Positions 1 through 64,000 of a stretch of DNA of 64,000 bases are shown here, piece after piece (positions within the stretch are counted from its first letter, which is position 1; each line of letters begins with the position of its first letter). The translations under genes were made by a program, and so were the position numbers. Location: positions 61,585 through 125,584 of the forward strand of contig JBFFUI010000003.1 of NCBI GenBank assembly GCA_041571435.1, written 5' to 3'. The DNA comes from Sulfurimonadaceae bacterium (GTDB lineage: Bacteria; Campylobacterota; Campylobacteria; Campylobacterales; Sulfurimonadaceae). The notes beneath the pieces were generated by a model that was not told the origin of the DNA, did no database searches, and worked only from the letters and a program-made list of their open reading frames with translations.

Positions 1-596
1 TTGTCCTCTTTGCCATTCCATTCTTTGATATACGTTCCCTCTTTGTAGCCGTGATCCTGACGGAACTGGTTAAGAATGTTCTTGCCGACATAAAGACGGT
101 AGAGGTCTTGCAGATTAAGCTTGCACATATAGGCCAGCTCGAAGAAATCTTCAAAAAGCTTGGCACTGTCAAACTTCTCGCGGTTGACCGTATTGCAGAT
201 AATGTCTTCGACCTTGTCCATAATCGTATGCGGCTCGGCAAACTGAAGATTCCCGTTCTTTTCAAGCGTTATATAGCCCGGCATCTGTGATGTCGTCATC
301 GCCAAGTCTTCGATGGTGCCGCGGAAGTTTTGCGAATAGTCTTCGAGACCAAGACTCATGATGAAGTGCCATACATCGACCACTTCGATCTGAAGGTTGT
401 CCCAGTCAGGTTCCTGGTTGATTGCTTTCCAGTGCTTCCAGGCAAACGAGTCCACCATCTCACAGCACTCCATGTAGATACAGCGTTTCCAGTTGATGAC
501 CTTGCCGTTTTTCGTATGTCCGGCCTCCCAGCCTTCGCCGTTCGTCGCATCGTTCAACTCCTGCTGCAGAAGCAACATCTCCAAGACTTTTTCCAT
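1..596 (-). CDS. dut: Dimeric (Campylobacter-type) dUTP diphosphatase, 3' end runs off the window
   Basis: Not in the ORF track. Manual translation from ATG at 596 (AGGAG RBS upstream): MEKVLEMLLLQQELNDATNG...WKHWK...EVVDVWHFIMS...KNILNQFRQDHGYKEGTYIKEWNGKED, the all-alpha dUTPase motifs. Confidence 0.9.
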   Translation of the reverse strand, partial: MEKVLEMLLLQQELNDATNGEGWEAGHTKNGKVINWKRCIYMECCEMVDSFAWKHWKAINQEPDWDNLQIEVVDVWHFIMSLGLEDYSQNFRGTIEDLAMTTSQMPGYITLEKNGNLQFAEPHTIMDKVEDIICNTVNREKFDSAKLFEDFFELAYMCKLNLQDLYRLYVGKNILNQFRQDHGYKEGTYIKEWNGKED

Positions 597-668
597 AAAC
601 ACTCCTATCGAATTATGCTGTTCTTTAGACAAGAGAAGTCTTCTCTTTTACAAAAACAGCTCATCATT

Positions 669-1103
669 TTACTCTAACTCTCCACCATTTTCCCTTTGCC
701 AATGGAGCTTTTTACCAAACCCCAAACGGTTGTCTGTCAGCTTGATATCTTCGAGCTCGATAGCCCATAACTGCGGGTTCATCACCTTGGCAAAAGGGTA
801 CGCCTTAAAATAGAGATGTCCCTCTTTTTGCGAGATCGCCTTCATCGTCGCTCTAAACTGAATTCCTTCGATCTTACCGACCTCATCCGTCTCCAGGGCG
901 ACCGTCCCCGAAACAGTTTTGTTGTCCAGAACATTCTTAATATGCTCTGTTTTTGTATCCGAAGCGACGACAAAAGTGACCTTCTCGGCGTCATAAGCAT
1001 AAAAGAGACTGGCTGACTGCGGCACATTGTCGGCCGAAGTAGCCAAAGAGAGCAGATGGTGTTTAGCAAGAAAAACGTTGATCTTCTCAAGCGTATCTGG
1101 CAT
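669..1103 (-). CDS. Pyridoxamine 5'-phosphate oxidase-like split-barrel protein (YhbP/UPF0306-like)
   Basis: FLAKHHLLSLAT, GIQF and KLTDNRLGFGKKLHW motifs; overlaps the upstream gene by 17 nt. Confidence 0.8.
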   Translation of the reverse strand: MPDTLEKINVFLAKHHLLSLATSADNVPQSASLFYAYDAEKVTFVVASDTKTEHIKNVLDNKTVSGTVALETDEVGKIEGIQFRATMKAISQKEGHLYFKAYPFAKVMNPQLWAIELEDIKLTDNRLGFGKKLHWQRENGGELE

Positions 1104-1986
1104 CGATCATCTCTTTGTATTTGGCAATGGCATCCGCATTGTTCATTCCCCGGTAGTTTGGCGGCAGCACATCCATCCCGCCGTAGGCACCCAGTACCGC
1201 GCCGACGATCATCCCCCGTGCGGCCGAATCACCGCCGGCAAGCACATTGGCCTCCATCGCTTCCTGGAAATCACTGAAACGTACAAGCAGATAGATCACC
1301 GCTGCAAAACCGCCGTCAACACTGCAGGACTGTCCCAGTGTTTTAATCGCTTCGATGCTCTCTGTCTCAGCCTTCGCAACCCCTTCCCGGACCCATTTTT
1401 GGATTTTGTCCGAATAGGCTAGGGCGATCTCTTCAATCGCCCGCCCTATCTCCGCACCCATACTGACGGCTAGGATCAGCTCGTTAAAGTAGGCCGCACT
1501 CTCGACAAGCTCTTTCGTCATGTGGGTAAAAACGGTGTGCAGTTTGACATACTCCATCATCTTGTCCATGTCGTTATGGTAGGCGTAGATAAGCGGTATC
1601 ATGCGTCCGACGACACTCAGGTCACGCGAACCGGAACCACAGGCCAACGAGTTTTTGCCTTCTGCCAATGCTGCTATCGTATGTTTGGATGCCCCGTCGA
1701 CATAGCCCTCATACGTCTCCATCTTGGTCTTCCATTTCATGGAGAAGCCGTGTACAGTGAACTCATCTTCTGCGATCGCTTCTAAAAGCCAAAGCATCTG
1801 GTCACCGTAATGCGTAAAGTCACCGGCGCCCTTACCTTTATGGTAATCCGTCAGCGGGTCATTAAAACGCTTGGTATCAAACTCCGATTTTGAGATCTGG
1901 TGTGTGTCGTAGAGCCAGTGCGCGCCCAGGGCGTAAGCATCCGCGTAAAAAGCACCCCACAGTGCCGCTTCAAGTCTGTTTTTCAT
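1087..1986 (-). CDS. ADP-ribosylglycohydrolase family protein (atypical subfamily)
   Basis: GAFYADAYALGAHW, FTHYGDQ, GGDSAARGMIVGAVLGA. Confidence 0.8.
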   Translation of the reverse strand: MKNRLEAALWGAFYADAYALGAHWLYDTHQISKSEFDTKRFNDPLTDYHKGKGAGDFTHYGDQMLWLLEAIAEDEFTVHGFSMKWKTKMETYEGYVDGASKHTIAALAEGKNSLACGSGSRDLSVVGRMIPLIYAYHNDMDKMMEYVKLHTVFTHMTKELVESAAYFNELILAVSMGAEIGRAIEEIALAYSDKIQKWVREGVAKAETESIEAIKTLGQSCSVDGGFAAVIYLLVRFSDFQEAMEANVLAGGDSAARGMIVGAVLGAYGGMDVLPPNYRGMNNADAIAKYKEMIDARYA

Positions 1987-2704
1987 CCAAAAACTCCTCT
2001 ATAAGTTCCAGCATCTCCTCAACCGCCTTCGTTGCCGGACTTTGTAAAAAATGTTCAAAATAGTCGTCGATATGTGTGTCAAAACGCCCGAAAGCGGTCA
2101 CATGTTCTTCGCGCTTCGGGTTGATCAGAATAGAGCGGCTGAACTCCTGTACCAAGGGGACGATGTCGATCACCTGTCCGCTCGTCCCGATGGCGATGAA
2201 CATGTCACTGGCATCGACTGCTTCATAGATATGCCGGTAGGCCGGTGCACTCTCGCCGAACATCACGACATTGTGACGAACGTTGTATTCGCCGCAATGG
2301 GGACACTGTTCATCCTCTTTTTGGCAACAGTAACCGACATGAAAGGTCTGTTGACAACTCTCGCACCGAAGATCGATCAGGGTCCCGTGCAGATGAAGCA
2401 CCTCTGTTGAGCCTGCCTTTTCCATGAGGTTATCGACATTCTGCGTCAGATGTATGATCTGGTTCGGATAGCGTTTCTCCAAGTCGGCCAGGGCGCGGTG
2501 CATTGCGTTAGGCTCTTTGTCCTCAAGTGCTTCGCGGCGGGCATTATAGAAGTTGGTCACCAGTGCTCTGTCTTGCTGCCAACCCTGCGTCGAGCAGACC
2601 GTCATCACGTCATAGTTCTCCCATAGCCCGTCACTGTCACGAAAGGTGCTGATGCCGCTCTCTGCGCTCAACCCGGCACCGCTGATGATCATCACTCTAC
2701 GCAT
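1970..2704 (-). CDS. cobB: Sir2/CobB NAD-dependent protein deacylase
   Basis: GAGLSAESGISTFR, TQNVD, HLHG, two CxxC pairs, VVMFGE, GTS; YxxRR typical of class III. Confidence 0.9.
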   Translation of the reverse strand: MRRVMIISGAGLSAESGISTFRDSDGLWENYDVMTVCSTQGWQQDRALVTNFYNARREALEDKEPNAMHRALADLEKRYPNQIIHLTQNVDNLMEKAGSTEVLHLHGTLIDLRCESCQQTFHVGYCCQKEDEQCPHCGEYNVRHNVVMFGESAPAYRHIYEAVDASDMFIAIGTSGQVIDIVPLVQEFSRSILINPKREEHVTAFGRFDTHIDDYFEHFLQSPATKAVEEMLELIEEFLDEKQT

Positions 2705-2713
2705 GGTGTCCTT

Positions 2714-3898
2714 TCAATACTCGTCAAAATCACTCAGGGCCATGTCCAGCTGAGCGATCGCATCATCCATCACCGGACCGGGAACGGCGAAGTTGAGCCG
2801 CATGTATCCCTTGCCCTCTTTGCCGAACGAGACGCCGGGGCTGAGCCCGAGTGCCGCATCTTCGATGAAAAAGCGCTTCAACTCACTGCTTCCAAGCCCC
2901 AGACCGGAACAGTCCAGCCATGCAAGATAGGTTCCCTGAGGCGGGATCAGACGGATCTTGTCACGGTGTCTTTCAACCAGCGCGCTGAGCTTTTCGATAT
3001 TGCGTTGCAGGTGGATCAACAGCTCATCAAGCCACTGCCCCCCTTCGCGGTAGGCCGCCTCAAAACCGACATGGGCGAAGATATTGCCCTGGGCAAAGTG
3101 GATGCGCTCATACGCATCGCTGAAGACCTCACGCATCTGCTCGTTCTGAACCACGACCGTTGAGACCCCTAGACCCGCCGTGTTAAAGGTCTTACCCGGG
3201 CCGATAGCGGTAATCGTGATGTTGGCAATCTCTTCGCTCAGCGAAGCAAAAGGGGTGTGCTTGTGAGGCGGATAGACGAGATCGGAGTGGATCTCGTCAG
3301 CGACAACTTTGATATCATGTTCCAGACAGATCGCTGCCAGATCCTGCAGCTCTTTACGTGACCATACCCGTCCGACAGGGTTGTGGGGCGAACACAGCAG
3401 CAGCAGCTTCGTATCCGCATCGATCTTGGAAACCAGGTCTTCAAGGTCGAACGTGTAGTCACCCTCCTCGCTCCGGTGCAGCGGATTGCGCAGGACTTCC
3501 CGTCCGTTGCGTGTCACATTGCTCAAAAACGGTGGGTAGATCGGTGTCTGGACGACCACCTTGTCACCCGGCTTGGTAAAGGCGTGGATCGCCGTGTTGA
3601 TCGTTGCGACCACGGAGGGAGAGTAGAACATCCATTCACGTTTCAACGTGATACCGTGACGCTCTTTCATCCACTCTATCTGCGCTTCATAGGCGCTGTC
3701 CGGGAGCTCTTCATAGCCGTATATGGGATGAGCGGCTCTTTTCTTGACCGCTTCGACGATGCAGGGCGGTGTCTCGATGTCCATGTCCGCCACCCACATG
3801 GGGATGACATCTTCGGTCTTGAACAGCTTTTGTCGCAGCGTGTATTTTTCAGCGTTTGTCGTTGAACGGTCCACAACACACTGAAAATCGAAACTCAT
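2714..3898 (-). CDS. PatB/MalY family PLP-dependent C-S lyase (candidate ovothiol sulfoxide lyase)
   Basis: PMWVADMD, LCSPHNPVGRVW, DEIHSD, GKTFN, MRLNFA; 4-nt overlap with ovoA. Confidence 0.88.
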   Translation of the reverse strand: MSFDFQCVVDRSTTNAEKYTLRQKLFKTEDVIPMWVADMDIETPPCIVEAVKKRAAHPIYGYEELPDSAYEAQIEWMKERHGITLKREWMFYSPSVVATINTAIHAFTKPGDKVVVQTPIYPPFLSNVTRNGREVLRNPLHRSEEGDYTFDLEDLVSKIDADTKLLLLCSPHNPVGRVWSRKELQDLAAICLEHDIKVVADEIHSDLVYPPHKHTPFASLSEEIANITITAIGPGKTFNTAGLGVSTVVVQNEQMREVFSDAYERIHFAQGNIFAHVGFEAAYREGGQWLDELLIHLQRNIEKLSALVERHRDKIRLIPPQGTYLAWLDCSGLGLGSSELKRFFIEDAALGLSPGVSFGKEGKGYMRLNFAVPGPVMDDAIAQLDMALSDFDEY

Positions 3899-6003
3899 CG
3901 TTTTTTCCAGACACTCATCTGCGCGATCGTATGCTGATACTTGCGGGCGGTCTCGGGAATGACAAACGGGACATCATGCGTCGCGACAAGATCAAACCTT
4001 GGCGACAACGCTTTTTTGAGCCCGTCAAGCGTAGTGACGTCTTTGCCCTCTTCGTCTCTGTAGCCGCCAAGCCAAAACTCTTTTTTGGTGTACTCTTCCA
4101 GCCAGGTATACGGCGAAGTGAGGACCAAAAAGCCGCCTGCGTTCAGACGATGCTCAACGTCGTTCAAGAACAGCATCGGCTCATACAGCCGGTCGATCAG
4201 GTTGGTTGCCATGATCAGGTCATACCCGCTGAAATGGGGTTTGAGATTGCAGGCGTCACCCTGCCAGAAGTCAACATTTTGGGCGAGCTCGCTGAAACCG
4301 AGCTCCTCGAGTGTCACACTCTCTTCTGCCGTAATGTCCCCCTCGACGACACGTTTAAAGGTGATCTTTTTATCATTTTTGAGGGCAAGCCCCGCCTGTA
4401 TGAAACGGGCTGAAAAATCGATCCCCGTCACCTTGTCAAAACCGTGGGCCAGTTCAAAACTGGCCCGTCCCGTCGCACAGCCAAGGTCAAGGGCGTGCCC
4501 CATCGGTGTCCCTTTGGCGTACTCCAAAGCGTACTCGGCACACTTCTTCGCAAAGTTCTCGACACCAAAATGGTCAATCCCGTACTGGAAGTGGCAATAC
4601 TGCGACACAAGCGCGTCACTCTCATAGATATTTGCTTTCTCTGTTGACATCGTCTCTCCTTCGACTACTCTAAAACCGGCGTGCTGGTAAAAATGGCGCC
4701 GGAACGCATAACGTGAATGCTTCATTATCTCATTGCCGCTGCTCGCCCACGACCCGCCTTTGATGATGTTGTGTTTTCCGTCAAAGGTCGGCACGGAGAA
4801 ATCATCATAGACGTAGTGCGGCTCAAACCCTTTAAAGCCGTTCATATGACTCTCCGTCCACTGCCAGACATTGCCCATAAGGTCGTAAAAGTCGCCGAAG
4901 GCGAACATATCGACAGGACAGGATGAGGCGTAATGCGAAAAGTTGATGTTGGCCCTGCTGTCGTCCAGCTCAGGCACATCCTTGATCCCGGCCCGCTCAT
5001 ACAAAAGGTACCACTCCGCTTCGCTCAAAAGGCGGTACGTTCTACCCTCTTTTTCGCTTTTCCATCGACAGTAGGCCTTCGCTTCCAGGTAGTTGACGTC
5101 GACTGGCCAGTTCATCGGCATGGCAATGACCTCGGCCATCGCCCGGTAGTCAAACGTGCCATCTCCTCTGTCGACCCAAAACGGCGGATGGGCCGCTTTC
5201 GAGCGTTCCAGAAAACGCCGGCCCTCTTCGTCCCAAAACGCGGCATTTGTATAGCCGTCATCACGGACAAAGGCCAGGAACTCGCCGTTGGAGCAGAGGT
5301 ACTTTGCGGCGCTGAAGGGCTTGACCTGCTCGTGTTGGACGCCGTACTCGTTGTCCCAGCCGTAGAGGTGGTGATTTCTCTCTTTACCCAGCGTGACCTC
5401 GCCGCCGGCGACATCGATCATGCTGTTCTCCGGTGCCGGTCCGCTCTTACTGCACAGCGGAAAGTCGGCAACCGGTTTGACCTTCTCTATGGGAAGCTGG
5501 CGATGCAGCACGCTCGAGGTCTCGATATGGATGCATTCATGCTCGATCCCCATCAGTATGACCCACCATGGGCTCTCCTGCGTGATGGGCAGGGTCAGAG
5601 GGAGTGTGGTGATAAGGCTGTCGACAAGGGCACGCACCTCACGCCGGTATGCTCTGGCCTCCGAGACCTTCGGCCACCGGTAGTTGCTGCTTTCGAGGTC
5701 ATCCCAGTGCATCTCGTCCACACCGATGGCGAACATCGACTCGAACTCTGGGTTAAGACGTTCATCGATCACCTTGGCGATCATCAGCTTGTTGACGAAA
5801 AAGGTGGCGGTATGCCCAAAATAGAAGATCAGCGGATGACGCGTAGGCTCGGGCTGTTCGTAGTAGACACTGTCATCGACAAAGGTCGTAAACAGCTCTT
5901 CAAACAGATCATAGGTCTTGTGAAAATAGGCTCTGATCTCTTCGCGCTTTTGGTCAGCATCACTACCTGTCAACGTTACCGGCATCGTGTGGAGTGGGTG
6001 CAA
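3895..6003 (-). CDS. ovoA: 5-histidylcysteine sulfoxide synthase OvoA (DinB + FGE-sulfatase + SAM methyltransferase domains)
   Basis: RHPLIFYFGHT, FAIGVDEM, HExIHxE iron motif, YGWDNEYG, YDDFS, RYAFRRHFYQHAGFR, C-terminal DLGCATG methyltransferase; TTG start with GAAGGAG RBS. Confidence 0.92.
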   Translation of the reverse strand: MHPLHTMPVTLTGSDADQKREEIRAYFHKTYDLFEELFTTFVDDSVYYEQPEPTRHPLIFYFGHTATFFVNKLMIAKVIDERLNPEFESMFAIGVDEMHWDDLESSNYRWPKVSEARAYRREVRALVDSLITTLPLTLPITQESPWWVILMGIEHECIHIETSSVLHRQLPIEKVKPVADFPLCSKSGPAPENSMIDVAGGEVTLGKERNHHLYGWDNEYGVQHEQVKPFSAAKYLCSNGEFLAFVRDDGYTNAAFWDEEGRRFLERSKAAHPPFWVDRGDGTFDYRAMAEVIAMPMNWPVDVNYLEAKAYCRWKSEKEGRTYRLLSEAEWYLLYERAGIKDVPELDDSRANINFSHYASSCPVDMFAFGDFYDLMGNVWQWTESHMNGFKGFEPHYVYDDFSVPTFDGKHNIIKGGSWASSGNEIMKHSRYAFRRHFYQHAGFRVVEGETMSTEKANIYESDALVSQYCHFQYGIDHFGVENFAKKCAEYALEYAKGTPMGHALDLGCATGRASFELAHGFDKVTGIDFSARFIQAGLALKNDKKITFKRVVEGDITAEESVTLEELGFSELAQNVDFWQGDACNLKPHFSGYDLIMATNLIDRLYEPMLFLNDVEHRLNAGGFLVLTSPYTWLEEYTKKEFWLGGYRDEEGKDVTTLDGLKKALSPRFDLVATHDVPFVIPETARKYQHTIAQMSVWKKR

Positions 6004-6026
6004 CTTCTCTCCTTCTTGTTTACACT

Positions 6027-6035
6027 ATTTTAGCA
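6027..6035 (-). promoter_or_regulatory. Putative extended -10 promoter (TGcTAAAAT) of the ovoA operon
   Basis: Minus strand reads TGCTAAAAT about 24 nt upstream of the ovoA start. Confidence 0.55.
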
Positions 6036-6145
6036 GATTCTCTTTTGGCAAGGCTTAGTATGACAGGCCGAAGATAAGGTTTTAGTGTAGAGTAAAAATG
6101 TGCTCTGAATTATTGAGAGTAGAGAAAAGTGAAAAGCTTTGTGGA

Positions 6146-6196
6146 AGCACCCTAAGGTGCTAACTGTAAGCTGTTCCCATCAAAGACTATGGGAAC
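6146..6196 (-). terminator. Two tandem hairpins downstream of the repeat lipoprotein; probable terminator or stability element
   Basis: gttcccat(N8)atgggaac at 6173-6196 and agcacc(ctaa)ggtgct at 6146-6161, followed by pyrimidine-rich sequence on the minus strand. Confidence 0.5.
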
Positions 6197-6234
6197 GACT
6201 GATTACCGGTTACGTGCTTAGTACAAACCTGAAC

Positions 6235-7911
6235 TTACTTTGTAAACCCAAGCTGCAGATGTGGGTGTCGACTTCCCTCAATACCACTATCTATAGTCGT
6301 TGAACCTGGTGTCATTGCACCCGTGTTTGAAATAACACCATTACCACCGTAATAAACTAAAATATCATTAGCTGATGTACCTGGATACATTTGTACCGTC
6401 AAGTTCTTAGTTGGATCATATGTAAAGCCTGATACCGGAACAGTGACCCAATCGCCCGCCTTAGTGCCTGCCGGAATTGTAATATCACCGGTGTAAACTA
6501 CCGTTGCATCATCCATGTTGGCTGCCAGCGTAGCATCAAGATCTGTCAGTGTCGTATGGCCTATTGTAATATTTGCATCGGTATATGTAACGTCAGCCGC
6601 AATATCCTGAGCTACCCTAAAGCCTATACTATTTAAAGTAGCACCTGTACCAAAGACCTGAGAACCATAGATAGCTATTGCCCCTGTACCACCACTGTTT
6701 AAAGGCACTCCATATGCAGCCAAATTCGTCTCAACGACACTCATCGGCGCACCGTTGAAACGGAATTTTGTATCATATGCAGTGGTACTTGCAGCCGTTG
6801 CAGTACCGTCTGTTCCAGTCAATCTGACAACACCTTCCGCAGTACTTCTAGTCAATGTTGTACTCGCTGTTGCAGCTGTTACATTAATGTCCACGATAAG
6901 GTTGTCCGTTCCATTGTAATTAAAGCTTCCGCTCAAAGGCACCCAGAACCAGTCTCCTACTGCCAAATTGGCTGGAACAGTAAAGGTTACGTTGTTCTCC
7001 ATGACAGTTGGTGTTGCACTGTAGCTATCTTCGAACAAAGTTCCACTCGTAAATTCGGTTAGTGCAGTATGTCCCATTTTTACCGTTGCCGAATAAGTTG
7101 CTTCCGCTGTCACAGCACCAACCTGAAATGCGACTCCAGTTAAAGGGCCTGAACCATTGACATCGCTCGCCTTATAAAGCATCTGTGCCCTCGGTAATGA
7201 AGTGGAAAATGGCCATGTATTACCTGTAGTTCCTGCATAATCAATTGTATTGACGCCGCCTGCAAAGGTAAAGTCCATATCATTTCGCCATGCGAAAGTA
7301 ATTCCTGTCCCGGTATTTCCAAATTCATATACCAGTGAAACTGGTGCCACATATTCACCCAGATCTTCAAAAGTACCGTCACATGCAGCTACCCGATCAA
7401 ACCCCACAACAAGATTATCCATACCGTTATAATTAAACGGTGTATCGAGTTTTATTGTAAACTTATCACCTGCAGAACCTGCAGGGACTGTGAGAGACCC
7501 ACCAGCCCTTACTATTTCATTCGTTCCGGCACCTTGTTCAACGTTATCTGCAAATGTTGCCGTCAAATCCGTCAGGGTAGTGTGACCCATTTTGATCGTC
7601 ATATCTGGACAGATTACATCTGCAACCAAATCACTTCTATAAGTAAAACTGATTTCATTAATATATCCAGACCCTTCTATCTCCGACGATGGATATAATA
7701 CTTGTACGTGCATATCAGCAGTAGGAACAAAAGTCACTCCAGTATACATATTCGCTGCTGGTATAGTTGAAGATTTTATAAATCCGCCAGTTGCTAGTGT
7801 ACTACCACCGCCACTACCACCGCCGCTGCTGCTGTCACTGCTACATGCTGTCATTGCGACTACCGCCGCGATCGACGCCAGTACTGCCGTTGTCTTTTTG
7901 ATCATTTTCAT
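6235..7911 (-). CDS. Lipoprotein with three ~170-aa internal repeats, function unknown
   Basis: Start moved to MKMIKK at 7911 (AAGGGAG RBS); lipobox AMTAC, Ser/Gly linker, three repeats carrying LY..S...G, MGHT and F.Y.G..NL.V-like motifs. Confidence 0.8.
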   Translation of the reverse strand: MKMIKKTTAVLASIAAVVAMTACSSDSSSGGGSGGGSTLATGGFIKSSTIPAANMYTGVTFVPTADMHVQVLYPSSEIEGSGYINEISFTYRSDLVADVICPDMTIKMGHTTLTDLTATFADNVEQGAGTNEIVRAGGSLTVPAGSAGDKFTIKLDTPFNYNGMDNLVVGFDRVAACDGTFEDLGEYVAPVSLVYEFGNTGTGITFAWRNDMDFTFAGGVNTIDYAGTTGNTWPFSTSLPRAQMLYKASDVNGSGPLTGVAFQVGAVTAEATYSATVKMGHTALTEFTSGTLFEDSYSATPTVMENNVTFTVPANLAVGDWFWVPLSGSFNYNGTDNLIVDINVTAATASTTLTRSTAEGVVRLTGTDGTATAASTTAYDTKFRFNGAPMSVVETNLAAYGVPLNSGGTGAIAIYGSQVFGTGATLNSIGFRVAQDIAADVTYTDANITIGHTTLTDLDATLAANMDDATVVYTGDITIPAGTKAGDWVTVPVSGFTYDPTKNLTVQMYPGTSANDILVYYGGNGVISNTGAMTPGSTTIDSGIEGSRHPHLQLGFTK

Positions 7912-8114
7912 CTGTACTCCCTTGTACATAAATATAAGGGAAACGAATCCCTCTTGCAACCATTATATTCCTAGTAAATGAAAAGTAAACTGAAATCTTA
8001 TGAATATTAAAAAACATATGATGTTAAAATACCATAGAGACAATGGATTTATGACGTAACAAGTTATATTTTTACCAACATGTATTTCTTTAAAAACAAT
8101 CACAGATCTTGATG

Positions 8115-8120
8115 TATAAT
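8115..8120 (+). promoter_or_regulatory. -10 box (TATAAT) directly upstream of pgeF
   Basis: TATAAT ends 7 nt before the ATG; no Shine-Dalgarno. Confidence 0.55.
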
Positions 8121-8127
8121 ATGCCCT

Positions 8128-8889
8128 ATGTACGCTATTGAAAGTCAGCAACTTAAAGCTTATCCGCAGCTCGCACACACCTTTACAACCCGTCACGGCG
8201 GCATTTCCAAACTGCCATACGAGAGTAACAACCTTGCTTTTCATGTCGGTGACGATGCCGAGACCGTCATCCAGAACCACAAGCGACTAGCCCAAGAGAT
8301 GGGCTATGACTACACCAATCTCGTCCACATGCGCCAGGTCCACTCGGACAACGTCGTCATCGTCGACCCCGAACTCCATGACTTCGAGCATCCGCCGGAG
8401 TGTGATGCCCTCATCACCGACAAGCCCGGCATCCCCCTGATGGTCATGACTGCCGACTGTACGCCGGTCCTTTTTTTTGATCCGGTCCAAAACGTCATCG
8501 CCGTCGCCCATGCCGGACGTGCCGGCGCCATCATGGGGATCGTACCGAAAACTATAGAGAAAATGTGTACTCACTACAAAAGCCGAAAGGATGATATAGT
8601 TGTCGTTCTCGGTCCCTCAATAGGCGGATGCTGTTATGAAGTCGGTGAAACGATTGGCAAAGAGATACTGGAGAGTCCCAACGCTTTTGCCGTCATACAG
8701 AGAGATGAAAAATACTTTTTAGAAGTCAACGCCATTATCCACATGCAGCTTGAAGATATCGGCATCTTGCAATCGCACATCGACGACCTGAACATCTGCA
8801 ACGCCTGCGAAAACGAGACCTATTTTTCCTACCGGGCAGACAGGCAAAAGACCGGGCGTATCGCCGGGGTTATAATGCTGAAAACGTAA
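8128..8889 (+). CDS. pgeF: PgeF/YfiH (laccase-domain purine nucleoside phosphorylase, peptidoglycan editing factor)
   Basis: FTTRHGG, QVH, CDALIT, TADCTP, AHAGR, GPSIGGCCYEVG, FSYR. Confidence 0.92.
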   Translation: MYAIESQQLKAYPQLAHTFTTRHGGISKLPYESNNLAFHVGDDAETVIQNHKRLAQEMGYDYTNLVHMRQVHSDNVVIVDPELHDFEHPPECDALITDKPGIPLMVMTADCTPVLFFDPVQNVIAVAHAGRAGAIMGIVPKTIEKMCTHYKSRKDDIVVVLGPSIGGCCYEVGETIGKEILESPNAFAVIQRDEKYFLEVNAIIHMQLEDIGILQSHIDDLNICNACENETYFSYRADRQKTGRIAGVIMLKT

Positions 8890-8893
8890 AATC

Positions 8894-9465
8894 AAAAGTG
8901 TAGCTTTTACATCAAATCAATACGTTACTTTATAGTCAGTCTCAAACTTTCCTAAATTACTTTATAGCACTAGTATTCAACTTTTTTTCTCTGCTCGTAC
9001 AGAGAAAAAACCTTGAGGAAAAAAAGAGAGTACGATACCCTTTGGCCACTATTCACTTTTTTTAAAGTATTAATTCAATACCTCCGTGCATTTTGGCACT
9101 ACTGCCAAAATTAATGTCCTCACGTAGCGATGTATCACTCTTTTGACTTCTCCAACTGGCTGAACAGAAGTTCCTTTAACTCAATGCGACACAATGCACT
9201 GACTACTACCAGACAGTACAATAGGGATAAAAGCGTTAGCTTTTACGTTCATCAATGCGTCACCGCTTGACTCTTTTCGTGGCATCTGCAGAGCTGACTG
9301 AAGTGAGCGGAGTTCCGTTAAGAAAACGGCACTGTCTGAGTGTAGCGAGTTTGTCGTTTTTAGGAACGCCGAGAATGTAAGGAGGGGACCCGGCAGCTCG
9401 CCGGGCTCGAAGCCGCCACGAGAGCTTTTTCGTTTCCTTTTTGGCGGAACAAAAAGGAAAGAGAG
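8894..9465. repeat. Structured non-coding region with diverged direct repeats and multi-hairpin elements (MITE/REPIN-like or ncRNA)
   Basis: ~35-bp diverged direct repeat (8894-8928 / 9229-9263); hairpins at ~8983-9010, 9091-9110, 9312-9367, 9389-9405 and 9433-9460; closing stem 9271-9283 with 9415-9424. Confidence 0.55.
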
Positions 9466-9506
9466 GCAAGATAGAACTTTAATTGAGTCAAAAAACTTTT
9501 GAAGGA

Positions 9507-11327
9507 TTACAGCTCTGCTTTTACTCTCCCCACAAGCTTCTCCGGACTCAACCCAAGCGAAGCTTCGACCAGCTTTGTATTACCGTGCGTGATGAACGCA
9601 TCGTCGTACTCGAAACTGGTCAGTTCGATGTTGTTGATCTTTGCATCGGCCAGGAACTCGAGGATCGCCGAACCGACACCGCCCATCTTGGCACTGTCAC
9701 TGAAGACGAACCATTTCGTATGCTTTTCTGCCAGCGCTTTTAACATCGCTGTATCGAGCGGTTTGACAAAACGCAGGTCCAAAAGCGCCGCATCTTCGTC
9801 CATCAACGCTGCGGTCTGAGCCGCACGTCCGACACCGTTGCCGTAACCGATAAAGAGGATGTCGCCTTCGCTTTCGGCCAGAAGCTGCGCCTTCCCCTCT
9901 TCAAAAGGTACGGCCTCCGGAAGGTCTGCCTCCAGAAATGCCCCCCTCGGGTAGCGCAGCGAAAGCGGGTGGTCATACCGGCTCGCAAACTCTATGGCAT
10001 GATGGAACGACTTCTCATCCCTCGGCGCACAGAGACGCATGTTCGGAATGGCGCGCATGAAGCTGACGTCGAATGCCCCCTGGTGCGTCTCGCCATCCTC
10101 ACCGACCGTTCCTGCCCTGTCCATCGCAAAGACAACCGGCAGATCCATCAGACAGACATCGTGGATCACCTGGTCGTAGCCGCGCTGCATAAAGGTCGAA
10201 TAGATGGTACAAAAAGGCTTGAACCCTTCGGCAGCCAGCGCCCCCATCGAGGTCACCGCATGCTGCTCGGCAATAGCGGCATCCCAAAAACGGTCAGGGT
10301 ACTTCTCAAGCAGTGGCGTCAAGCCGGTACCGCCCGGCATCGCGGCCGTGACACCGACCACTTTGTCGTTCTTTTCGCAAAGCTCCAGCATCGCTTCGGT
10401 GTAGATCTGCGTTGCTGCTTTGGCACCGCTTTTAGGTGCAGCCGAACCGCTTTCACGGTCAAACGGGCCGACCCCGTGCCACTTTTCATGCTGGCCTTCG
10501 GCGATCTTGTACCCTTTGCCCTTTACGGTCTGTGCATGGATGATCACCGGTTTTTTAAGCGCTTTGGCCTTCTCGAAGGTCTCGATAAGAATCTCGAGGT
10601 TATGACCGTCTACGGGGCCGATGTACTCGATGCCCAGCTCTTCAAACAAGATACCCGGGGTGATCAGCTTGAAGGACTCTTCAAAACGTTTGGCAAGATA
10701 ATGTGCACCCTCGCCGAAATTGTCGACAAACGACTCGGTACGCCGTTTGAACTTCTGGTAAAACGGGCTTGCCATCGTCGAGGTCAGGATACGTGACAGC
10801 GCCCCGATCGGTTTGGCGATACTCATCTCATTGTCATTGAGGATGATCACCATCGGGTATTTACGGTCACCCAGCTCGTTCATAGCCTCAAAGGCCATCC
10901 CCGCCGTGATGGAGCCGTCACCGATCATCGCTACCGGGACACGGCTCTCCTGTTCCCCTTTGAGTGCGATCGCCTTGGCCGCACCGACACCCAGAGAGAT
11001 AGAGGTCGAACTGTGCCCGGCGACAAAGAAATCATCTTCCGACTCGGAAGGTTTTGTGTAACCGCAGATCCCCTCGAACTGACGGAGTGTACTGAACGCA
11101 TCCCATCGGTCTGTGATCAGTTTATGCGCATACGCCTGGTGCGAGACGTCAAAGATAAACGGGTCTTTTTTAGAGTCGAAGACCTTATGCATCGCGACGA
11201 TCAGTTCGGTAGCGCCCAGTGTCGAACTGAGGTGTCCGCCGTTGACACTGACCACCTCCAGGATACGTTCACGGATATCACCACAAAGTTTTTGTAATTC
11301 ATCTAATGAATATGATGATATGTCCAT
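9507..11327 (-). CDS. dxs: 1-deoxy-D-xylulose-5-phosphate synthase
   Basis: GGHLSS, DVSHQAY, GDG...LNDN TPP motif, IAEQHAV, DGETHQG; start moved to ATG 11327 (GAGG RBS). Confidence 0.96.
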   Translation of the reverse strand: MDISSYSLDELQKLCGDIRERILEVVSVNGGHLSSTLGATELIVAMHKVFDSKKDPFIFDVSHQAYAHKLITDRWDAFSTLRQFEGICGYTKPSESEDDFFVAGHSSTSISLGVGAAKAIALKGEQESRVPVAMIGDGSITAGMAFEAMNELGDRKYPMVIILNDNEMSIAKPIGALSRILTSTMASPFYQKFKRRTESFVDNFGEGAHYLAKRFEESFKLITPGILFEELGIEYIGPVDGHNLEILIETFEKAKALKKPVIIHAQTVKGKGYKIAEGQHEKWHGVGPFDRESGSAAPKSGAKAATQIYTEAMLELCEKNDKVVGVTAAMPGGTGLTPLLEKYPDRFWDAAIAEQHAVTSMGALAAEGFKPFCTIYSTFMQRGYDQVIHDVCLMDLPVVFAMDRAGTVGEDGETHQGAFDVSFMRAIPNMRLCAPRDEKSFHHAIEFASRYDHPLSLRYPRGAFLEADLPEAVPFEEGKAQLLAESEGDILFIGYGNGVGRAAQTAALMDEDAALLDLRFVKPLDTAMLKALAEKHTKWFVFSDSAKMGGVGSAILEFLADAKINNIELTSFEYDDAFITHGNTKLVEASLGLSPEKLVGRVKAEL

Positions 11328-11395
11328 GTTTACCTCATTACTTGGGAGCGCTGCAGTGACCCTGTTCAAGCGAAACAGGGTTACGGATCTCCGTC

Positions 11396-12334
11396 TTATA
11401 TAGCGCGAATTCTACCATCATCTCTTAGTTGTTCTGCTAAGAGATAAAGATTTTTCACAGCATTCTGGCTTTTTGTCAGATCAGAACCGGACAGTGATGC
11501 CATCACTTTTTTAAATTCGCCCGATGCCTTTGACGACATATTAGCAAAGAACTTCTCCTGCAACTCTTGTGTGACAGCCCTGAGTGCGAACATAAGTTCT
11601 TTTTTATTTACATGGCGCAAAATCTCTTGTATCTCTCTGTTGCTTAACTGTTGCAAAGCGGTACACTCTTTTTGCAGCAGGAAAAACTCTTTATACAAGG
11701 CTCTTTCCAGGCGCATCAACGCCCCATGCGAAACAGGTTTACTCTGCTCAAGACGCGAAATCAGAATTTTCCGCTGGCCGGCACGCATCTCTCTTAAAAT
11801 ATCCAACGCTTTTTTTGGGTCCAGCATCAACACTGTAACGGCCGCGATTTGAGGGTGCTGCTGATTGAGGTACCGCACAGCCTTGTCAACAGCAAACGCT
11901 TCGATCAAGACATAGCCGTCCCTGATTTTCAGAGGCGTAATGATTAATTTATCTCTGGCCTTTTCCAACTGCACGCCAACTGCTTCAGGGCTGCTTGGCG
12001 GTCTGTTAACCACAGGTATCTCGACTTTTGCTTCCGGGGTCGTATCAATCTTCAGCATCTTCTCTTGCGCTAACGGACGCGCCGTCTCATGCAATGGATC
12101 ATGTTCGAAAAAAGAGTAGAAGATGAAGGTCATAGCACCTATAATCAGCACTAACATAAGGTAGATGGTATAGATTGCGACGTCTACGAACATGTCGGGG
12201 AGAGCCGTCGCTTGTGACAGCATAGAAGTACCGTAGAGAAGCAGTACAAGCGCACCGAAAAGAAGTGCCAGCAAGAGCTTAGAGCGTCGTAGCAAGCGCT
12301 GTTTAACATGCTGTGCCAACGCTTCAATCTTCAC
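11396..12334 (-). CDS. Membrane-anchored FliG-like protein (two TM helices + degenerate FliG middle and C domains)
   Basis: QHPQIAAVTVLMLDP resembles FliG EHPQ; REIQEILRHVNKKELMFALR...KFFANMS resembles FliG-C; lies between hisC and dxs. Confidence 0.72.
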   Translation of the reverse strand: MKIEALAQHVKQRLLRRSKLLLALLFGALVLLLYGTSMLSQATALPDMFVDVAIYTIYLMLVLIIGAMTFIFYSFFEHDPLHETARPLAQEKMLKIDTTPEAKVEIPVVNRPPSSPEAVGVQLEKARDKLIITPLKIRDGYVLIEAFAVDKAVRYLNQQHPQIAAVTVLMLDPKKALDILREMRAGQRKILISRLEQSKPVSHGALMRLERALYKEFFLLQKECTALQQLSNREIQEILRHVNKKELMFALRAVTQELQEKFFANMSSKASGEFKKVMASLSGSDLTKSQNAVKNLYLLAEQLRDDGRIRAI

Positions 12335-12351
12335 AGGTCGCGGCTCACATG

Positions 12352-13446
12352 TCAGAGCAGGGAGTCAGCCAGCTCGAAAAAACGGCCGTTTTGCGAAGGT
12401 GTACCGATGGTGACACGGATAGCATTCAGACCGTATCCTTTGAGATCGCGTACGATCATCCCGCGTTCCAACAGCGCTTGCGCTAGTTCGGAAGCACTTC
12501 TTTCGGCATCGAACACCAAGGTGACAAAGTTCGTGAAACTTTCGATCACCTGCAGATTGTGTTTTGCCGCAAAACCATTGTAGCGTCCCATCTCCTCAAA
12601 GTTTTTGGCGATGCACTCCTGCACGAAAGGCTCGTCGTCAAGAGCGACCGTTGCCGCCTCTAACGTCAATGTCGTGATGTTGAACGGCGGACGAAGTTTG
12701 TAAAACGCCTTGATGATGTCAGCACGGGCGATGCCGTAACCGACACGCATACCGCCCAGTCCGTACGCCTTGGAGAATGTCCCCAGATAAACGACATTGT
12801 CATAAGCATCGACAAGCTCTTTCGGCGTTACCGACTTGCTCGCATCTTTATAACGGGTATACTCCATATAAGCACCGTCGACCACTACAAGGGTTTCGGA
12901 ATCGATCTTGTCTAAAAACGCTTTCAGTGCATTCGCATCGATAGCATCGCCGGTCGGATTGTTTGGTGTACAGATAAAGATGATCTCGGGTCTGTGCTCC
13001 AAATAGAGTGCGTAGAACTCTTCAAGATCATGTTCTCTCGATGTTGTACGCACGATCTCCGCGCCCACCAGTTTGGCATAGATCTCATACATCGCAAACG
13101 TGATGGAGTTCATCAGGACCTTGGAGCCTTTTGATGCTTTGGCATGGATGGCAAATTCGATCACCTGATCACTTCCCGCACCGATGATCAGTTCATTTTC
13201 GGCAACGTCATACTTCTTCGACAGCGCCGCTTTCAGGTTCATCATCGAATCATCCGGATACAGGGCCATGTTGCCGATGATCTTGCTGACCGCCGCCTGT
13301 ACCTTCGGTGAACAGCCGTATGGGTTCTCATTGCTTGCCAGCTTGACAACATCTTTGCTCTCTATACCAAAATCGCGAACCACAAGCTCTATCGGCTTGC
13401 CCGCTTCATAACTGACGATATCGTCTAAAACCGGATTAAACTTCAT
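12352..13446 (-). CDS. hisC: Histidinol-phosphate aminotransferase
   Basis: KLASNENP, PNNPTG, DGAY, TFSKAYGLGGMRVGY. Confidence 0.95.
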   Translation of the reverse strand: MKFNPVLDDIVSYEAGKPIELVVRDFGIESKDVVKLASNENPYGCSPKVQAAVSKIIGNMALYPDDSMMNLKAALSKKYDVAENELIIGAGSDQVIEFAIHAKASKGSKVLMNSITFAMYEIYAKLVGAEIVRTTSREHDLEEFYALYLEHRPEIIFICTPNNPTGDAIDANALKAFLDKIDSETLVVVDGAYMEYTRYKDASKSVTPKELVDAYDNVVYLGTFSKAYGLGGMRVGYGIARADIIKAFYKLRPPFNITTLTLEAATVALDDEPFVQECIAKNFEEMGRYNGFAAKHNLQVIESFTNFVTLVFDAERSASELAQALLERGMIVRDLKGYGLNAIRVTIGTPSQNGRFFELADSLL

Positions 13447-14525
13447 AACTCCCCTCTTACATAACTGCCTAAGCAGGTGATCTCTTCTTTGTGGTCTTGC
13501 ACGACCGATTGGATGTTCGCATCGTCAATATGCCCGTAGATATCCATAAAGAACCAGTAGGCAAATCCGCTCTCATCGTGGGCAGGACGTGACTCGATCT
13601 TGCTCATGTTGATCTTGGCCTTCTCAAAATCACTCAAGAAGTTGACCAGTGCACCCGATTTATCCGCATCTTTCAGGCGGACAAAAAGTGATGTCTTGTC
13701 TTCGCCGCTCTGCGCATTTCGGAAGTCGCTCAGAATAAAAAAGCGCGTGGTGTTGTCGTGCACATCTTCGATATTCTCAAACATCGTCGGTACCCCATAG
13801 AGCTTCGCGGCGATATGACTGCATATCGCTGCCGCTTGTGGGTCTTCCGACGCCAGGATCGCTGCTTTGGCGGTTGACTCGACCGGAATCTGTTCAATGT
13901 GCAGCAGTTCATGCAGCTGTAAAAACTCACGGCACTGGCCAAAACCCTTGTCTTTTGAGTAGATCCGTTTGATGTCCTTAAAGTGCTCCGCCTTGGTAGC
14001 GAAGGCCATATGGATCGGCATATAAAGCTCCGCCACGATCTTGATCGGGCTCTTTGCAAGCAGGTCAAGCGTCTCGCCGACAATACCGTCGCGTGAGTTC
14101 TCTATAGGAACGACACCGAATTTTGCACGGCCCGACTCGACAGTTTTGAAAACAGAGTGGATCGAGCCGACGGAGAGATAGTCACTCATCGCACCGAAAC
14201 GCGACTCTGCCGCCTGGTGGGTAAAGCTTCCTTCCGGACCAAGATAAGCGATACGTTCCGGCAGCTCAAGGTTGCGCGAGACGGCGAAAATCTCAAGATA
14301 GAGCGCTTCAATGGCCGCATGGTTAAGAAGACCGCCGTCTGCTTTGGATTTAGCACTGAGACGTTCGATGATCGCTTTTTCACGCTCCGGACGGTAGATG
14401 GCACCGCCTGTCTCGTGTTTGATCTCACCGACACGTTCAACAACACGCATACGTTCATTCAGCAGATCAAGCAGCGCTTCGTCAATACGGTCGATCTCTC
14501 TGCGACAATCGTCTAATGTTTTCAT
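13443..14525 (-). CDS. pheA: Chorismate mutase / prephenate dehydratase (P-protein)
   Basis: N-terminal chorismate mutase (IDRID...RPERE), YLGPEGSF, PIENS, NTTRF, ACT domain with KIESRP. Confidence 0.95.
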   Translation of the reverse strand: MKTLDDCRREIDRIDEALLDLLNERMRVVERVGEIKHETGGAIYRPEREKAIIERLSAKSKADGGLLNHAAIEALYLEIFAVSRNLELPERIAYLGPEGSFTHQAAESRFGAMSDYLSVGSIHSVFKTVESGRAKFGVVPIENSRDGIVGETLDLLAKSPIKIVAELYMPIHMAFATKAEHFKDIKRIYSKDKGFGQCREFLQLHELLHIEQIPVESTAKAAILASEDPQAAAICSHIAAKLYGVPTMFENIEDVHDNTTRFFILSDFRNAQSGEDKTSLFVRLKDADKSGALVNFLSDFEKAKINMSKIESRPAHDESGFAYWFFMDIYGHIDDANIQSVVQDHKEEITCLGSYVRGEL

Positions 14526-15300
14526 ATCTTCTCTCCCACTTCCATCATATCGGCACAGATCAACTCTGGTCGCTGTGCCGGTGCTAACATCGGAATGATC
14601 TCATCTGCACTCTTGTATTTTCCGCTCAGCACGAAGAGCGTCCGCATGCCCAACATTTTCGCACCGACAAGGTCACCGGTGACATCATCACTGATTATGG
14701 TGATTTTATCAAAACTTGCCTCATTTTCTTGCATCTGCAGCTTCTGCAGGGCACTTTCGTAAAAAAGCCGACTCGGTTTGCCCACCACGTCATACTCGGC
14801 CGACGTCGCAAAGCTGAGCATCTTCAAGATAGCACCGACACCCGGATAACGCTTTCCATCTTTGGCGTACAGTGATGTCTCGTGCATTCCGACCAACCGT
14901 GCCCCCTGCAGAACAAACTCTATCATCTGCGCATACTCTTCGCTGTCAAAATGCTGTTTGATACCGATAATGACTGCTTCTGGGGTTTGAAAGTCAAGTA
15001 TGTACCCCAAGTTTGCAAGCTGTTCCAGAAATGTGTCCGATCCGTATACGGCAACCCTGCTACCGATTCCCACCTTTGAGGGCAGCAGCAGTAAGGGGTC
15101 CAGGTAATGTGCTTCATCGATACCGAACCCGAGTTTATTAAGATAAGTTCTAAACTCTTGCGAGCCCTGTTTTGTGTTGTTTGTGATGATCATGTAGGGA
15201 GTTCTATGGGATTGAGCCGGGCGATGAAGTCAATCGCCCCGCGAATAGGGCGACGATCTCTGTCGTCAATCAATGTCCCTTGAACATCAATAAAGTACAT
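14522..15300 (-). pseudogene. HAD-IIA hydrolase (NagD-like) with apparent 1-nt frameshift near 15205-15212
   Basis: ATG at 15300 gives MYFIDVQGTLID (HAD motif I) but stops after 36 aa; the rest (ITNN, GKP, SDD...D, GKY) is in the 14522-15193 frame; the offset of 107 nt is not divisible by 3. Confidence 0.75.
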
Positions 15301-15301
15301 C

Positions 15302-16507
15302 TCAGTCCAAAAACTCTTTTTCAAGCGCAATCAGGTCCTCAAAAGTCTCACGACGACGGATAAGACGGTCTTTTCCGCCTTCTACTGCAACCTCTGCCGA
15401 ACGCCCTCTTGTGTTGTAGTTACTACCCATACCGAAACCGTAGGCTCCGGCGCTGTGCACGACGAGAAGATCATCATGCTCAAGTGCCGGCAGTTCATAG
15501 TCCTTGGCCAGGAAGTCACCGCTTTCACAGACCGGTCCGACGACGTCCGCTTTACTTGTCTCACCCTCTTTGCCGATCGCTTCGACAAAGTGGTAGGCGT
15601 TATAAAGGCTTGGGCGGATCAGATCGTTCATCGCCCCATCGACGATGACAAAACGTTTGTCATCGTTCTTCTTCTCATACATCACCTTCGTCAGGAAGTA
15701 ACCTGCATTCGCGGTCAGAAAACGCCCCGGTTCGCCGACGACCGTAATGTCAAGCCCGGTCAGTGTTCCGAGTATTGCCTGTCCGTAGTCGTATGGATCG
15801 ATCGTCGTCTCATCATCATACTTGATCCCAAGTCCGCCGCCGACGTCGAAGAACTTGAGGTCGATGTCGATCGCCTGCAGTGAACGGACAAGATCGGCAA
15901 CGATCTCGCTCGCTTCACGGATAGGGTCAAGTTCCGTCAGCTGCGAACCGATGTGTGAGTGGATCCCTACCGGGTCAAGATGTTCCGAGTTTTTCGCCCG
16001 GATATACATGCGTTTCGCCGTGTTGATATCAACACCGAACTTGTTCGCATGGAGCCCTGTCGAGATATAGGGGTGTGTCTTCGGATCGATGTTCGGGTTG
16101 ACACGGATACTGATACGCACCTGCGCATTCATCTCTTTGGCGATCGTCTCGACACGTTCCAGTTCGCCGTCACTCTCGAGGTTGATGTAGAGAATGTCCC
16201 GTTCGATCGCCTCGCGGATCTCCTCATCACCTTTGCCCACGCCTGAAAAGATAATCTTGTATTTCGGTATGCCGGCCAGAAAAGCACGGCGTACTTCACC
16301 GATAGAGACACAATCCGCCCCGGCACCAAGTTTTGCAAAATGGCGCACAACACTCAGGTTTGAATTGGCCTTGACCGCATATGCCAATATCGCCTTACGC
16401 CCTTTAAAAGCACTTTTCAGAGATTCGTACTGCTGTGTCATATGATCAAGATCATACACATAAAGTGGGGTTTTATATTTGTTTGCTAATGCTTTAAAGT
16501 CCATCAC
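15302..16507 (-). CDS. lysA: Diaminopimelate decarboxylase
   Basis: YAVKAN, HIGSQ, GGG, EPGR, GPVCESGD, SNYN. Confidence 0.96.
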   Translation of the reverse strand: MMDFKALANKYKTPLYVYDLDHMTQQYESLKSAFKGRKAILAYAVKANSNLSVVRHFAKLGAGADCVSIGEVRRAFLAGIPKYKIIFSGVGKGDEEIREAIERDILYINLESDGELERVETIAKEMNAQVRISIRVNPNIDPKTHPYISTGLHANKFGVDINTAKRMYIRAKNSEHLDPVGIHSHIGSQLTELDPIREASEIVADLVRSLQAIDIDLKFFDVGGGLGIKYDDETTIDPYDYGQAILGTLTGLDITVVGEPGRFLTANAGYFLTKVMYEKKNDDKRFVIVDGAMNDLIRPSLYNAYHFVEAIGKEGETSKADVVGPVCESGDFLAKDYELPALEHDDLLVVHSAGAYGFGMGSNYNTRGRSAEVAVEGGKDRLIRRRETFEDLIALEKEFLD

Positions 16508-16615
16508 TATCTTTCCTTACAGAGGCATTTAATTGCTGGAATATTAGCAAAATGGTGCTTATGAAGAGCTCGAATCGGTTGCGAAAAGCGCTGCAAAAAA
16601 GTGGGGAGAGCCGAT

Positions 16616-17704
16616 TTATGGAAGAGGTTTTCTTTTCCCCGGTGTCGAATAGCGGCGCCACTGCCATATCGCCCCTATAAAAAGCAGTACGATAGGCAGT
16701 ACGATACCGACTTCACTCGGTATCGCTTTGTTGAATGCCAGTTCGGACATGACAAAGAGGGTCGTCCAGCTGACGAGTGATGCCAAAATGGCCCCGAAAC
16801 TGAAGAGCGTGATGTTCAAAAAACGCTGTGAGATCGGTACAAAGAAGAAGATAATGATCACCATGCTCGGAACAAAAAACGGACTGAGAAAGGTCTTGTA
16901 CAGGGCACTCTTGATCCGATCGATGTTGACATTCTGTTCGTTTAACAAGAACAATGCATCGACGGCATCCATAATGGTATAGTTGACTTTGCCCTCATAG
17001 ACCTGGTCGAGTATCTTCGGCTTAAAGCCTTTCAAGATCGACAGGTTCTCACTTTCATCGATACTGATACCCTGACCGTCGAACGATATAATATCCGGTT
17101 TTTTCAATAGGTCTGCTTTGGGGACATGCCAGCTTTCATCAGCGTAATAGGCACTTTTGGCGATCACGACTTCGTTTAGATCACTCCCCTCCATCTTAAA
17201 GATCCGTATATCCGTTGCACGTTGCTGCAGCGGATAGAGATGGCCGAAATAGACATATTGGTTTTCAAATGTAAAAAAAAGATTGGAGGTCGGCTGAATG
17301 TAGCTTGAATGTTTTTTGATCCCGCTGGCAAACTCTTCGGCTCTCGCAAATGGTGCCGTCGCGTGCAGCGCAATATAGAAAAAGACAACGCCAATGGAGA
17401 CAACGACAAACGGCTTAAGAATGTCGTTTTTTGAGTACCCGATGGAGTAGAATGCGACCAGTGCATTTGAGCGGATCAGCAGCACTTTTGTCGAGATCAT
17501 CCCAAAGACAAGCGAAAGTGGCAGCAGCATGTCGATGGCATAGAAGGTTCTGTAGACAAGATAGACGATAACGAGGTTGGCAGAGTCAGGAAGCTTTGCT
17601 GCGGCGTCCATATAGTCAAGGCCGACCATAAATAACGCGAGCGCCGACAGAATGATCAACGCATATTTGATGTAATGAAAAGCGATATACCGAAAAGCTA
17701 GCAC
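16616..17704 (-). CDS. LptF/LptG family LPS export ABC permease
   Basis: 3+3 TM architecture with periplasmic domain, LLPLSL and RSNALVAFYSIG motifs; syntenic position after pth. Confidence 0.85.
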   Translation of the reverse strand: MLAFRYIAFHYIKYALIILSALALFMVGLDYMDAAAKLPDSANLVIVYLVYRTFYAIDMLLPLSLVFGMISTKVLLIRSNALVAFYSIGYSKNDILKPFVVVSIGVVFFYIALHATAPFARAEEFASGIKKHSSYIQPTSNLFFTFENQYVYFGHLYPLQQRATDIRIFKMEGSDLNEVVIAKSAYYADESWHVPKADLLKKPDIISFDGQGISIDESENLSILKGFKPKILDQVYEGKVNYTIMDAVDALFLLNEQNVNIDRIKSALYKTFLSPFFVPSMVIIIFFFVPISQRFLNITLFSFGAILASLVSWTTLFVMSELAFNKAIPSEVGIVLPIVLLFIGAIWQWRRYSTPGKRKPLP

Positions 17705-17773
17705 AGCAAAATCCCTTTACATATAGATGATTCTAAATTTTACCCAATCTTGCTAAAGAGCGGCCTTATTGAC

Positions 17774-18367
17774 TTACTCTCCGTCGGGAAAGGCGATCGG
17801 TTTGTTCGCTTTGTTGGGTACTTTTTTGATCGAGTACTTCGAAGCGACATCTTCCCAGGAAGGGGTTCGCCACAACGCCTCAATGGCATTGGCGGCCTGT
17901 GCGATCTGTGCTTTAAGCTGCTCTTGCTGGCTCTCGTCGTATTTGCCGAGGACAAAACTGGTGACTTCGCCTTTATGCTCCGGACGTCCTATGCCCATCC
18001 GGACACGAACGTACTCTTTTCCGATCAAAGCATCTGTCGACTTGAGGCCATTATGACCACCGTGTCCTCCTCCGATCTTAAAGCGGAGTGCGCCGAAAGG
18101 AAGGTCAAGGTCATCATGGATCACAATAACGTCATCAATTTTAAAAAACTTTTTTACAGCGGCGACTGAACGGCCGGAAAGGTTCATAAAAGTGGTGGGT
18201 TTGAGTAAAAAATGCTCTTTGATCTTGAATAGTTCGCCTTCGAAAGCGGCTTTGTTTATGGTGTCATGGGAGTGACGTGAAAGAAGTTCATCTATGACCA
18301 TAAACCCGACATTATGTCGTGTTTCGGCATAGGCCGAACCGGGGTTACCAAGTCCGACAATAAGCAA
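17774..18367 (-). CDS. pth: Peptidyl-tRNA hydrolase
   Basis: VGLGNPG, TRHNVGF, KPTTFMNLSG, HDDLD, GGHNG. Confidence 0.97.
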   Translation of the reverse strand: MLIVGLGNPGSAYAETRHNVGFMVIDELLSRHSHDTINKAAFEGELFKIKEHFLLKPTTFMNLSGRSVAAVKKFFKIDDVIVIHDDLDLPFGALRFKIGGGHGGHNGLKSTDALIGKEYVRVRMGIGRPEHKGEVTSFVLGKYDESQQEQLKAQIAQAANAIEALWRTPSWEDVASKYSIKKVPNKANKPIAFPDGE

Positions 18368-18368
18368 A

Positions 18369-18905
18369 TTACTTCGCTTTGATAATACTTAGTACACCAA
18401 CACGGTCAGCATCGACAAATTTTACATTTTCGATAGCGTCAAGGTCACGGACAAGTACAGAATCACCAAGGTCAAGCTTTTCAACATTGACAACGATTGA
18501 TTTTGGAAGTGCTTCCGGTGCTGCTTTAACAGCAAGACGCGGCTTAGCAACATACAGCATACCTTTGTTTTTAAGACCGATCGGTGAACCGACAGTCTCA
18601 ACAGGTACATGGTACTTTGTCACAACACCCGGTTGTGCCACCATAAGGTCAACATGAAGAAGGTTTCCTGTTACTGCATGAGACTCATAGCCCTGTACAA
18701 CAACATTCAACTCTTTGCCATCCAATTTGATTGGGAATGCCAAAGTCTCTTTATTACGAACTGTACGGATATATTCATTCATTTTGAATGCAGCATTGAT
18801 GTTCTCAAGGCCTTTTCCGTAAATATTCGCAATTAGATAACCATCACGGCGCAGTGCTTTTGTACCACGTTTACCGATACTCTCTCTAATAATACCTTCT
18901 AACAT
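18369..18905 (-). CDS. rplY: 50S ribosomal protein L25/Ctc
   Basis: LRRDG..ANIYG, LHVDL, IGLKNKG. Confidence 0.95.
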   Translation of the reverse strand: MLEGIIRESIGKRGTKALRRDGYLIANIYGKGLENINAAFKMNEYIRTVRNKETLAFPIKLDGKELNVVVQGYESHAVTGNLLHVDLMVAQPGVVTKYHVPVETVGSPIGLKNKGMLYVAKPRLAVKAAPEALPKSIVVNVEKLDLGDSVLVRDLDAIENVKFVDADRVGVLSIIKAK

Positions 18906-19112
18906 AGTTAGTCCTTTAAATAAAATAGGCCGGATTATACTGAAAATATTTTAAAAAATAGGTTAAGTGGAATAGGTAACTGTGTTTGGGAGCGAACGAA
19001 ACCGATAAGATAGCAAAATGTTGAAGCGAGATGTTAGCAAACTAAACGCGGCAGACAATAGCTGACTACGCCCGAAGGCGCAGTATCTGCGAGTTACAGA
19101 AAAGAAGAGACG

Positions 19113-20300
19113 CTACTGTTTGATCTGGAAAATCTCATCTTCCGCAAAGGCCTTCTCATCTTCGCCACTCTTAGGTGAAGCCGAGATCTTGCCACCCATA
19201 CCTTCCATCTTAAGTTTAAGGTCTGAAGGCGAGGTCGCATAGTTGAATGCCTGTTCGGTCGAGATGATCTTTTGTCGCCAAAGGTCCAAAAGGTGTTGGT
19301 CAAAACTTTGTGAACCATAGATCTCACGACCCTCTTCAATGGCATCACGGATCTCAACATCCCGGCTTTCCAAAATAAGCTGTGCAATATACGGTGTCTT
19401 GACCATGACTTCAAGCGCTGCCGCACGTTTTTCATCGATGGTCGGTACAAGACGCTGTGAGATAACCCCTTGAAGGACCGAAGCAAGCGAAAGACGGATA
19501 CGCGGTTGCTCTTCCGTCGGAAAACTTGAGACGATACGGTTGATCGTCTCTTTGGCATCCAGGGTGTGCAGTGTCGAGAAAACCAGGTGACCTGAATCAG
19601 ACGCGTGAAGCGCTGTTTCAATGGTTTCACGGTCACGCATCTCCCCGACCAGGATGATATCCGGATCTTCACGGAGTGCGGCACGAAGTGCATTGGCAAA
19701 ACTAAATGTATCTTGGCCGACACTGCGCTGGTTGACAACACACTTTCGGTCTTTATGGACAAACTCGATCGGGTCTTCGACCGTGATAATATGCTTACGC
19801 TTGTTCCAGTTTATCTCATTGATCATTGCCGCCAACGTGGTAGATTTACCAGAACCGGTTACACCGGTTACCAGGATCATACCACGTTCGATCTGGGTAA
19901 ACTTTTTAAGAATAGACGGCAGCCCCAGTTCCTCGAGAGAGAGAATCTTTACGGGGATAACACGGAAGACCGCCGATACGCCCTCCATCTGAAAAAATAT
20001 GTTGACACGAAAACGGGTGTGTTCATCATACGGATAGACAAGGTCAAGCTCTTTTTTTTCAACAAACTCCGTAAAACGTGTACGCAACAGCTCTTTGGCG
20101 AATGTCAGTGCATCTTCCTTGGAGAGGATATCACCTGAAAGCGGTACGATCTCACCTTGAATACGGGCACGAACAACCGCATTGGCTTTAATGTGAAGGT
20201 CAGACCCCTTTGTATCGATCATACGTTTAAGATAACCACGGATCTTCTCCAGGGTCTCAAAGGTCAACGAACTAATATCTATTTCTACTGGACTTGCCAT
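19113..20300 (-). CDS. pilT: PilT/PilU family type IV pilus retraction ATPase
   Basis: SDLH, GVTGSGKST, ITVEDPIE, ALREDPD, GEMRD, GHLVFSTLH. Confidence 0.9.
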   Translation of the reverse strand: MASPVEIDISSLTFETLEKIRGYLKRMIDTKGSDLHIKANAVVRARIQGEIVPLSGDILSKEDALTFAKELLRTRFTEFVEKKELDLVYPYDEHTRFRVNIFFQMEGVSAVFRVIPVKILSLEELGLPSILKKFTQIERGMILVTGVTGSGKSTTLAAMINEINWNKRKHIITVEDPIEFVHKDRKCVVNQRSVGQDTFSFANALRAALREDPDIILVGEMRDRETIETALHASDSGHLVFSTLHTLDAKETINRIVSSFPTEEQPRIRLSLASVLQGVISQRLVPTIDEKRAAALEVMVKTPYIAQLILESRDVEIRDAIEEGREIYGSQSFDQHLLDLWRQKIISTEQAFNYATSPSDLKLKMEGMGGKISASPKSGEDEKAFAEDEIFQIKQ

Positions 20301-20303
20301 ACT

Positions 20304-21287
20304 TTACTCCAATTCATTTAAAATTTCTCGAAATGCCTCTTTAAAGGCTTCTAAACCATCATCTATCTGCTTTACAACAACCGCATCGAAATCAATGCCT
20401 GCTTCAGCTATCTTCTTGAAATGCGCATCGATGATCGTAGCATCCAACGGTAATTTTACCATTTTATCGCCACCTTTTACAAAAGCATCGATCGTCTCCA
20501 CCGGTGCCGTGTTGACGGAGTGTGCCGCCAACAGTTCATCGATATAGTATGACGGACGAAGGTCATCGCCTTTTACCCCGGTAGATGCAAAAAGTGTTCG
20601 ACATCGGTCGACCCCTTTGGCTTCGATAGCGCTGTAGATCGCAGCGGCATTGTAGTTGCCCGTCAATGCCGGGGTAATCCCTTTTTCTGCGAGTTCTGCA
20701 TCCAGGGCACGGTCGATCCGGCTGACAAAGACACTGATCACCGTGTCAACGCTTGTACCGCTCTCTTTTTGTCCGCTTTCAAAGGCCTCTGCACACGAAA
20801 GCGCCTGCTCTTTCGAAAAGATCAGCGTTGCATTGACGGGGATGCCTTCACCTACCAATGCCTTCATTGCGCCATAACCTGCTTCCGTTGCCGGTACCTT
20901 GATCATGACGTTGGGACGGTCTATCGTCCTGTGCAGACGGAGACCCTCTTCGATCGTTCCCGCCGTATCATCGCAAAGCATCGGATCCACTTCGATACTG
21001 ACATAACCGTCGTCACCTGCATCATAGAGAGGACGCAGGATATCCGCTGCCTTTTGAATATCAAAGATCGCAAGCGCTTCATATTTTTCTTTGGCACCCA
21101 AGCCATCGAGTTCCGCCAGCTGTCGTTTGTAGGCGGGTGATGTCAGGATCGCACTTTTAAAAATCGCGGGATTGGAGGTTGCCCCGTTGATAATCCCGTT
21201 ATCGATCAATGTTTTAAACGCGTTATCCAGATAATCGCGTTCTATAAAGTCTGCCCATAATGCAAACTTCTTGTCTGTTAAGTACAT
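20304..21287 (-). CDS. tal: Transaldolase
   Basis: GATSNPAIF, VSIEVDP, MIKVPAT, NATLIFS, LFASTG; start moved to ATG 21287 (AGGA RBS). Confidence 0.93.
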   Translation of the reverse strand: MYLTDKKFALWADFIERDYLDNAFKTLIDNGIINGATSNPAIFKSAILTSPAYKRQLAELDGLGAKEKYEALAIFDIQKAADILRPLYDAGDDGYVSIEVDPMLCDDTAGTIEEGLRLHRTIDRPNVMIKVPATEAGYGAMKALVGEGIPVNATLIFSKEQALSCAEAFESGQKESGTSVDTVISVFVSRIDRALDAELAEKGITPALTGNYNAAAIYSAIEAKGVDRCRTLFASTGVKGDDLRPSYYIDELLAAHSVNTAPVETIDAFVKGGDKMVKLPLDATIIDAHFKKIAEAGIDFDAVVVKQIDDGLEAFKEAFREILNELE

Positions 21288-21423
21288 CTGTTTTCCTGAG
21301 TTATTTATATCGGAATTATTATAACCCAAAGATATTGCAAAGCGATTAAGAGTTTGCACTATTTATGAACTATTGCGATCTTTATGTTACGCTTCAGTTG
21401 TATACCAGCGCTAGGTTGCAGTA

Positions 21424-21852
21424 TTACTGCTTTGTAAACCGTAAGAGGCACTCTCTGTTGGCTCGCAGTTCAAGCCTGCCCTCATCATCGATCGCATAGC
21501 TTTCAACTCTGACCAGCCGTTGAAGGAGCTCTCTTTCGAGCGCCATCTGAGGACAAGCCATCATCGTTGACATCCCTTCCTTCAATCGGATCTTCGAATC
21601 CTCTGTTGTATAACTTCCGAAGATCTTATTGCAGCCCCCTTTTCCGCTGTAATGTCCATCTTTAAATATCAGATAGGCATCTTGCGGTACCGCCTTGCGC
21701 GTCAGACCGAAACTGACCAGTTTCCATGTGATTCCTTCGAACTGCTGCGAGGACACTTTAGGCATTGCATCTTCCTTCACTAGCGGAGATGATGTATTGC
21801 ATCCCGCAATTATCAGGACGAATAACAAAATGAAAAAATAGTTTTTATACAC
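21424..21852 (-). CDS. META/HslJ domain lipoprotein
   Basis: Lipobox IAGC; WKL, GKGGCN, STMMAC. Confidence 0.85.
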   Translation of the reverse strand: MYKNYFFILLFVLIIAGCNTSSPLVKEDAMPKVSSQQFEGITWKLVSFGLTRKAVPQDAYLIFKDGHYSGKGGCNKIFGSYTTEDSKIRLKEGMSTMMACPQMALERELLQRLVRVESYAIDDEGRLELRANRECLLRFTKQ

Positions 21853-21894
21853 AAGGTCTCCTTTTCTGTAAAGTTGAGACAGAGGCCGGCCCCC

Positions 21895-23118
21895 CTACCC
21901 GGTAATTTTTTCAAAAACAATGGCAGCATTTGTCCCGCCAAAACCGAAATTACAGCTCAGAACACGTTGCACTTCTGTTTTGACCGCACTGTTTTTGACT
22001 AGGTTGAGCTCTTCCATCTCCCCTTCACTCTCTACAAAGTTTATGACCGGCGGCAGCACGTTCTGCTGCATCGCAAGGATGGAGACTACGGCCTCTATGG
22101 TGCCCGCGGCACCTAAAGTATGACCGACCTGCCCTTTGATCGAACTCACATAAGGGCGCATATCGCCAAAGACCGTCGCGATCGCTTTTGCCTCACGGAT
22201 GTCATTGTAAAAGGTACTGGTACCATGAGCATTTATGTAGTCGATCTTCGGCTCTCCGGCCATCTCAAAAGCATCGCGGATCGCACTGATGGCCCCACGT
22301 GATTCCGGCTGCGGCGTGGAGATATGATAGGCATCCGCACTCTCGCCGAAACCGGTGATCTCGGCATAGATCCTCGCACCCCGTTTTTGGGCATGTTCCA
22401 GTGTCTCCAGTACAAGTGCGCCAGCGCCCTCGCCCATCACGAAACCGCTGCGCTCTTTGTCAAAAGGCCGCACCGCCTCTTTGGGGTTATCATTATGATC
22501 TTTGCACAGCGCATTCATCGCACCAAATCCGCCGAGTGCCAGCGGTGTGACACCCGCCTCGGCACCCACGACGATCATCCCTTCGCCTTTGGAGAACTGC
22601 AGTGTTTTATAGGCTTCGATGAGGGCATGTGTTCCTGCCGCACATGCCGTGTTCTCGCTCAGGTTTGCACCCCTGAGGTCAAACTTCATCGAGACCTGGC
22701 CTGCCAGCATGTTCGGCATATAGGAGGGGATAAGAAAAGGTGAGATATGGGACAGTTTGGAGCTGTTTTTAATGTCTGCCGCCTCTTCGATAGAGCCAAT
22801 ACCCACAAGGCAGTTGGCACTGACGACACCAAATGCCGTGGTGTCGACATCATCCAAAGAGGCATCTTCATACGCTTCCATCGCAGCGTGCAGCCCCAGT
22901 TGGATAAATCGGTCCGCCTTCTTCTGCTCGCGTTTTTTCATTACCGTTGAAGCATCAAAATCTTTCACCTCAGCCGCGATCTTGCACTCGAGTTCGCTGC
23001 TGTCGCAAAGAGTAATCCTGTCAATACCACACTCTCCGTCGATGATGGCCTGAAACGACTCCTTGCTATGGCCCAATGCATTGATCATACCGAGACCTGT
23101 AATAACGACACGTTTCAA
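21895..23118 (-). CDS. fabF: Beta-ketoacyl-ACP synthase II (FabF paralogue)
   Basis: TACAAG, NAHGTST, KGQVGH (Cys-His-His triad), NFGFGG. Confidence 0.88.
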   Translation of the reverse strand: MKRVVITGLGMINALGHSKESFQAIIDGECGIDRITLCDSSELECKIAAEVKDFDASTVMKKREQKKADRFIQLGLHAAMEAYEDASLDDVDTTAFGVVSANCLVGIGSIEEAADIKNSSKLSHISPFLIPSYMPNMLAGQVSMKFDLRGANLSENTACAAGTHALIEAYKTLQFSKGEGMIVVGAEAGVTPLALGGFGAMNALCKDHNDNPKEAVRPFDKERSGFVMGEGAGALVLETLEHAQKRGARIYAEITGFGESADAYHISTPQPESRGAISAIRDAFEMAGEPKIDYINAHGTSTFYNDIREAKAIATVFGDMRPYVSSIKGQVGHTLGAAGTIEAVVSILAMQQNVLPPVINFVESEGEMEELNLVKNSAVKTEVQRVLSCNFGFGGTNAAIVFEKITG

Positions 23119-24257
23119 AAAAGCCCCCCTTTGATATCTTGAATAAGACGGTCACTCCATGCATCGATGTCGGTCTCCGTCTGCGAGGTCAGGATGACAA
23201 AAGAGATGTCATATTTCGGGTAGATCCGCATGATCGTCCTGTAGCCCGGTCCGAGACCCTGATGCTGGTAGTAGAACTCGCCTTTGTCATTGATGTGGTA
23301 CCAGCCAATCCCGAAACTGATCTCCTCCTGCGGTGCGAGAAAGGAGTCGACTTTGACGGTCGGCGTCTCCAAGAAGACCTTTTTGGTCTTCTCATCGATC
23401 AGTTTGCCGTTGTTATAGGCGGAGAGGAAAAGTGCCATGTCGTGAACAGGAGCGACAAGCCCGCCGGCAGCCAGCCATCCGATATCAAACTGTTTCAGCC
23501 ACTGCGTCATCCCGTCCCAATGGTCCTTGTTGGCACTGTCCATAAACATGCGCATCGCAATACCGGTGATCGAGAACATCTTCATCGTCCCGTAGACCTG
23601 GTCTTTTGCCATCGCATCGGTATAGGTGAACCCGCTTCGCATCATCTGCGCCGGCTCGACCACACGTTCCATCACCATCTCGCCGAAGTCCTCACCCGTC
23701 GCTTTTTCAATGATCCGACTCAGGATGATGTACTCCGCGCTTGAGTATTTGGCCTCGCTCCCCGGCAGATAGGGCAACTCGATATGATCAGCGGTCTCTA
23801 TGCCGCTCGTTTTGGTATAGGCATAATAGTTGTCATCTGTCAGCGGCCGCACCTCTGATGAGCGGTCATTGATTCCCGAACTGTGGTTGAGCAGGTTTAA
23901 GATGGTGACCGTGACCTCTTTATCCTCATACATCGCTTTAAATCGCGGAAGGTACTTCTGCACAGGATCATCCAGCGAAAGGACCCCTTCGTTGACAAGC
24001 TGCATTGTCACCGTTGCCGCCAATATTTTGGTCAGCGAAAACACATGATAGACACTCTCTAAAGAAGTGGCCTGTTTTCTGGCAGAATCGTTAAAACCGA
24101 AACTGCTCTCATAAAGGATCTTGTCGCCTTTTAAAATAGCAAACGAAGCCGAAGGCGGAGTCTGATCATTGATCTCCTCGCGTACAAAACGCTCAAAACT
24201 CTCTACGCCGCCGAACAGGTTCAGGCTGATAAGAAGCGCCAAGAGGAGCGTTTTCAT
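23115..24257 (-). CDS. Secreted beta-lactamase-family serine hydrolase
   Basis: Signal peptide; SLTK (SxxK), LLNHSSG, YSS, HQG. Confidence 0.85.
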   Translation of the reverse strand: MKTLLLALLISLNLFGGVESFERFVREEINDQTPPSASFAILKGDKILYESSFGFNDSARKQATSLESVYHVFSLTKILAATVTMQLVNEGVLSLDDPVQKYLPRFKAMYEDKEVTVTILNLLNHSSGINDRSSEVRPLTDDNYYAYTKTSGIETADHIELPYLPGSEAKYSSAEYIILSRIIEKATGEDFGEMVMERVVEPAQMMRSGFTYTDAMAKDQVYGTMKMFSITGIAMRMFMDSANKDHWDGMTQWLKQFDIGWLAAGGLVAPVHDMALFLSAYNNGKLIDEKTKKVFLETPTVKVDSFLAPQEEISFGIGWYHINDKGEFYYQHQGLGPGYRTIMRIYPKYDISFVILTSQTETDIDAWSDRLIQDIKGGLF

Positions 24258-25462
24258 CTGCGGACCTTTTTCCCCATACTGTTCTTCTCGATACCTTTGA
24301 CATTGACAAGTTCGAAACTGAAGTTGATCTCCGGATAGTAGCGTTTAAAAAGCGCTCTGACATCGTTTTCGCTCGGCATCTTCCGCCCCGCTATCTGAAT
24401 CTCGAGACTCTCGTCTTTGAGTTTGGCACTGTCGCTTTTAATGGCGATCAGCGCATCTGTGGCCCCCAAATCATTTTCGATCATGTTTTCAAGCTCCACG
24501 ATGGAGATACGCTTTCCGGAGACTTTAATGATCTCATTGGCGCGGCCTAGCAGTTTGAACTTTCTGCCTTCGAGTTCGATGATGTCCGTCGTCGTATAGG
24601 GACGTTTCATCAGCGTGATCTTCTCTTCAAAAAGGTGGCTGGAGAGATACGGAGAATCCACCACCATACGCGACTCATGGTTCTTGGTCACCGAAACACC
24701 ATGAAGCGGTTCCCAGTAGGGATTTGTTCCTCTTTTTATCGCCACGCCGCCTGTCTCCGTCGAACCAAAGAGCTGGATGATCCGCGTGTTGTACTGCTTC
24801 TCAAAACGCTCGACCTCATCTTCTGTCAACAGCCCGGTCGATGACAGGAAAGTCACATTGTTCAGGTCATGCTCGCGTTTAAGACGCAGCAGTGCTTTGA
24901 TATAGACAGGGCTGGTCACCACCAGGCTCTTTTTATCTTCGTGCAGCAGGGTCAGCTCTTGCGGGTAGTACTCCTCTTTCAACAACAGTTCACACCCCAG
25001 GCGTCTCGGCAGCATCAGACCGGAGAGAAATCCGTAGATATGGATAAAAGGGACCGTCACAATGATGCGTTCAAAGTTCTCGGGCGCAAAGATCGCCTTC
25101 AGTGCATCAAGTTCGCCTTCGATGTTCTCTCTGTTTTTGATCGCCCCTGTCGGCACCCCGGTTGTCCCCGATGTAAAGAAGAGTGCGTACGTTGATGCCG
25201 GCAGTGCGGCGCTGTCATTTTTGTGGTCATAAGAGGCAATACCCAACTCTTTAACGCGGGCGTCGATCTCTCCGATATTGTGATCATACAGGACAGGCGT
25301 CACACCCTGTTCAATCGCCTTGTGAAGGAGTCCGAACAGTTCCGGTTTGGTATGGGCACTGAACGTCGCCTCTTTGGTTGCCAGGATCTCCTGTTTCTCC
25401 TGGATCTCTTCTAATGTCGTGTCGTTTCTAATGCCGGCATTGTCAATATGGATAATATTCAT
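24254..25462 (-). CDS. Short AMP-dependent acyl-CoA/acyl-ACP ligase (ApeH-like)
   Basis: FTSGTTGVP, HIYG, FGSTETGG, GRANEIIKVSGKR, terminal GK. Confidence 0.85.
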   Translation of the reverse strand: MNIIHIDNAGIRNDTTLEEIQEKQEILATKEATFSAHTKPELFGLLHKAIEQGVTPVLYDHNIGEIDARVKELGIASYDHKNDSAALPASTYALFFTSGTTGVPTGAIKNRENIEGELDALKAIFAPENFERIIVTVPFIHIYGFLSGLMLPRRLGCELLLKEEYYPQELTLLHEDKKSLVVTSPVYIKALLRLKREHDLNNVTFLSSTGLLTEDEVERFEKQYNTRIIQLFGSTETGGVAIKRGTNPYWEPLHGVSVTKNHESRMVVDSPYLSSHLFEEKITLMKRPYTTTDIIELEGRKFKLLGRANEIIKVSGKRISIVELENMIENDLGATDALIAIKSDSAKLKDESLEIQIAGRKMPSENDVRALFKRYYPEINFSFELVNVKGIEKNSMGKKVRR

Positions 25463-25637
25463 ACAGTCTACTTTATATTTTTTAAGTCTAATATTTATAA
25501 TACAAGATGGCTTATAGAGAGGTATAGAAGAGATGTTAATTCGCTATTATAATACGATATCGAAGATCGGTACACGCCGTTTCCTGAATCACACCCGTTA
25601 TCCGTCTGTTATAGGCATCGTATCGACAATGCCACTG

Positions 25638-27770
25638 CTATCGTTTTTGCACTGTCTGCAGTACAAACGTCGAAGCAATGCCCAGCGCGATCACCAGGCC
25701 GATGTGATGCAGTGCTCCGATATGGCTAAAGACAAAGATTCCGAAACCGGCGAAGGTGGTGAGCATGGCATAATAGATCGCTTCGTCTGTCTCCTCTTTG
25801 ACATCGCTCATGTAGATGCCGTAGTCGATGGCTGCTACCATCACGATGATGAGTGCAAAAAGATGCATCACCGAGAATGAACCGAGCAGCGCCAGCGTTA
25901 CAGCGATGACACCAAGAGGAAAGAGGACATAGTTCATGGCAATCAGGGCCCGTTCTTTCAACAAAACGACGAGCAGAAGCGAAATGAATCCAAAGGTCAG
26001 TGCCGCAATGACGACAAGCTGATCCAAAACATCTTCCACGCCTTTTTGCAGCAGCGTAGAGGCTTCCAACAACACCAGGTCGTCATCATAAGGAAGTGCA
26101 TCGGCCTCGCTTGCATCAATAAAGGCCAGGCTCATCCACCTTCCGTCATCAAGTTGCAGGGTCTCAAAGCCCATAGTTTTTGCAACGACTAGATCCGGTT
26201 CGGTGTAGGTTATGTTATCGGTAAACCTGTAAGCATTGCTGAAGGTGCCGCTGCGAAAACCTACCTGGGTTGCTATACGTTCCAAAGTCTCGCGCAGGCT
26301 CCCGAAATCGATCGCTTTAACCTTATGGGCATACGCGTCAAAACCCTCTTTGGACCTGTTTATCTTAGCCAAGGAGCGGAATGAAGCGTTCTTTTTCTGA
26401 ACGGCTTCCATCTTAAGCAGCATCTCATCCAAAGAGTGTCCGTAGACCAACACCGCACGCTCATCGGAGGCACCGCTTTTGACCTTCTCCTGCAAGGCGA
26501 GAAGTTTTGTATTTTGATAGTCAAGCTGGCGAAGGTCACCGTTGAAACGCAGTTGCGAGAAAGCAGCCGCGAGCAGCAGCAAGGAGAGAGCCAACACCAT
26601 TTTAGAACCGATGAGCCCTTTTGTGACCGCCCGAAGCCGAAACCGTTTGGCTTTGGGTTCAAACTGCCACGATGCAAATAAAAAACTGAACTGAAAGTAG
26701 GAGAAAGCCAAGGCGGCGATCCCAAACAGTGCCAGCTGCTGAATCAGTGGGAAATCTGCAAAGTAAAGGATGCCAAAACCGCTCACCGTTGTCAAAAAAG
26801 CGTAAAAGACTTTTTTGCGACTCTTCTCTTTACCTGTGTAATAGCTGTGAAAGTAGTAATGAAAAAAGTAATCCACCGCCATCATCGCAATACCGGAGCC
26901 AAAGGCAAGCGTAAAGATGGAGACCTTTGGAAAGATAAAAGTGACCGCAGCAAGACCGACAAAAAGCGAAGAGCCCAATGCGATAGAGGTCAGCAACAAG
27001 ACTTTAAAGTCGCGTAGGGTAAAGGCGTAAAAAAGCAGCAAAAGTATCATCGTTACGGTGATGATAAGGTTGACTTCACTTTTTATTTTGGCAGCGTTCT
27101 CAGCCGTAAAGAAATGCGGTGCAAAAGTGGTCACATCGGCGCCATAACCGTCGACAATGGCGTGCACCTCGTCGTAAAGTCTTTGTGATCCTTTTACATC
27201 GGCCACCCTGATCTTCAGAGTCGCCGTCAGCATATAGTTCTGGCCGTTGAAAAGCGCGATACCGTTTTTGCTTTTGGCTCCCGTCTGCTGCATCGGATCA
27301 CTGAAAAGCTTCAGCGGATCAGAGGTGTTGAGACCGCTGAAGAGAAACGAGCTCTGCATCTCGTTATAGAGGCTCTTTAGCCGTGTTTCGATGTAGGCAG
27401 GCGAGGTTCTTGAGTTATTCAGGCCAAGACGCTCTGCGTAGTGCTTACGCAAATACGCCGCAGTCGGCGAGTGGATACTGTCGACTTTGAAGAACAGCTC
27501 CTCGATCCCTTCTGTTGCCTGCAACTTTGCCGCTATCGTCTCCAAACGCTCTTTGGAGGCAGTGTCGCTCCCCTTTGAGATGACCATCAGACGGTTGAGC
27601 GTCTGCAGTTGCGAAGCGTCTTCGAGCTGTTTGGTATAGCTGTTCTGCGGAAAGATGGCGAGCATGTCGGTACTGAAATGTGACGGCGAGAAAAGAAGTC
27701 CCGCCGAGAGCATAATGCTCAGGTAGATAAAGAGGTAGAGTTTATTGGGCAATAAAGAGCGTAATTTCAT
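25638..27770 (-). CDS. MMPL/RND-like exporter (ApeM-like)
   Basis: Duplicated 1+5 TM architecture with AVDY and AIDY motifs. Confidence 0.8.
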   Translation of the reverse strand: MKLRSLLPNKLYLFIYLSIMLSAGLLFSPSHFSTDMLAIFPQNSYTKQLEDASQLQTLNRLMVISKGSDTASKERLETIAAKLQATEGIEELFFKVDSIHSPTAAYLRKHYAERLGLNNSRTSPAYIETRLKSLYNEMQSSFLFSGLNTSDPLKLFSDPMQQTGAKSKNGIALFNGQNYMLTATLKIRVADVKGSQRLYDEVHAIVDGYGADVTTFAPHFFTAENAAKIKSEVNLIITVTMILLLLFYAFTLRDFKVLLLTSIALGSSLFVGLAAVTFIFPKVSIFTLAFGSGIAMMAVDYFFHYYFHSYYTGKEKSRKKVFYAFLTTVSGFGILYFADFPLIQQLALFGIAALAFSYFQFSFLFASWQFEPKAKRFRLRAVTKGLIGSKMVLALSLLLLAAAFSQLRFNGDLRQLDYQNTKLLALQEKVKSGASDERAVLVYGHSLDEMLLKMEAVQKKNASFRSLAKINRSKEGFDAYAHKVKAIDFGSLRETLERIATQVGFRSGTFSNAYRFTDNITYTEPDLVVAKTMGFETLQLDDGRWMSLAFIDASEADALPYDDDLVLLEASTLLQKGVEDVLDQLVVIAALTFGFISLLLVVLLKERALIAMNYVLFPLGVIAVTLALLGSFSVMHLFALIIVMVAAIDYGIYMSDVKEETDEAIYYAMLTTFAGFGIFVFSHIGALHHIGLVIALGIASTFVLQTVQKR

Positions 27771-28227
27771 CGCCGTTACTCATCTTTGTCATAATCTTCT
27801 CCAGCCCTTTGGCACTACGGTGGACCACAACAGATTTTATCACTTTGTCCACCGGGGCAATCGGGGTAAGCATCACCACAGTCGTCGTTTGCTTGATCGT
27901 AAAATTTTCACTCAAGGCTGCATAATCGCCGCGATAGAGCTTATGGATAAAGTCCATGTAGACCTTCATCATCGGCTGTTCGTTGAGATCGACATGCTGT
28001 AGGGTATTGCCGCTGGCATCGGTGACATCCATGTAGGCGCCGTCATAGTTTATATGGCGCAGTTCGGGTTCCGTATACTCTATCTTCATCCCCGTATCGT
28101 CAAAAGTAATCGCACCTTTCATGTTTAAGGACTTGTCGATACTGTAGATATACCGTTGCTCTTTGAAGTTGTAACTGCCTGCAAAAAGCGTCATAAACGC
28201 CAGAAAAAGAAATACCGTTATCTTCAT
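27742..28227 (-). CDS. LolA-like periplasmic carrier (ApeL-like)
   Basis: Signal peptide; F.EQR...G.I...EY..P...NGD pattern; overlaps the MMPL gene. Confidence 0.72.
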   Translation of the reverse strand: MKITVFLFLAFMTLFAGSYNFKEQRYIYSIDKSLNMKGAITFDDTGMKIEYTEPELRHINYDGAYMDVTDASGNTLQHVDLNEQPMMKVYMDFIHKLYRGDYAALSENFTIKQTTTVVMLTPIAPVDKVIKSVVVHRSAKGLEKIMTKMSNGDEITLFIAQ

Positions 28228-28964
28228 GCAAAATTCCTTGTCACTTCTATCTGCATCACCTCTCTGACACGGCGCATCAAAGAGCGTACACTCTCATCTT
28301 CTTGTGGGTAGATCGGGTCCAGAAATGTCACTGCAATGTCAGTCTTTTGTTGAGTCTTGGCGATGTTAGAGCCTTTTGAGACAATCCGACCCGTACCGTC
28401 GATAATAACCGGAACAATAGGAAGCTTGTTGTCGACACTGAGACGAAAAGCCCCTTTTTGAAAGGGCAGCAGTGTGTCAGAATAGTTGCGGGTTCCTTCG
28501 GGGAAGATAAAGACATTGACATTGTTTTGCAGCGCTCTGGAGAGTCGGTTAAAAACGGTAATCGCTGCATTGGGGTTATGTTTTTCCATATAATAGACAC
28601 CCACCAGACGGGGGATCCTCAGAAAGACCGGCAGATCGCTGATAGGGTGGTTGGAGATCGTTGCAAAGTTCTGGATTATGCTACCGAGCAGGACAAAGTC
28701 AATCGATGACTGGTGTGAAGCGACATAGATAGCGGGTTTACAGCCGTTAAGGTTATTGCTGTTGTTAATAGTAATATCACCGATAACTGGAGATGCCTTC
28801 AAAAAAATGCGCCAGAAAAAGCGGACAACCACTTGAAATGACCAGCGAGGGTCACCGCCGGAAATCCAGACTAGCAGGGTGAACGTACCGGCGAAAACAA
28901 GTGCCAGGAGCATCAAAAAGATAAAAAGCCCGTAGATATAGGCGCTTAACAGTTTACTTGACAC
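28224..28964 (-). CDS. PlsC-type lysophospholipid acyltransferase
   Basis: SHQSSID (HxxxxD), FPEGTR, FQKGAF; start moved to GTG 28964. Confidence 0.88.
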   Translation of the reverse strand: MSSKLLSAYIYGLFIFLMLLALVFAGTFTLLVWISGGDPRWSFQVVVRFFWRIFLKASPVIGDITINNSNNLNGCKPAIYVASHQSSIDFVLLGSIIQNFATISNHPISDLPVFLRIPRLVGVYYMEKHNPNAAITVFNRLSRALQNNVNVFIFPEGTRNYSDTLLPFQKGAFRLSVDNKLPIVPVIIDGTGRIVSKGSNIAKTQQKTDIAVTFLDPIYPQEDESVRSLMRRVREVMQIEVTRNFA

Positions 28965-29475
28965 CGCGAACCTTTCCGTAGATGATCTGAAGGACCAACG
29001 CACCTCCGAAGAGAAGGTACCAGCCTACTGTCGTATAGAGTGCCCAGATCTGCATCGAAGCAAACAAGACAGCCACCTGCAGCACCAGGTTGACCGTTGT
29101 AATGATCAGCCAGTAGACATGGGAGCTTTCAATAAAGGCCAGTTTTTCATCGCTCCAGGCAACCTTGGGCGTCTTCCGGACCATTGTAGCCAAAAAGGGT
29201 CTCTTCATGATGACGGCTTCTGCAAATTTGACAAAAAAGAGCGAGGTGATCAGCACCGGGAGCAGCTTGAAAACAAGTGTTGAGTCCAAGAGCCAGACCA
29301 AAAGACCAACAACGGTTGCAGCCAAAGGGACCAGAACATTTTTAAAACGGTTTTTAATCAGTTCGTAGAGTGTCCAGGGTGCCGCAAGGCTGAAGAGCGC
29401 GACACCTACAGTGTGGGGTTCAAAAAAGCGAAGACCTACTACTATGAAGAGAACATAGAGCAGTGTCAATAACAT
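28954..29475 (-). CDS. Membrane protein of aryl polyene clusters (COG4648/ApeG-like)
   Basis: Multi-TM; FKLLPV and WALYT..GWY motifs; cluster context. Confidence 0.7.
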   Translation of the reverse strand: MLLTLLYVLFIVVGLRFFEPHTVGVALFSLAAPWTLYELIKNRFKNVLVPLAATVVGLLVWLLDSTLVFKLLPVLITSLFFVKFAEAVIMKRPFLATMVRKTPKVAWSDEKLAFIESSHVYWLIITTVNLVLQVAVLFASMQIWALYTTVGWYLLFGGALVLQIIYGKVRGVK

Positions 29476-29482
29476 TAAAGGC

Positions 29483-29722
29483 TTATCCTCTAGTCATGAT
29501 CAGCGCAACGAACTCGTCCACTGTACGGATTTTCTGTGCATCTTCAGCTTTTAGGTCAATATTGAGTTTTTTATCCATCATGACAATGAGATCGATCGCG
29601 TCTAGACTGTCCATATCAAGATCTTCAAAAAAGTTGGCACCTTCGACGATCTCATCCTCTTCGACTTCAAATTCTTCTATTAAAACTTCTTTTAGCGTTG
29701 CTCTTACCAACTCTTCGGTCAT
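29483..29722 (-). CDS. Acyl carrier protein
   Basis: DLDMDSLDAIDL phosphopantetheine site. Confidence 0.93.
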   Translation of the reverse strand: MTEELVRATLKEVLIEEFEVEEDEIVEGANFFEDLDMDSLDAIDLIVMMDKKLNIDLKAEDAQKIRTVDEFVALIMTRG

Positions 29723-30957
29723 TACTGTTCCTCTATTTTTTTAAAGATAAGCGAGGTGTTGATCCCACCAAATGCAAAATTGTTATTCATAACTATATCA
29801 TGATTACCATAACGGTGTTCGAAAAGATAATCAAGCGGTGCGCAGGTCTCATCGACCTTTACAAGGTTTTTGTTTGCCGGCATCAGCCCCGTTTTCAGAC
29901 TGATAAGACCGATGATCGACTCGACGACACCGCATCCGCCGAGGATATGTCCCATGTACCCTTTGGTGCTGCTAATCGGCGTTTTGTCGCCGAAGACAGC
30001 GTAGGTCGCATGCGATTCGGCAATGTCCCCTTTAGGCGTGGATGTTGCGTGGGCATTGATGTAACCGACTTTGTCCGGTGTGATCTGTGCATCGTCAAGC
30101 GCCAGACGCATCACCTGTTCCATTCCCTCACTCGAAGGAGTGGTGATGTGTTCACCGTCGCATGAGGTCGCATACCCGATGATCTCGCCATAGATCTTGG
30201 CACCACGTGCCTTTGCCGCTTCATACTCTTCCAGAACCAGAGTGCCGGCACCCTCAGCCGTGACCAGTCCGTCACGTTTGGTATCGAACGGGCGCGGTGT
30301 CTGATCCGGCTTGTCATTGTATTCGGTTGATGTGGCTGCCATGATCTCAAAGATGCCTGCGTTGTAGGGGTGCGCCTCTTCCGAACCGCCGACAAACATC
30401 ATGTCGCTCATACCGTACTTAATACTCTCATAACCGATACCGATTGCCATCGACGACGAAGTACAGGCGGAGCAGGCAGGGATGTTGCGCCCGCGGATCT
30501 TGAACATCGCTGCGATATTGGCAGCGACCGTATGGCTCATAAACTGCAGAAAGCTCATGGAGTTCTGGCCGTTAAACGTCATCTCTTTCGAGATGGTCCC
30601 GATAGAGTCGAACAGTGCTTCGTCAGAGCCCATTGTCGAACCGAACGAGATACCCGTTCGGGGATTGGATATCTGCTCTTCGCTCAAGCCTGCATCCGCA
30701 ACGGCATCCTGCATCGTCTTAGCTGCCATGATCGCAACACGTCCCATGGAACGTCGGCTTTTACGCGGAATCGCTTTATAGTCGTTCCAGTTGACAATGC
30801 CGCAGACACGTGTCTTGAAATCTTTGTACGCAGACCACTCTTCGATATGCTGTACACCGCTCTTGGAGTTTTCCAAGGCCTCTTGGAGTTCCTGCATATC
30901 ATTACCGATCGGCGACAAAACACCGACACCGGTAATTACAACACGACGTGTATTCAT
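29722..30957 (-). CDS. Beta-ketoacyl-ACP synthase (ApeR-like)
   Basis: SACTSS, NAHATST, KGYMGH, NNFAFGG. Confidence 0.9.
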   Translation of the reverse strand: MNTRRVVITGVGVLSPIGNDMQELQEALENSKSGVQHIEEWSAYKDFKTRVCGIVNWNDYKAIPRKSRRSMGRVAIMAAKTMQDAVADAGLSEEQISNPRTGISFGSTMGSDEALFDSIGTISKEMTFNGQNSMSFLQFMSHTVAANIAAMFKIRGRNIPACSACTSSSMAIGIGYESIKYGMSDMMFVGGSEEAHPYNAGIFEIMAATSTEYNDKPDQTPRPFDTKRDGLVTAEGAGTLVLEEYEAAKARGAKIYGEIIGYATSCDGEHITTPSSEGMEQVMRLALDDAQITPDKVGYINAHATSTPKGDIAESHATYAVFGDKTPISSTKGYMGHILGGCGVVESIIGLISLKTGLMPANKNLVKVDETCAPLDYLFEHRYGNHDIVMNNNFAFGGINTSLIFKKIEEQ

Positions 30958-30960
30958 CTT

Positions 30961-31662
30961 CTACCTCACCATTCCGCCACTGATATTGATCGTCTCGGCA
31001 GTGATATACGTCGCTTTGTCCGCTAGGAAAAAGACCACCTCGGCAACCTCTTCAGGCTTGCCGATACGTCGCAGCGGGATCCCTTTTTTCATCTCTTTAA
31101 GCGGTAAATCTTCTGTCATCTCCGACTCGATAAGGCCAGGGGCGACACAATTGACACGGATCTTGTAACGTCCCATCTCCAGCGCCAGCGCTTTGGTAAA
31201 AGCGATAATACCGCCCTTGGTCGCCGAGTAGTTTGTCTGTGCCGTATTGCCGGCAATACCCGAGACCGATGACATATTGATGATGGCGCAGTTTTTCTTG
31301 GCGATCATCTTCTCGGAAACCGCCTTTGTCACATAGAACATGCTGTTAAGGTTGGTATTGATAACATCTTCCCACTCCTCATCTTTCATCCAGAAAAAGA
31401 GGTTGTCTTTCGTGATACCCGCATTGTTGACCAGCACATCCAGATCCAGTTCGCCAAAAGCCTCTTTGACGCTCGCTTTGTCACTGACGTCACAGTAAAC
31501 AATCTCACCATTCTTGACCTCATCCAGGATCTCTTGCGCCTTTGCCTGTTGCGAGCGGTAATGTATATAGACATAGTAACCGGCATCGGCAAAGGCGCGG
31601 ACACACGCCTCACCGATCGCACCGGTTGCACCTGTGATCAGGACACGCTTCTGCTCACTCAT
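30961..31662 (-). CDS. fabG: 3-oxoacyl-ACP reductase (ApeQ-like)
   Basis: TGATGAIG, NNAG, YSATK, VAPG. Confidence 0.9.
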   Translation of the reverse strand: MSEQKRVLITGATGAIGEACVRAFADAGYYVYIHYRSQQAKAQEILDEVKNGEIVYCDVSDKASVKEAFGELDLDVLVNNAGITKDNLFFWMKDEEWEDVINTNLNSMFYVTKAVSEKMIAKKNCAIINMSSVSGIAGNTAQTNYSATKGGIIAFTKALALEMGRYKIRVNCVAPGLIESEMTEDLPLKEMKKGIPLRRIGKPEEVAEVVFFLADKATYITAETINISGGMVR

Positions 31663-31663
31663 G

Positions 31664-33184
31664 TTAAGAAAGTTCTCCGTTATTGATCATCTCGACCACT
31701 TTGACAATTTCAATGTCCATACGGCGGTCTTCGACCAGTGGCGGGATGACCGTACGGATCTTTCTGTAGATCTTCTCAAGCTGAGGAGAGATCCCCTCAT
31801 GACCGCGAATATCAACAGCCTGTGCCAGTCCCATAAAGGCGATAGCAAGCATATTGTCAAGATCCGGAAGCGTACGTTTGAAGTTCAGTGCCGCTGTTGT
31901 TCCCATACTCACCTTATCCTGGTTAAGCGATTCTGTAGGACGGGAGAAGACAGAGGCCGGCATAATGTTCATCATAACATCCGCACTCAATGAACTCAGA
32001 GAGATCTGCATTGCCTTGAAACCGTGGTGGTGTGGTTTGTCAGAGAGCTTGAGGTTTTCACCGATCCCGCGGTTGAACTTATGATCGACCAAAAGCGAAA
32101 ACTGTTTATCAAGCAGATCAGCCGCATTGGCAGAACAGATCTTCAACGTGTCCATCGCATGTGCGACATAACCGCCGTAGAAGTTACCTGATGTGTAGAT
32201 CTTTTTGAACTCGCCGTCAATGATCGGATTGTCGTTGACCGCGTTACATTCGGTCTCAACCCATTTTTTAGATATCTCAAGGTTATCCCAGACAATCCCC
32301 AGTACCTGAGGTGTACAGCGGATCGAGTATTTGTCCTGGATACAGAGCGTATCATCATGGAAAAATTTCTCATAGCGCTCATCCTGTGCCTGGACAATGT
32401 CTGAGCCTTCAAGTTTTTTTGCCAGCTGCGCCGCACAGCGGATCTGACCGGCAAAAGGTTTCACCTCATGGACCAGAGGCTGAAGTGGTGTCCCGTCAGC
32501 GTGCATCATCTCAAATAGACCTGCAATAAAGCTCTCATAAGCGTGCATCCAGTTCTCAAACTTCTGCATTGCAATAATCGCGATTCCGCTCATCGACGCG
32601 GTACCGTTCATGATCGCAAGTGCCTCTTTTGGCTCTAGTTCATACGGCTCGATATCAAGCTCTTTATAGACTTCAGCACTGCTTCGGATCTCGCCTTTGT
32701 AGTAGACCTCACGCTCACCGACAATCGCTGCCGCAATATAGGAGAGCGGTGTCAAGTCACCGCTGGCACCGACTGAACCCTGCGCTGGGATTACCGGGAT
32801 AATGTCATTATTGAAGAAATAGGCCAGACGCTCCAACAGGTTTGCCGTAACACCCGAGTACCCTTTCGAGAGACTTGTCAAACGGATCAACAAAATACGC
32901 TTACATTCATCATGCGTCAGCATCTCACCAATACCGCAACCGTGGAAACGGAAGAGGTTTTTTTGCAGCTCTTTTGCCTGTTCAAACGCTGAATAGTTCG
33001 TACCTGCTTCGCCATAACCAGTTGTGACACCATAAATCGGCTTGCCCGTAGAGATCTCATTAAGCAAAAACGCGTGTGAATCCGCAATCTTTTTTCGAAA
33101 AGCCTCTTCCGTAGAGACCGCCACCTTCTCTGTATGACAAAGCTCTTCATAGTCGATATGTTGTGCATTGATTGTAATTGACAT
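31664..33184 (-). CDS. MIO-dependent aromatic amino acid ammonia-lyase (PAL/TAL/HAL family)
   Basis: YGVTTG, GSVGASGDL (ASG MIO triad), QDKYSIRC, NDNP, GNF, NQDKVSMG. Confidence 0.92.
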   Translation of the reverse strand: MSITINAQHIDYEELCHTEKVAVSTEEAFRKKIADSHAFLLNEISTGKPIYGVTTGYGEAGTNYSAFEQAKELQKNLFRFHGCGIGEMLTHDECKRILLIRLTSLSKGYSGVTANLLERLAYFFNNDIIPVIPAQGSVGASGDLTPLSYIAAAIVGEREVYYKGEIRSSAEVYKELDIEPYELEPKEALAIMNGTASMSGIAIIAMQKFENWMHAYESFIAGLFEMMHADGTPLQPLVHEVKPFAGQIRCAAQLAKKLEGSDIVQAQDERYEKFFHDDTLCIQDKYSIRCTPQVLGIVWDNLEISKKWVETECNAVNDNPIIDGEFKKIYTSGNFYGGYVAHAMDTLKICSANAADLLDKQFSLLVDHKFNRGIGENLKLSDKPHHHGFKAMQISLSSLSADVMMNIMPASVFSRPTESLNQDKVSMGTTAALNFKRTLPDLDNMLAIAFMGLAQAVDIRGHEGISPQLEKIYRKIRTVIPPLVEDRRMDIEIVKVVEMINNGELS

Positions 33185-33279
33185 CTATTTTCCCGTTAAA
33201 CTGTCACTAGATGGTGCTTTAATAGACATACATGAATAAAAAAGGTGCCCAAATATAACAGTTGTAAATATTTTTTTGT

Positions 33280-33288
33280 ATTCTAGCA
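33280..33288 (-). promoter_or_regulatory. Putative extended -10 (TGcTAGAAT) for the ammonia-lyase operon
   Basis: Motif in an AT-rich intergenic region about 95 nt upstream of the start. Confidence 0.45.
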
Positions 33289-33350
33289 CTCCAACCTAAT
33301 AAATTGACTGAAGTTATCCATGCGTATGGTGATAATTTACACTGCTATTT

Positions 33351-34073
33351 TTATTTAGCCGAGGGGGATTTTATACCTATAAGCCGAAGCAGGTTCTTGG
33401 CAAAAAGCCTTGCATGCAATTTACTCAGCCTGACGTTGTCTGTCACAGCATCAAAATGGCTGACACGCTCTTCGGGTTTTGGATAATGGACCTCGATCTC
33501 GACTTCCTCTATGCACCCGCCGCTCCAGACATAACGCACCAGCACTTCGATCTCAAAGTCATAACGCCGTTTCTCAATAGGCAGGTCTAATACAGCGACC
33601 GGGTACGAACGGAATCCGGACTGGGTGTCGTCGAGATGCAGACCTGTCTCCGTCCAGATCCAGAAGTTGCTGAACTTGCGTCCAAACTTCGATGAGCCGG
33701 GAACGTTCTCTGCAAATCTTCGACACCCGATCACGATACATTTGTCAAGGTCTTTGCCGATAAAGTTGGCGATCTCGTGCGGAAAGTGCTGTCCATCGCC
33801 GTCAACAACAAAAAAAGAGTCAAACCCCAGCTCTTTGGCTTTATGCCCGCCCGTCAAAATGGCTTCGCCCTTGCCCTTGTTCAATTCATGTCTTATAAGG
33901 TAGAGGTTTTCATCTTCATCAATGTTTAACATGACACCCGGTTCGGAACCGTCATCAACGACGATGACCGTACTTTTTGTTTTCAAGGCAGCATAGACAA
34001 CTTCTTCTATAGTATCAGGATTGTTGTATACCGGTATTACAATACAGCTTTTATACAATGAGGACTCTCTCAT
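33351..34073 (-). CDS. Glycosyltransferase family 2 (ApeJ N-terminal-like)
   Basis: VIPVYN, VDDGS, NKGKG, DGDGQH, DTQSGFR, FEIE. Confidence 0.9.
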   Translation of the reverse strand: MRESSLYKSCIVIPVYNNPDTIEEVVYAALKTKSTVIVVDDGSEPGVMLNIDEDENLYLIRHELNKGKGEAILTGGHKAKELGFDSFFVVDGDGQHFPHEIANFIGKDLDKCIVIGCRRFAENVPGSSKFGRKFSNFWIWTETGLHLDDTQSGFRSYPVAVLDLPIEKRRYDFEIEVLVRYVWSGGCIEEVEIEVHYPKPEERVSHFDAVTDNVRLSKLHARLFAKNLLRLIGIKSPSAK

Positions 34074-34212
34074 ATTTAATTTGCCAAATTATAACAGAGC
34101 GCGCCTTTATCGGATAAACCGATAATTCACTCCTATAAACGCTTTATTACAAGTTATTATATACATTCGGTTCGATATAATTCGCAAATGTTACTATAAT
34201 TGAAGGAATTGA

Positions 34213-35445
34213 ATGACTGAGTGTGATGTATTTATTATCGGAGGCGGTCCGGCCGGCTCAATTGCTGCGTTAAAACTGGTAAAAGCTGGCTATAAAGTCG
34301 AACTTGTCGAAAAAGTTAAATTTCCCCGTTTTGTTATTGGAGAGTCCCTTCTTCCACGTTGTAATGAGATTTTAGATGAGGCCGGGATCCTTGATGTTAT
34401 CGAAAATGCAGGGTTCCAGTTCAAAGGCGGTGTCGTATTCGAAAACGACAAAGATGATATCAAGGTCGTCAATTTTGAAAAAAACATGGGACAAAAACAC
34501 AACAGTTCATTCCAGGTCCGCCGAGAGACCTTTGACCACCTTCTTCTCAAAGAGGCAGAAAAAGCCGGTGCCCACGTCACAATCGAATCAGAGGTCACTG
34601 CTTACGATGAGGCTCAAAATATCGTAACCGTCATGCACAAAGACGGCAGCGAAGAGAAATATCATGCCAAAAAAGTGATCGATGCATCCGGATACGGCCG
34701 TGTCCTTCCGCGCCTGCTGGACCTTGACACGCAATCAAGCATGGCGCTTCGTGACGCTATCTTCTGCCGTGTTGAAAATGATATCCGCCCGACTGACGGG
34801 ACAGACGGGTATATTTACGTCTATGTCGTCGGTGACAACGATGCCTGGATCTGGAACATCCCGTTGAGCCCGACTGTGACCTCTGTCGGCATCGTCTGTC
34901 CGGATGAGTACTTCAAATCGTTCAACATGACACAAGCGGAGTTCTGGGACCATATCATTACGACAGATCCAAATGCAAAAGCCCGTTATGCGACAGCGAC
35001 CAAGATCAATGAGGTCGGTTTTATCGGCGGTTATTCAGCCAATGTCAGCAAGATGTTCGGTAAAAACTTTGTCATGGTTGGTAATGCCACTGAATTCCTT
35101 GATCCTGTCTTCTCTTCGGGTGTCACGCTGGCACTCGAGTCGGGTGCCAAAGCAGCCGACCTTACCATCAAAGAATTTAATGGCGACAGTGTCGACTGGC
35201 AGGTCGAATATCAAGACTATATGATGATCGGCGTCGATGTTTTCAGAGAGTATGTCGAAGCATGGTATGATGGCCGTCTACAAGGTATCCTTTTCTCAAA
35301 AATGCCGGGTGCCGACAAGATCGAACGCAAAATCGTCTCCGTACTCAGCGGGTATGTTTGGGACAAGAAAAACATGTTTGTCAACTCACCGACCGAAGCG
35401 GTCAATGCTACCTATAAAGCATTGACAGGCAGCGACCCTTTATAA
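34213..35445 (+). CDS. FAD-dependent oxidoreductase, flavin halogenase / geranylgeranyl reductase-like
   Basis: GGGPAG, FPRFVIGESLLP, DASG, WIWNIP, FLDPVFSSGV. Confidence 0.88.
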   Translation: MTECDVFIIGGGPAGSIAALKLVKAGYKVELVEKVKFPRFVIGESLLPRCNEILDEAGILDVIENAGFQFKGGVVFENDKDDIKVVNFEKNMGQKHNSSFQVRRETFDHLLLKEAEKAGAHVTIESEVTAYDEAQNIVTVMHKDGSEEKYHAKKVIDASGYGRVLPRLLDLDTQSSMALRDAIFCRVENDIRPTDGTDGYIYVYVVGDNDAWIWNIPLSPTVTSVGIVCPDEYFKSFNMTQAEFWDHIITTDPNAKARYATATKINEVGFIGGYSANVSKMFGKNFVMVGNATEFLDPVFSSGVTLALESGAKAADLTIKEFNGDSVDWQVEYQDYMMIGVDVFREYVEAWYDGRLQGILFSKMPGADKIERKIVSVLSGYVWDKKNMFVNSPTEAVNATYKALTGSDPL

Positions 35446-35552
35446 GCCTGTCCTTCAAAAAAGCTCTCTCTCATGAGCAATACAGGATTTTGGACTGACC
35501 TGTAATTTCGAGGTACGGTGTTCCTGCCTCCAATTCTAAACTGAGGAAACTA

Positions 35553-36413
35553 ATGTCAGAATATCGTGGCAGCCCCCTGGGTATTAAATTTGTTATAGCA
35601 CTCTATAATTTCTTTGGTTATAAAGCCGCAAAATCGGTGGTCTTTGTCGTTGCGCTGTTTTACACACTGGTATCGCAAAAGAAACGCAGTGAACTTGCAA
35701 GTTATTACGCTGCTGTTGATGTCCCGGACACGATCATCTCCTATTTTCACCATGTCTATGCTTTCTCGCTCAATATCTTTGATCGCTTTATCGCCAAAGA
35801 GGGGACGGAGCAGAGCAGTGTCAAAGTCGAAAAAGTCAATCTTTCGGCATTTGAGTCTCTTCATAAAAGTGGCGGTATTCTGGTATTTTCGCACCACGGC
35901 AACTGGGCACAGAGTTTTAAAATGTTCGATGTCTATGATATCCGGCTCAATATTGTCGGAGATGAAGCGATCGACGAAAGTCTGCACAAGATCGAGAACA
36001 ATGCCAGTAGCAATCAACGCATCAATATCATCAGTCTTAAAAACGGGATGCAGGCGATGCTGGACATTGCACGGGTCTTACAAAACAATGAGATTCTCAT
36101 TATCATGGTCGATCGTGTCAAAGAGGATGGAAAATGGGTTGAAGTGGAATTTCTGAACCGCCCGACACTCTTTCACAGTGGCGGGTTCGAAATCGCTATT
36201 ATGCGTAATGTACCTATGCTCGGGTGCGACATCGTACGTACCGGCGACAATGCGATCAAGGTCCATTTTTCAGAGATTATCACCTCCGAAGAAGCGTCAA
36301 AAGAGGCACGCCTTCACGATCTTGCACAACAATATGCCCGATTCCTTGAACACGTGGTCCGCGAGTATCCGTGGCAGTGGTTCAACTTCTTTGATTTTTG
36401 GAAAAAACGTTAG
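35553..36413 (+). CDS. LpxL-like acyltransferase (ApeJ C-terminal-like)
   Basis: SHHGNW, IMVDR, EFL, YPWQWFNFFDFW. Confidence 0.85.
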   Translation: MSEYRGSPLGIKFVIALYNFFGYKAAKSVVFVVALFYTLVSQKKRSELASYYAAVDVPDTIISYFHHVYAFSLNIFDRFIAKEGTEQSSVKVEKVNLSAFESLHKSGGILVFSHHGNWAQSFKMFDVYDIRLNIVGDEAIDESLHKIENNASSNQRINIISLKNGMQAMLDIARVLQNNEILIIMVDRVKEDGKWVEVEFLNRPTLFHSGGFEIAIMRNVPMLGCDIVRTGDNAIKVHFSEIITSEEASKEARLHDLAQQYARFLEHVVREYPWQWFNFFDFWKKR

Positions 36414-36414
36414 G

Positions 36415-36744
36415 TTAATGCCACTTCAGTTTGAAGTCGCCGCAGAGCATCTCACTGCTCTTATAGAGTTTGATCCGAACCCCACTTTTTGTAATGGCGA
36501 TTCGATAGGTCAACCGCTCTAGCGGAAGAACCTTGTTGACAAACTTTGCACTTGTTATCTCATCGATATCTTTTCCGAGGATCTCGGCGACAATGTCGAT
36601 CTGTAAGAAGCCCGGTAGCAGCGGCATATTCTCAAAATGAGCCTTGAAGACCGGATGGTCTGCATCGGAGAGGATGATCTCGACCGCTTCATCACTCTGG
36701 CTTACTACCTCATACAGCCCTTCAGAGAGATACGATTGGCTCAT
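36415..36744 (-). CDS. FabZ-like hotdog dehydratase (ApeI-like)
   Basis: HPVFKAHF..PLLPG, AKF..VLP. Confidence 0.82.
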   Translation of the reverse strand: MSQSYLSEGLYEVVSQSDEAVEIILSDADHPVFKAHFENMPLLPGFLQIDIVAEILGKDIDEITSAKFVNKVLPLERLTYRIAITKSGVRIKLYKSSEMLCGDFKLKWH

Positions 36745-37148
36745 AATGACTCCCCCTCTTTTTGTAAGACAACAGAAAGCTGACCGTCTGCGATCAATGT
36801 CCCATCATCCAGTACACTGAAACTCAACATAAAGAAATTGTCAAAATTACTGATATAGTGGCTCTCGATCTCAAAACGCTGTTTGTCACTGCGCTGATAC
36901 CATTTGGACTTGACTGTTAGCAGCATACCATTGGTTCGTTGTGGGACGTTGATGGCCTTTTTCTCTTCTGTCAGTTTCAAAAAGATCGATGATTGTGCAC
37001 CGGCTTCAGAGAGCATGCTCAAGGTCGGTATTGTCTCAAACTCTACGACGGTACGCGCTTCGTGTTCGCTTTGTTGCAAGAGCTCCTTGACAAAACCCAC
37101 CGGTGCTTTTTGCGGCAGATGTTCTATCAGTTCATTCAACGACGACAT
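36741..37148 (-). CDS. Hotdog dehydratase partner (ApeP-like)
   Basis: LPQKAP, EAGAQS, GMLL; cluster context. Confidence 0.7.
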   Translation of the reverse strand: MSSLNELIEHLPQKAPVGFVKELLQQSEHEARTVVEFETIPTLSMLSEAGAQSSIFLKLTEEKKAINVPQRTNGMLLTVKSKWYQRSDKQRFEIESHYISNFDNFFMLSFSVLDDGTLIADGQLSVVLQKEGESL

Positions 37149-37402
37149 TATTCGTTCCCATGTGCGTTGATATAATCATAAAGACTTTTGATCGATCTGA
37201 AGGCTTGCTCTGACGCTGCAATGTTGGGGAATACAATACTATAGGTATTGTCCAGAAAGATCGTCAGCTCTATAGCATCGACCGAATCCAGTCCCAGGCC
37301 GTCATGAAAAAGATGGTCATTATCGCCGATCTCGCTGACATCGACCCCTTCAAGGTTAAAAAGATCAATCAGTTCTGTCTTTAATTTTTCAGTAGTCATC
37401 AC
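37148..37402 (-). CDS. Acyl carrier protein
   Basis: GLGLDSVDAIEL. Confidence 0.9.
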   Translation of the reverse strand: MMTTEKLKTELIDLFNLEGVDVSEIGDNDHLFHDGLGLDSVDAIELTIFLDNTYSIVFPNIAASEQAFRSIKSLYDYINAHGNE

Positions 37403-37416
37403 GTAACAGTTATCTC

Positions 37417-38061
37417 CTAAAGCTCAAGGGCAATGACAGCGTCATCTTTGCCCTCACACGCGGCGACAACATCCAACATTGCCCAGAGTGACGGGGCATA
37501 GCCCTGATGGTTATTTGTAACGATCTCGGTATCGACATCGCTCTCCGTCGGCACCAGCGTCAAGGCGACACCGCTCTCGAGATAGTCCGTACAGCTGTTG
37601 ACCTCTTCGATGTTCGGAATATTGATCGCCTCGCAACAGACAAGCAGTACCTCTTTAGCATGCGTTACAGCCTGCAGTGCACCGGTCTGCAGGACATTGG
37701 CTGACGTGGCATCACCGCTTGAGACCGTCAGGATCTCCTCTCTGTTACCGTGCAGCAGTGAAAAGTACGAAGGGGCGGTGTTGTAGACCGAATTTTGAAA
37801 AGCGGTCGGGCTGATCGGTTCATTGGCTGCGATTGCACCCACGATATCCGCTGTCGCCTGCATCTCGCCGTATGCCGAACCGTAGACAAGCGGTCCTTCT
37901 CTGAAACCGCAGGCATCGGCAAGATAGACCATCAGACGTGCCGAACGTGTCAGACGGCGGCGCAACATCATTTTGGGCACAATACGTTTCTCATCAAGAT
38001 CTTCACATTTTGTCGCTGCCGACACTTGCGCCATGGATTTAACTCTGAAGTTCATTTTCAT
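37417..38061 (-). CDS. Ketosynthase chain-length factor (ApeC-like)
   Basis: RRRLTR, SAYGE, ISPTAFQNSVYN; truncated KS-N fold without catalytic triad. Confidence 0.82.
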   Translation of the reverse strand: MKMNFRVKSMAQVSAATKCEDLDEKRIVPKMMLRRRLTRSARLMVYLADACGFREGPLVYGSAYGEMQATADIVGAIAANEPISPTAFQNSVYNTAPSYFSLLHGNREEILTVSSGDATSANVLQTGALQAVTHAKEVLLVCCEAINIPNIEEVNSCTDYLESGVALTLVPTESDVDTEIVTNNHQGYAPSLWAMLDVVAACEGKDDAVIALEL

Positions 38062-39161
38062 TTTACGGCTCCGAAAACGACGGCGGTGTTGTTGCCGCCA
38101 AACGCGAATGAGTTTGAGATCACATAGTTGATCTCTGCATCCACCGCTTCGCGGGGAAGGTTTACCTTCTCATTCTCTGCTACCTGCAGTGAGGCCTGCG
38201 GTGCGATACGCTGTTGCTTGATCACCTCGCAAGAGATAATGGCTTCAAGCGCACCGGCAGCACCAAGGGTATGGCCGGTTATCGCCTTGGTTGAGCTCAG
38301 ATATGGATTGTGTGTAAAGAGTGTCTCAACGGCCAGTGCCTCCACCGCATCATTGGCTTGTGTACCCGTGCCATGTGCATTGACATAGTCGATGTCCGTT
38401 GTTTTGAGACCGGCATCTTCAAGCGCTTTTTGCATACAGGCGATGGCACCGCCCGCTTCAGGATCCGGATTGGTCATGTGAAACGCGTCGGAACTTCCTG
38501 AACTCCCGCACACTTCAACACTTGCATCGGTCTGTACGTTCTGCACGAGCAGTGCCGCAATACCTTCTGCGACATTCATCCCTTCTCGATCTCGCTGAAA
38601 CGGCGTGCACGGCTGGCTGGATAGAACGCCCAAAGCCTGAAAACCGCAGACTGTGGTGTAACAGAGGGCATCTGCACCCACCACCAATACATTCTCATAC
38701 GCACCTAGGTTGATAAGGCGCTGCGCCAGCATCATTGCATTGGCACTTGATGTACAGGCCGTTGAGATAGAGCGGCTGTCTTTAAAACCGAACGTTCTGT
38801 TCAAAGCGTCGGAGATCACAGAGATCGCATGCTCTTTCGGATTGATGTTCTTATAGCTCTTCTCTTTGAAAAAGATCTGTTCGCTTTTACCGATTCCCCC
38901 AACAGAAGAGCCGACGATCAGAAGCGTGTCATTAAAGTTGTCAAGATTGCTTTTGTCGAGCACGCTCTGCGTTACTACCGTCAATGAACTGAAAAACTCA
39001 TTTGGGGCAAAAGAACCCAATCCGGCCTGTTGTTCGGGCATGTAGCTCGTGTCAATAGTGATACCACTCTGTTTTGAATAGATTGCCGTCATCAACTCCG
39101 CCGTATTTCCAGCGCAGCTTAGGGATTCGTAGGCGTTGACAAAGACACGGTTTTTTTGCAT
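38058..39161 (-). CDS. Aryl polyene ketosynthase (ApeO-like)
   Basis: TACTSS, NAHGTGT, GHTLGAAG, SNSFAFGG. Confidence 0.9.
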   Translation of the reverse strand: MQKNRVFVNAYESLSCAGNTAELMTAIYSKQSGITIDTSYMPEQQAGLGSFAPNEFFSSLTVVTQSVLDKSNLDNFNDTLLIVGSSVGGIGKSEQIFFKEKSYKNINPKEHAISVISDALNRTFGFKDSRSISTACTSSANAMMLAQRLINLGAYENVLVVGADALCYTTVCGFQALGVLSSQPCTPFQRDREGMNVAEGIAALLVQNVQTDASVEVCGSSGSSDAFHMTNPDPEAGGAIACMQKALEDAGLKTTDIDYVNAHGTGTQANDAVEALAVETLFTHNPYLSSTKAITGHTLGAAGALEAIISCEVIKQQRIAPQASLQVAENEKVNLPREAVDAEINYVISNSFAFGGNNTAVVFGAVK

Positions 39162-39224
39162 AAAACGACCTCTAAAAATTTTTAAAAATATACCACATAG
39201 GCACTAAAAACGAAGTAAGCCCGC

Positions 39225-40079
39225 CTATAGACAGCGGACTCTCGTCACACGTAATGATTCGCCGAAAGCGGCGATAAAGATCATCTCCCCCTCACCTTGT
39301 TCAATGAACCTGTTAACTGCATAAAACGAGCCCGTCTCAAAGAAACCGCAGCTCTCTTCATAGCCAAAGCGCTCTTTTGCGGTGTCTCGTAACAGCGTGT
39401 CGATCAGCTCGTCACTGCAGCGCAGACCAAATCCCAACTTTACCGGTTCCTGCACACGTTCTAGATACGCCTTCAGTGCTGCAAGGTCCATACGCTCGTT
39501 TTCGACTTCTATCGAAGCCAATGCACCCTCTGTACGGGTGTTAAGCAACAGCCAATTGCTCCCCTCTCCCAAGATGCGGTCATCGCAGATGCCCAGAAAC
39601 TTTCTGGTGAAAGCGACTGGCTCCAGAAGTTCATCGACGCCGCCGACAAGGATCTGCTCCTCTTTGCCCAGCAAAAGATCGTTTTGGGCAAGCATCAACG
39701 TCATCTCTGCGACAAAACCGTGCTGCGCCAAATTCAAGTTTTTGCCGTGCAGGCCCAGTAACTGCGCCACATAAAAGCCTGCCGTATTACTCAACGAGTT
39801 GATAAAATCGACCGGTTTCGGCGGCTGATGATCAATGTAGCGCTGATCGCGAAGACGGTTAAATACGGCAAGGTTACCCTGTCCCGAAGCCATGTAGAGT
39901 GCTGTCTGAGATTCGATCGGGCTGCCACCCACAGCACGATGAGCACCCAGCATTGCCATCTGAATGAAACGGTCTGTACGCCGTACCATCTTGGGCGTTA
40001 CCGCTTTCATAGCCGCCTTGACATCGAGTTCTTCACCCTCTTTACGGTTCAACATACCGATGTTATGGGCATAGATCAT
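39225..40079 (-). CDS. Second CLF-like (KS N-terminal) protein
   Basis: RRTDRFIQMA, PKPVDFINSLSNTAGF, GEG; no complete catalytic triad recognised. Confidence 0.72.
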   Translation of the reverse strand: MIYAHNIGMLNRKEGEELDVKAAMKAVTPKMVRRTDRFIQMAMLGAHRAVGGSPIESQTALYMASGQGNLAVFNRLRDQRYIDHQPPKPVDFINSLSNTAGFYVAQLLGLHGKNLNLAQHGFVAEMTLMLAQNDLLLGKEEQILVGGVDELLEPVAFTRKFLGICDDRILGEGSNWLLLNTRTEGALASIEVENERMDLAALKAYLERVQEPVKLGFGLRCSDELIDTLLRDTAKERFGYEESCGFFETGSFYAVNRFIEQGEGEMIFIAAFGESLRVTRVRCL

Positions 40080-41218
40080 CTGGAAGCCTTTTCGATAATG
40101 AACGACGTGTTGTTGCCGCCGAAACCAAAATAGTTCAACATAAACAGGCCGCTGTCACAAGGCATTTTTTCCTGTAACGGTGCCAACTGAAGTGTTTCGT
40201 CACAGTTTGAAAAGTTCGGCGAACTTGGGACAAAACCCGCATCCACACACTCGAGTATCAAAAGCAATTCGCTTGAACCACAGCTGCCCAGAGTGTGGCC
40301 GATATAAGGCTTTAACGAGAAAAAAGCAGGAGTTTGCGCAAAAGCCATCAGCATACCGTTCATCTCGGCCTGATCATTTAATGTACTCGCCGTTCCATGG
40401 GCCTTTACCGCACTTATCTCGTTCTGTTGTACACCTGCTTTTACCAGTGCCGCCTTAATGACCTGACTGATACCGACGCCGTTTGGATTTGCCCCGGTCA
40501 CACTGTGCGTTTCGCAGTTGCTGACGCCGCCACGGAAATACCAAGATGCATCTGCAATATCATCACGGCTGAGAAAGAGCGCACTGACAGCCTCTCCCAG
40601 CAAGATACCCTGGCGATCTCTGTCAAAAGGGGCAATTTTGTCCGGAGAGAGGAGCTGCATGGAGGCAAATCCCTCAAAGGTAACCGGTGCGAACATCTCC
40701 ATCCCGATGACAAGTGCATAGTCGATCACCTCGCCTTCGAGCATCGATGCCGCATCCAAAACGGCATTGGCGCTTGATGTACAGGCCGTGTTATAGGTCA
40801 ATGTAAAATCGTGCAGACCGAAACGTTTGATTAGCTGCTCTGCATAGTAGCCGTTACCGATCCGTTCACAGGCGATCACCGCCTCTTGCGAACCGTCAAA
40901 GTTCTTACCCAGCGGGAGGCTCAAAGAGAGATCATTCGACGAACTGCCTAAAAAAAGACCGCACCGTTTAAGCTGCTCAGACGTCAAGCCTATTTTATCG
41001 ATCGCCTTTTGAACGACCTCTTCAAGATAATGCAGCGGTATGTTTACAGCGCTGTTGCGCTTACCGTCGTCGATGTTGTAGTAAGCGTAGGAGAGTGTCT
41101 CGCCGTTAAGCACCATGCTCTTGTCGACCGTGCGGTATGTCCCCTCTGAGAGATGCCTTAGACGCTCTTCTTTATTGCCTAGAGCACTGTATATCTCACC
41201 GCCGAGTATCGTTATCAT
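40076..41218 (-). CDS. Beta-ketoacyl-ACP synthase
   Basis: TACTSS, KAHGT, KPYIGHTLG, NYFGFGG. Confidence 0.9.
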   Translation of the reverse strand: MITILGGEIYSALGNKEERLRHLSEGTYRTVDKSMVLNGETLSYAYYNIDDGKRNSAVNIPLHYLEEVVQKAIDKIGLTSEQLKRCGLFLGSSSNDLSLSLPLGKNFDGSQEAVIACERIGNGYYAEQLIKRFGLHDFTLTYNTACTSSANAVLDAASMLEGEVIDYALVIGMEMFAPVTFEGFASMQLLSPDKIAPFDRDRQGILLGEAVSALFLSRDDIADASWYFRGGVSNCETHSVTGANPNGVGISQVIKAALVKAGVQQNEISAVKAHGTASTLNDQAEMNGMLMAFAQTPAFFSLKPYIGHTLGSCGSSELLLILECVDAGFVPSSPNFSNCDETLQLAPLQEKMPCDSGLFMLNYFGFGGNNTSFIIEKASR

Positions 41219-41224
41219 TACACG

Positions 41225-41494
41225 CTACTCAGGCTGAATATAGTCGGCAAGATTGTTGATGGTCGTCACGACCCGGCGAAAATCTTTTGAGTCGCCAAGA
41301 CGGACTTGAAACTGGTTTTGCAGGCCCATTGAGATCTGCAGGGCGTCAAGAGAATCCAGTTCCAAGCCACTTTTGTCGGAAAACAGTTCGACATCATCGG
41401 CCACCTCTTCCGGCGTGACATCCTCTTTTTCACACTCTTCGATGATCATCGTTTTAAGACGCAACTTCAGTGCATCATCTTGGGAACCTATCAT
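41225..41494 (-). CDS. Acyl carrier protein (DarC-like by position)
   Basis: LELDSLDALQI. Confidence 0.88.
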   Translation of the reverse strand: MIGSQDDALKLRLKTMIIEECEKEDVTPEEVADDVELFSDKSGLELDSLDALQISMGLQNQFQVRLGDSKDFRRVVTTINNLADYIQPE

Positions 41495-42681
41495 GCCACT
41501 CTCCTTATCTTATAGTTAAATATCCCTGCTGCTATGATGAGTGAGACCAGTCCAAACAGTAACAGCCCCACCACTTCATACATCACATCGCTCAGATTGC
41601 CGCGGCGCAAAAAGACGTCCAAGAAACCCTCAAGGCCCCATGACATCGGTGAGACATTGGCAAAATCCTGCATAAAGTCCGGCATAACAAATTTCGGGAC
41701 CATCACACCGCCGATCGCTCCCAGAAGTATGTTGATAATGCCGCCGATCGTAGTCGCCTGCTCAACACTGTCGACTATGACTGCGATCAAGATTGAAAGT
41801 CCGATAGCCGAAAGACTCAAAGAGAGTGATACGGCCATCAAAGCAGTGATGTCACCGCCTATTGTCAATGGTGCCGCTCCGAAAAGCGGGACGATGAACA
41901 TGCCGACCGCTATCATCACCCAGACCTGCAGCTGGTTGATCAGCATATACGGAATGATCTTTCCGCCAAACAGGACCGCCAGAGAGACATTCATCGTGCT
42001 TAGACGCATCAAGGTGTTCTGTTTGCGCTCGCTGATAAATATCGTCGACATCGGTATGATAACAAAAAATAGACCGAAGACGATCCACGACGGCACACTC
42101 TGCTGGGTCGATGTCGGTTTTTCATCTTCCTCCAGCGCGGCGTAATGGATCTTCATCATGTTTGCTTCATCAAATTCTATTTTTTTTGCCTCTGTCTCAT
42201 GACCGCGTATGCCGGCCTGCATCTCCTGTGCAAGGTTGACAGCATCCAGTCGCACCTGCATGACACTGCTCAATATCTGTGTTTTCAAGAGCATTAGATG
42301 ACTCTGCCCGATATCTGATGCCACTTCGATCTGAAGTGCCGAGTTGTTGGCTTCGTTCTGTGTAAACTGGGACTTGAACCCTTGTGGTATGACAACGATA
42401 AACTGGACGCCCTCTTCTTTCGGTGTCGAAAAGGTGTCGCTGATATTATGCTCGTTCATCAGTTTGTTGGCACGGAGCTTGGATGTCAGGGAGAAGCTCT
42501 CCAGAGAGTTGTCCCGGTCGACGACTGCATATTCGATCAGGGCCTTCTCTTCGTTAAAGACATCTTTGAGTGCCAATGACATGATCAGGATAAAGACGGC
42601 CGGCATCACGAACAGTGCCGCAAGCGCGTGTTTGTCACGAGAGACCAGCAAGAACTCTTTGATCAGCATCGCTTTAAACAT
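41491..42681 (-). CDS. ABC-2 type permease
   Basis: KEFLL..RD, TM1 + extracytoplasmic loop + 5 TM, ERKQNTL.R, GG..VP. Confidence 0.9.
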   Translation of the reverse strand: MFKAMLIKEFLLVSRDKHALAALFVMPAVFILIMSLALKDVFNEEKALIEYAVVDRDNSLESFSLTSKLRANKLMNEHNISDTFSTPKEEGVQFIVVIPQGFKSQFTQNEANNSALQIEVASDIGQSHLMLLKTQILSSVMQVRLDAVNLAQEMQAGIRGHETEAKKIEFDEANMMKIHYAALEEDEKPTSTQQSVPSWIVFGLFFVIIPMSTIFISERKQNTLMRLSTMNVSLAVLFGGKIIPYMLINQLQVWVMIAVGMFIVPLFGAAPLTIGGDITALMAVSLSLSLSAIGLSILIAVIVDSVEQATTIGGIINILLGAIGGVMVPKFVMPDFMQDFANVSPMSWGLEGFLDVFLRRGNLSDVMYEVVGLLLFGLVSLIIAAGIFNYKIRRVA

Positions 42682-43597
42682 CAGCCCGTCCTTTCGATGT
42701 CAAGTTGATAAACAGTGACTCCAGCGTGGTTGTGCCGTATCGGATATTGCGCACAGCAATATCATTCGCTTCCAGCAACGCCAGTGCCTCGCCAACATGA
42801 GCGCTCTCTTTGCCTTTGAGCATCAAAGACCCCTCGTCAATAACCCTCAACGTTTCCATCGTATTGCAACACGTTTGCAACTGCGCCAACGGTGTCTCAT
42901 ATACCTCGATAATGATCTCATCGGCACTCTCGTTGCTAAGCATACTTTCGATGCTGCCCTGCTTGATGATCTTTCCGGCATTGATGATCGCCACCTCATC
43001 ACAGATCTTCTCGATCTCCGGCATATAATGCGAGGTGTAGACGACCGTCTTATTTGCCTCTTTGAATGACATGATCGTCTCCAATATCTCGTTGCGTGAT
43101 TCAGGATCGATACCGACGGTCGGTTCATCAAAGAAAAGAATATCCGGATCGTTAAGCAGACCGATAGCAATGTTGAGACGACGCTTTTGTCCGCCTGAAA
43201 GGGTGGCCGCCTTTTGATGCAGCATAGAGCCCAGACGGTTTGTCTCTACAGCATATGCGATGTTTTTCTTCAACGCCTCCGCGTCGATGTTCTGGATGCC
43301 GCCAAAAAAATTAAGGTTTTCGATAACCGTAAGGTTTTCATAAAAAGCGAGTGTCTGGGGGATAAGCGCACACCGCTTGCGGATTGCCGGCAGCTCTTTG
43401 TTCAAAGGAAAACCGAAGACACTCACCTCGCCTTCGTCATATTTTGTCAAGCCGTTGAGTATCGATATCAGCGTTGTCTTACCGGCGCCGTTTGGCCCTA
43501 AAAGACCAAAGATCGTCCCCGCTTTTATCTCCAGAGTTAGATGGTCCAGTGCCACCTTTTCACCATAACGCTTGAGCAGGTTTGTGATCTTGACCAT
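42674..43597 (-). CDS. ABC transporter ATP-binding protein
   Basis: GPNGAGKT, LSGGQ, DEPT, H-loop. Confidence 0.95.
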   Translation of the reverse strand: MVKITNLLKRYGEKVALDHLTLEIKAGTIFGLLGPNGAGKTTLISILNGLTKYDEGEVSVFGFPLNKELPAIRKRCALIPQTLAFYENLTVIENLNFFGGIQNIDAEALKKNIAYAVETNRLGSMLHQKAATLSGGQKRRLNIAIGLLNDPDILFFDEPTVGIDPESRNEILETIMSFKEANKTVVYTSHYMPEIEKICDEVAIINAGKIIKQGSIESMLSNESADEIIIEVYETPLAQLQTCCNTMETLRVIDEGSLMLKGKESAHVGEALALLEANDIAVRNIRYGTTTLESLFINLTSKGRADV

Positions 43598-44601
43598 TAG
43601 AACGCCGTCAGCATTTTTTTGTAGACTGTCGCTTCTTCATCAGCAATAGATTCAAGCTTTTTGGCGATAGCATCGAAATCGACCGTTTCGCTCTTCTTGG
43701 AACGGATCGACTTGGCGATCAGAAGCGCAAACTCGCGCCAGCTGTCGCCCACTGCCGTCATCATATCCGAGGCTTCCAGCAGTGTCTCGTTGGAGAGAAT
43801 CTTTCCACTCTCTTGTAAGAACGAGGCATAGATGTAACGGAAGCCGGCACCGCCGGTACCGATCTCTTCTTGCATTCTGACAATATGCCCTAAAAAGAGC
43901 CTGGCATAACGGCGATCTTTTGACTCCAGTTTACGGATAGCTTTCGCTAGCGTTCGTATCCCTTTCAGACCAGCTATCGGTACCGGCGTTTTCAGCATTC
44001 GCTTAGCCACTGTTTTAACCGCTTTGGGAACAACGCGTTCATAATCTATCGTTTCCGGAACATGTACTGGGTAATAGAGCGCCCCTTTAGGTGCCATGAC
44101 ACCTTTGGCAAAACGTGCTTTCAAAAACTCTTGTTCATTGGCTTCTACCACATCATCAAGTACCGGATCGCTGATCTTATAGATCGCATCCTGCTTTGCA
44201 TAGACAAGTAGATTGTGGCCATTAAAGTGAAAACGCATCTCCTCAGGCAGGTACGGCAACCAGAAAACCGATGTCTGTGCACCGACGATCCTGCCCTCTT
44301 TTAAGAGTACATCAAGACGTTCTTCCCCCTTCTTCGGCTGAGAAAACGTTTCAATCTTCATCTTGACCCCGAGGTTTTTTTGCAACCCTTTGATGATCGC
44401 TTTGGGAATCGATCGATATGCGATCAACGGCATACCTGCAAGCTTGATAAACGGCAGATAGGCAAATGTCAAAGCACTCGACAGGCCAAACGCCATCGGT
44501 TCGCTCAAGGGCAGCCCATGATGCGACAGCATCGTCGACATCACACCGCTTTCGCAATGTCCGGCATGTTGGTGTGTAAACTCTTTAGTTGGAATTGACA
44601 A
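43597..44601 (-). CDS. BtrH-like / DUF4872 cysteine peptidase-fold protein
   Basis: HCESG, SEPMAFG, HFNGH, SDP, QEEIGTGGAGFR. Confidence 0.8.
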   Translation of the reverse strand: MSIPTKEFTHQHAGHCESGVMSTMLSHHGLPLSEPMAFGLSSALTFAYLPFIKLAGMPLIAYRSIPKAIIKGLQKNLGVKMKIETFSQPKKGEERLDVLLKEGRIVGAQTSVFWLPYLPEEMRFHFNGHNLLVYAKQDAIYKISDPVLDDVVEANEQEFLKARFAKGVMAPKGALYYPVHVPETIDYERVVPKAVKTVAKRMLKTPVPIAGLKGIRTLAKAIRKLESKDRRYARLFLGHIVRMQEEIGTGGAGFRYIYASFLQESGKILSNETLLEASDMMTAVGDSWREFALLIAKSIRSKKSETVDFDAIAKKLESIADEEATVYKKMLTAF

Positions 44602-45009
44602 TTAGGACTCTCTTTCTGGAAGTTGTTTTAACATGTCGACAGTGATCCCCATCACATCGGCATAACGCGCTAGCAGCTTATCTGAAAGCTTGGCAAAAAT
44701 GGCCGGTCTGAAGTGACGTTTGATCCGCCATTGAAAAAGACCGGTTGCTTGTGACAGGGATAGAAGATCAAGACGCTTGTCATACATATGAAACTCCAGC
44801 GGGGAGACCTCTCCATTGACACAGGCATCATACGCTTCATCAGCCAATCGCTTCAACTCTGCTACCGCCTGTTGGGTCGCCTCTTCTTCGACATCCCAAC
44901 CGCTGGAAGCAACAACACCGTATTCACCATCTTCGCCTGTTGCGTAGATGGCACGTTTTGCACCACGATAAATACTGTTATTATCTTGAGGGACCTCTTG
45001 CTCTTTCAT
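44602..45009 (-). CDS. Hypothetical protein of DAR/flexirubin-type clusters
   Basis: EVPQD, SSGW, SPL, WRIKRH; sits between darB and the BtrH-like gene. Confidence 0.65.
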   Translation of the reverse strand: MKEQEVPQDNNSIYRGAKRAIYATGEDGEYGVVASSGWDVEEEATQQAVAELKRLADEAYDACVNGEVSPLEFHMYDKRLDLLSLSQATGLFQWRIKRHFRPAIFAKLSDKLLARYADVMGITVDMLKQLPERES

Positions 45010-45011
45010 CT

Positions 45012-46160
45012 TCAGACAACCTCTAGCTGCATAAAGGACGTTGAAAAACGGCCGCTTTCAGGGATGTAGCAGAGCAGTTTCTCACCCACATTCAGCTTTC
45101 CGGAATGGAACAGTTCTTCAAGCATGATATAGATCGATGCCGAACCGGTATTGCCTTTGTATGGCAGATTGGTAAACCACTTATCTTGGGTGATGTCGCA
45201 ATTTGCCTCTTTCATCCCAGCGTAGACCTTGTCACGGAAATAGCCTGACGAGTAGTGCGGTAGAAAATAACTGATCTCATCCGGGTTCAACGTCCCCTTT
45301 TCAATCAGTTCCTGCAGCGGTTTGGTTACCGTATATTCAATGATCTTCTCGTTCAGTAGTTTGACATCCTGCTTGACCGAGAAGATAGACTCCGTCAACC
45401 ACTCTTGCGGTTTATATTCACGCCACCCCTTGAGACTACCGTCTTCCTGTTTCTCGCAACCGGCATACATACAGGCATCAAGCTCATTCGCATACGACTT
45501 TTGAACGATCCAGTCGATCTTGAGTGAGATACCTTCTGCGTTTGGCTGATCGCTCATCAAGACAGCGCCTGCACCGTCACTGAGCATCCAGCGCAAAAAA
45601 TCCTTCTCAAACGCGATCTCAGGCTGACGCTCCAGTTTCTCAACGCGTGCATCGACCTCTTCTTCAAAGTTTTGCGCCCGCATTACCGAAGAGGCATTCT
45701 CAGAACCTGTTGTAACGGCGTTTTTGCTTTGGCCGCTCAATACCGACATATAGCCGTATTTAAGCGACATTGTTCCAGAGAGACAGATACCTGCCGTTGC
45801 GATCACTTCACAACTGGGGATGCCCAGTTCGCCGTGGACCATCAAAGCATGGTTTGGCAGCAGCTGGTCAGGCAGTGTCGTCCCGCAAGCCAACAGCTCG
45901 ATCGTATTGATATCAAAGGTGTCTGAATGAAGCTTACGGATCGCTTCTGCCGCTATCTGCGCATTGGTATGGGTTATCTCACCGCTTTTTTTGTCAATGG
46001 CATAGTGACGCGACTTGATCTGATTGGAACGCAAAATAAGTTTTTTAGCACGAGAGGGGCGTGTTCCGACTTGACCCAATACATCTTCAATCTCACTGTT
46101 ACTGACCGCTTCATTCGGCAAAAATGCCTGAATATCATTTATATAAACGTTTTTACTCAC
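45012..46160 (-). CDS. darB: DarB/StlD ketosynthase III-type condensing enzyme
   Basis: GICLSG, FLRWMLSDGAGA, KQD, PHYSS, GNTGSAS, PESGRF. Confidence 0.9.
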   Translation of the reverse strand: MSKNVYINDIQAFLPNEAVSNSEIEDVLGQVGTRPSRAKKLILRSNQIKSRHYAIDKKSGEITHTNAQIAAEAIRKLHSDTFDINTIELLACGTTLPDQLLPNHALMVHGELGIPSCEVIATAGICLSGTMSLKYGYMSVLSGQSKNAVTTGSENASSVMRAQNFEEEVDARVEKLERQPEIAFEKDFLRWMLSDGAGAVLMSDQPNAEGISLKIDWIVQKSYANELDACMYAGCEKQEDGSLKGWREYKPQEWLTESIFSVKQDVKLLNEKIIEYTVTKPLQELIEKGTLNPDEISYFLPHYSSGYFRDKVYAGMKEANCDITQDKWFTNLPYKGNTGSASIYIMLEELFHSGKLNVGEKLLCYIPESGRFSTSFMQLEVV

Positions 46161-46168
46161 TACTCTCG

Positions 46169-47083
46169 CTACCTTCCAGATGGTTCTTCATAATATTTTA
46201 CACTCTTTTCAATGGCCTCTTTACGCCATGGATAGATCAATTTTCTGACCAGTATGTTCAATGGCACAATCGTCAATACCAAGGTTGCCAAAAACAGTGC
46301 ATAGATCGTGATAACGATCTTGCGCGCAAATGAACCGGGGCTGCCCGCTTTTTGGATCAGTTTACCCCAGACCAGAAAGGAGCGTGTCGCGATCTTCTCT
46401 GTGCCGACCAGCTTGCCGTTTACCGTAACGGCACCCATCTTTTTCAACAGCGGCTCTTTTTTCTTCTCTTCGTCATTTCCAAGGGCCTCAAGCAGACGGC
46501 TGCCAAAACGGGCACTCGCTTTCATATCCTCGTCTGAAACTCCGGCAGCCGGGAAGCCCCAAAAGGGATCTTTTTTACCGGTCAGCAGCCATCTTGGAGT
46601 GGTAATAAAGGCATAAATCGAACCACCCTGGTCTGTCAACACGACATTGTCGATGAGTGTCGCACCGACATCACTGATAAGCTTTTTCATCTTCTCCTGC
46701 GCCATCACCCACATGTCTCTACAGGCGATCAGTGTCACCACTGGCTTGTCTTTAAACAGCTGTTTGGCCTGCTCGCTCTGCATAAACCCCGTTACGGGGA
46801 TAGACGGGGCCAGGAACCAGATCGTATACCCTAAAATGATCAGGTCATAATCATCTGCCAGATCAGCGATCGGTTTGACATCGCATCCATTCATATAGAT
46901 CGCTTCGGGAAAAGCATCAAAAAAGGGATAAAACGGCCACGGATACGGGTACTTTACAACCGGTTCTATTTCACGATAATCGACCTGTACATCATCACTC
47001 ACTTTTAACGGTCCGGTTACAGACTCCACCATCCTTGTCAACTGACCACTCTGCGAATAATAAAGAACTAAGACTCTTTTCAT
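46169..47083 (-). CDS. darA: Dialkylresorcinol synthesis protein DarA (aromatase)
   Basis: YYSQSGQL, YPYPW...FFDAFPE, WFLAPS, ACRDMW; start moved to ATG 47083. Confidence 0.9.
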   Translation of the reverse strand: MKRVLVLYYSQSGQLTRMVESVTGPLKVSDDVQVDYREIEPVVKYPYPWPFYPFFDAFPEAIYMNGCDVKPIADLADDYDLIILGYTIWFLAPSIPVTGFMQSEQAKQLFKDKPVVTLIACRDMWVMAQEKMKKLISDVGATLIDNVVLTDQGGSIYAFITTPRWLLTGKKDPFWGFPAAGVSDEDMKASARFGSRLLEALGNDEEKKKEPLLKKMGAVTVNGKLVGTEKIATRSFLVWGKLIQKAGSPGSFARKIVITIYALFLATLVLTIVPLNILVRKLIYPWRKEAIEKSVKYYEEPSGR

Positions 47084-47237
47084 AACCACCCATAAATCTA
47101 CCAAAAATTTTAATAAGGATTTTACCCTATGTGCCCATAAAATATAATAAGTTCTGTTTTTGACGAGCAAATATCTTTTCAGTGCATATAGAGGTCATCT
47201 CTACTATAATAGGCCTATAACTCTCTGAAGGAAATAC

Positions 47238-48308
47238 ATGTTTGACACTGATAAGCTTAGTTCGCTGGATGCACTGATGGAGGCACAAAAAATTGCGCAT
47301 GCCCCGATCATTTTCCAAGTAGCCAATCTGCTTCGTGAATGGGGGATTTTAAAACTCCTTTATGAAAACAAAAAAAGCGGGATGAGTGTTGACGAGCTGG
47401 TGGCCGCAACAGATATCAGCGAATACGGTATCAAGGTACTCTGTGAATCAGGCTACAGTATGGGTGCCCTGAAATTTGTGGAGAATCGGTATCACATTAC
47501 TCGAATCGGTTTTTTTCTTGCGTATGACGAGATGACAAATGCTAATTTCAACTACTCCCAGGATGTCAACTATTTCGGTATCCATGAGCTGGGTGATGCC
47601 ATTAAAGAGGGGCGTCCTGCCGGTCTACAAAAATACTTTAACAAAGATTGGGAGACGATTTATCCCTATCTGACCGAGCTTCCGGAGAAGGCAAAAGAGA
47701 GCTGGTTCGGGTATGACCACTTCTATTCCGACTCCGCCTTTAAGACCCTGGTCGATCTGATGGCAGAGCGCAAGCCGAAAAAGATCCTCGACATTGGCGG
47801 TAATACCGGAAAGTGGGCCATCGCTATTACCTCTGCTTCTCCAGGAACCGAAGTGACCATCTGTGATCATCCGCTGCAGATCAAGACAGCATTTGCCAAT
47901 GCTGAAGAGGCCGGTGTAAAAGAGAGGGTTCATGGTGAGGTCATGGACCTGCTTGACCACTCAAAACCGTTTCCAAAAGGCTTCGACGTCGTCTGGATGA
48001 GTCAATTCCTGGACTGTTTTCCGCCCGAAGACATCATCGCCATTCTACAACGTGCAAAAGAGGCCTTGAGCGAAGATGGGCGTATCCATATCATCGAGCC
48101 CTATTGGGACCGTCAACAGCATGAGATCGGTGCCTACATCCTCATCAACTGTTCACCCTACTTTACCGCCTTGGCCAATGGAACGAGCAAGATGTACCGT
48201 GCTGAAGACATGCACGAATATATTGATGCTGCAGGATTGGAAGTGGATGAAGAGATCGACAGGTTGGGTTTTGGTCATACAATGACCTCGTGTAAGAAAA
48301 AAAGCTGA
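47238..48308 (+). CDS. SAM-dependent methyltransferase (aryl polyene ApeB/ArcB-like)
   Basis: AQKIAHAP, DHFYSD, LDIGGNTG, WMSQFLDCF, ANG.SKMY. Confidence 0.87.
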   Translation: MFDTDKLSSLDALMEAQKIAHAPIIFQVANLLREWGILKLLYENKKSGMSVDELVAATDISEYGIKVLCESGYSMGALKFVENRYHITRIGFFLAYDEMTNANFNYSQDVNYFGIHELGDAIKEGRPAGLQKYFNKDWETIYPYLTELPEKAKESWFGYDHFYSDSAFKTLVDLMAERKPKKILDIGGNTGKWAIAITSASPGTEVTICDHPLQIKTAFANAEEAGVKERVHGEVMDLLDHSKPFPKGFDVVWMSQFLDCFPPEDIIAILQRAKEALSEDGRIHIIEPYWDRQQHEIGAYILINCSPYFTALANGTSKMYRAEDMHEYIDAAGLEVDEEIDRLGFGHTMTSCKKKS

Positions 48309-48363
48309 TCAAAAACCCTTTCTGTAGAAGAGAAGGTTCTAAGATAGCGCAGAAACAGAGTAT

Positions 48364-48621
48364 TTACGCCTTTTTCTGCTCGTTAATAAAGTTACAGAGT
48401 GATTCGGCCGTTGCAAAGATCGTCTCTGCATCGGCAATATTTGTCACTTTGACACCAAACTCTTTCTCGATCACCAGTGTCAATTCGATCGCATCGACAG
48501 AGTCAAGACCAAGACCGTCATCACCAAAAAGCGGATCCGTATCGCTGATCTCGCTTGCATCAATATCTTCTAGATTGAGACCTTCTATGATTTTCTCTTT
48601 TAAAACATCAGTAGTTACCAT
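48364..48621 (-). CDS. Acyl carrier protein (ApeE-like)
   Basis: PLFGDDGLGLDSVDAIEL. Confidence 0.92.
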   Translation of the reverse strand: MVTTDVLKEKIIEGLNLEDIDASEISDTDPLFGDDGLGLDSVDAIELTLVIEKEFGVKVTNIADAETIFATAESLCNFINEQKKA

Positions 48622-48689
48622 GTTGTACCCTATTATTTTTTATTGAAGTAGTGTAGCACAGACACGTTTAGATAGGGTTAAAAGTGTTG

Positions 48690-49364
48690 TCAATAGTTTT
48701 TCCAGGCCTCTTCTGAGACATCGGCATCGCGGTATTCGTAAAGCAGTTTTAAAAAGTAGTCTCTATAGACCTCGATAGCGCCTAACGATTTAAGGTGCTC
48801 TGTCGGTACCTGGGCATCGACAAAGGCGTAGCCCCACTCTTTAAGTTTCCCGATCAACACGGCAAATGCCACTTTCGAAGCATCGCTTTTCTCGGCAAAC
48901 ATAGACTCCCCGCAGAACACCGCGCCCACACCGATACCGTACAGTCCGCCGACCAGCTCACCTTCATAGTAGGCCTCGACCGAGTGGGCTTTTCCAAGCG
49001 CATGGAGCGCTGTCATCGCTTCGATCAGTTCGGGCTGCAGCCAGGTCCCGTTCTGTCCCGGACGGTGGATGCTGGAACATCGCTCAAGCACCTCTTCAAA
49101 CGCGGTATCAAAACGGACCTCAAAATGTTTCATCCGTTTTTTCAGGGATTTGCGAAGTTTAAAATCATCCAGATGAAGTATAAGGCGGGGGTCCGGTGAC
49201 CACCAGAGTATCGGGTCACCCTTGGCATACCAGGGAAAGATCCCCTCTCTGTAGGCCAAAAGAAGCCGAGAAGGGCTCAGGTCACCGCCGTAGGCAACGA
49301 TACCATCCTCATTCGCTTCGTTGGGATGGGGAAAACGGAGAGTGTAATCCAGTTTTGTGATCAT
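48690..49364 (-). CDS. aat: Leucyl/phenylalanyl-tRNA-protein transferase
   Basis: GGDL, GIFPW, WWSPDPR, GGLYG, GESMF, DASK. Confidence 0.96.
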   Translation of the reverse strand: MITKLDYTLRFPHPNEANEDGIVAYGGDLSPSRLLLAYREGIFPWYAKGDPILWWSPDPRLILHLDDFKLRKSLKKRMKHFEVRFDTAFEEVLERCSSIHRPGQNGTWLQPELIEAMTALHALGKAHSVEAYYEGELVGGLYGIGVGAVFCGESMFAEKSDASKVAFAVLIGKLKEWGYAFVDAQVPTEHLKSLGAIEVYRDYFLKLLYEYRDADVSEEAWKNY

Positions 49365-51544
49365 TCACTGAAATCGAACGTCAACGTATCCGTATAGTCA
49401 ACCTTGACCTTACCGCCGTGTTTCAACGCACCGAAAAGCATCTCGTCGGTCAGCTTGTCCTTGATCCGCTCCTGGATCACACGGCCGAGCGGACGGGCGC
49501 CCATAGCCACATCATAACCCATCTCAGCCAGATAGCCGCGCGCGCTTTCCGTAATCTCGACCTGTACTTTTTTCTTGGCAAGCTGTGCATTCAGCTCGGC
49601 AATGAACTTGTCGACAATGTTTTCAACGACTTCGATCTTGAGCGGCGCGAATTCGACAACGGCATCCAGTCTGTTTCTGAATTCCGGGGTAAAGAAGGCT
49701 TTGAGCTCTTCGCCTCGGGAGAGTGACTGATCGGCATTAAAGCCCATAACACTGGCTGCCTGCGCACCCACATTGGAGGTCATGATCAGAACGACGTTTT
49801 TAAAGTTGGCTTTGTAGCCGTTATTGTCCGTCAGCGTTGCACTGTCCATCACCTGCAGCAGGATATTGACCAGGTCGGGGTGCGCTTTTTCAATCTCATC
49901 CAAGAGCAAGACCGTGTATGGATGTTTGCGGATGACCTCTGTGAGCAGGCCGCCCTGTTCGTAACCGACATAACCCGGAGGCGCACCGACCAGGCGGGAA
50001 AGGGCATGTTTCTCCATGTATTCACTCATATCGAAACGCTCAAAGTGGATCCCCATCTCATCTGCAAGCGATTTGGCAAGTTCTGTTTTCCCCACACCGG
50101 TCGGTCCGGAGAAGAGGAATGAACCGATCGGTTTTTCACTCGGATTCAGCCCTGCGCGTGAGCGTTTGATCGCCTGTGCAACCTTCTCGACTGCCAGGTC
50201 CTGGCCAATGACACGTTTTTTAAGATCCGCTTCCAGACGCTCAAGTCGGCTCGTATCATCTTCGGTCATACGCGATGTCGGTACACCCGTAATCTTGGAG
50301 ATCACTTTCTCGATGTCATGCGGTGTCACCGTATTGCGTTTTTTCTTGCTCAGATGGAACGAGGCCCCCGCTTCATCGATAAGGTCGATGGCGACATCCG
50401 GCAAAAAGCGGTCGCTGATGTACTTCTTGGAGAGTTCAACAGCTGCTATAAGTGCCTTGTCCATATACTTGAGATGATGATGCTGTTCATATTTTGAACG
50501 CAATCCTTTCAGAATAAGCACACTGTCTTTAAGCGACGGTTCGTCCACATCAATACGGGCAAAACGTCGGCTCAGCGCACGATCTTTTTCAAAGGCATTG
50601 CGATACTCGGCGAAGGTTGTCGCACCCATGCATTTCAGCTCACCTGAGGCAAGTGCCGGTTTAAGCTGGTTGGAAGCGTCCATACTGCCGCCGCTGACGG
50701 CACCTGCACCGACAAGGGTATGGATCTCATCAATAAACAAGATCGCATCCTTGGTCATTTTAAGCTCGTCGATAACACCCTTCAGACGCTTCTCAAAATC
50801 GCCGCGGTATTTCGTTCCGGCAAGCATCGCAGAGAGATCAAGCGCAAATACCGGAGCGGCATGCAGAATCGCTGGCACATCATCTTCGCTGATACGCAGC
50901 GCAAGCCCTTCTGCTATAGCCGTCTTACCGACACCCGGTTCACCGACAAGCAACGGATTGTTTTTCTTGCGGCGGCAGAGCGTCTGTACGACACGTTCGA
51001 TCTCCTCTGTTCGACCGATCACCGGGTCGATCTTGCCCTCTTTGGCCTTTGCCACAAGATTGATCGTGTATTTGTCAAGATAGCTCTCTGCCTCATCATC
51101 GGCTGTCGGTGTCGTCTCAATATCCTGATGCGAGATCACTTCCAGGACATCCACTCGCGAGATCTCCTGCTCCTCCAGCAGTGCGATGGCAAAGGTGTGC
51201 TCTTCTTCAAACACAGCCGCCATCAGATCACCTACATCCGCCTGATCTTTTTGCGCACTTTGAATATGCTTGATCATCTTGTCGATCATGCGCGAAAGTG
51301 CGACCGTTTCAAACGGCTCCTGATTGACATCTTCCGGTAAAGGCTGCATCGTCTCGCTCAAGTACGCCGCGGCTGCCGCTCGCATCGCATCAACATCACC
51401 GCCGCACTCTTTAATAATAGCAATACCCTCTTTAGACCCGAGCAGCGCAAAAAAGACATGTTCTATTGTCAGATATTCGTGCCGCTGGTCTTTGGCATAG
51501 ATAAGCGCTTTTTGGAAAATACTGTTTAGTTCTGCACTGATCAT
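49361..51544 (-). CDS. clpA: ATP-dependent Clp protease ATPase subunit ClpA
   Basis: Two AAA+ modules (GEPGVGKT, GPTGVGKT), MGF loop, clpS upstream. Confidence 0.96.
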   Translation of the reverse strand: MISAELNSIFQKALIYAKDQRHEYLTIEHVFFALLGSKEGIAIIKECGGDVDAMRAAAAAYLSETMQPLPEDVNQEPFETVALSRMIDKMIKHIQSAQKDQADVGDLMAAVFEEEHTFAIALLEEQEISRVDVLEVISHQDIETTPTADDEAESYLDKYTINLVAKAKEGKIDPVIGRTEEIERVVQTLCRRKKNNPLLVGEPGVGKTAIAEGLALRISEDDVPAILHAAPVFALDLSAMLAGTKYRGDFEKRLKGVIDELKMTKDAILFIDEIHTLVGAGAVSGGSMDASNQLKPALASGELKCMGATTFAEYRNAFEKDRALSRRFARIDVDEPSLKDSVLILKGLRSKYEQHHHLKYMDKALIAAVELSKKYISDRFLPDVAIDLIDEAGASFHLSKKKRNTVTPHDIEKVISKITGVPTSRMTEDDTSRLERLEADLKKRVIGQDLAVEKVAQAIKRSRAGLNPSEKPIGSFLFSGPTGVGKTELAKSLADEMGIHFERFDMSEYMEKHALSRLVGAPPGYVGYEQGGLLTEVIRKHPYTVLLLDEIEKAHPDLVNILLQVMDSATLTDNNGYKANFKNVVLIMTSNVGAQAASVMGFNADQSLSRGEELKAFFTPEFRNRLDAVVEFAPLKIEVVENIVDKFIAELNAQLAKKKVQVEITESARGYLAEMGYDVAMGARPLGRVIQERIKDKLTDEMLFGALKHGGKVKVDYTDTLTFDFSE

Positions 51545-51545
51545 C

Positions 51546-51839
51546 TTACGCTTCCTCCATCGTTGCTTTTAGCGGAAAGCCCTGCTCTCTGGCAAGTTTA
51601 CTTACCTGCATCACCTTCGTCTCTGCCACTTCATAGGTGTAGATGCCGCAGACACCACGGTCTTTTTTATGCACGTCCAGCATAATCTTTTCGGCCTCTT
51701 GATAGTTTTTATGAAAGACGTTCATCAAGACGTCGATCACAAAATCCATTGACGTGTAATCATCGTTTAACAGATAGACAAGGTACTGTTTAGGCTCCCT
51801 TACTGAGAGCTCGCCTTCTAACGCATGTTTGGTACTCAA
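51546..51839 (-). CDS. clpS: Clp adaptor ClpS
   Basis: LLNDDYTSMDFV, VH, AETK, FPL; probable TTG start at 51839. Confidence 0.94.
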   Translation of the reverse strand: MSTKHALEGELSVREPKQYLVYLLNDDYTSMDFVIDVLMNVFHKNYQEAEKIMLDVHKKDRGVCGIYTYEVAETKVMQVSKLAREQGFPLKATMEEA

Positions 51840-52011
51840 ATAAGGTCCTACTTTTATAGATAATAGAAAATGTAACAATCTTTGGGTGTTGTTTTGCTTA
51901 AGGGTAGGAGTTAGCTTGTTTTTATGAGGATTCGCGTCAACTATCTCTCTCCCAAGTAATCTGCAAAGGCACTCTCAACAAAGCTGAATTTTTAGACGCT
52001 ATACTACCAAT

Positions 52012-52500
52012 ATGACCATCGAAAAAGTGCATACCCAAAAACAGTTACAGTGCATCGAAAAGCTTGCATTCGAGATCTGGCATGAACACTACACACCTAT
52101 CATAAGCAGACCCCAGGTAGAGTACATGCTCGGAATGTTCCAAAGTAAGGAAGCGATGACAAAGCAGCTTGAAGAGGGCTATTTATACTATTTGTTGACA
52201 CAAGAGAACGAAGCTGTCGGTTATATGGCCGTACAGCCTGAAAAAGGGCAGCTCTTTATGAGCAAGTTCTATATAAAATCTTCACACCGCGGCCAGGGCT
52301 ATGGAAGGGCTGCCATCGATTTTCTAAAAGAGCTTTCCGACGACAACGCACTGAACGCTATTGTGCTGACCGTCAACAAAAACAACACCAACACTCTGAA
52401 AGTCTATAAAAGGCTCGGCTTTATCAATGTCGGCTCTCTTATCCAGCCTATCGGTAACGGTTATGTAATGGATGATTATAAGATGATAAAGAGACTCTAA
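52012..52500 (+). CDS. GNAT N-acetyltransferase
   Basis: RGQGYG, LTVNKNN, YKRLGF, MDDY.M. Confidence 0.88.
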   Translation: MTIEKVHTQKQLQCIEKLAFEIWHEHYTPIISRPQVEYMLGMFQSKEAMTKQLEEGYLYYLLTQENEAVGYMAVQPEKGQLFMSKFYIKSSHRGQGYGRAAIDFLKELSDDNALNAIVLTVNKNNTNTLKVYKRLGFINVGSLIQPIGNGYVMDDYKMIKRL

Positions 52501-52516
52501 AGAGGGAAAAACCCTC

Positions 52517-53752
52517 CTAGCCGGCAGCTTGAATGAAGTCCTCAATAATATCGTCCGGATTCTCAAGCCCGATCGAAATACGGATCAACCCATCCGTGAT
52601 CCCAAGAAACTTACGCGTCTCCTCGTCAAAGTCACTGTAGATCGTTGAAGCCATATGAAGAGCCAGTGTTCGGCTGTCGCCGATATTGGCCGTAATCGTC
52701 GCCAGTTTCGTACGGCGCAAAAATGTATATGCCGCTTCCTGCGTACCCATATCAATTGTCATCAGAGTACCGCAACCTTTTGAGAACTGTGCTTCGTAAC
52801 GTACATTTTGTTCATGCCCTTCGATAGAGGGGTGGTTGACCTTGATCCCCTTGGCATGTAGGGTACGGGCGATCTTCTCAACGCTGTTGACGATACGGTC
52901 CATTCTGAGAGGCATCGTCTCCAGACCTAAAAGCGTCAGGTAGGATGAAAACGCCGAAGCGCTCATACCAAAGTCGCGCATTGCACGCTTTTTAGCGTTA
53001 GCGATCAGGGCCATTTTGCCCATCTTTTTGATGAACTTATGCACCTCTTCGTAACGTGCTGTTTTGAACTTGTCGTCACATTCGTCAATAGCGCGGAAGA
53101 CCACTGCACCGCCAAGGACTGAGGCGTTACCACTGATAATCTTGGTTGTCGAGTAGACGACGATATCCGCACCAAGCTCAAGCGGTGCAACGCTCATTGG
53201 CGTAATCGTGTTGTCAACAATAAGAACAATGCCGTTTCGGCCTGCAATGTCCGCAATGGCCCGAATGTCTGGCAGACGCATGTTCGGATTGCCAACAGAC
53301 TCTAAAAAGATGATCTTCGTGCTCTCGTCAATGGCATCTTCTATACTTTCAAATTCGTCCACGTCAAAAAACTGCGTCGTGATACCAAAACGGGTGAGTG
53401 TTTCGGAAAAGTAGGAGTAGGTACCGCCAAACAGACCGCCGATACTGATAATGCTGTCACCGCTTTTGAGCAATGACATCGTCGCCAGTGTTGTTGCCGC
53501 CATACCCGAACTGGTAGCGACGGCACCCACACCGCCGTCCATCTCTGCCAGGATACTTTCGAGTTTCGCTGTCGTCGGGTTGCCCATTCGCGAGTAAAGC
53601 GGTTTTTTAATACTCCCGTCAAAAATCCCTTCGGCTGTCTCCGGAGAGCCATATCCAAAGGCGGCGGATTGTGTGATAGCAGGGCTAATCGCGCCCTCTT
53701 TGGAACCTACGTTTTGGACAAAATAGGTCGAAAACTCTTCAAAATTATTCAT
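52517..53752 (-). CDS. Cys/Met metabolism PLP enzyme (O-acetylhomoserine sulfhydrylase MetY/MetZ-like)
   Basis: YSRMGNPT, SSGMAA, DNT, STTK, ANIGD, RISIGLE; start moved to ATG 53752. Confidence 0.85.
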   Translation of the reverse strand: MNNFEEFSTYFVQNVGSKEGAISPAITQSAAFGYGSPETAEGIFDGSIKKPLYSRMGNPTTAKLESILAEMDGGVGAVATSSGMAATTLATMSLLKSGDSIISIGGLFGGTYSYFSETLTRFGITTQFFDVDEFESIEDAIDESTKIIFLESVGNPNMRLPDIRAIADIAGRNGIVLIVDNTITPMSVAPLELGADIVVYSTTKIISGNASVLGGAVVFRAIDECDDKFKTARYEEVHKFIKKMGKMALIANAKKRAMRDFGMSASAFSSYLTLLGLETMPLRMDRIVNSVEKIARTLHAKGIKVNHPSIEGHEQNVRYEAQFSKGCGTLMTIDMGTQEAAYTFLRRTKLATITANIGDSRTLALHMASTIYSDFDEETRKFLGITDGLIRISIGLENPDDIIEDFIQAAG

Positions 53753-53839
53753 TAGAAACCTTAGTCGGGGCACAAATGAATATCTACTCAAAGCTGCCCT
53801 GCTGTAAAATGTGCGAAATTATAACAAAAAGAAATTAGA

Positions 53840-54481
53840 GTGGCTAAACGAATCTTCATAACCGCGACCAATACCGATATAGGAAAGACTTATGTTACGA
53901 CGCATCTGCTCGAGCACTATGCGTCACTGGGTTTTAAAGTGGGTGTCATCAAACCTATAGAGACCGGTGTCGAAAATACGCCGATTGACGGCTCGCTTCT
54001 CTTTTCACTTGTCCATCGACTTAACCCGGACTTGAAGGCACTCGATATCAATGACATTGTCCCTATCCAGTTTCAGCTGCCGGCAGCACCCTACTGTGCC
54101 AATGGGGCCAGAGCTATTGACCTCACTGTTATCGATGCAGCGATCCAAAAGATAGAGCCTTTTTGCGATATTTTGATCATCGAAGGGGCTGGCGGGCTCT
54201 ATGTCCCTATTGACAAAGAGACCATGATGATCGATCTTATCGAACGTTTTGATGCAAAGGCCCTGCTGGTCTCTCATTGCAGACTCGGTTGCATCAATGA
54301 CACGATCCTCTCTATCAACGCACTAAGAGAGAGGGATCTGGACTTTATATGGACACTCAACTGCCATGCAGAAGATCAGAGTTTCCATACTGTCTCGGAA
54401 CCCTATTTCAAAGACAATTTTCCCGACTTCACTATCTTTAGCTATGACATTGGCGACATTGCTAAAACACTTTTGCTATAA
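53840..54481 (+). CDS. bioD: Dethiobiotin synthase
   Basis: TNTDIGKT, KPIETG, EGAGG, LGCIN. Confidence 0.94.
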   Translation: MAKRIFITATNTDIGKTYVTTHLLEHYASLGFKVGVIKPIETGVENTPIDGSLLFSLVHRLNPDLKALDINDIVPIQFQLPAAPYCANGARAIDLTVIDAAIQKIEPFCDILIIEGAGGLYVPIDKETMMIDLIERFDAKALLVSHCRLGCINDTILSINALRERDLDFIWTLNCHAEDQSFHTVSEPYFKDNFPDFTIFSYDIGDIAKTLLL

Positions 54482-54520
54482 TCATGTTCATAATTAAATT
54501 CGGTCAACAGGAGAGAGAGG

Positions 54521-55396
54521 ATGCGCCACCTTATACGAACAGATGACTTTAGCATCAATGAGATAGAAGAGCTTCTACGCGATGCCGAAGCCTATTCAAA
54601 AGGCGGCTTTGATCGGATTTTACAAAACAAAATCATCATCACACTCTTCTTTGAGAATTCCACCCGTACAAAAAGCTCATTTGAAATTGCAGCGAAACGT
54701 CTGGGTGCGGAGATCGTACATCTTGATGTTGCAAAAAGCTCCACAAAAAAAGGGGAGACCCTGATTGATACGGCGACCAACCTGGATGCCATGGGACCGC
54801 ATGCAATAATTGTCCGTCACGCCGATGCCGGAGTGCCCAAGATCCTTTCCAACCATACCAACGCGTCGATTATCAATGCCGGAGACGGTGCCCACGCGCA
54901 TCCGACACAGGCCCTCCTTGACCTCTTTACACTCAAACAGCATTTCGGTGAACTTCAAGGCAAACGTATTGCGATCGTCGGCGATATCAAAAACTCGCGT
55001 GTCGCCAACTCCAACATCGAACTTCTGTCACGATTCGGTCTGAACGTCACCCTTGTGGCACCGCCACAGTTCATGCCTGTCACGGAGCTGCCGAGTACCT
55101 ATCATCTTAACGATGTGATCGACAATGTCGATATTATCATGAGTCTGCGTACGCAGACAGAACGTCATTCACAGCAATCCTACGCTTCGCTCAAAGATTA
55201 TGCCAGCGACTTCTGTATCACAAAAGAGCTGGTCGGTGACAGGGATCTGATTATCTTGCACCCGGGACCGGTCCATCGCAACATCGACATCGATGACGCC
55301 CTTTTAGCCGATGAACGCTGTAAAGTATTGCAGCAGGTCTCCAATGGGGTCTCGATGCGCATGGCTGTCCTTAAAAAACTTATAGATGCGCAATAA
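54521..55396 (+). CDS. pyrB: Aspartate carbamoyltransferase catalytic subunit
   Basis: [22 protein letters not shown]. Confidence 0.96.
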
Positions 55397-56315
55397 GATA
55401 TCCCGACTTGCCTCCAGAGGCATCCCCTTTCTCCTTATCAGTGACTTCAAAGCGGATACGATTCTTGTCTATACAGAGGAGGAGCTCGATGGCGAAGATA
55501 TTGCCTTCAGCTTCACCCCTACTGCCCCTCTTGAACCGACACCTTTGATCAAACACCCCATTGATTATCAAACCTACAAAAAGGGATTTGAGAAGATCAT
55601 TGAGCATATCAAGGCCGGAGAGACCTATCTGCTTAACTACACCTGCTCTACACCGGTAGAGGCGACGCTCTCGCTCAAGGAGATCTACCAAAAAGCCCAT
55701 GCATTGTTCAAACTCCGTTTTAAAGACGACTTTGTCTGTTTCTCTCCGGAACGTTTTATCAAGATAGAGGGCAATACCATCTCGACCTACCCCATGAAAG
55801 GGACCATTGACGCGGCACTCCCTGATGCTGAGAAGCGCATACTCACCAATGAAAAAGAGATGGCGGAGCATATCATGGTGGTCGACCTGCTTCGAAATGA
55901 TTTGGGTATCGTCGCACGCGACATCAAGGTTGAAAAGTTTCGCTACATCGATCATCTGAAAACAGGTGCTAAAGAGCTGCTGCAGGTCTCTTCCATGATC
56001 ACGGGAGAACTCCCCGCTACATGGCGAGAGACGTTCGGCGACATCATCACTGCCCTGCTCCCTGCCGGCAGTATCAGCGGTACACCGAAACGAAGTACCG
56101 TCGCTATCATAGAAGAGGTCGAAGCCCACAAAAGAGGCTTCTTTACCGGTATCTTCGGCTATTTCGACGGCCGAAACTTTGACAGTGCCGTGATGATACG
56201 TTTTATTGAAAAACAGAACGGTCAGCTTATCTACAAAAGCGGCGGCGGGATAACGCTTGAAAGCCGCGCTGAAGACGAGTACCAGGAGATGCTGGACAAG
56301 ATCTATATTCCATAA
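55386..56315 (+). CDS. pabB: Aminodeoxychorismate synthase component I
   Basis: [34 protein letters not shown]. Confidence 0.9.
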
Positions 56316-56388
56316 TCTGCGATAACATGTAAAAAACTTAATTTAACATCTATTGTAGTAAACTAATATTTTATCAGAAAGCGGATCA

Positions 56389-57798
56389 GTGACATTACTC
56401 AAGAAAAAATTTTACTCATGCATGAACAGCGGCCTTGAATTCGACGACAGTCAGATCGAGCTTAAAACCCGACACAAAGTTATCAATATCACTGTTTTTC
56501 TCGCAATCATTGGACTGCTTTTCGGAATCGGCATTACGCTGGTCTCAGGCGGTTCTTCAGCCGGTATCATCGTCAACCTGTCAGCCATTACGATTCTGAT
56601 CGCCACTTCGATAGCTCTACGTATTTTCAAAAAACGTTTTGATCTTATCACAACCATCTTTGCATCCGAATTTCTGATCCTCTTCAATCTTCTACTCTTT
56701 GTCGCTGAGCCTTCACAACTCAAACATGTTTGGCTGTTGACCTACCCGGCTCTCATCTTTTTCTACAAGGGTAAAAATGCCTGGATCGCCTGGATAGGAT
56801 ATCTTGTCCTCTCTCTTTTTATCTCAAAACTCCAGCCATTCATACCTATGGACTACAGCTTGAGAGACATTGTCTACCTCTCTGTCGTTCTCATCATCAT
56901 GACGATCGTCATCTATATCTATAAACATCAGATCGATCTTGGCAATGAGACGATCCGGAGCCAAAAAGTGCAGCTTGAAGCCCTGACCAAAGAGTTGGAA
57001 TTTAAGGTTCAGGAGAAGACAAAGGAGCTCCAGAAGCTCAACGTCAGCCTTGAACAAAAAGTTGATGACAAAGCCAAAGAGCTTGTTGAAAAAGATGCCA
57101 TGATCCTGGCACAGTCTCGTCAGGCAGCAATGGGTGAGATGATCAGTATGATCGCCCACCAATGGCGCCAACCGCTCTCCACTATTACGCTGCAGATAAC
57201 AAACCTGAAGATTAACGCCCTGTTGGGCAAACAGACTGTTGATGAGACAAATACAGCCTTGGAGCATATTTCCAACACTATTATCTACCTCTCCGAAACG
57301 ATTGATGACTTCCAGAGCTTTTTTAAACCCAACAAGAAACAAGAGCGCAAAAGCATCTGCGAACTGGTTGAACGCGGAACAAGCTTTGCAAAACCGCGTT
57401 TAAAACTCGCTGATATCAACCTGATCAACACATGCAGCGAGGATGTATACATCCTGACCTATCCTAACGAATTTGCCCAGGTCATCATCAACATCATCAA
57501 TAATGCCATTGATGCACTCTTGGAGAACGCCATTGAGCAACCTATCATTAACGTGAACATCGTTCACAACAACCATACAATCGAGATCAGTATCAGTGAT
57601 AATGCCGGAGGGATCGCTTTGGAGATCATCAACAATATCTTTGAGCCTTACTTCAGTACCAAAGGTAAAAACGGGACAGGGTTGGGTCTTTATATGAGTA
57701 AAATGATTGTTGAAAAAGAGTTTGGCGGTCTCTTGCAGGTCAAAAACAACAGCGTTGGTGCTGAGTTTACAATAAAGATCCCTTACGCTAATCATTAG
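56389..57798 (+). CDS. Multi-TM sensor histidine kinase
   Basis: Several TM helices, coiled coil, AHQWRQPL, NNAID, DNAGG, FEPYFSTK, GTGLGL. Confidence 0.92.
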   Translation: MTLLKKKFYSCMNSGLEFDDSQIELKTRHKVINITVFLAIIGLLFGIGITLVSGGSSAGIIVNLSAITILIATSIALRIFKKRFDLITTIFASEFLILFNLLLFVAEPSQLKHVWLLTYPALIFFYKGKNAWIAWIGYLVLSLFISKLQPFIPMDYSLRDIVYLSVVLIIMTIVIYIYKHQIDLGNETIRSQKVQLEALTKELEFKVQEKTKELQKLNVSLEQKVDDKAKELVEKDAMILAQSRQAAMGEMISMIAHQWRQPLSTITLQITNLKINALLGKQTVDETNTALEHISNTIIYLSETIDDFQSFFKPNKKQERKSICELVERGTSFAKPRLKLADINLINTCSEDVYILTYPNEFAQVIINIINNAIDALLENAIEQPIINVNIVHNNHTIEISISDNAGGIALEIINNIFEPYFSTKGKNGTGLGLYMSKMIVEKEFGGLLQVKNNSVGAEFTIKIPYANH

Positions 57799-58180
57799 CC
57801 AGGGATTCGACCAGTCTCCTGTTTACATTGTCACAGAACTGTTCAAAAGAGGGAAGTTCCAAAAATGCTTCGCGCTGTTTCATGCCCCACATAGGCTCAG
57901 GAAAAAAGCTGTCTTCTTTAAAACGTGCCATAATATGCCAGTGGACCAGAGGGACGTAGTTTCCAAATGATGCGATATTGATCTTGGTAGGTCGATAGTA
58001 GGCGAGCATCTCTTTTTCAATAATATCCAGTGCTTCAAAGATCGCAGATTTCTCTTCTGCACTGCATTCGCTGAACTCTTTACGTTCAGTCTGGGTGAAA
58101 ATCTTCAACCAGGGGATTTCACTTTTTTCGATTTCAACACGTATCAGACTGTTTTGATACATGCTAATGGAGTTTGTCAT
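57788..58180 (-). CDS. HIT family protein
   Basis: PWLKIF, KINIASFGN, VHWH; true start is ATG 58180 or 58162, not 58309. Confidence 0.82.
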   Translation of the reverse strand: MTNSISMYQNSLIRVEIEKSEIPWLKIFTQTERKEFSECSAEEKSAIFEALDIIEKEMLAYYRPTKINIASFGNYVPLVHWHIMARFKEDSFFPEPMWGMKQREAFLELPSFEQFCDNVNRRLVESLAND

Positions 58181-58448
58181 CTTTACGGCGACGTTTGTGA
58201 CGTCGCGACTTCTCCCCAACACGTCTCTCTGAACGGTGATGGCGTCTTTCTGGAAGTTTACTTTCATGCTGAAGTTGATTCGATTTTCGACGCCCCTGAT
58301 GCTCAACACGACGATCTTTCAGACCCGAGCGGCGTTTCTCTTTTCGTCGATCTTTTTTGCCGCTGTAAGGGTTGTGAAATTTCAACCAGAGTAAGATTAT
58401 CACCAAAACACCAAAAAGAATTCCGAATGTCTGCTTGTCAAGTTCCAC
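58164..58448 (-). CDS. Small single-TM protein with Arg-rich (D/E)RR repeats
   Basis: N-terminal TM helix, then DRR..KRR..DRR..GRR..ERR..ERR..SRR; AAGG upstream of a GTG start. Confidence 0.65.
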   Translation of the reverse strand: MELDKQTFGILFGVLVIILLWLKFHNPYSGKKDRRKEKRRSGLKDRRVEHQGRRKSNQLQHESKLPERRHHRSERRVGEKSRRHKRRRKDDKLH

Positions 58449-58550
58449 AGAAAACCTTCTAAAAATTATATTTGCATAGATTGTATTCTAACAGAAAAAT
58501 TCAAAAAAAAGTAACAGAGCGGTTTCCCCGCCTGTCTAGAATATTGGAAG

Positions 58551-59546
58551 TTACTTTGAAAGAGGTGAAAAAGGCACCAGGGCCGAGCCCCAGGTAAGGC
58601 CGCCGCCGAAAGCGTCAAGCAGCATCATCTCGCCTGCTTTGAGTCCGCCTTCTTCATAGAGATCATTGATCGCCATCGGAATGGATGCGCCCGAAGTGTT
58701 CCCGTATTTGTGAACTGTCAGCACCACCTGCTCTTCACGCATCTTAAGTGCATCCCCAACCGCTTTTATGATGCGGTAGTTGGCCTGGTGCGGGATAAAA
58801 TGGTCAATGGCATCCGCACTGATATTATTGTCAGCCAAAATCTCGACAACGTCTTTCGTCAAGGTACGGACTGCAATCTTGAAAGTCTCATTACCCTTCA
58901 TCTGAATAAATGATGCTTCTGACTTCAGTTCATTTTTGTGAGGATTTCCTGTTCCACCATCCGGTGTCATCAAAAAGTCACCTAGACTTCCATCTGCAGC
59001 CGTATGAAGATCGACAATAGCTTCATCTTTGTTCTCCGTTGCAGAGATCACAGCTGCTCCGGCGCCATCACCGAAAAGGATACAGGTACCGCGATCAGAG
59101 TAATCTGTGATCGCAGACATTTTTTCAGCACCGATGATAAGGACGTTTTTCTTCATACCCGATTCAATAAAAGCCTTGGCAACACCCAAGACATAAATAA
59201 AACCGGTACATGCAGCTGAAATATCAAATGCAGAGACTTTGTCGAGTCCCATCTTATGGGCAATGACGGTTGCCGTCGAAGGCATATTAAAATAGTCCGG
59301 AGAGATAGTAGCAACAACAATCATATCGATGTCACTCTTTTTCAATCCAGAACGTTCTATCGCTTTTTCTGCTGCTTTGACACCCATATCCGAGGTCGTC
59401 TCATTATCTGCCGCAATACGACGTTCTTTAATACCTGTACGTTTTGTAATCCACTCATCAGTGGTGTCGACCATTTTAGTCAAATCTTCATTAGTGAGAA
59501 TTCTTTCAGGTACATAAGCACCGATAGAGCGGAAAGCAGCGTACAT
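58551..59546 (-). CDS. fabH: Beta-ketoacyl-ACP synthase III
   Basis: AACTGF, FGDGAGA, PHQAN, GNTS. Confidence 0.96.
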
Positions 59547-60541
59547 TATTTTCCTTCGTTTAATTCAGCAAGCGAGCGTTCTATGTGTTCATTAACGCCA
59601 GTATCAACATACCGGATCGCCTGGAAGATAGCATTTTTAATCGCTTTGGGATTACTTTTACCATGTCCAACGATCGCACAGCCTTTAATACCGATTAGCG
59701 GTGCACCGCCCTCTTCAGCGTAATCCACCTGCTTTTTAAGCAATTTGAAGACTTTTCGCATCAAAAGTGCCCCCGTAATAGCGACCGGCGATTTACGAAT
59801 ATAGTCTTTGATAAAGAATGTCATTGTCGAAGCAACGCCTTCGGCTGTTTTCAGTACAAGGTTCCCGATAAACCCGTCACAGACTACGACATCACACTGG
59901 CCGTTGAAGATATCGCTACCTTCAACATTCCCGATGAAACCGTCAAAGCCCTGGAGCTTTTTAAATGCCGCTTTGGTGACTTCATTACCTTTTGATGCTT
60001 CCTCGCCGTTTGCAAGGAGCCCGATGCGAGGGTTTTCAACACCAACCATATCGCGTGCATAATACTTCCCCATCACGGCAAACTCAACCAGGTTATCCGG
60101 ATCACAATCGACATTGGCACCAACGTCCAACATGACTGTTCTCGTCTTACCTTTACTTGGCATCATTGTGACCAGCGCAGGGCGTGAGACATGTTTCAAA
60201 CGTCCGAGACGCAATGTTGCGACAGTCATTGTTGCGCCGCTGTGGCCAGCAGAGACAACACCGTCAGCCTCGCCTTGCTTTACAAGCTCGATTGCTTTAT
60301 AGATAGAGCTCTCTTTTCGCTTTAAGGCGTCAGTTGCAGCGTCAGACATTGAAATAACATCATCTGCATCCACAATCGAAATCTTATTTTTGTAACCCTT
60401 AGGTAACAAAGACAAAATCTCTTCTCTCTTGCCAACTAATATTGGTTCGAACTTACGCTCTTTTAGTGCTAGTAGACAACCCTTTACAATTGGTTCGGGA
60501 CCGAAGTCCCCACCCATTGCGTCAATCGCAATCTTAATCAT
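59546..60541 (-). CDS. plsX: Phosphate acyltransferase PlsX
   Basis: DAMGGD, SAGHSGA, LDVGAN, DGFIGN, GHGKS. Confidence 0.96.
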
Positions 60542-60544
60542 TAA

Positions 60545-60694
60545 TTATTTGTACTCGCCGGTAGTAGGGTTAATGTGGTGTGGTAACTTATATGTCCCAT
60601 CTTTATCTTTAACCGGGCGCGCTAGTGTAATCTTGTAGTGTGTTCTGCGTTTTGCTGAACGTGAGTGCGATACTCTTCTCTTTGGTACTGCCAT
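60545..60694 (-). CDS. rpmF: 50S ribosomal protein L32
   Basis: Not in the ORF track (49 aa). Manual translation: [49 protein letters not shown]. Confidence 0.96.
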
Positions 60695-60696
60695 GT

Positions 60697-61056
60697 TTAA
60701 TTCCTTTCTAGTTTTTTACAGTTTTCACAACTGTGATAATCACTTCTGATTAATTCGATCTCACTGTGAATCAACTCATCAAGATCTAATACATCTTGTA
60801 TCTCGATAACATCATAGGTCTCATCGAAACCCTTGTAGATACCATCCGATACAAGCATCTCTATTTTTTCGTCTAACATTGTAGCGAAATCTTCCGCACA
60901 AATGTCACATGTGAGCACAATCTCACCCGACAACTCTGCCTGAAGTAGAGCTAAGTTACGTTCTTTAAAGACAACATTGCCTTTCAACGTCACACCTTCT
61001 GCGCTTGTTTCAAACGCTGTCGGTGTATTTGTAATACGTCTGAACGGTATGTTCAT
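60697..61056 (-). CDS. YceD/DUF177 family protein
   Basis: CDIC and CENC motifs; directly upstream of rpmF. Confidence 0.85.
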
Positions 61057-61062
61057 ACGTAA

Positions 61063-61476
61063 TTACGCGATTTCTCTCTCAGCGAAAAAGAAAGCGATCT
61101 CAATTGCTGCATTTTCTACAGAGTCACTGCCGTGAACTGCATTTGCATCAATGCTCTCAGCGAAATCAGCACGGATCGTACCAGCTTCAGCTTCAGCAGG
61201 GTTAGTAGCACCCATAAGATCACGGTTTTTCTTCATTGCGTCGTCACCTTCAAGAACTGAAACTACAACAGGACCAGAAATCATGAAGTCAACAAGGTCT
61301 TTGAAAAAAGGACGCTCAGCGTGAATTGCATAAAATGCTTCAGCATCTTGACGTGAAAGTTGAAGCTTTTTAGTAGCTGCGATACGAAGACCGTTGTCCT
61401 CAAAACGAGAAAGGATCTTACCGATAACACCTTTAGCTACTGCATCTGGCTTGATAATTGATAGTGTGCGTTCCAT
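61063..61476 (-). CDS. ndk: Nucleoside diphosphate kinase
   Basis: IIKPDAV, GTIR, NAVHGSD. Confidence 0.97.
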
Positions 61477-61569
61477 TCAGAACTCCTGCAAATATGAAAA
61501 TTTAGAGTGGGATTATATCGAAATATAATTGTGTTTTAGTTTAAATAAAATTATAAAAAGAATATTATG

Positions 61570-61607
61570 AAAAAAAAGAGTAAAAGCGTATCGGCAAAAG
61601 CCGATAC
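61570..61607 (-). terminator. Intrinsic terminator after the ferredoxin gene
   Basis: gtatcggc-aaaa-gccgatac perfect 8-bp stem followed by a T-rich tract on the minus strand. Confidence 0.7.
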
Positions 61608-61615
61608 AAGTAGAA

Positions 61616-61975
61616 TTAGTCTACGACGTTCTCACGAGCAGCACGTGCTTCGTCAGAGATATCTTCGCGGAATGGCATTTCTGCATCTGGATCTTCCATT
61701 ACAAAGTCTTTACCGTCTACGTAGTTTGGACCATTGAAGAATTCTTTGTCATCACCAGCGAATTTTGCATCCCAAGTGATACAACCTTCAGTCGGACATG
61801 CAGTTGCACAAGCCGGCTCGTCATGGTGACCAACACACTCTACACATTTATCTGGATAAACGTAGTATAGTTCCTCACCTGTTGGGTTATCATCCTCGTC
61901 AACAATTGCTTCTACCGGACATTCGTCAATACAAGCGCCACAGTTAATACATGTGTCATTAATAAATACTGCCAT
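61616..61975 (-). CDS. 2x[4Fe-4S] ferredoxin (FdxA/YfhL-like)
   Basis: CINCGACIDECP and CVECVG...CATACP. Confidence 0.92.
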   Translation of the reverse strand: MAVFINDTCINCGACIDECPVEAIVDEDDNPTGEELYYVYPDKCVECVGHHDEPACATACPTEGCITWDAKFAGDDKEFFNGPNYVDGKDFVMEDPDAEMPFREDISDEARAARENVVD

Positions 61976-62327
61976 ATTCAGTCTCCTATTAGTTATTTCG
62001 AGCTAACTATAACACAAGAATAGTAATTATTCGCAAATATTTCGACTAACTTTCTGCCAATACACAAATTGTTACACTTTGTACACAAAGCCCTGCACAG
62101 TAGGTTTTAAAAGTCGTTATCACTTCTAAATCACTATAAAAATCTAGTCATATCGAGATTTAATTCATAAAAAAATAAACATAAGCTTATCTTAAAAAAA
62201 GTCAAAATAATTGGAATGTTTTGATTGTGGAAATAGATGGTCAATTATGACCGACGGCAACCGTATTGTACCGCTGGATTCAGCCTGGATGCTGCCGCTA
62301 TTGCAGCGGCATCGGAACTGGAATGTT

Positions 62328-63485
62328 TTACAGGCCCAGATAGGATGCTATCTCTGCAGCTCTGTCCGTCTTCTCCCAGGTAAAATCCTCATCTTCGCGG
62401 CCAAAATGGCCATAAGCTGCCGTTTTACGGTAGATAGGACGAAGTAGATTAAGCGACTCGATGATCCCTTTTGGTGTCAAATCAAACAGCTCTTTGACAC
62501 AGGCTTCGATCTTCTCTTCATCAACCACACCCGTTCCATGCGTGTTGACCATAATTGAGACCGGTTTGACAACACCGATTGCATAAGCGACCTGGATCGT
62601 CACACGTTCACAGGCACCCGAAGCAACCAGGTTCTTGGCGACGTGGCGTGCTGCGTATGCTGCAGAACGGTCCACCTTGGTCGGATCTTTTCCGGAAAAA
62701 GCACCACCGCCGTGCGGGCAAGAGCCGCCGTAGGTGTCGACAATGATCTTGCGTCCAGTAAGACCGGCATCACCCTGCGGTCCGCCGATCACAAATTTGC
62801 CGGTCGGGTTGATATGATACTGAACATTCTCGCCCAACAGTTCTGCCGGGATCACTTTTTTGATCACCTCTTCGATGACATCGTTATGCAGTTGCTCCTG
62901 CTCAACATCTTCATGATGCTGTGTTGAGACGACAACGGTCTCTACAGAGACAGGCTTATGCCCAACATACTTTACAGAGATCTGTGCTTTACCATCCGGA
63001 CGGAGATACGGAATGACTCCTTCCTTACGGACCTGAGCCAGACGCTCGGTCAGGCGGTGAGCAAGGTGAATCGGCAACGGCATAAGTTCCGGCGTCTCTT
63101 TACAGGCAAAACCGAACATCAGTCCCTGGTCGCCGGCACCGATCTCACCACCGGCCTGGGCAACCCCCTGGTCAATGTCAGGCGATTGTTCGCCGATAGC
63201 GTTCAAGACTGCCGCAGAACGGTAGTCAAACCCATAGGTAGCATCGGTATAACCGATCTCCTTTACTACTGCACGTACGATATCCTGCATCGGGGTATAC
63301 GCATGTGTTTTTAATTCGCCTGCAATTACACAAAAACCATTCGAAACCAAAGTTTCACACGCTACGTGTGCTTCAGGATCTTTAGCAATAATGTCATCCA
63401 GAATAGCATCGCTAATCTGATCAGCCATCTTGTCAGGATGCCCTTCTGTTACAGACTCAGAAGTAAAAATATACTCTCTAGTCAT
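62328..63485 (-). CDS. metK: S-adenosylmethionine synthetase
   Basis: [32 protein letters not shown]. Confidence 0.97.
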
Positions 63486-63681
63486 CGATTTCCTTTATTG
63501 TTTATCCTTCACCTTAACACCTCTGCTTAAATCAGTCGCATGGCATCTTTTATAAAATGAAAGTCCGCGATTATAGCTGAAAGCTTTTTAAAGTTTTTCC
63601 GCTATTTACCTCTGCTTTATTTTATTTATTTTTCTTCTGCTAAAATGCATCCGAACAATATCAAAACAATGGAGACCACCT

Positions 63682-64000
63682 ATGCTAGTAACAAACAAAG
63701 CGCCAGACTTTACAGCAACGACTGTAATGGGAAACAACGAGATCAAAGAAGATTTCAACCTCTACGAGAACTTCGGTGAAAACGGAACGGTCCTTTTCTT
63801 CTATCCACTGGATTTTACATTTGTATGTCCTTCAGAGATCATTGCGTTCGATCACCGTTTGGATGAGTTCAAATCACGCGGTATCGAAGTGATCGGTGTA
63901 TCGATCGATTCCCAGTTCTCTCACTTTGCTTGGAAAAACACGCCGGTCAACGAAGGCGGTATCGGTCAGGTCCGTTACCCGCTTGTTGCCGACCTTACCA
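63682..64000 (+). CDS. ahpC: Peroxiredoxin AhpC, 3' end runs off the window
   Basis: Not in the ORF track. Manual translation: [12 protein letters not shown]...[18 protein letters not shown]...VSIDSQFSH. Confidence 0.93.

Follow-up and report, generated by a model that had tools for sequence, protein, structure and literature searches.

An ovothiol operon of a Sulfurimonadaceae genus and its association with a non-canonical ARH-fold gene

The ovothiol genes of a sulfur-oxidising Sulfurimonadaceae bacterium are followed on the same strand by genes for a sirtuin, a protein of ADP-ribosylhydrolase (ARH) fold and a split-barrel protein, which raises the question of whether this string is one functional system or an ovothiol pathway with further genes attached. 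An earlier note on this DNA favoured the former, and proposed a sirtuin and ARH module of NAD+/ADP-ribose chemistry coupled to ovothiol synthesis. The window is the whole stretch of DNA that was analysed, 64,000 nucleotides in length; its relevant features, in the direction of transcription, are:

6026..6059, minus strand: conserved promoter block ACTAAGCCTTGCCAAAAGAGAATCTGCTAAAATA, containing the extended -10 element TGCTAAAAT
3895-6003, minus strand: ovoA, 702 aa, TTG start; bifunctional 5-histidylcysteine sulfoxide synthase and 4-mercaptohistidine N1-methyltransferase
2714-3898, minus strand: ovoB, 394 aa; PLP-dependent C-S lyase of the PatB family
1970-2704, minus strand: sirtuin gene, CobB-like class III, 244 aa
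1087-1986, minus strand: ARH-fold gene, non-canonical, named type A here, 299 aa
669-1103, minus strand: YhbP-like split-barrel (PNPOx-like) gene, 144 aa
3..632, minus strand: dimeric dUTPase gene; translation probably begins at the ATG at 596, and the gene continues past the first position of the window

Gene string, promoter and ovothiol pathway

The five genes from ovoA to the split-barrel gene are tightly coupled, and their junctions match exactly those given in the earlier note: ovoA and ovoB overlap by 4 nt, a 9-nt gap separates ovoB from the sirtuin gene, and overlaps of 17 nt join the sirtuin gene to the ARH-fold gene and the latter to the split-barrel gene. The single extended -10 box described ahead of the string (TGnTAAAAT, at 6035-6027 on the minus strand) is also borne out, with the box conserved across the genus; it is followed by a ribosome-binding site, AGGAGA, at 6012-6007 and the TTG start of ovoA at 6003. 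The 34-nt block around the box (6059-6026) is nearly unchanged in 11 of 13 aligned genus members, and the part of the block 5' of the box may be an operator too. A generic promoter scan read TTGCCA-16-AATAGT at the position of the -10 block, with 9 of 12 matches; generic scanning gave promoter and terminator sites no more numerous than in shuffled sequence, and no convincing promoter or terminator internal to the five-gene string. The dUTPase gene may be the sixth and last of the predicted transcript.

OvoA features DinB_2, FGE-sulfatase and methyltransferase domains; residues 9-447 match the sulfoxide synthase model TIGR04344 with 683.2 bits (cut-off 400), and residues 460-701 match the methyltransferase model TIGR04345 with 326.4 bits (cut-off 170). 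OvoB matches TIGR04350 with 544 bits (cut-off 340) and is assigned as the PatB-type lyase adjoining ovoA. Family models establish the assignment of both proteins, and from this it is inferred that they would make ovothiol A. In most ovoA loci examined across the order ovoB is the same-strand gene immediately 3' of ovoA, usually with an overlap. Clusters of ovoA and ovoB have been noted in some bacteria (PMC8433421), and the cluster partners named in the part of that bacterial survey drawn on here are ovoB or egtD, with no sirtuin, ARH or YhbP among them. With its bifunctional OvoA and a PatB-type C-S lyase encoded in overlap, the present locus matches the known pathway of two genes of the Erwinia tasmaniensis type, and it differs in having three or four more genes in the same predicted transcription unit.

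Sirtuin, YhbP-like protein and dUTPase within the family

An NAD-binding motif, a catalytic His, a Cys4 zinc site and the acyl-carboxylate motif Y-x-x-R are the class-defining marks of class III sirtuins. The sirtuin of the locus scores 148.5 bits against SIR2 (PF02146), and its closest solved relative is E. coli CobB (1s5p, E 3.8e-43); aligned to this structure, the NAD motif GAGxSxxSGIxxFR, YNARR, the catalytic His of the HG motif and the CxxC...CxxC zinc site are all present, and the protein belongs by motif to class III (CobB/SIRT5-like), grouping with CobB and SIRT5. It falls below every NCBIfam CobB cut-off (the best being NF001753, 184.2 bits against 243) and is considered divergent and CobB-like. 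A search of its own genome gave one match, the sole sirtuin found. Its sequence suggests an ordinary housekeeping enzyme, probably the general CobB-type lysine deacylase of the cell, which in this genus appears to be expressed from the ovoA promoter and, if so, is a positional passenger. The link between sirtuin and ovoA proposed earlier does not extend far in a gene-neighbourhood survey: every one of the 15 congeners has the sirtuin gene at its ovoA/ovoB locus, but only 5 of the 12 ovoA-bearing genera of Sulfurimonadaceae share this placement and none of the 33 genera surveyed elsewhere in the order does, so beyond the genus the two are unlinked in most relatives. Relatives without ovoA also carry sirtuins. 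Both the sirtuin and the ARH-fold gene are found in the ovothiol locus of a second genus (g7), and in five of the six genera with an orthologue of the sirtuin it adjoins the YhbP gene, even with ovoA elsewhere; an alternative sense of this kept adjacency is that sirtuin and YhbP could be a functional unit instead of passengers.

The split-barrel product scores below the curated cut-offs of both models closest to it, with 123.3 bits against 176 for the YhbP family (NF002900) and 25.4 bits against 28.1 for PNPOx_N (PF01243), and is thus termed YhbP-like; general stress protein 26 (3ec6, E 0.002) was a weak match to a profile of 23 homologues. Within the family no other downstream neighbour of ovoAB is as constant as its gene, which is also found in three relatives that have no ovoA (G018, G035 and G040). 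The dUTPase is a member of the dimeric (all-alpha) type by PF08761 (dUTPase_2, 116.7 bits, cut-off 22.9); against NF049964 the gene, cut by the window end, reaches 253.6 bits of the 300 set for that model. The dUTPase gene is 3' of YhbP in nearly all family loci, and the two appear to be syntenic neighbours that would not depend on ovoA.

The backbone of the locus in the family is pgeF <> ovoA-ovoB-...-YhbP-dUTPase. Four members (G016, G017, g28, g29) have ovoA-ovoB-(small ORF)-YhbP-dUTPase with neither sirtuin nor ARH-fold gene; G018, without ovoA, has dUTPase-YhbP <> pgeF; G020 has a small ORF-sirtuin-YhbP...dUTPase string apart from ovoAB, and G024 has ovoB-sirtuin-YhbP apart from ovoA. In at least 6 of 15 congeners, about half, an MltF-like gene (SBP_bac_3 and SLT domains) lies between the sirtuin and ARH-fold genes. 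Other members of the order have ovoAB within differing strings of unrelated housekeeping genes, such as kdsA-ovoAB-ribH-nusB-pyrF. The operon is predicted to be a lineage-specific, single-promoter arrangement of one Sulfurimonadaceae genus, which would have grown by accretion on the family backbone.

The ARH-fold protein and its association with ovoA

The ARH-fold product matches PF03747 with 142.8 bits (cut-off 26.2) over profile positions 1-286 of 287, and is therefore a member of the fold; its closest solved relative by profile is MJ1187 (1t5j, E 2e-22). Three elements of the canonical enzymes ARH3, DraG and MJ1187 are retained, namely the GDA Asp, the T-H motif and the first GGD Asp, but the active site is otherwise rebuilt. 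In alignment with MJ1187 the catalytic Glu is replaced by His23, the T-D-D-T-E-Q segment reads T58-H59-Y60-G61-D62-Q63 (His59-Tyr60 in place of D-D), and GGD-T-D-S becomes GGD253-S-A-A-R, with D-S-A-A in place of D-x-D-(S/T) and an invariant Arg257. Besides the catalytic Glu, the protein has thereby lost four of the six canonical metal ligands, and the substitutes are invariant within the clade; across 18 homologues of 40-88% identity there are 53 invariant columns. The correspondence of these positions to human ARH3 residue numbers is presumed. The DraG equivalog model TIGR02662 gives 26.9 bits against a cut-off of 337; because the di-metal site is rebuilt with His, Tyr and Arg, the protein is not a canonical ADP-ribosylhydrolase of the ARH1, ARH3 or DraG type, and the same is true of subtypes B, C and D. 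The earlier description of the ARH as atypical is confirmed by these losses. The residues present rule out a di-Mg/Mn site of the known type, and with the canonical catalytic Glu and most metal ligands (four of six) gone, hydrolysis of O-acyl-ADP-ribose in the manner of ARH3 is unlikely.

The clade of this protein is associated with ovoA, also without a sirtuin, and the association recurs in other lineages. In a Campylobacterales sample of 201 genomes, type-A ARH is present in 14 of 83 ovoA-positive and 0 of 118 ovoA-negative genomes (Fisher 2e-6, a value that overstates the evidence as the genomes are related); the 14 genomes cover 5 families and 11 genera. A broad sample gives clade matches of at least 80 bits in 8 of 20 ovoA-positive and 0 of 60 ovoA-negative genomes (Fisher 4e-6, likewise overstated by relatedness), and of the roughly 15 clade genes in its ovoA-positive genomes, 5 are no more than 100 nt away from ovoA or ovoB, against about 0.01 expected by chance. 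Direct adjacency is seen in at least four separate contexts, with three ARH subtypes and in unrelated lineages: type A is within the ovothiol operon of Sulfurimonadaceae, including three loci that lack the sirtuin (L061, L065, L075); three genomes of an Arcobacter genus (g68) have the genes RraA, type B ARH and ovoA in this order on one strand; a genome of 65% GC (G275) has ovoA-ovoB-type B ARH, again with no sirtuin; and in four genomes (G075, G501, G585, G645) a type C gene is convergent with ovoA, the 3' ends overlapping. In the ARH tree the ovo-linked type-A genes are compatible with a single origin, and their adjacency in Sulfurimonadaceae is therefore to be considered one event.

The clade also extends beyond ovoA. 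No ovoA is located within 8 kb at 62 of 80 type-A genome loci, and 20 of 50 type-A genomes have no ovoA at all (Desulfobacterota, Spirochaetota and Clostridia, many of them anaerobes); the function of the clade therefore cannot depend strictly on OvoA. Among 80 metagenomic type-B loci, 33 of them flanked on each side by 2.5 kb or more, none has ovoA or ovoB in its flanks, and no conserved neighbour of any kind was found.

A further parallel comes from Chlamydomonas, where Cre01.g016150, annotated 'ADP-ribosylglycohydrolase', is listed next to Cre08.g380000 among SAK1-dependent genes induced by singlet oxygen (PMC4067076); Cre08.g380000 is OVOA1 according to a preprint (10.64898/2026.02.12.702910). 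The likeness to this regulon is the co-induction of an ovoA homologue and an ARH-family gene under singlet-oxygen stress; the differences are that the organism is a eukaryote, that the relation is one of co-expression with no gene linkage, and that Cre01.g016150 is placed at the level of the ARH family.

Competing readings of the locus

In the module first proposed for this locus the sirtuin would use NAD+ and release O-acyl-ADP-ribose, or ADP-ribosylate a target, and the ARH would hydrolyse the product, the pair forming a redox-stress module co-regulated with ovothiol. SirTM-macrodomain-GcvH-L-LplA2 gene sets are oxidative-stress operons and provide the precedent, as here too a sirtuin stands beside a hydrolase fold of ADP-ribose type at a locus linked to oxidative stress. 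The 17-nt overlap of the two genes, their joint presence at the ovothiol locus in every congener and in the second genus, the sirtuin found in 14 of 18 ovo-type ARH loci, and the YhbP neighbour that the sirtuin keeps in G020 and G024 apart from ovoA are all consistent with such a module. However, the sirtuin bears every class III deacylase mark, including Y-x-x-R, and is CobB-like instead of class M; its partner is not a macrodomain but an ARH fold that has lost the canonical catalytic site; and a family-model search of nine locus proteins gave no macrodomain, GcvH(-L) or LplA/LplA2 family, which sets the locus apart from the SirTM-macrodomain type. The pair is not fixed either: the pairing is limited to one family, four loci combine ovoAB and ARH with no sirtuin, the MltF-like gene separates the two in at least 6 of the 15 congeners, 0 of the 62 other type-A loci have a match to the sirtuin of the window within 8 kb, the features reported for the 80 type-B flanks include no such match, and outside the family the sirtuin is never at the ovoA locus in the genera surveyed. 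With linkage patchy, an ordinary sirtuin and the ARH site lost, the module is not supported and is considered improbable; what stands of the earlier interpretation is the gene string, its tight coupling, the single conserved promoter and the atypical ARH, together with, in altered form, a tie of the ARH-fold gene to ovothiol genes that does not require the sirtuin.

Operons of unrelated genes are common in the compact genomes of Campylobacterota, and the locus may be an instance in which ovoA and ovoB are the only true partners, the sirtuin, ARH, YhbP and dUTPase genes being unrelated co-transcribed neighbours and the link of ARH to ovoA elsewhere a result of shared ecology or chance. The plainly unrelated pgeF, MltF-like and dUTPase genes in the same block, the housekeeping strings around ovoAB in other families, and the many ARH-fold loci and genomes distant from or lacking ovoA all agree with this explanation; it is nonetheless rather unlikely, as it has to contend with the co-occurrence in both samples, the immediate adjacency in several contexts and subtypes, the proximity beyond chance expectation in the broad sample, and the co-induction listed for Chlamydomonas. 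PNPOx-like split barrels often bind FMN, and the ARH-fold and YhbP-like proteins might instead form a two-component flavin-dependent enzyme acting on ovothiol, for example in reducing or repairing its oxidised form; an overlapping YhbP gene is 3' of ARH in 17 of 18 ovo-type loci (in the remaining one the contig stops short), and YhbP is so constant a neighbour of ovoAB in the family. This enzyme would be very unlikely, given that YhbP is kept in relatives lacking ovoA, that most genera of the family have YhbP without ARH, that no YhbP is near ARH outside the family, and that its model scores are sub-threshold and its flavin cofactor putative.

The best reading, held tentatively and at somewhat less than an even chance, is that of an ovothiol operon with a candidate ARH-fold accessory enzyme of ovothiol or thiohistidine metabolism and a set of passenger genes. 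This role is the most likely one for the ARH-fold protein because its clade tracks ovoA across lineages, and at the level of chemistry the best guess would be hydrolytic recycling or repair of an adduct derived from ovothiol. The ARH-fold gene may thus be an unrecognised helper of the antioxidant ovothiol.

The ovothiol gene string and its promoter

The gene string is real; it occupies the minus strand of the window, and upstream of it lie two further reading frames.

669-1103, minus strand: YhbP-like small split-barrel gene (YhbP model 123 bits, cut-off 176; PNPOx_N 25, cut-off 28)
1087-1986, minus strand: gene with an ADP-ribosylhydrolase-like (ARH) fold (PF03747, full-length, 143 bits; DraG model merely 27 bits)
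1970-2704, minus strand: sirtuin (Sir2 domain 148 bits; best NCBIfam CobB score 184, cut-off 243)
2714-3898, minus strand: ovoB, PatB-type C-S lyase (TIGR04350 544 bits, cut-off 340)
3895-6003, minus strand: ovoA (TIGR04344 683 bits, cut-off 400; TIGR04345 326 bits, cut-off 170)
6235-7959, minus strand: 574-aa protein, no Pfam family, faint lipoprotein signal-peptide match only
7963-8280, minus strand: 105-aa ORF, lying with the 574-aa gene between ovoA and pgeF

ovoA and ovoB, transcribed first, encode the known pathway of ovothiol synthesis; the sirtuin scores under all NCBIfam CobB cut-offs, and the YhbP-like protein falls under the cut-off of both its families. A dimeric dUTPase is next on the minus strand, running off the window edge. 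The junctions described in the earlier note (a 4-nt overlap, a 9-nt gap and two 17-nt overlaps) were all found, as was a single extended -10 box upstream of ovoA (TGCTAAAAT at 6035-6027, then AGGAGA and a TTG start); judged from this anatomy, the five genes are likely one co-transcribed operon. A generic promoter and terminator scan returned sites no commoner than in shuffles, with none convincing inside the five-gene string, and the sequencing runs matching window 600-6300 are DNA metagenomes only, with no RNA run listed.

A 34-nt block holding TGCTAAAAT is nearly unchanged in 11 of the 13 genus members aligned. The 24 nt 5' of the extended -10 (ACTAAGCCTTGCCAAAAGAGAATC; within window 6026-6059, minus strand) are conserved genus-wide as well as the box itself, while the intergenic DNA around 6026-6059 is not; this stretch may be a regulator-binding site. 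The 574-aa gene is found in the window and in two same-genus genomes (G002, G004); the other mapped congeners have pgeF facing ovoA directly.

Variation of the locus, the sirtuin and YhbP

The locus was mapped in 40 relatives and later in 38 more ovoA loci of the order. In the family (Sulfurimonadaceae) the locus has the backbone pgeF <> ovoA-ovoB-(79-aa small ORF)-(sirtuin)-(MltF-like)-(78-aa small ORF)-(ARH)-YhbP-dUTPase, the bracketed genes being variable in presence within the family. All 15 congeners have ovoA-ovoB-sirtuin, followed by ARH-YhbP where the contig permits (contig breaks in 4). Two further genomes (G016, G017) and the genera g28 and g29 carry ovoAB-(small ORF)-YhbP-dUTPase and lack both sirtuin and ARH; in G018, which has no ovoA, dUTPase-YhbP still adjoins pgeF. 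The small ORF, sirtuin, YhbP and dUTPase are kept together apart from ovoAB in G020, as are ovoB, sirtuin and YhbP apart from ovoA in G024. Outside the family ovoAB sits in other strings of unrelated genes, namely kdsA-ovoAB-ribH-nusB-pyrF (two families) and DUF6394-ovoAB-PBP4 (another family), or adjoins nuoABCD. Three of the variable genes are exemplified by the following loci of relatives.

L024:9043-10509, plus strand: MltF-like gene with N-terminal membrane anchor, SBP_bac_3 and SLT domains, its ends overlapping its neighbours
L077:6667-6906, plus strand: small1, a 73-81-aa ORF (M.KINWDEYK...LLEFLRSFYN...), no Pfam match
L072:7391-7621, plus strand: second small ORF, ~78 aa (MQFLT.FKI.EL..GW.WPDI...), no Pfam match

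The SBP_bac_3 and SLT gene, a predicted MltF-like lytic transglycosylase, separates sirtuin from ARH in six or more of the 15 congeners (G001, G004, G005, G009, G010, G014; fragments in G008 and G011), holding the same position in L021, L025, L029, L030 and L034, with fragments in L028 and L051. Homologues of small1 occur in L037, L038, L042, L061, L065, L069-L072, L074, L075 and L133; it stands between ovoB and sirtuin or YhbP in 13 distinct family loci, and accompanies the sirtuin-YhbP pair in G020. The window's locus does not have it, and neither small1 nor the MltF-like gene was found in the window's genome with the queries used. The ~78-aa ORF, also absent from the window, has homologues in L070, L071, L075 and L077 (= L041), and is always directly 5' of the window's subtype of ARH gene, type A (5 distinct Sulfurimonas-type loci). 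The OvoA frames of genus g29 (L145:4923-6326, L177:1085-2542) are just ~470-490 aa and seem to be without the C-terminal methyltransferase domain; such a short OvoA would yield 5-thiohistidine, not ovothiol A, unless another methylase acts.

Among solved structures the sirtuin comes closest to E. coli CobB (1s5p, E 3.8e-43). Aligned with it, the sirtuin shows the NAD motif, the Y-x-x-R of class III deacylases (as YNARR), the catalytic His of the HG motif and two CxxC pairs. A SirTM-type ADP-ribosyltransferase was considered and rejected because these class III marks are present. The window's genome has one sirtuin match, and sirtuins are present in relatives without ovoA (G018, G037, G038, G040); the most plausible role for the protein is general lysine deacylation in the cell. 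The linkage to ovothiol synthesis proposed in the earlier note does not extend to most relatives: 5 of the 12 ovoA-bearing genera of the family have the sirtuin in the locus of ovoA or ovoB, and neither sirtuin, type-A ARH nor YhbP is near ovoA in any of 33 genera outside it. The attractive but unsupported idea of an ovothiol-sirtuin system is corrected to that of a sirtuin which is most likely an ordinary deacylase riding the ovothiol promoter in one genus.

In 7 to 9 of the 12 family genera YhbP belongs to the ovoA or ovoB locus, and it is present in 26 of 41 relatives, among them three without ovoA. As a single sequence it matched nothing among solved structures at E up to 1, and its profile gave a weak match only, to general stress protein 26. 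It lies beside the sirtuin in five of the six genera holding the sirtuin orthologue; this persistence may reflect a functional tie or slow rearrangement.

A non-canonical ARH clade and its association with ovoA

The type-A ARH-fold protein (299 aa) is under strong constraint, since 53 columns do not vary across 18 aligned homologues (40-88% identity); the constrained residues differ from the canonical ones. Its best solved relative is the canonical ARH MJ1187 (1t5j, profile E 2e-22), against which the catalytic Glu aligns to His23, T-D-D-T-E-Q to T58-H59-Y60-G61-D62-Q63, and GGD-T-D-S to GGD253-S-A-A, followed by an invariant Arg257. These replacements of the catalytic Glu and the metal-ligand motifs bear out the earlier description of the protein as atypical; as predicted from the alignment, the known binuclear Mg/Mn site cannot form. 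ARH3-like hydrolysis of O-acyl-ADP-ribose, which had been the core of the earlier model, is unlikely given the loss of the canonical Glu and of four of the six metal ligands.

Four subtypes, A to D, have in common D16, H23, Y26, Y48-H49, T154, GG and R257, and by these residues are classed as one non-canonical clade, with the hallmarks GDAxALGxH(W)xYD, Y48-H49 and GG(D/Q)xxxR replacing the metal ligands. A protein-cluster look-up returned ARH-family clusters from Thermodesulfobacteriota and Campylobacterota only, with no functional information. The type-B protein of a 65%-GC genome, G275 (L191:9509-10591), is 61% identical to those of Arcobacter (L156:14408-15478, L182:7932-8999), with ~190 of 360 columns invariant, and at least 553 metagenome stretches encode relatives; type B is a very conserved, widespread, uncharacterised protein without fixed neighbours. 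A role for the ARH as an OvoB substitute was rejected because the window and G275 have both genes.

Co-occurrence was assessed across 201 Campylobacterales genomes (83 ovoA-positive, 118 ovoA-negative) with profile A1, built from an ARH alignment, at E <=1e-20. Type-A ARH was found in 14 genomes, across 5 families and 11 genera, with 14 of 83 ovoA-positive versus 0 of 118 ovoA-negative genomes carrying it (Fisher 2e-6, a value that overstates the evidence because kin are not independent). Phylum-level groupings centred on G075 (titled Flavobacterium) and G088 (titled Pseudomonadales) returned the same 401 genomes, and the ovoA loci span 37 to 68% GC; the set is therefore treated as a broad sample and not as a named phylum. 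OvoA is present in 19 of the 401, giving 20 ovoA-positive genomes examined with the centre genome G075 included. Clade matches of at least 80 bits to a second ARH profile, A2, occur in 8 of these 20 versus 0 of 60 ovoA-negative genomes (Fisher 4e-6), the best match among the 60 being 49.7 bits.

The gene also adjoins ovoA in distinct arrangements. RraA-ARH (type B, 356 aa)-ovoA-comEC, on one strand with an 88-nt gap, occurs in three genomes of one Arcobacter genus; other Arcobacteraceae have an unrelated 735-738-aa gene where the ARH stands. G275 has ovoA-ovoB-type B ARH-photolyase on one strand, the photolyase gene overlapping (L191:10425-12026, plus strand). Type C (372-391 aa) is convergent with ovoA, the 3' ends overlapping, in G075, G501, G585 and G645, three of which have an NhaC-type transporter on the other side; type D lies 3.6 kb from ovoA in G032. 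A Chlamydomonas study lists an 'ADP-ribosylglycohydrolase' gene, Cre01.g016150, and Cre08.g380000 as both singlet-oxygen-induced and SAK1-dependent (PMC4067076); the latter is identified as OVOA1 in a 2026 preprint (10.64898/2026.02.12.702910).

Two side features of these loci concern other enzymes. The Arcobacter loci (L156:15550-17085, L181, L182) have no ovoB adjoining ovoA; the RraA-like gene lies upstream of ARH-ovoA, accompanied in two of the three genomes by the gene of a PLP enzyme of the Beta_elim_lyase family, a possible C-S lyase. In G275 a pyridine-nucleotide disulfide oxidoreductase (L191:3333-4715, minus strand) lies ~1.5 kb upstream of ovoA on the opposite strand, past two folate-synthesis genes; it is a possible candidate for an ovothiol-disulfide reductase.

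Readings of the link and their meaning

What is new is an ARH-fold gene whose clade has a rebuilt active site and is tied statistically to ovoA in several lineages; the gene is therefore a candidate accessory enzyme of ovothiol biology within an ovothiol operon; we prefer this reading tentatively, at somewhat short of an even chance. That the association is pure synteny is unlikely, the enrichment in both genome samples arguing for more than position; there is also evidence that the link is not strict. Among 50 type-A genomes whose ARH does not adjoin ovoA, OvoA is above cut-off in 28, fragmentary in 2 and missing from 20; 27 of the 50 are non-Campylobacterota, and OvoA in only 7 of these still exceeds the 19/401 background (p 5e-4) but is far from all. 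Around the 80 best metagenomic type-B loci (at least 1.5 kb visible upstream in 53, at least 1.5 kb downstream in 53, at least 2.5 kb on both sides in 33), ovoA or ovoB was found in none, and no neighbour is common to more than 8. The clade is thus over-represented where ovoA is present and has come to lie beside it repeatedly, yet it is not bound to ovoA. In a tree of 83 rows made by a quick method, at least four label changes are required to account for the ovo-linked type-A genes, but starred branches permit one origin; the tree thus does not speak for repeated recruitment of type-A genes.

The module of the earlier note, in which sirtuin and ARH form an NAD+/ADP-ribose protein-modification unit co-regulated with ovothiol synthesis, is improbable, even with the two genes overlapping in the window. 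A type-A scan with one genome per species was followed through the best 80 of 582 relatives: 18 loci are of the ovothiol type, with ovoA visible in 16 and the sirtuin in 14, and in three (L061, L065, L075) ovoAB...ARH-YhbP stands with no sirtuin. In the remaining 62 (Arcobacter, Sulfuricurvum, Desulfobacterales, Spirochaetes, Clostridia and one Flavobacterium) nothing within 8 kb matches the window's ovoA, sirtuin or YhbP, and the sirtuin-ARH pairing is therefore limited to one family. A two-component ARH-YhbP enzyme is likewise improbable. The two genes overlap in the window and stay together in the sirtuin-less loci; 2 of the 12 family genera have type-A ARH in the locus of ovoA or ovoB. Neighbours of the best 80 of 582 type-A loci cluster by lineage with no informative one in common (a small membrane protein, a DsbA-like protein and a radical SAM protein in Arcobacter; Mla genes in Desulfosarcina), and no neighbour names the ARH substrate around these or the 80 best metagenomic type-B loci.

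To our knowledge, ovothiol biosynthesis is held to need OvoA and OvoB only, and we know of no bacterial means of keeping ovothiol reduced, repairing it or using it. Literature searches on ovothiol with gene neighbourhood, sirtuin or ADP-ribosyl, and on YhbP, returned no account of an ovothiol operon that includes a sirtuin, ARH or YhbP; a Thiomargarita preprint among the results is unrelated to the matter. It is possible, if rather doubtful, that the non-canonical ARH clade supplies a missing enzyme in thiohistidine (ovothiol) biology, one that is widely conserved, and does not reverse ADP-ribosylation; it would then process an ovothiol-derived compound, through recycling, repair or release of an oxidative-stress adduct, in organisms spanning sulfur-oxidising Campylobacterota, Flavobacterium-like bacteria and green algae. 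If this is true, the clade in strict anaerobes without OvoA would suggest that such thiols are taken up or arise from a source independent of oxygen. An ovoA-enriched ARH family, repeatedly found adjoining ovoA, offers a concrete candidate, open to testing, for the step that follows in the ovothiol pathway, and an ARH fold with a rebuilt metal site is new chemistry to look for.
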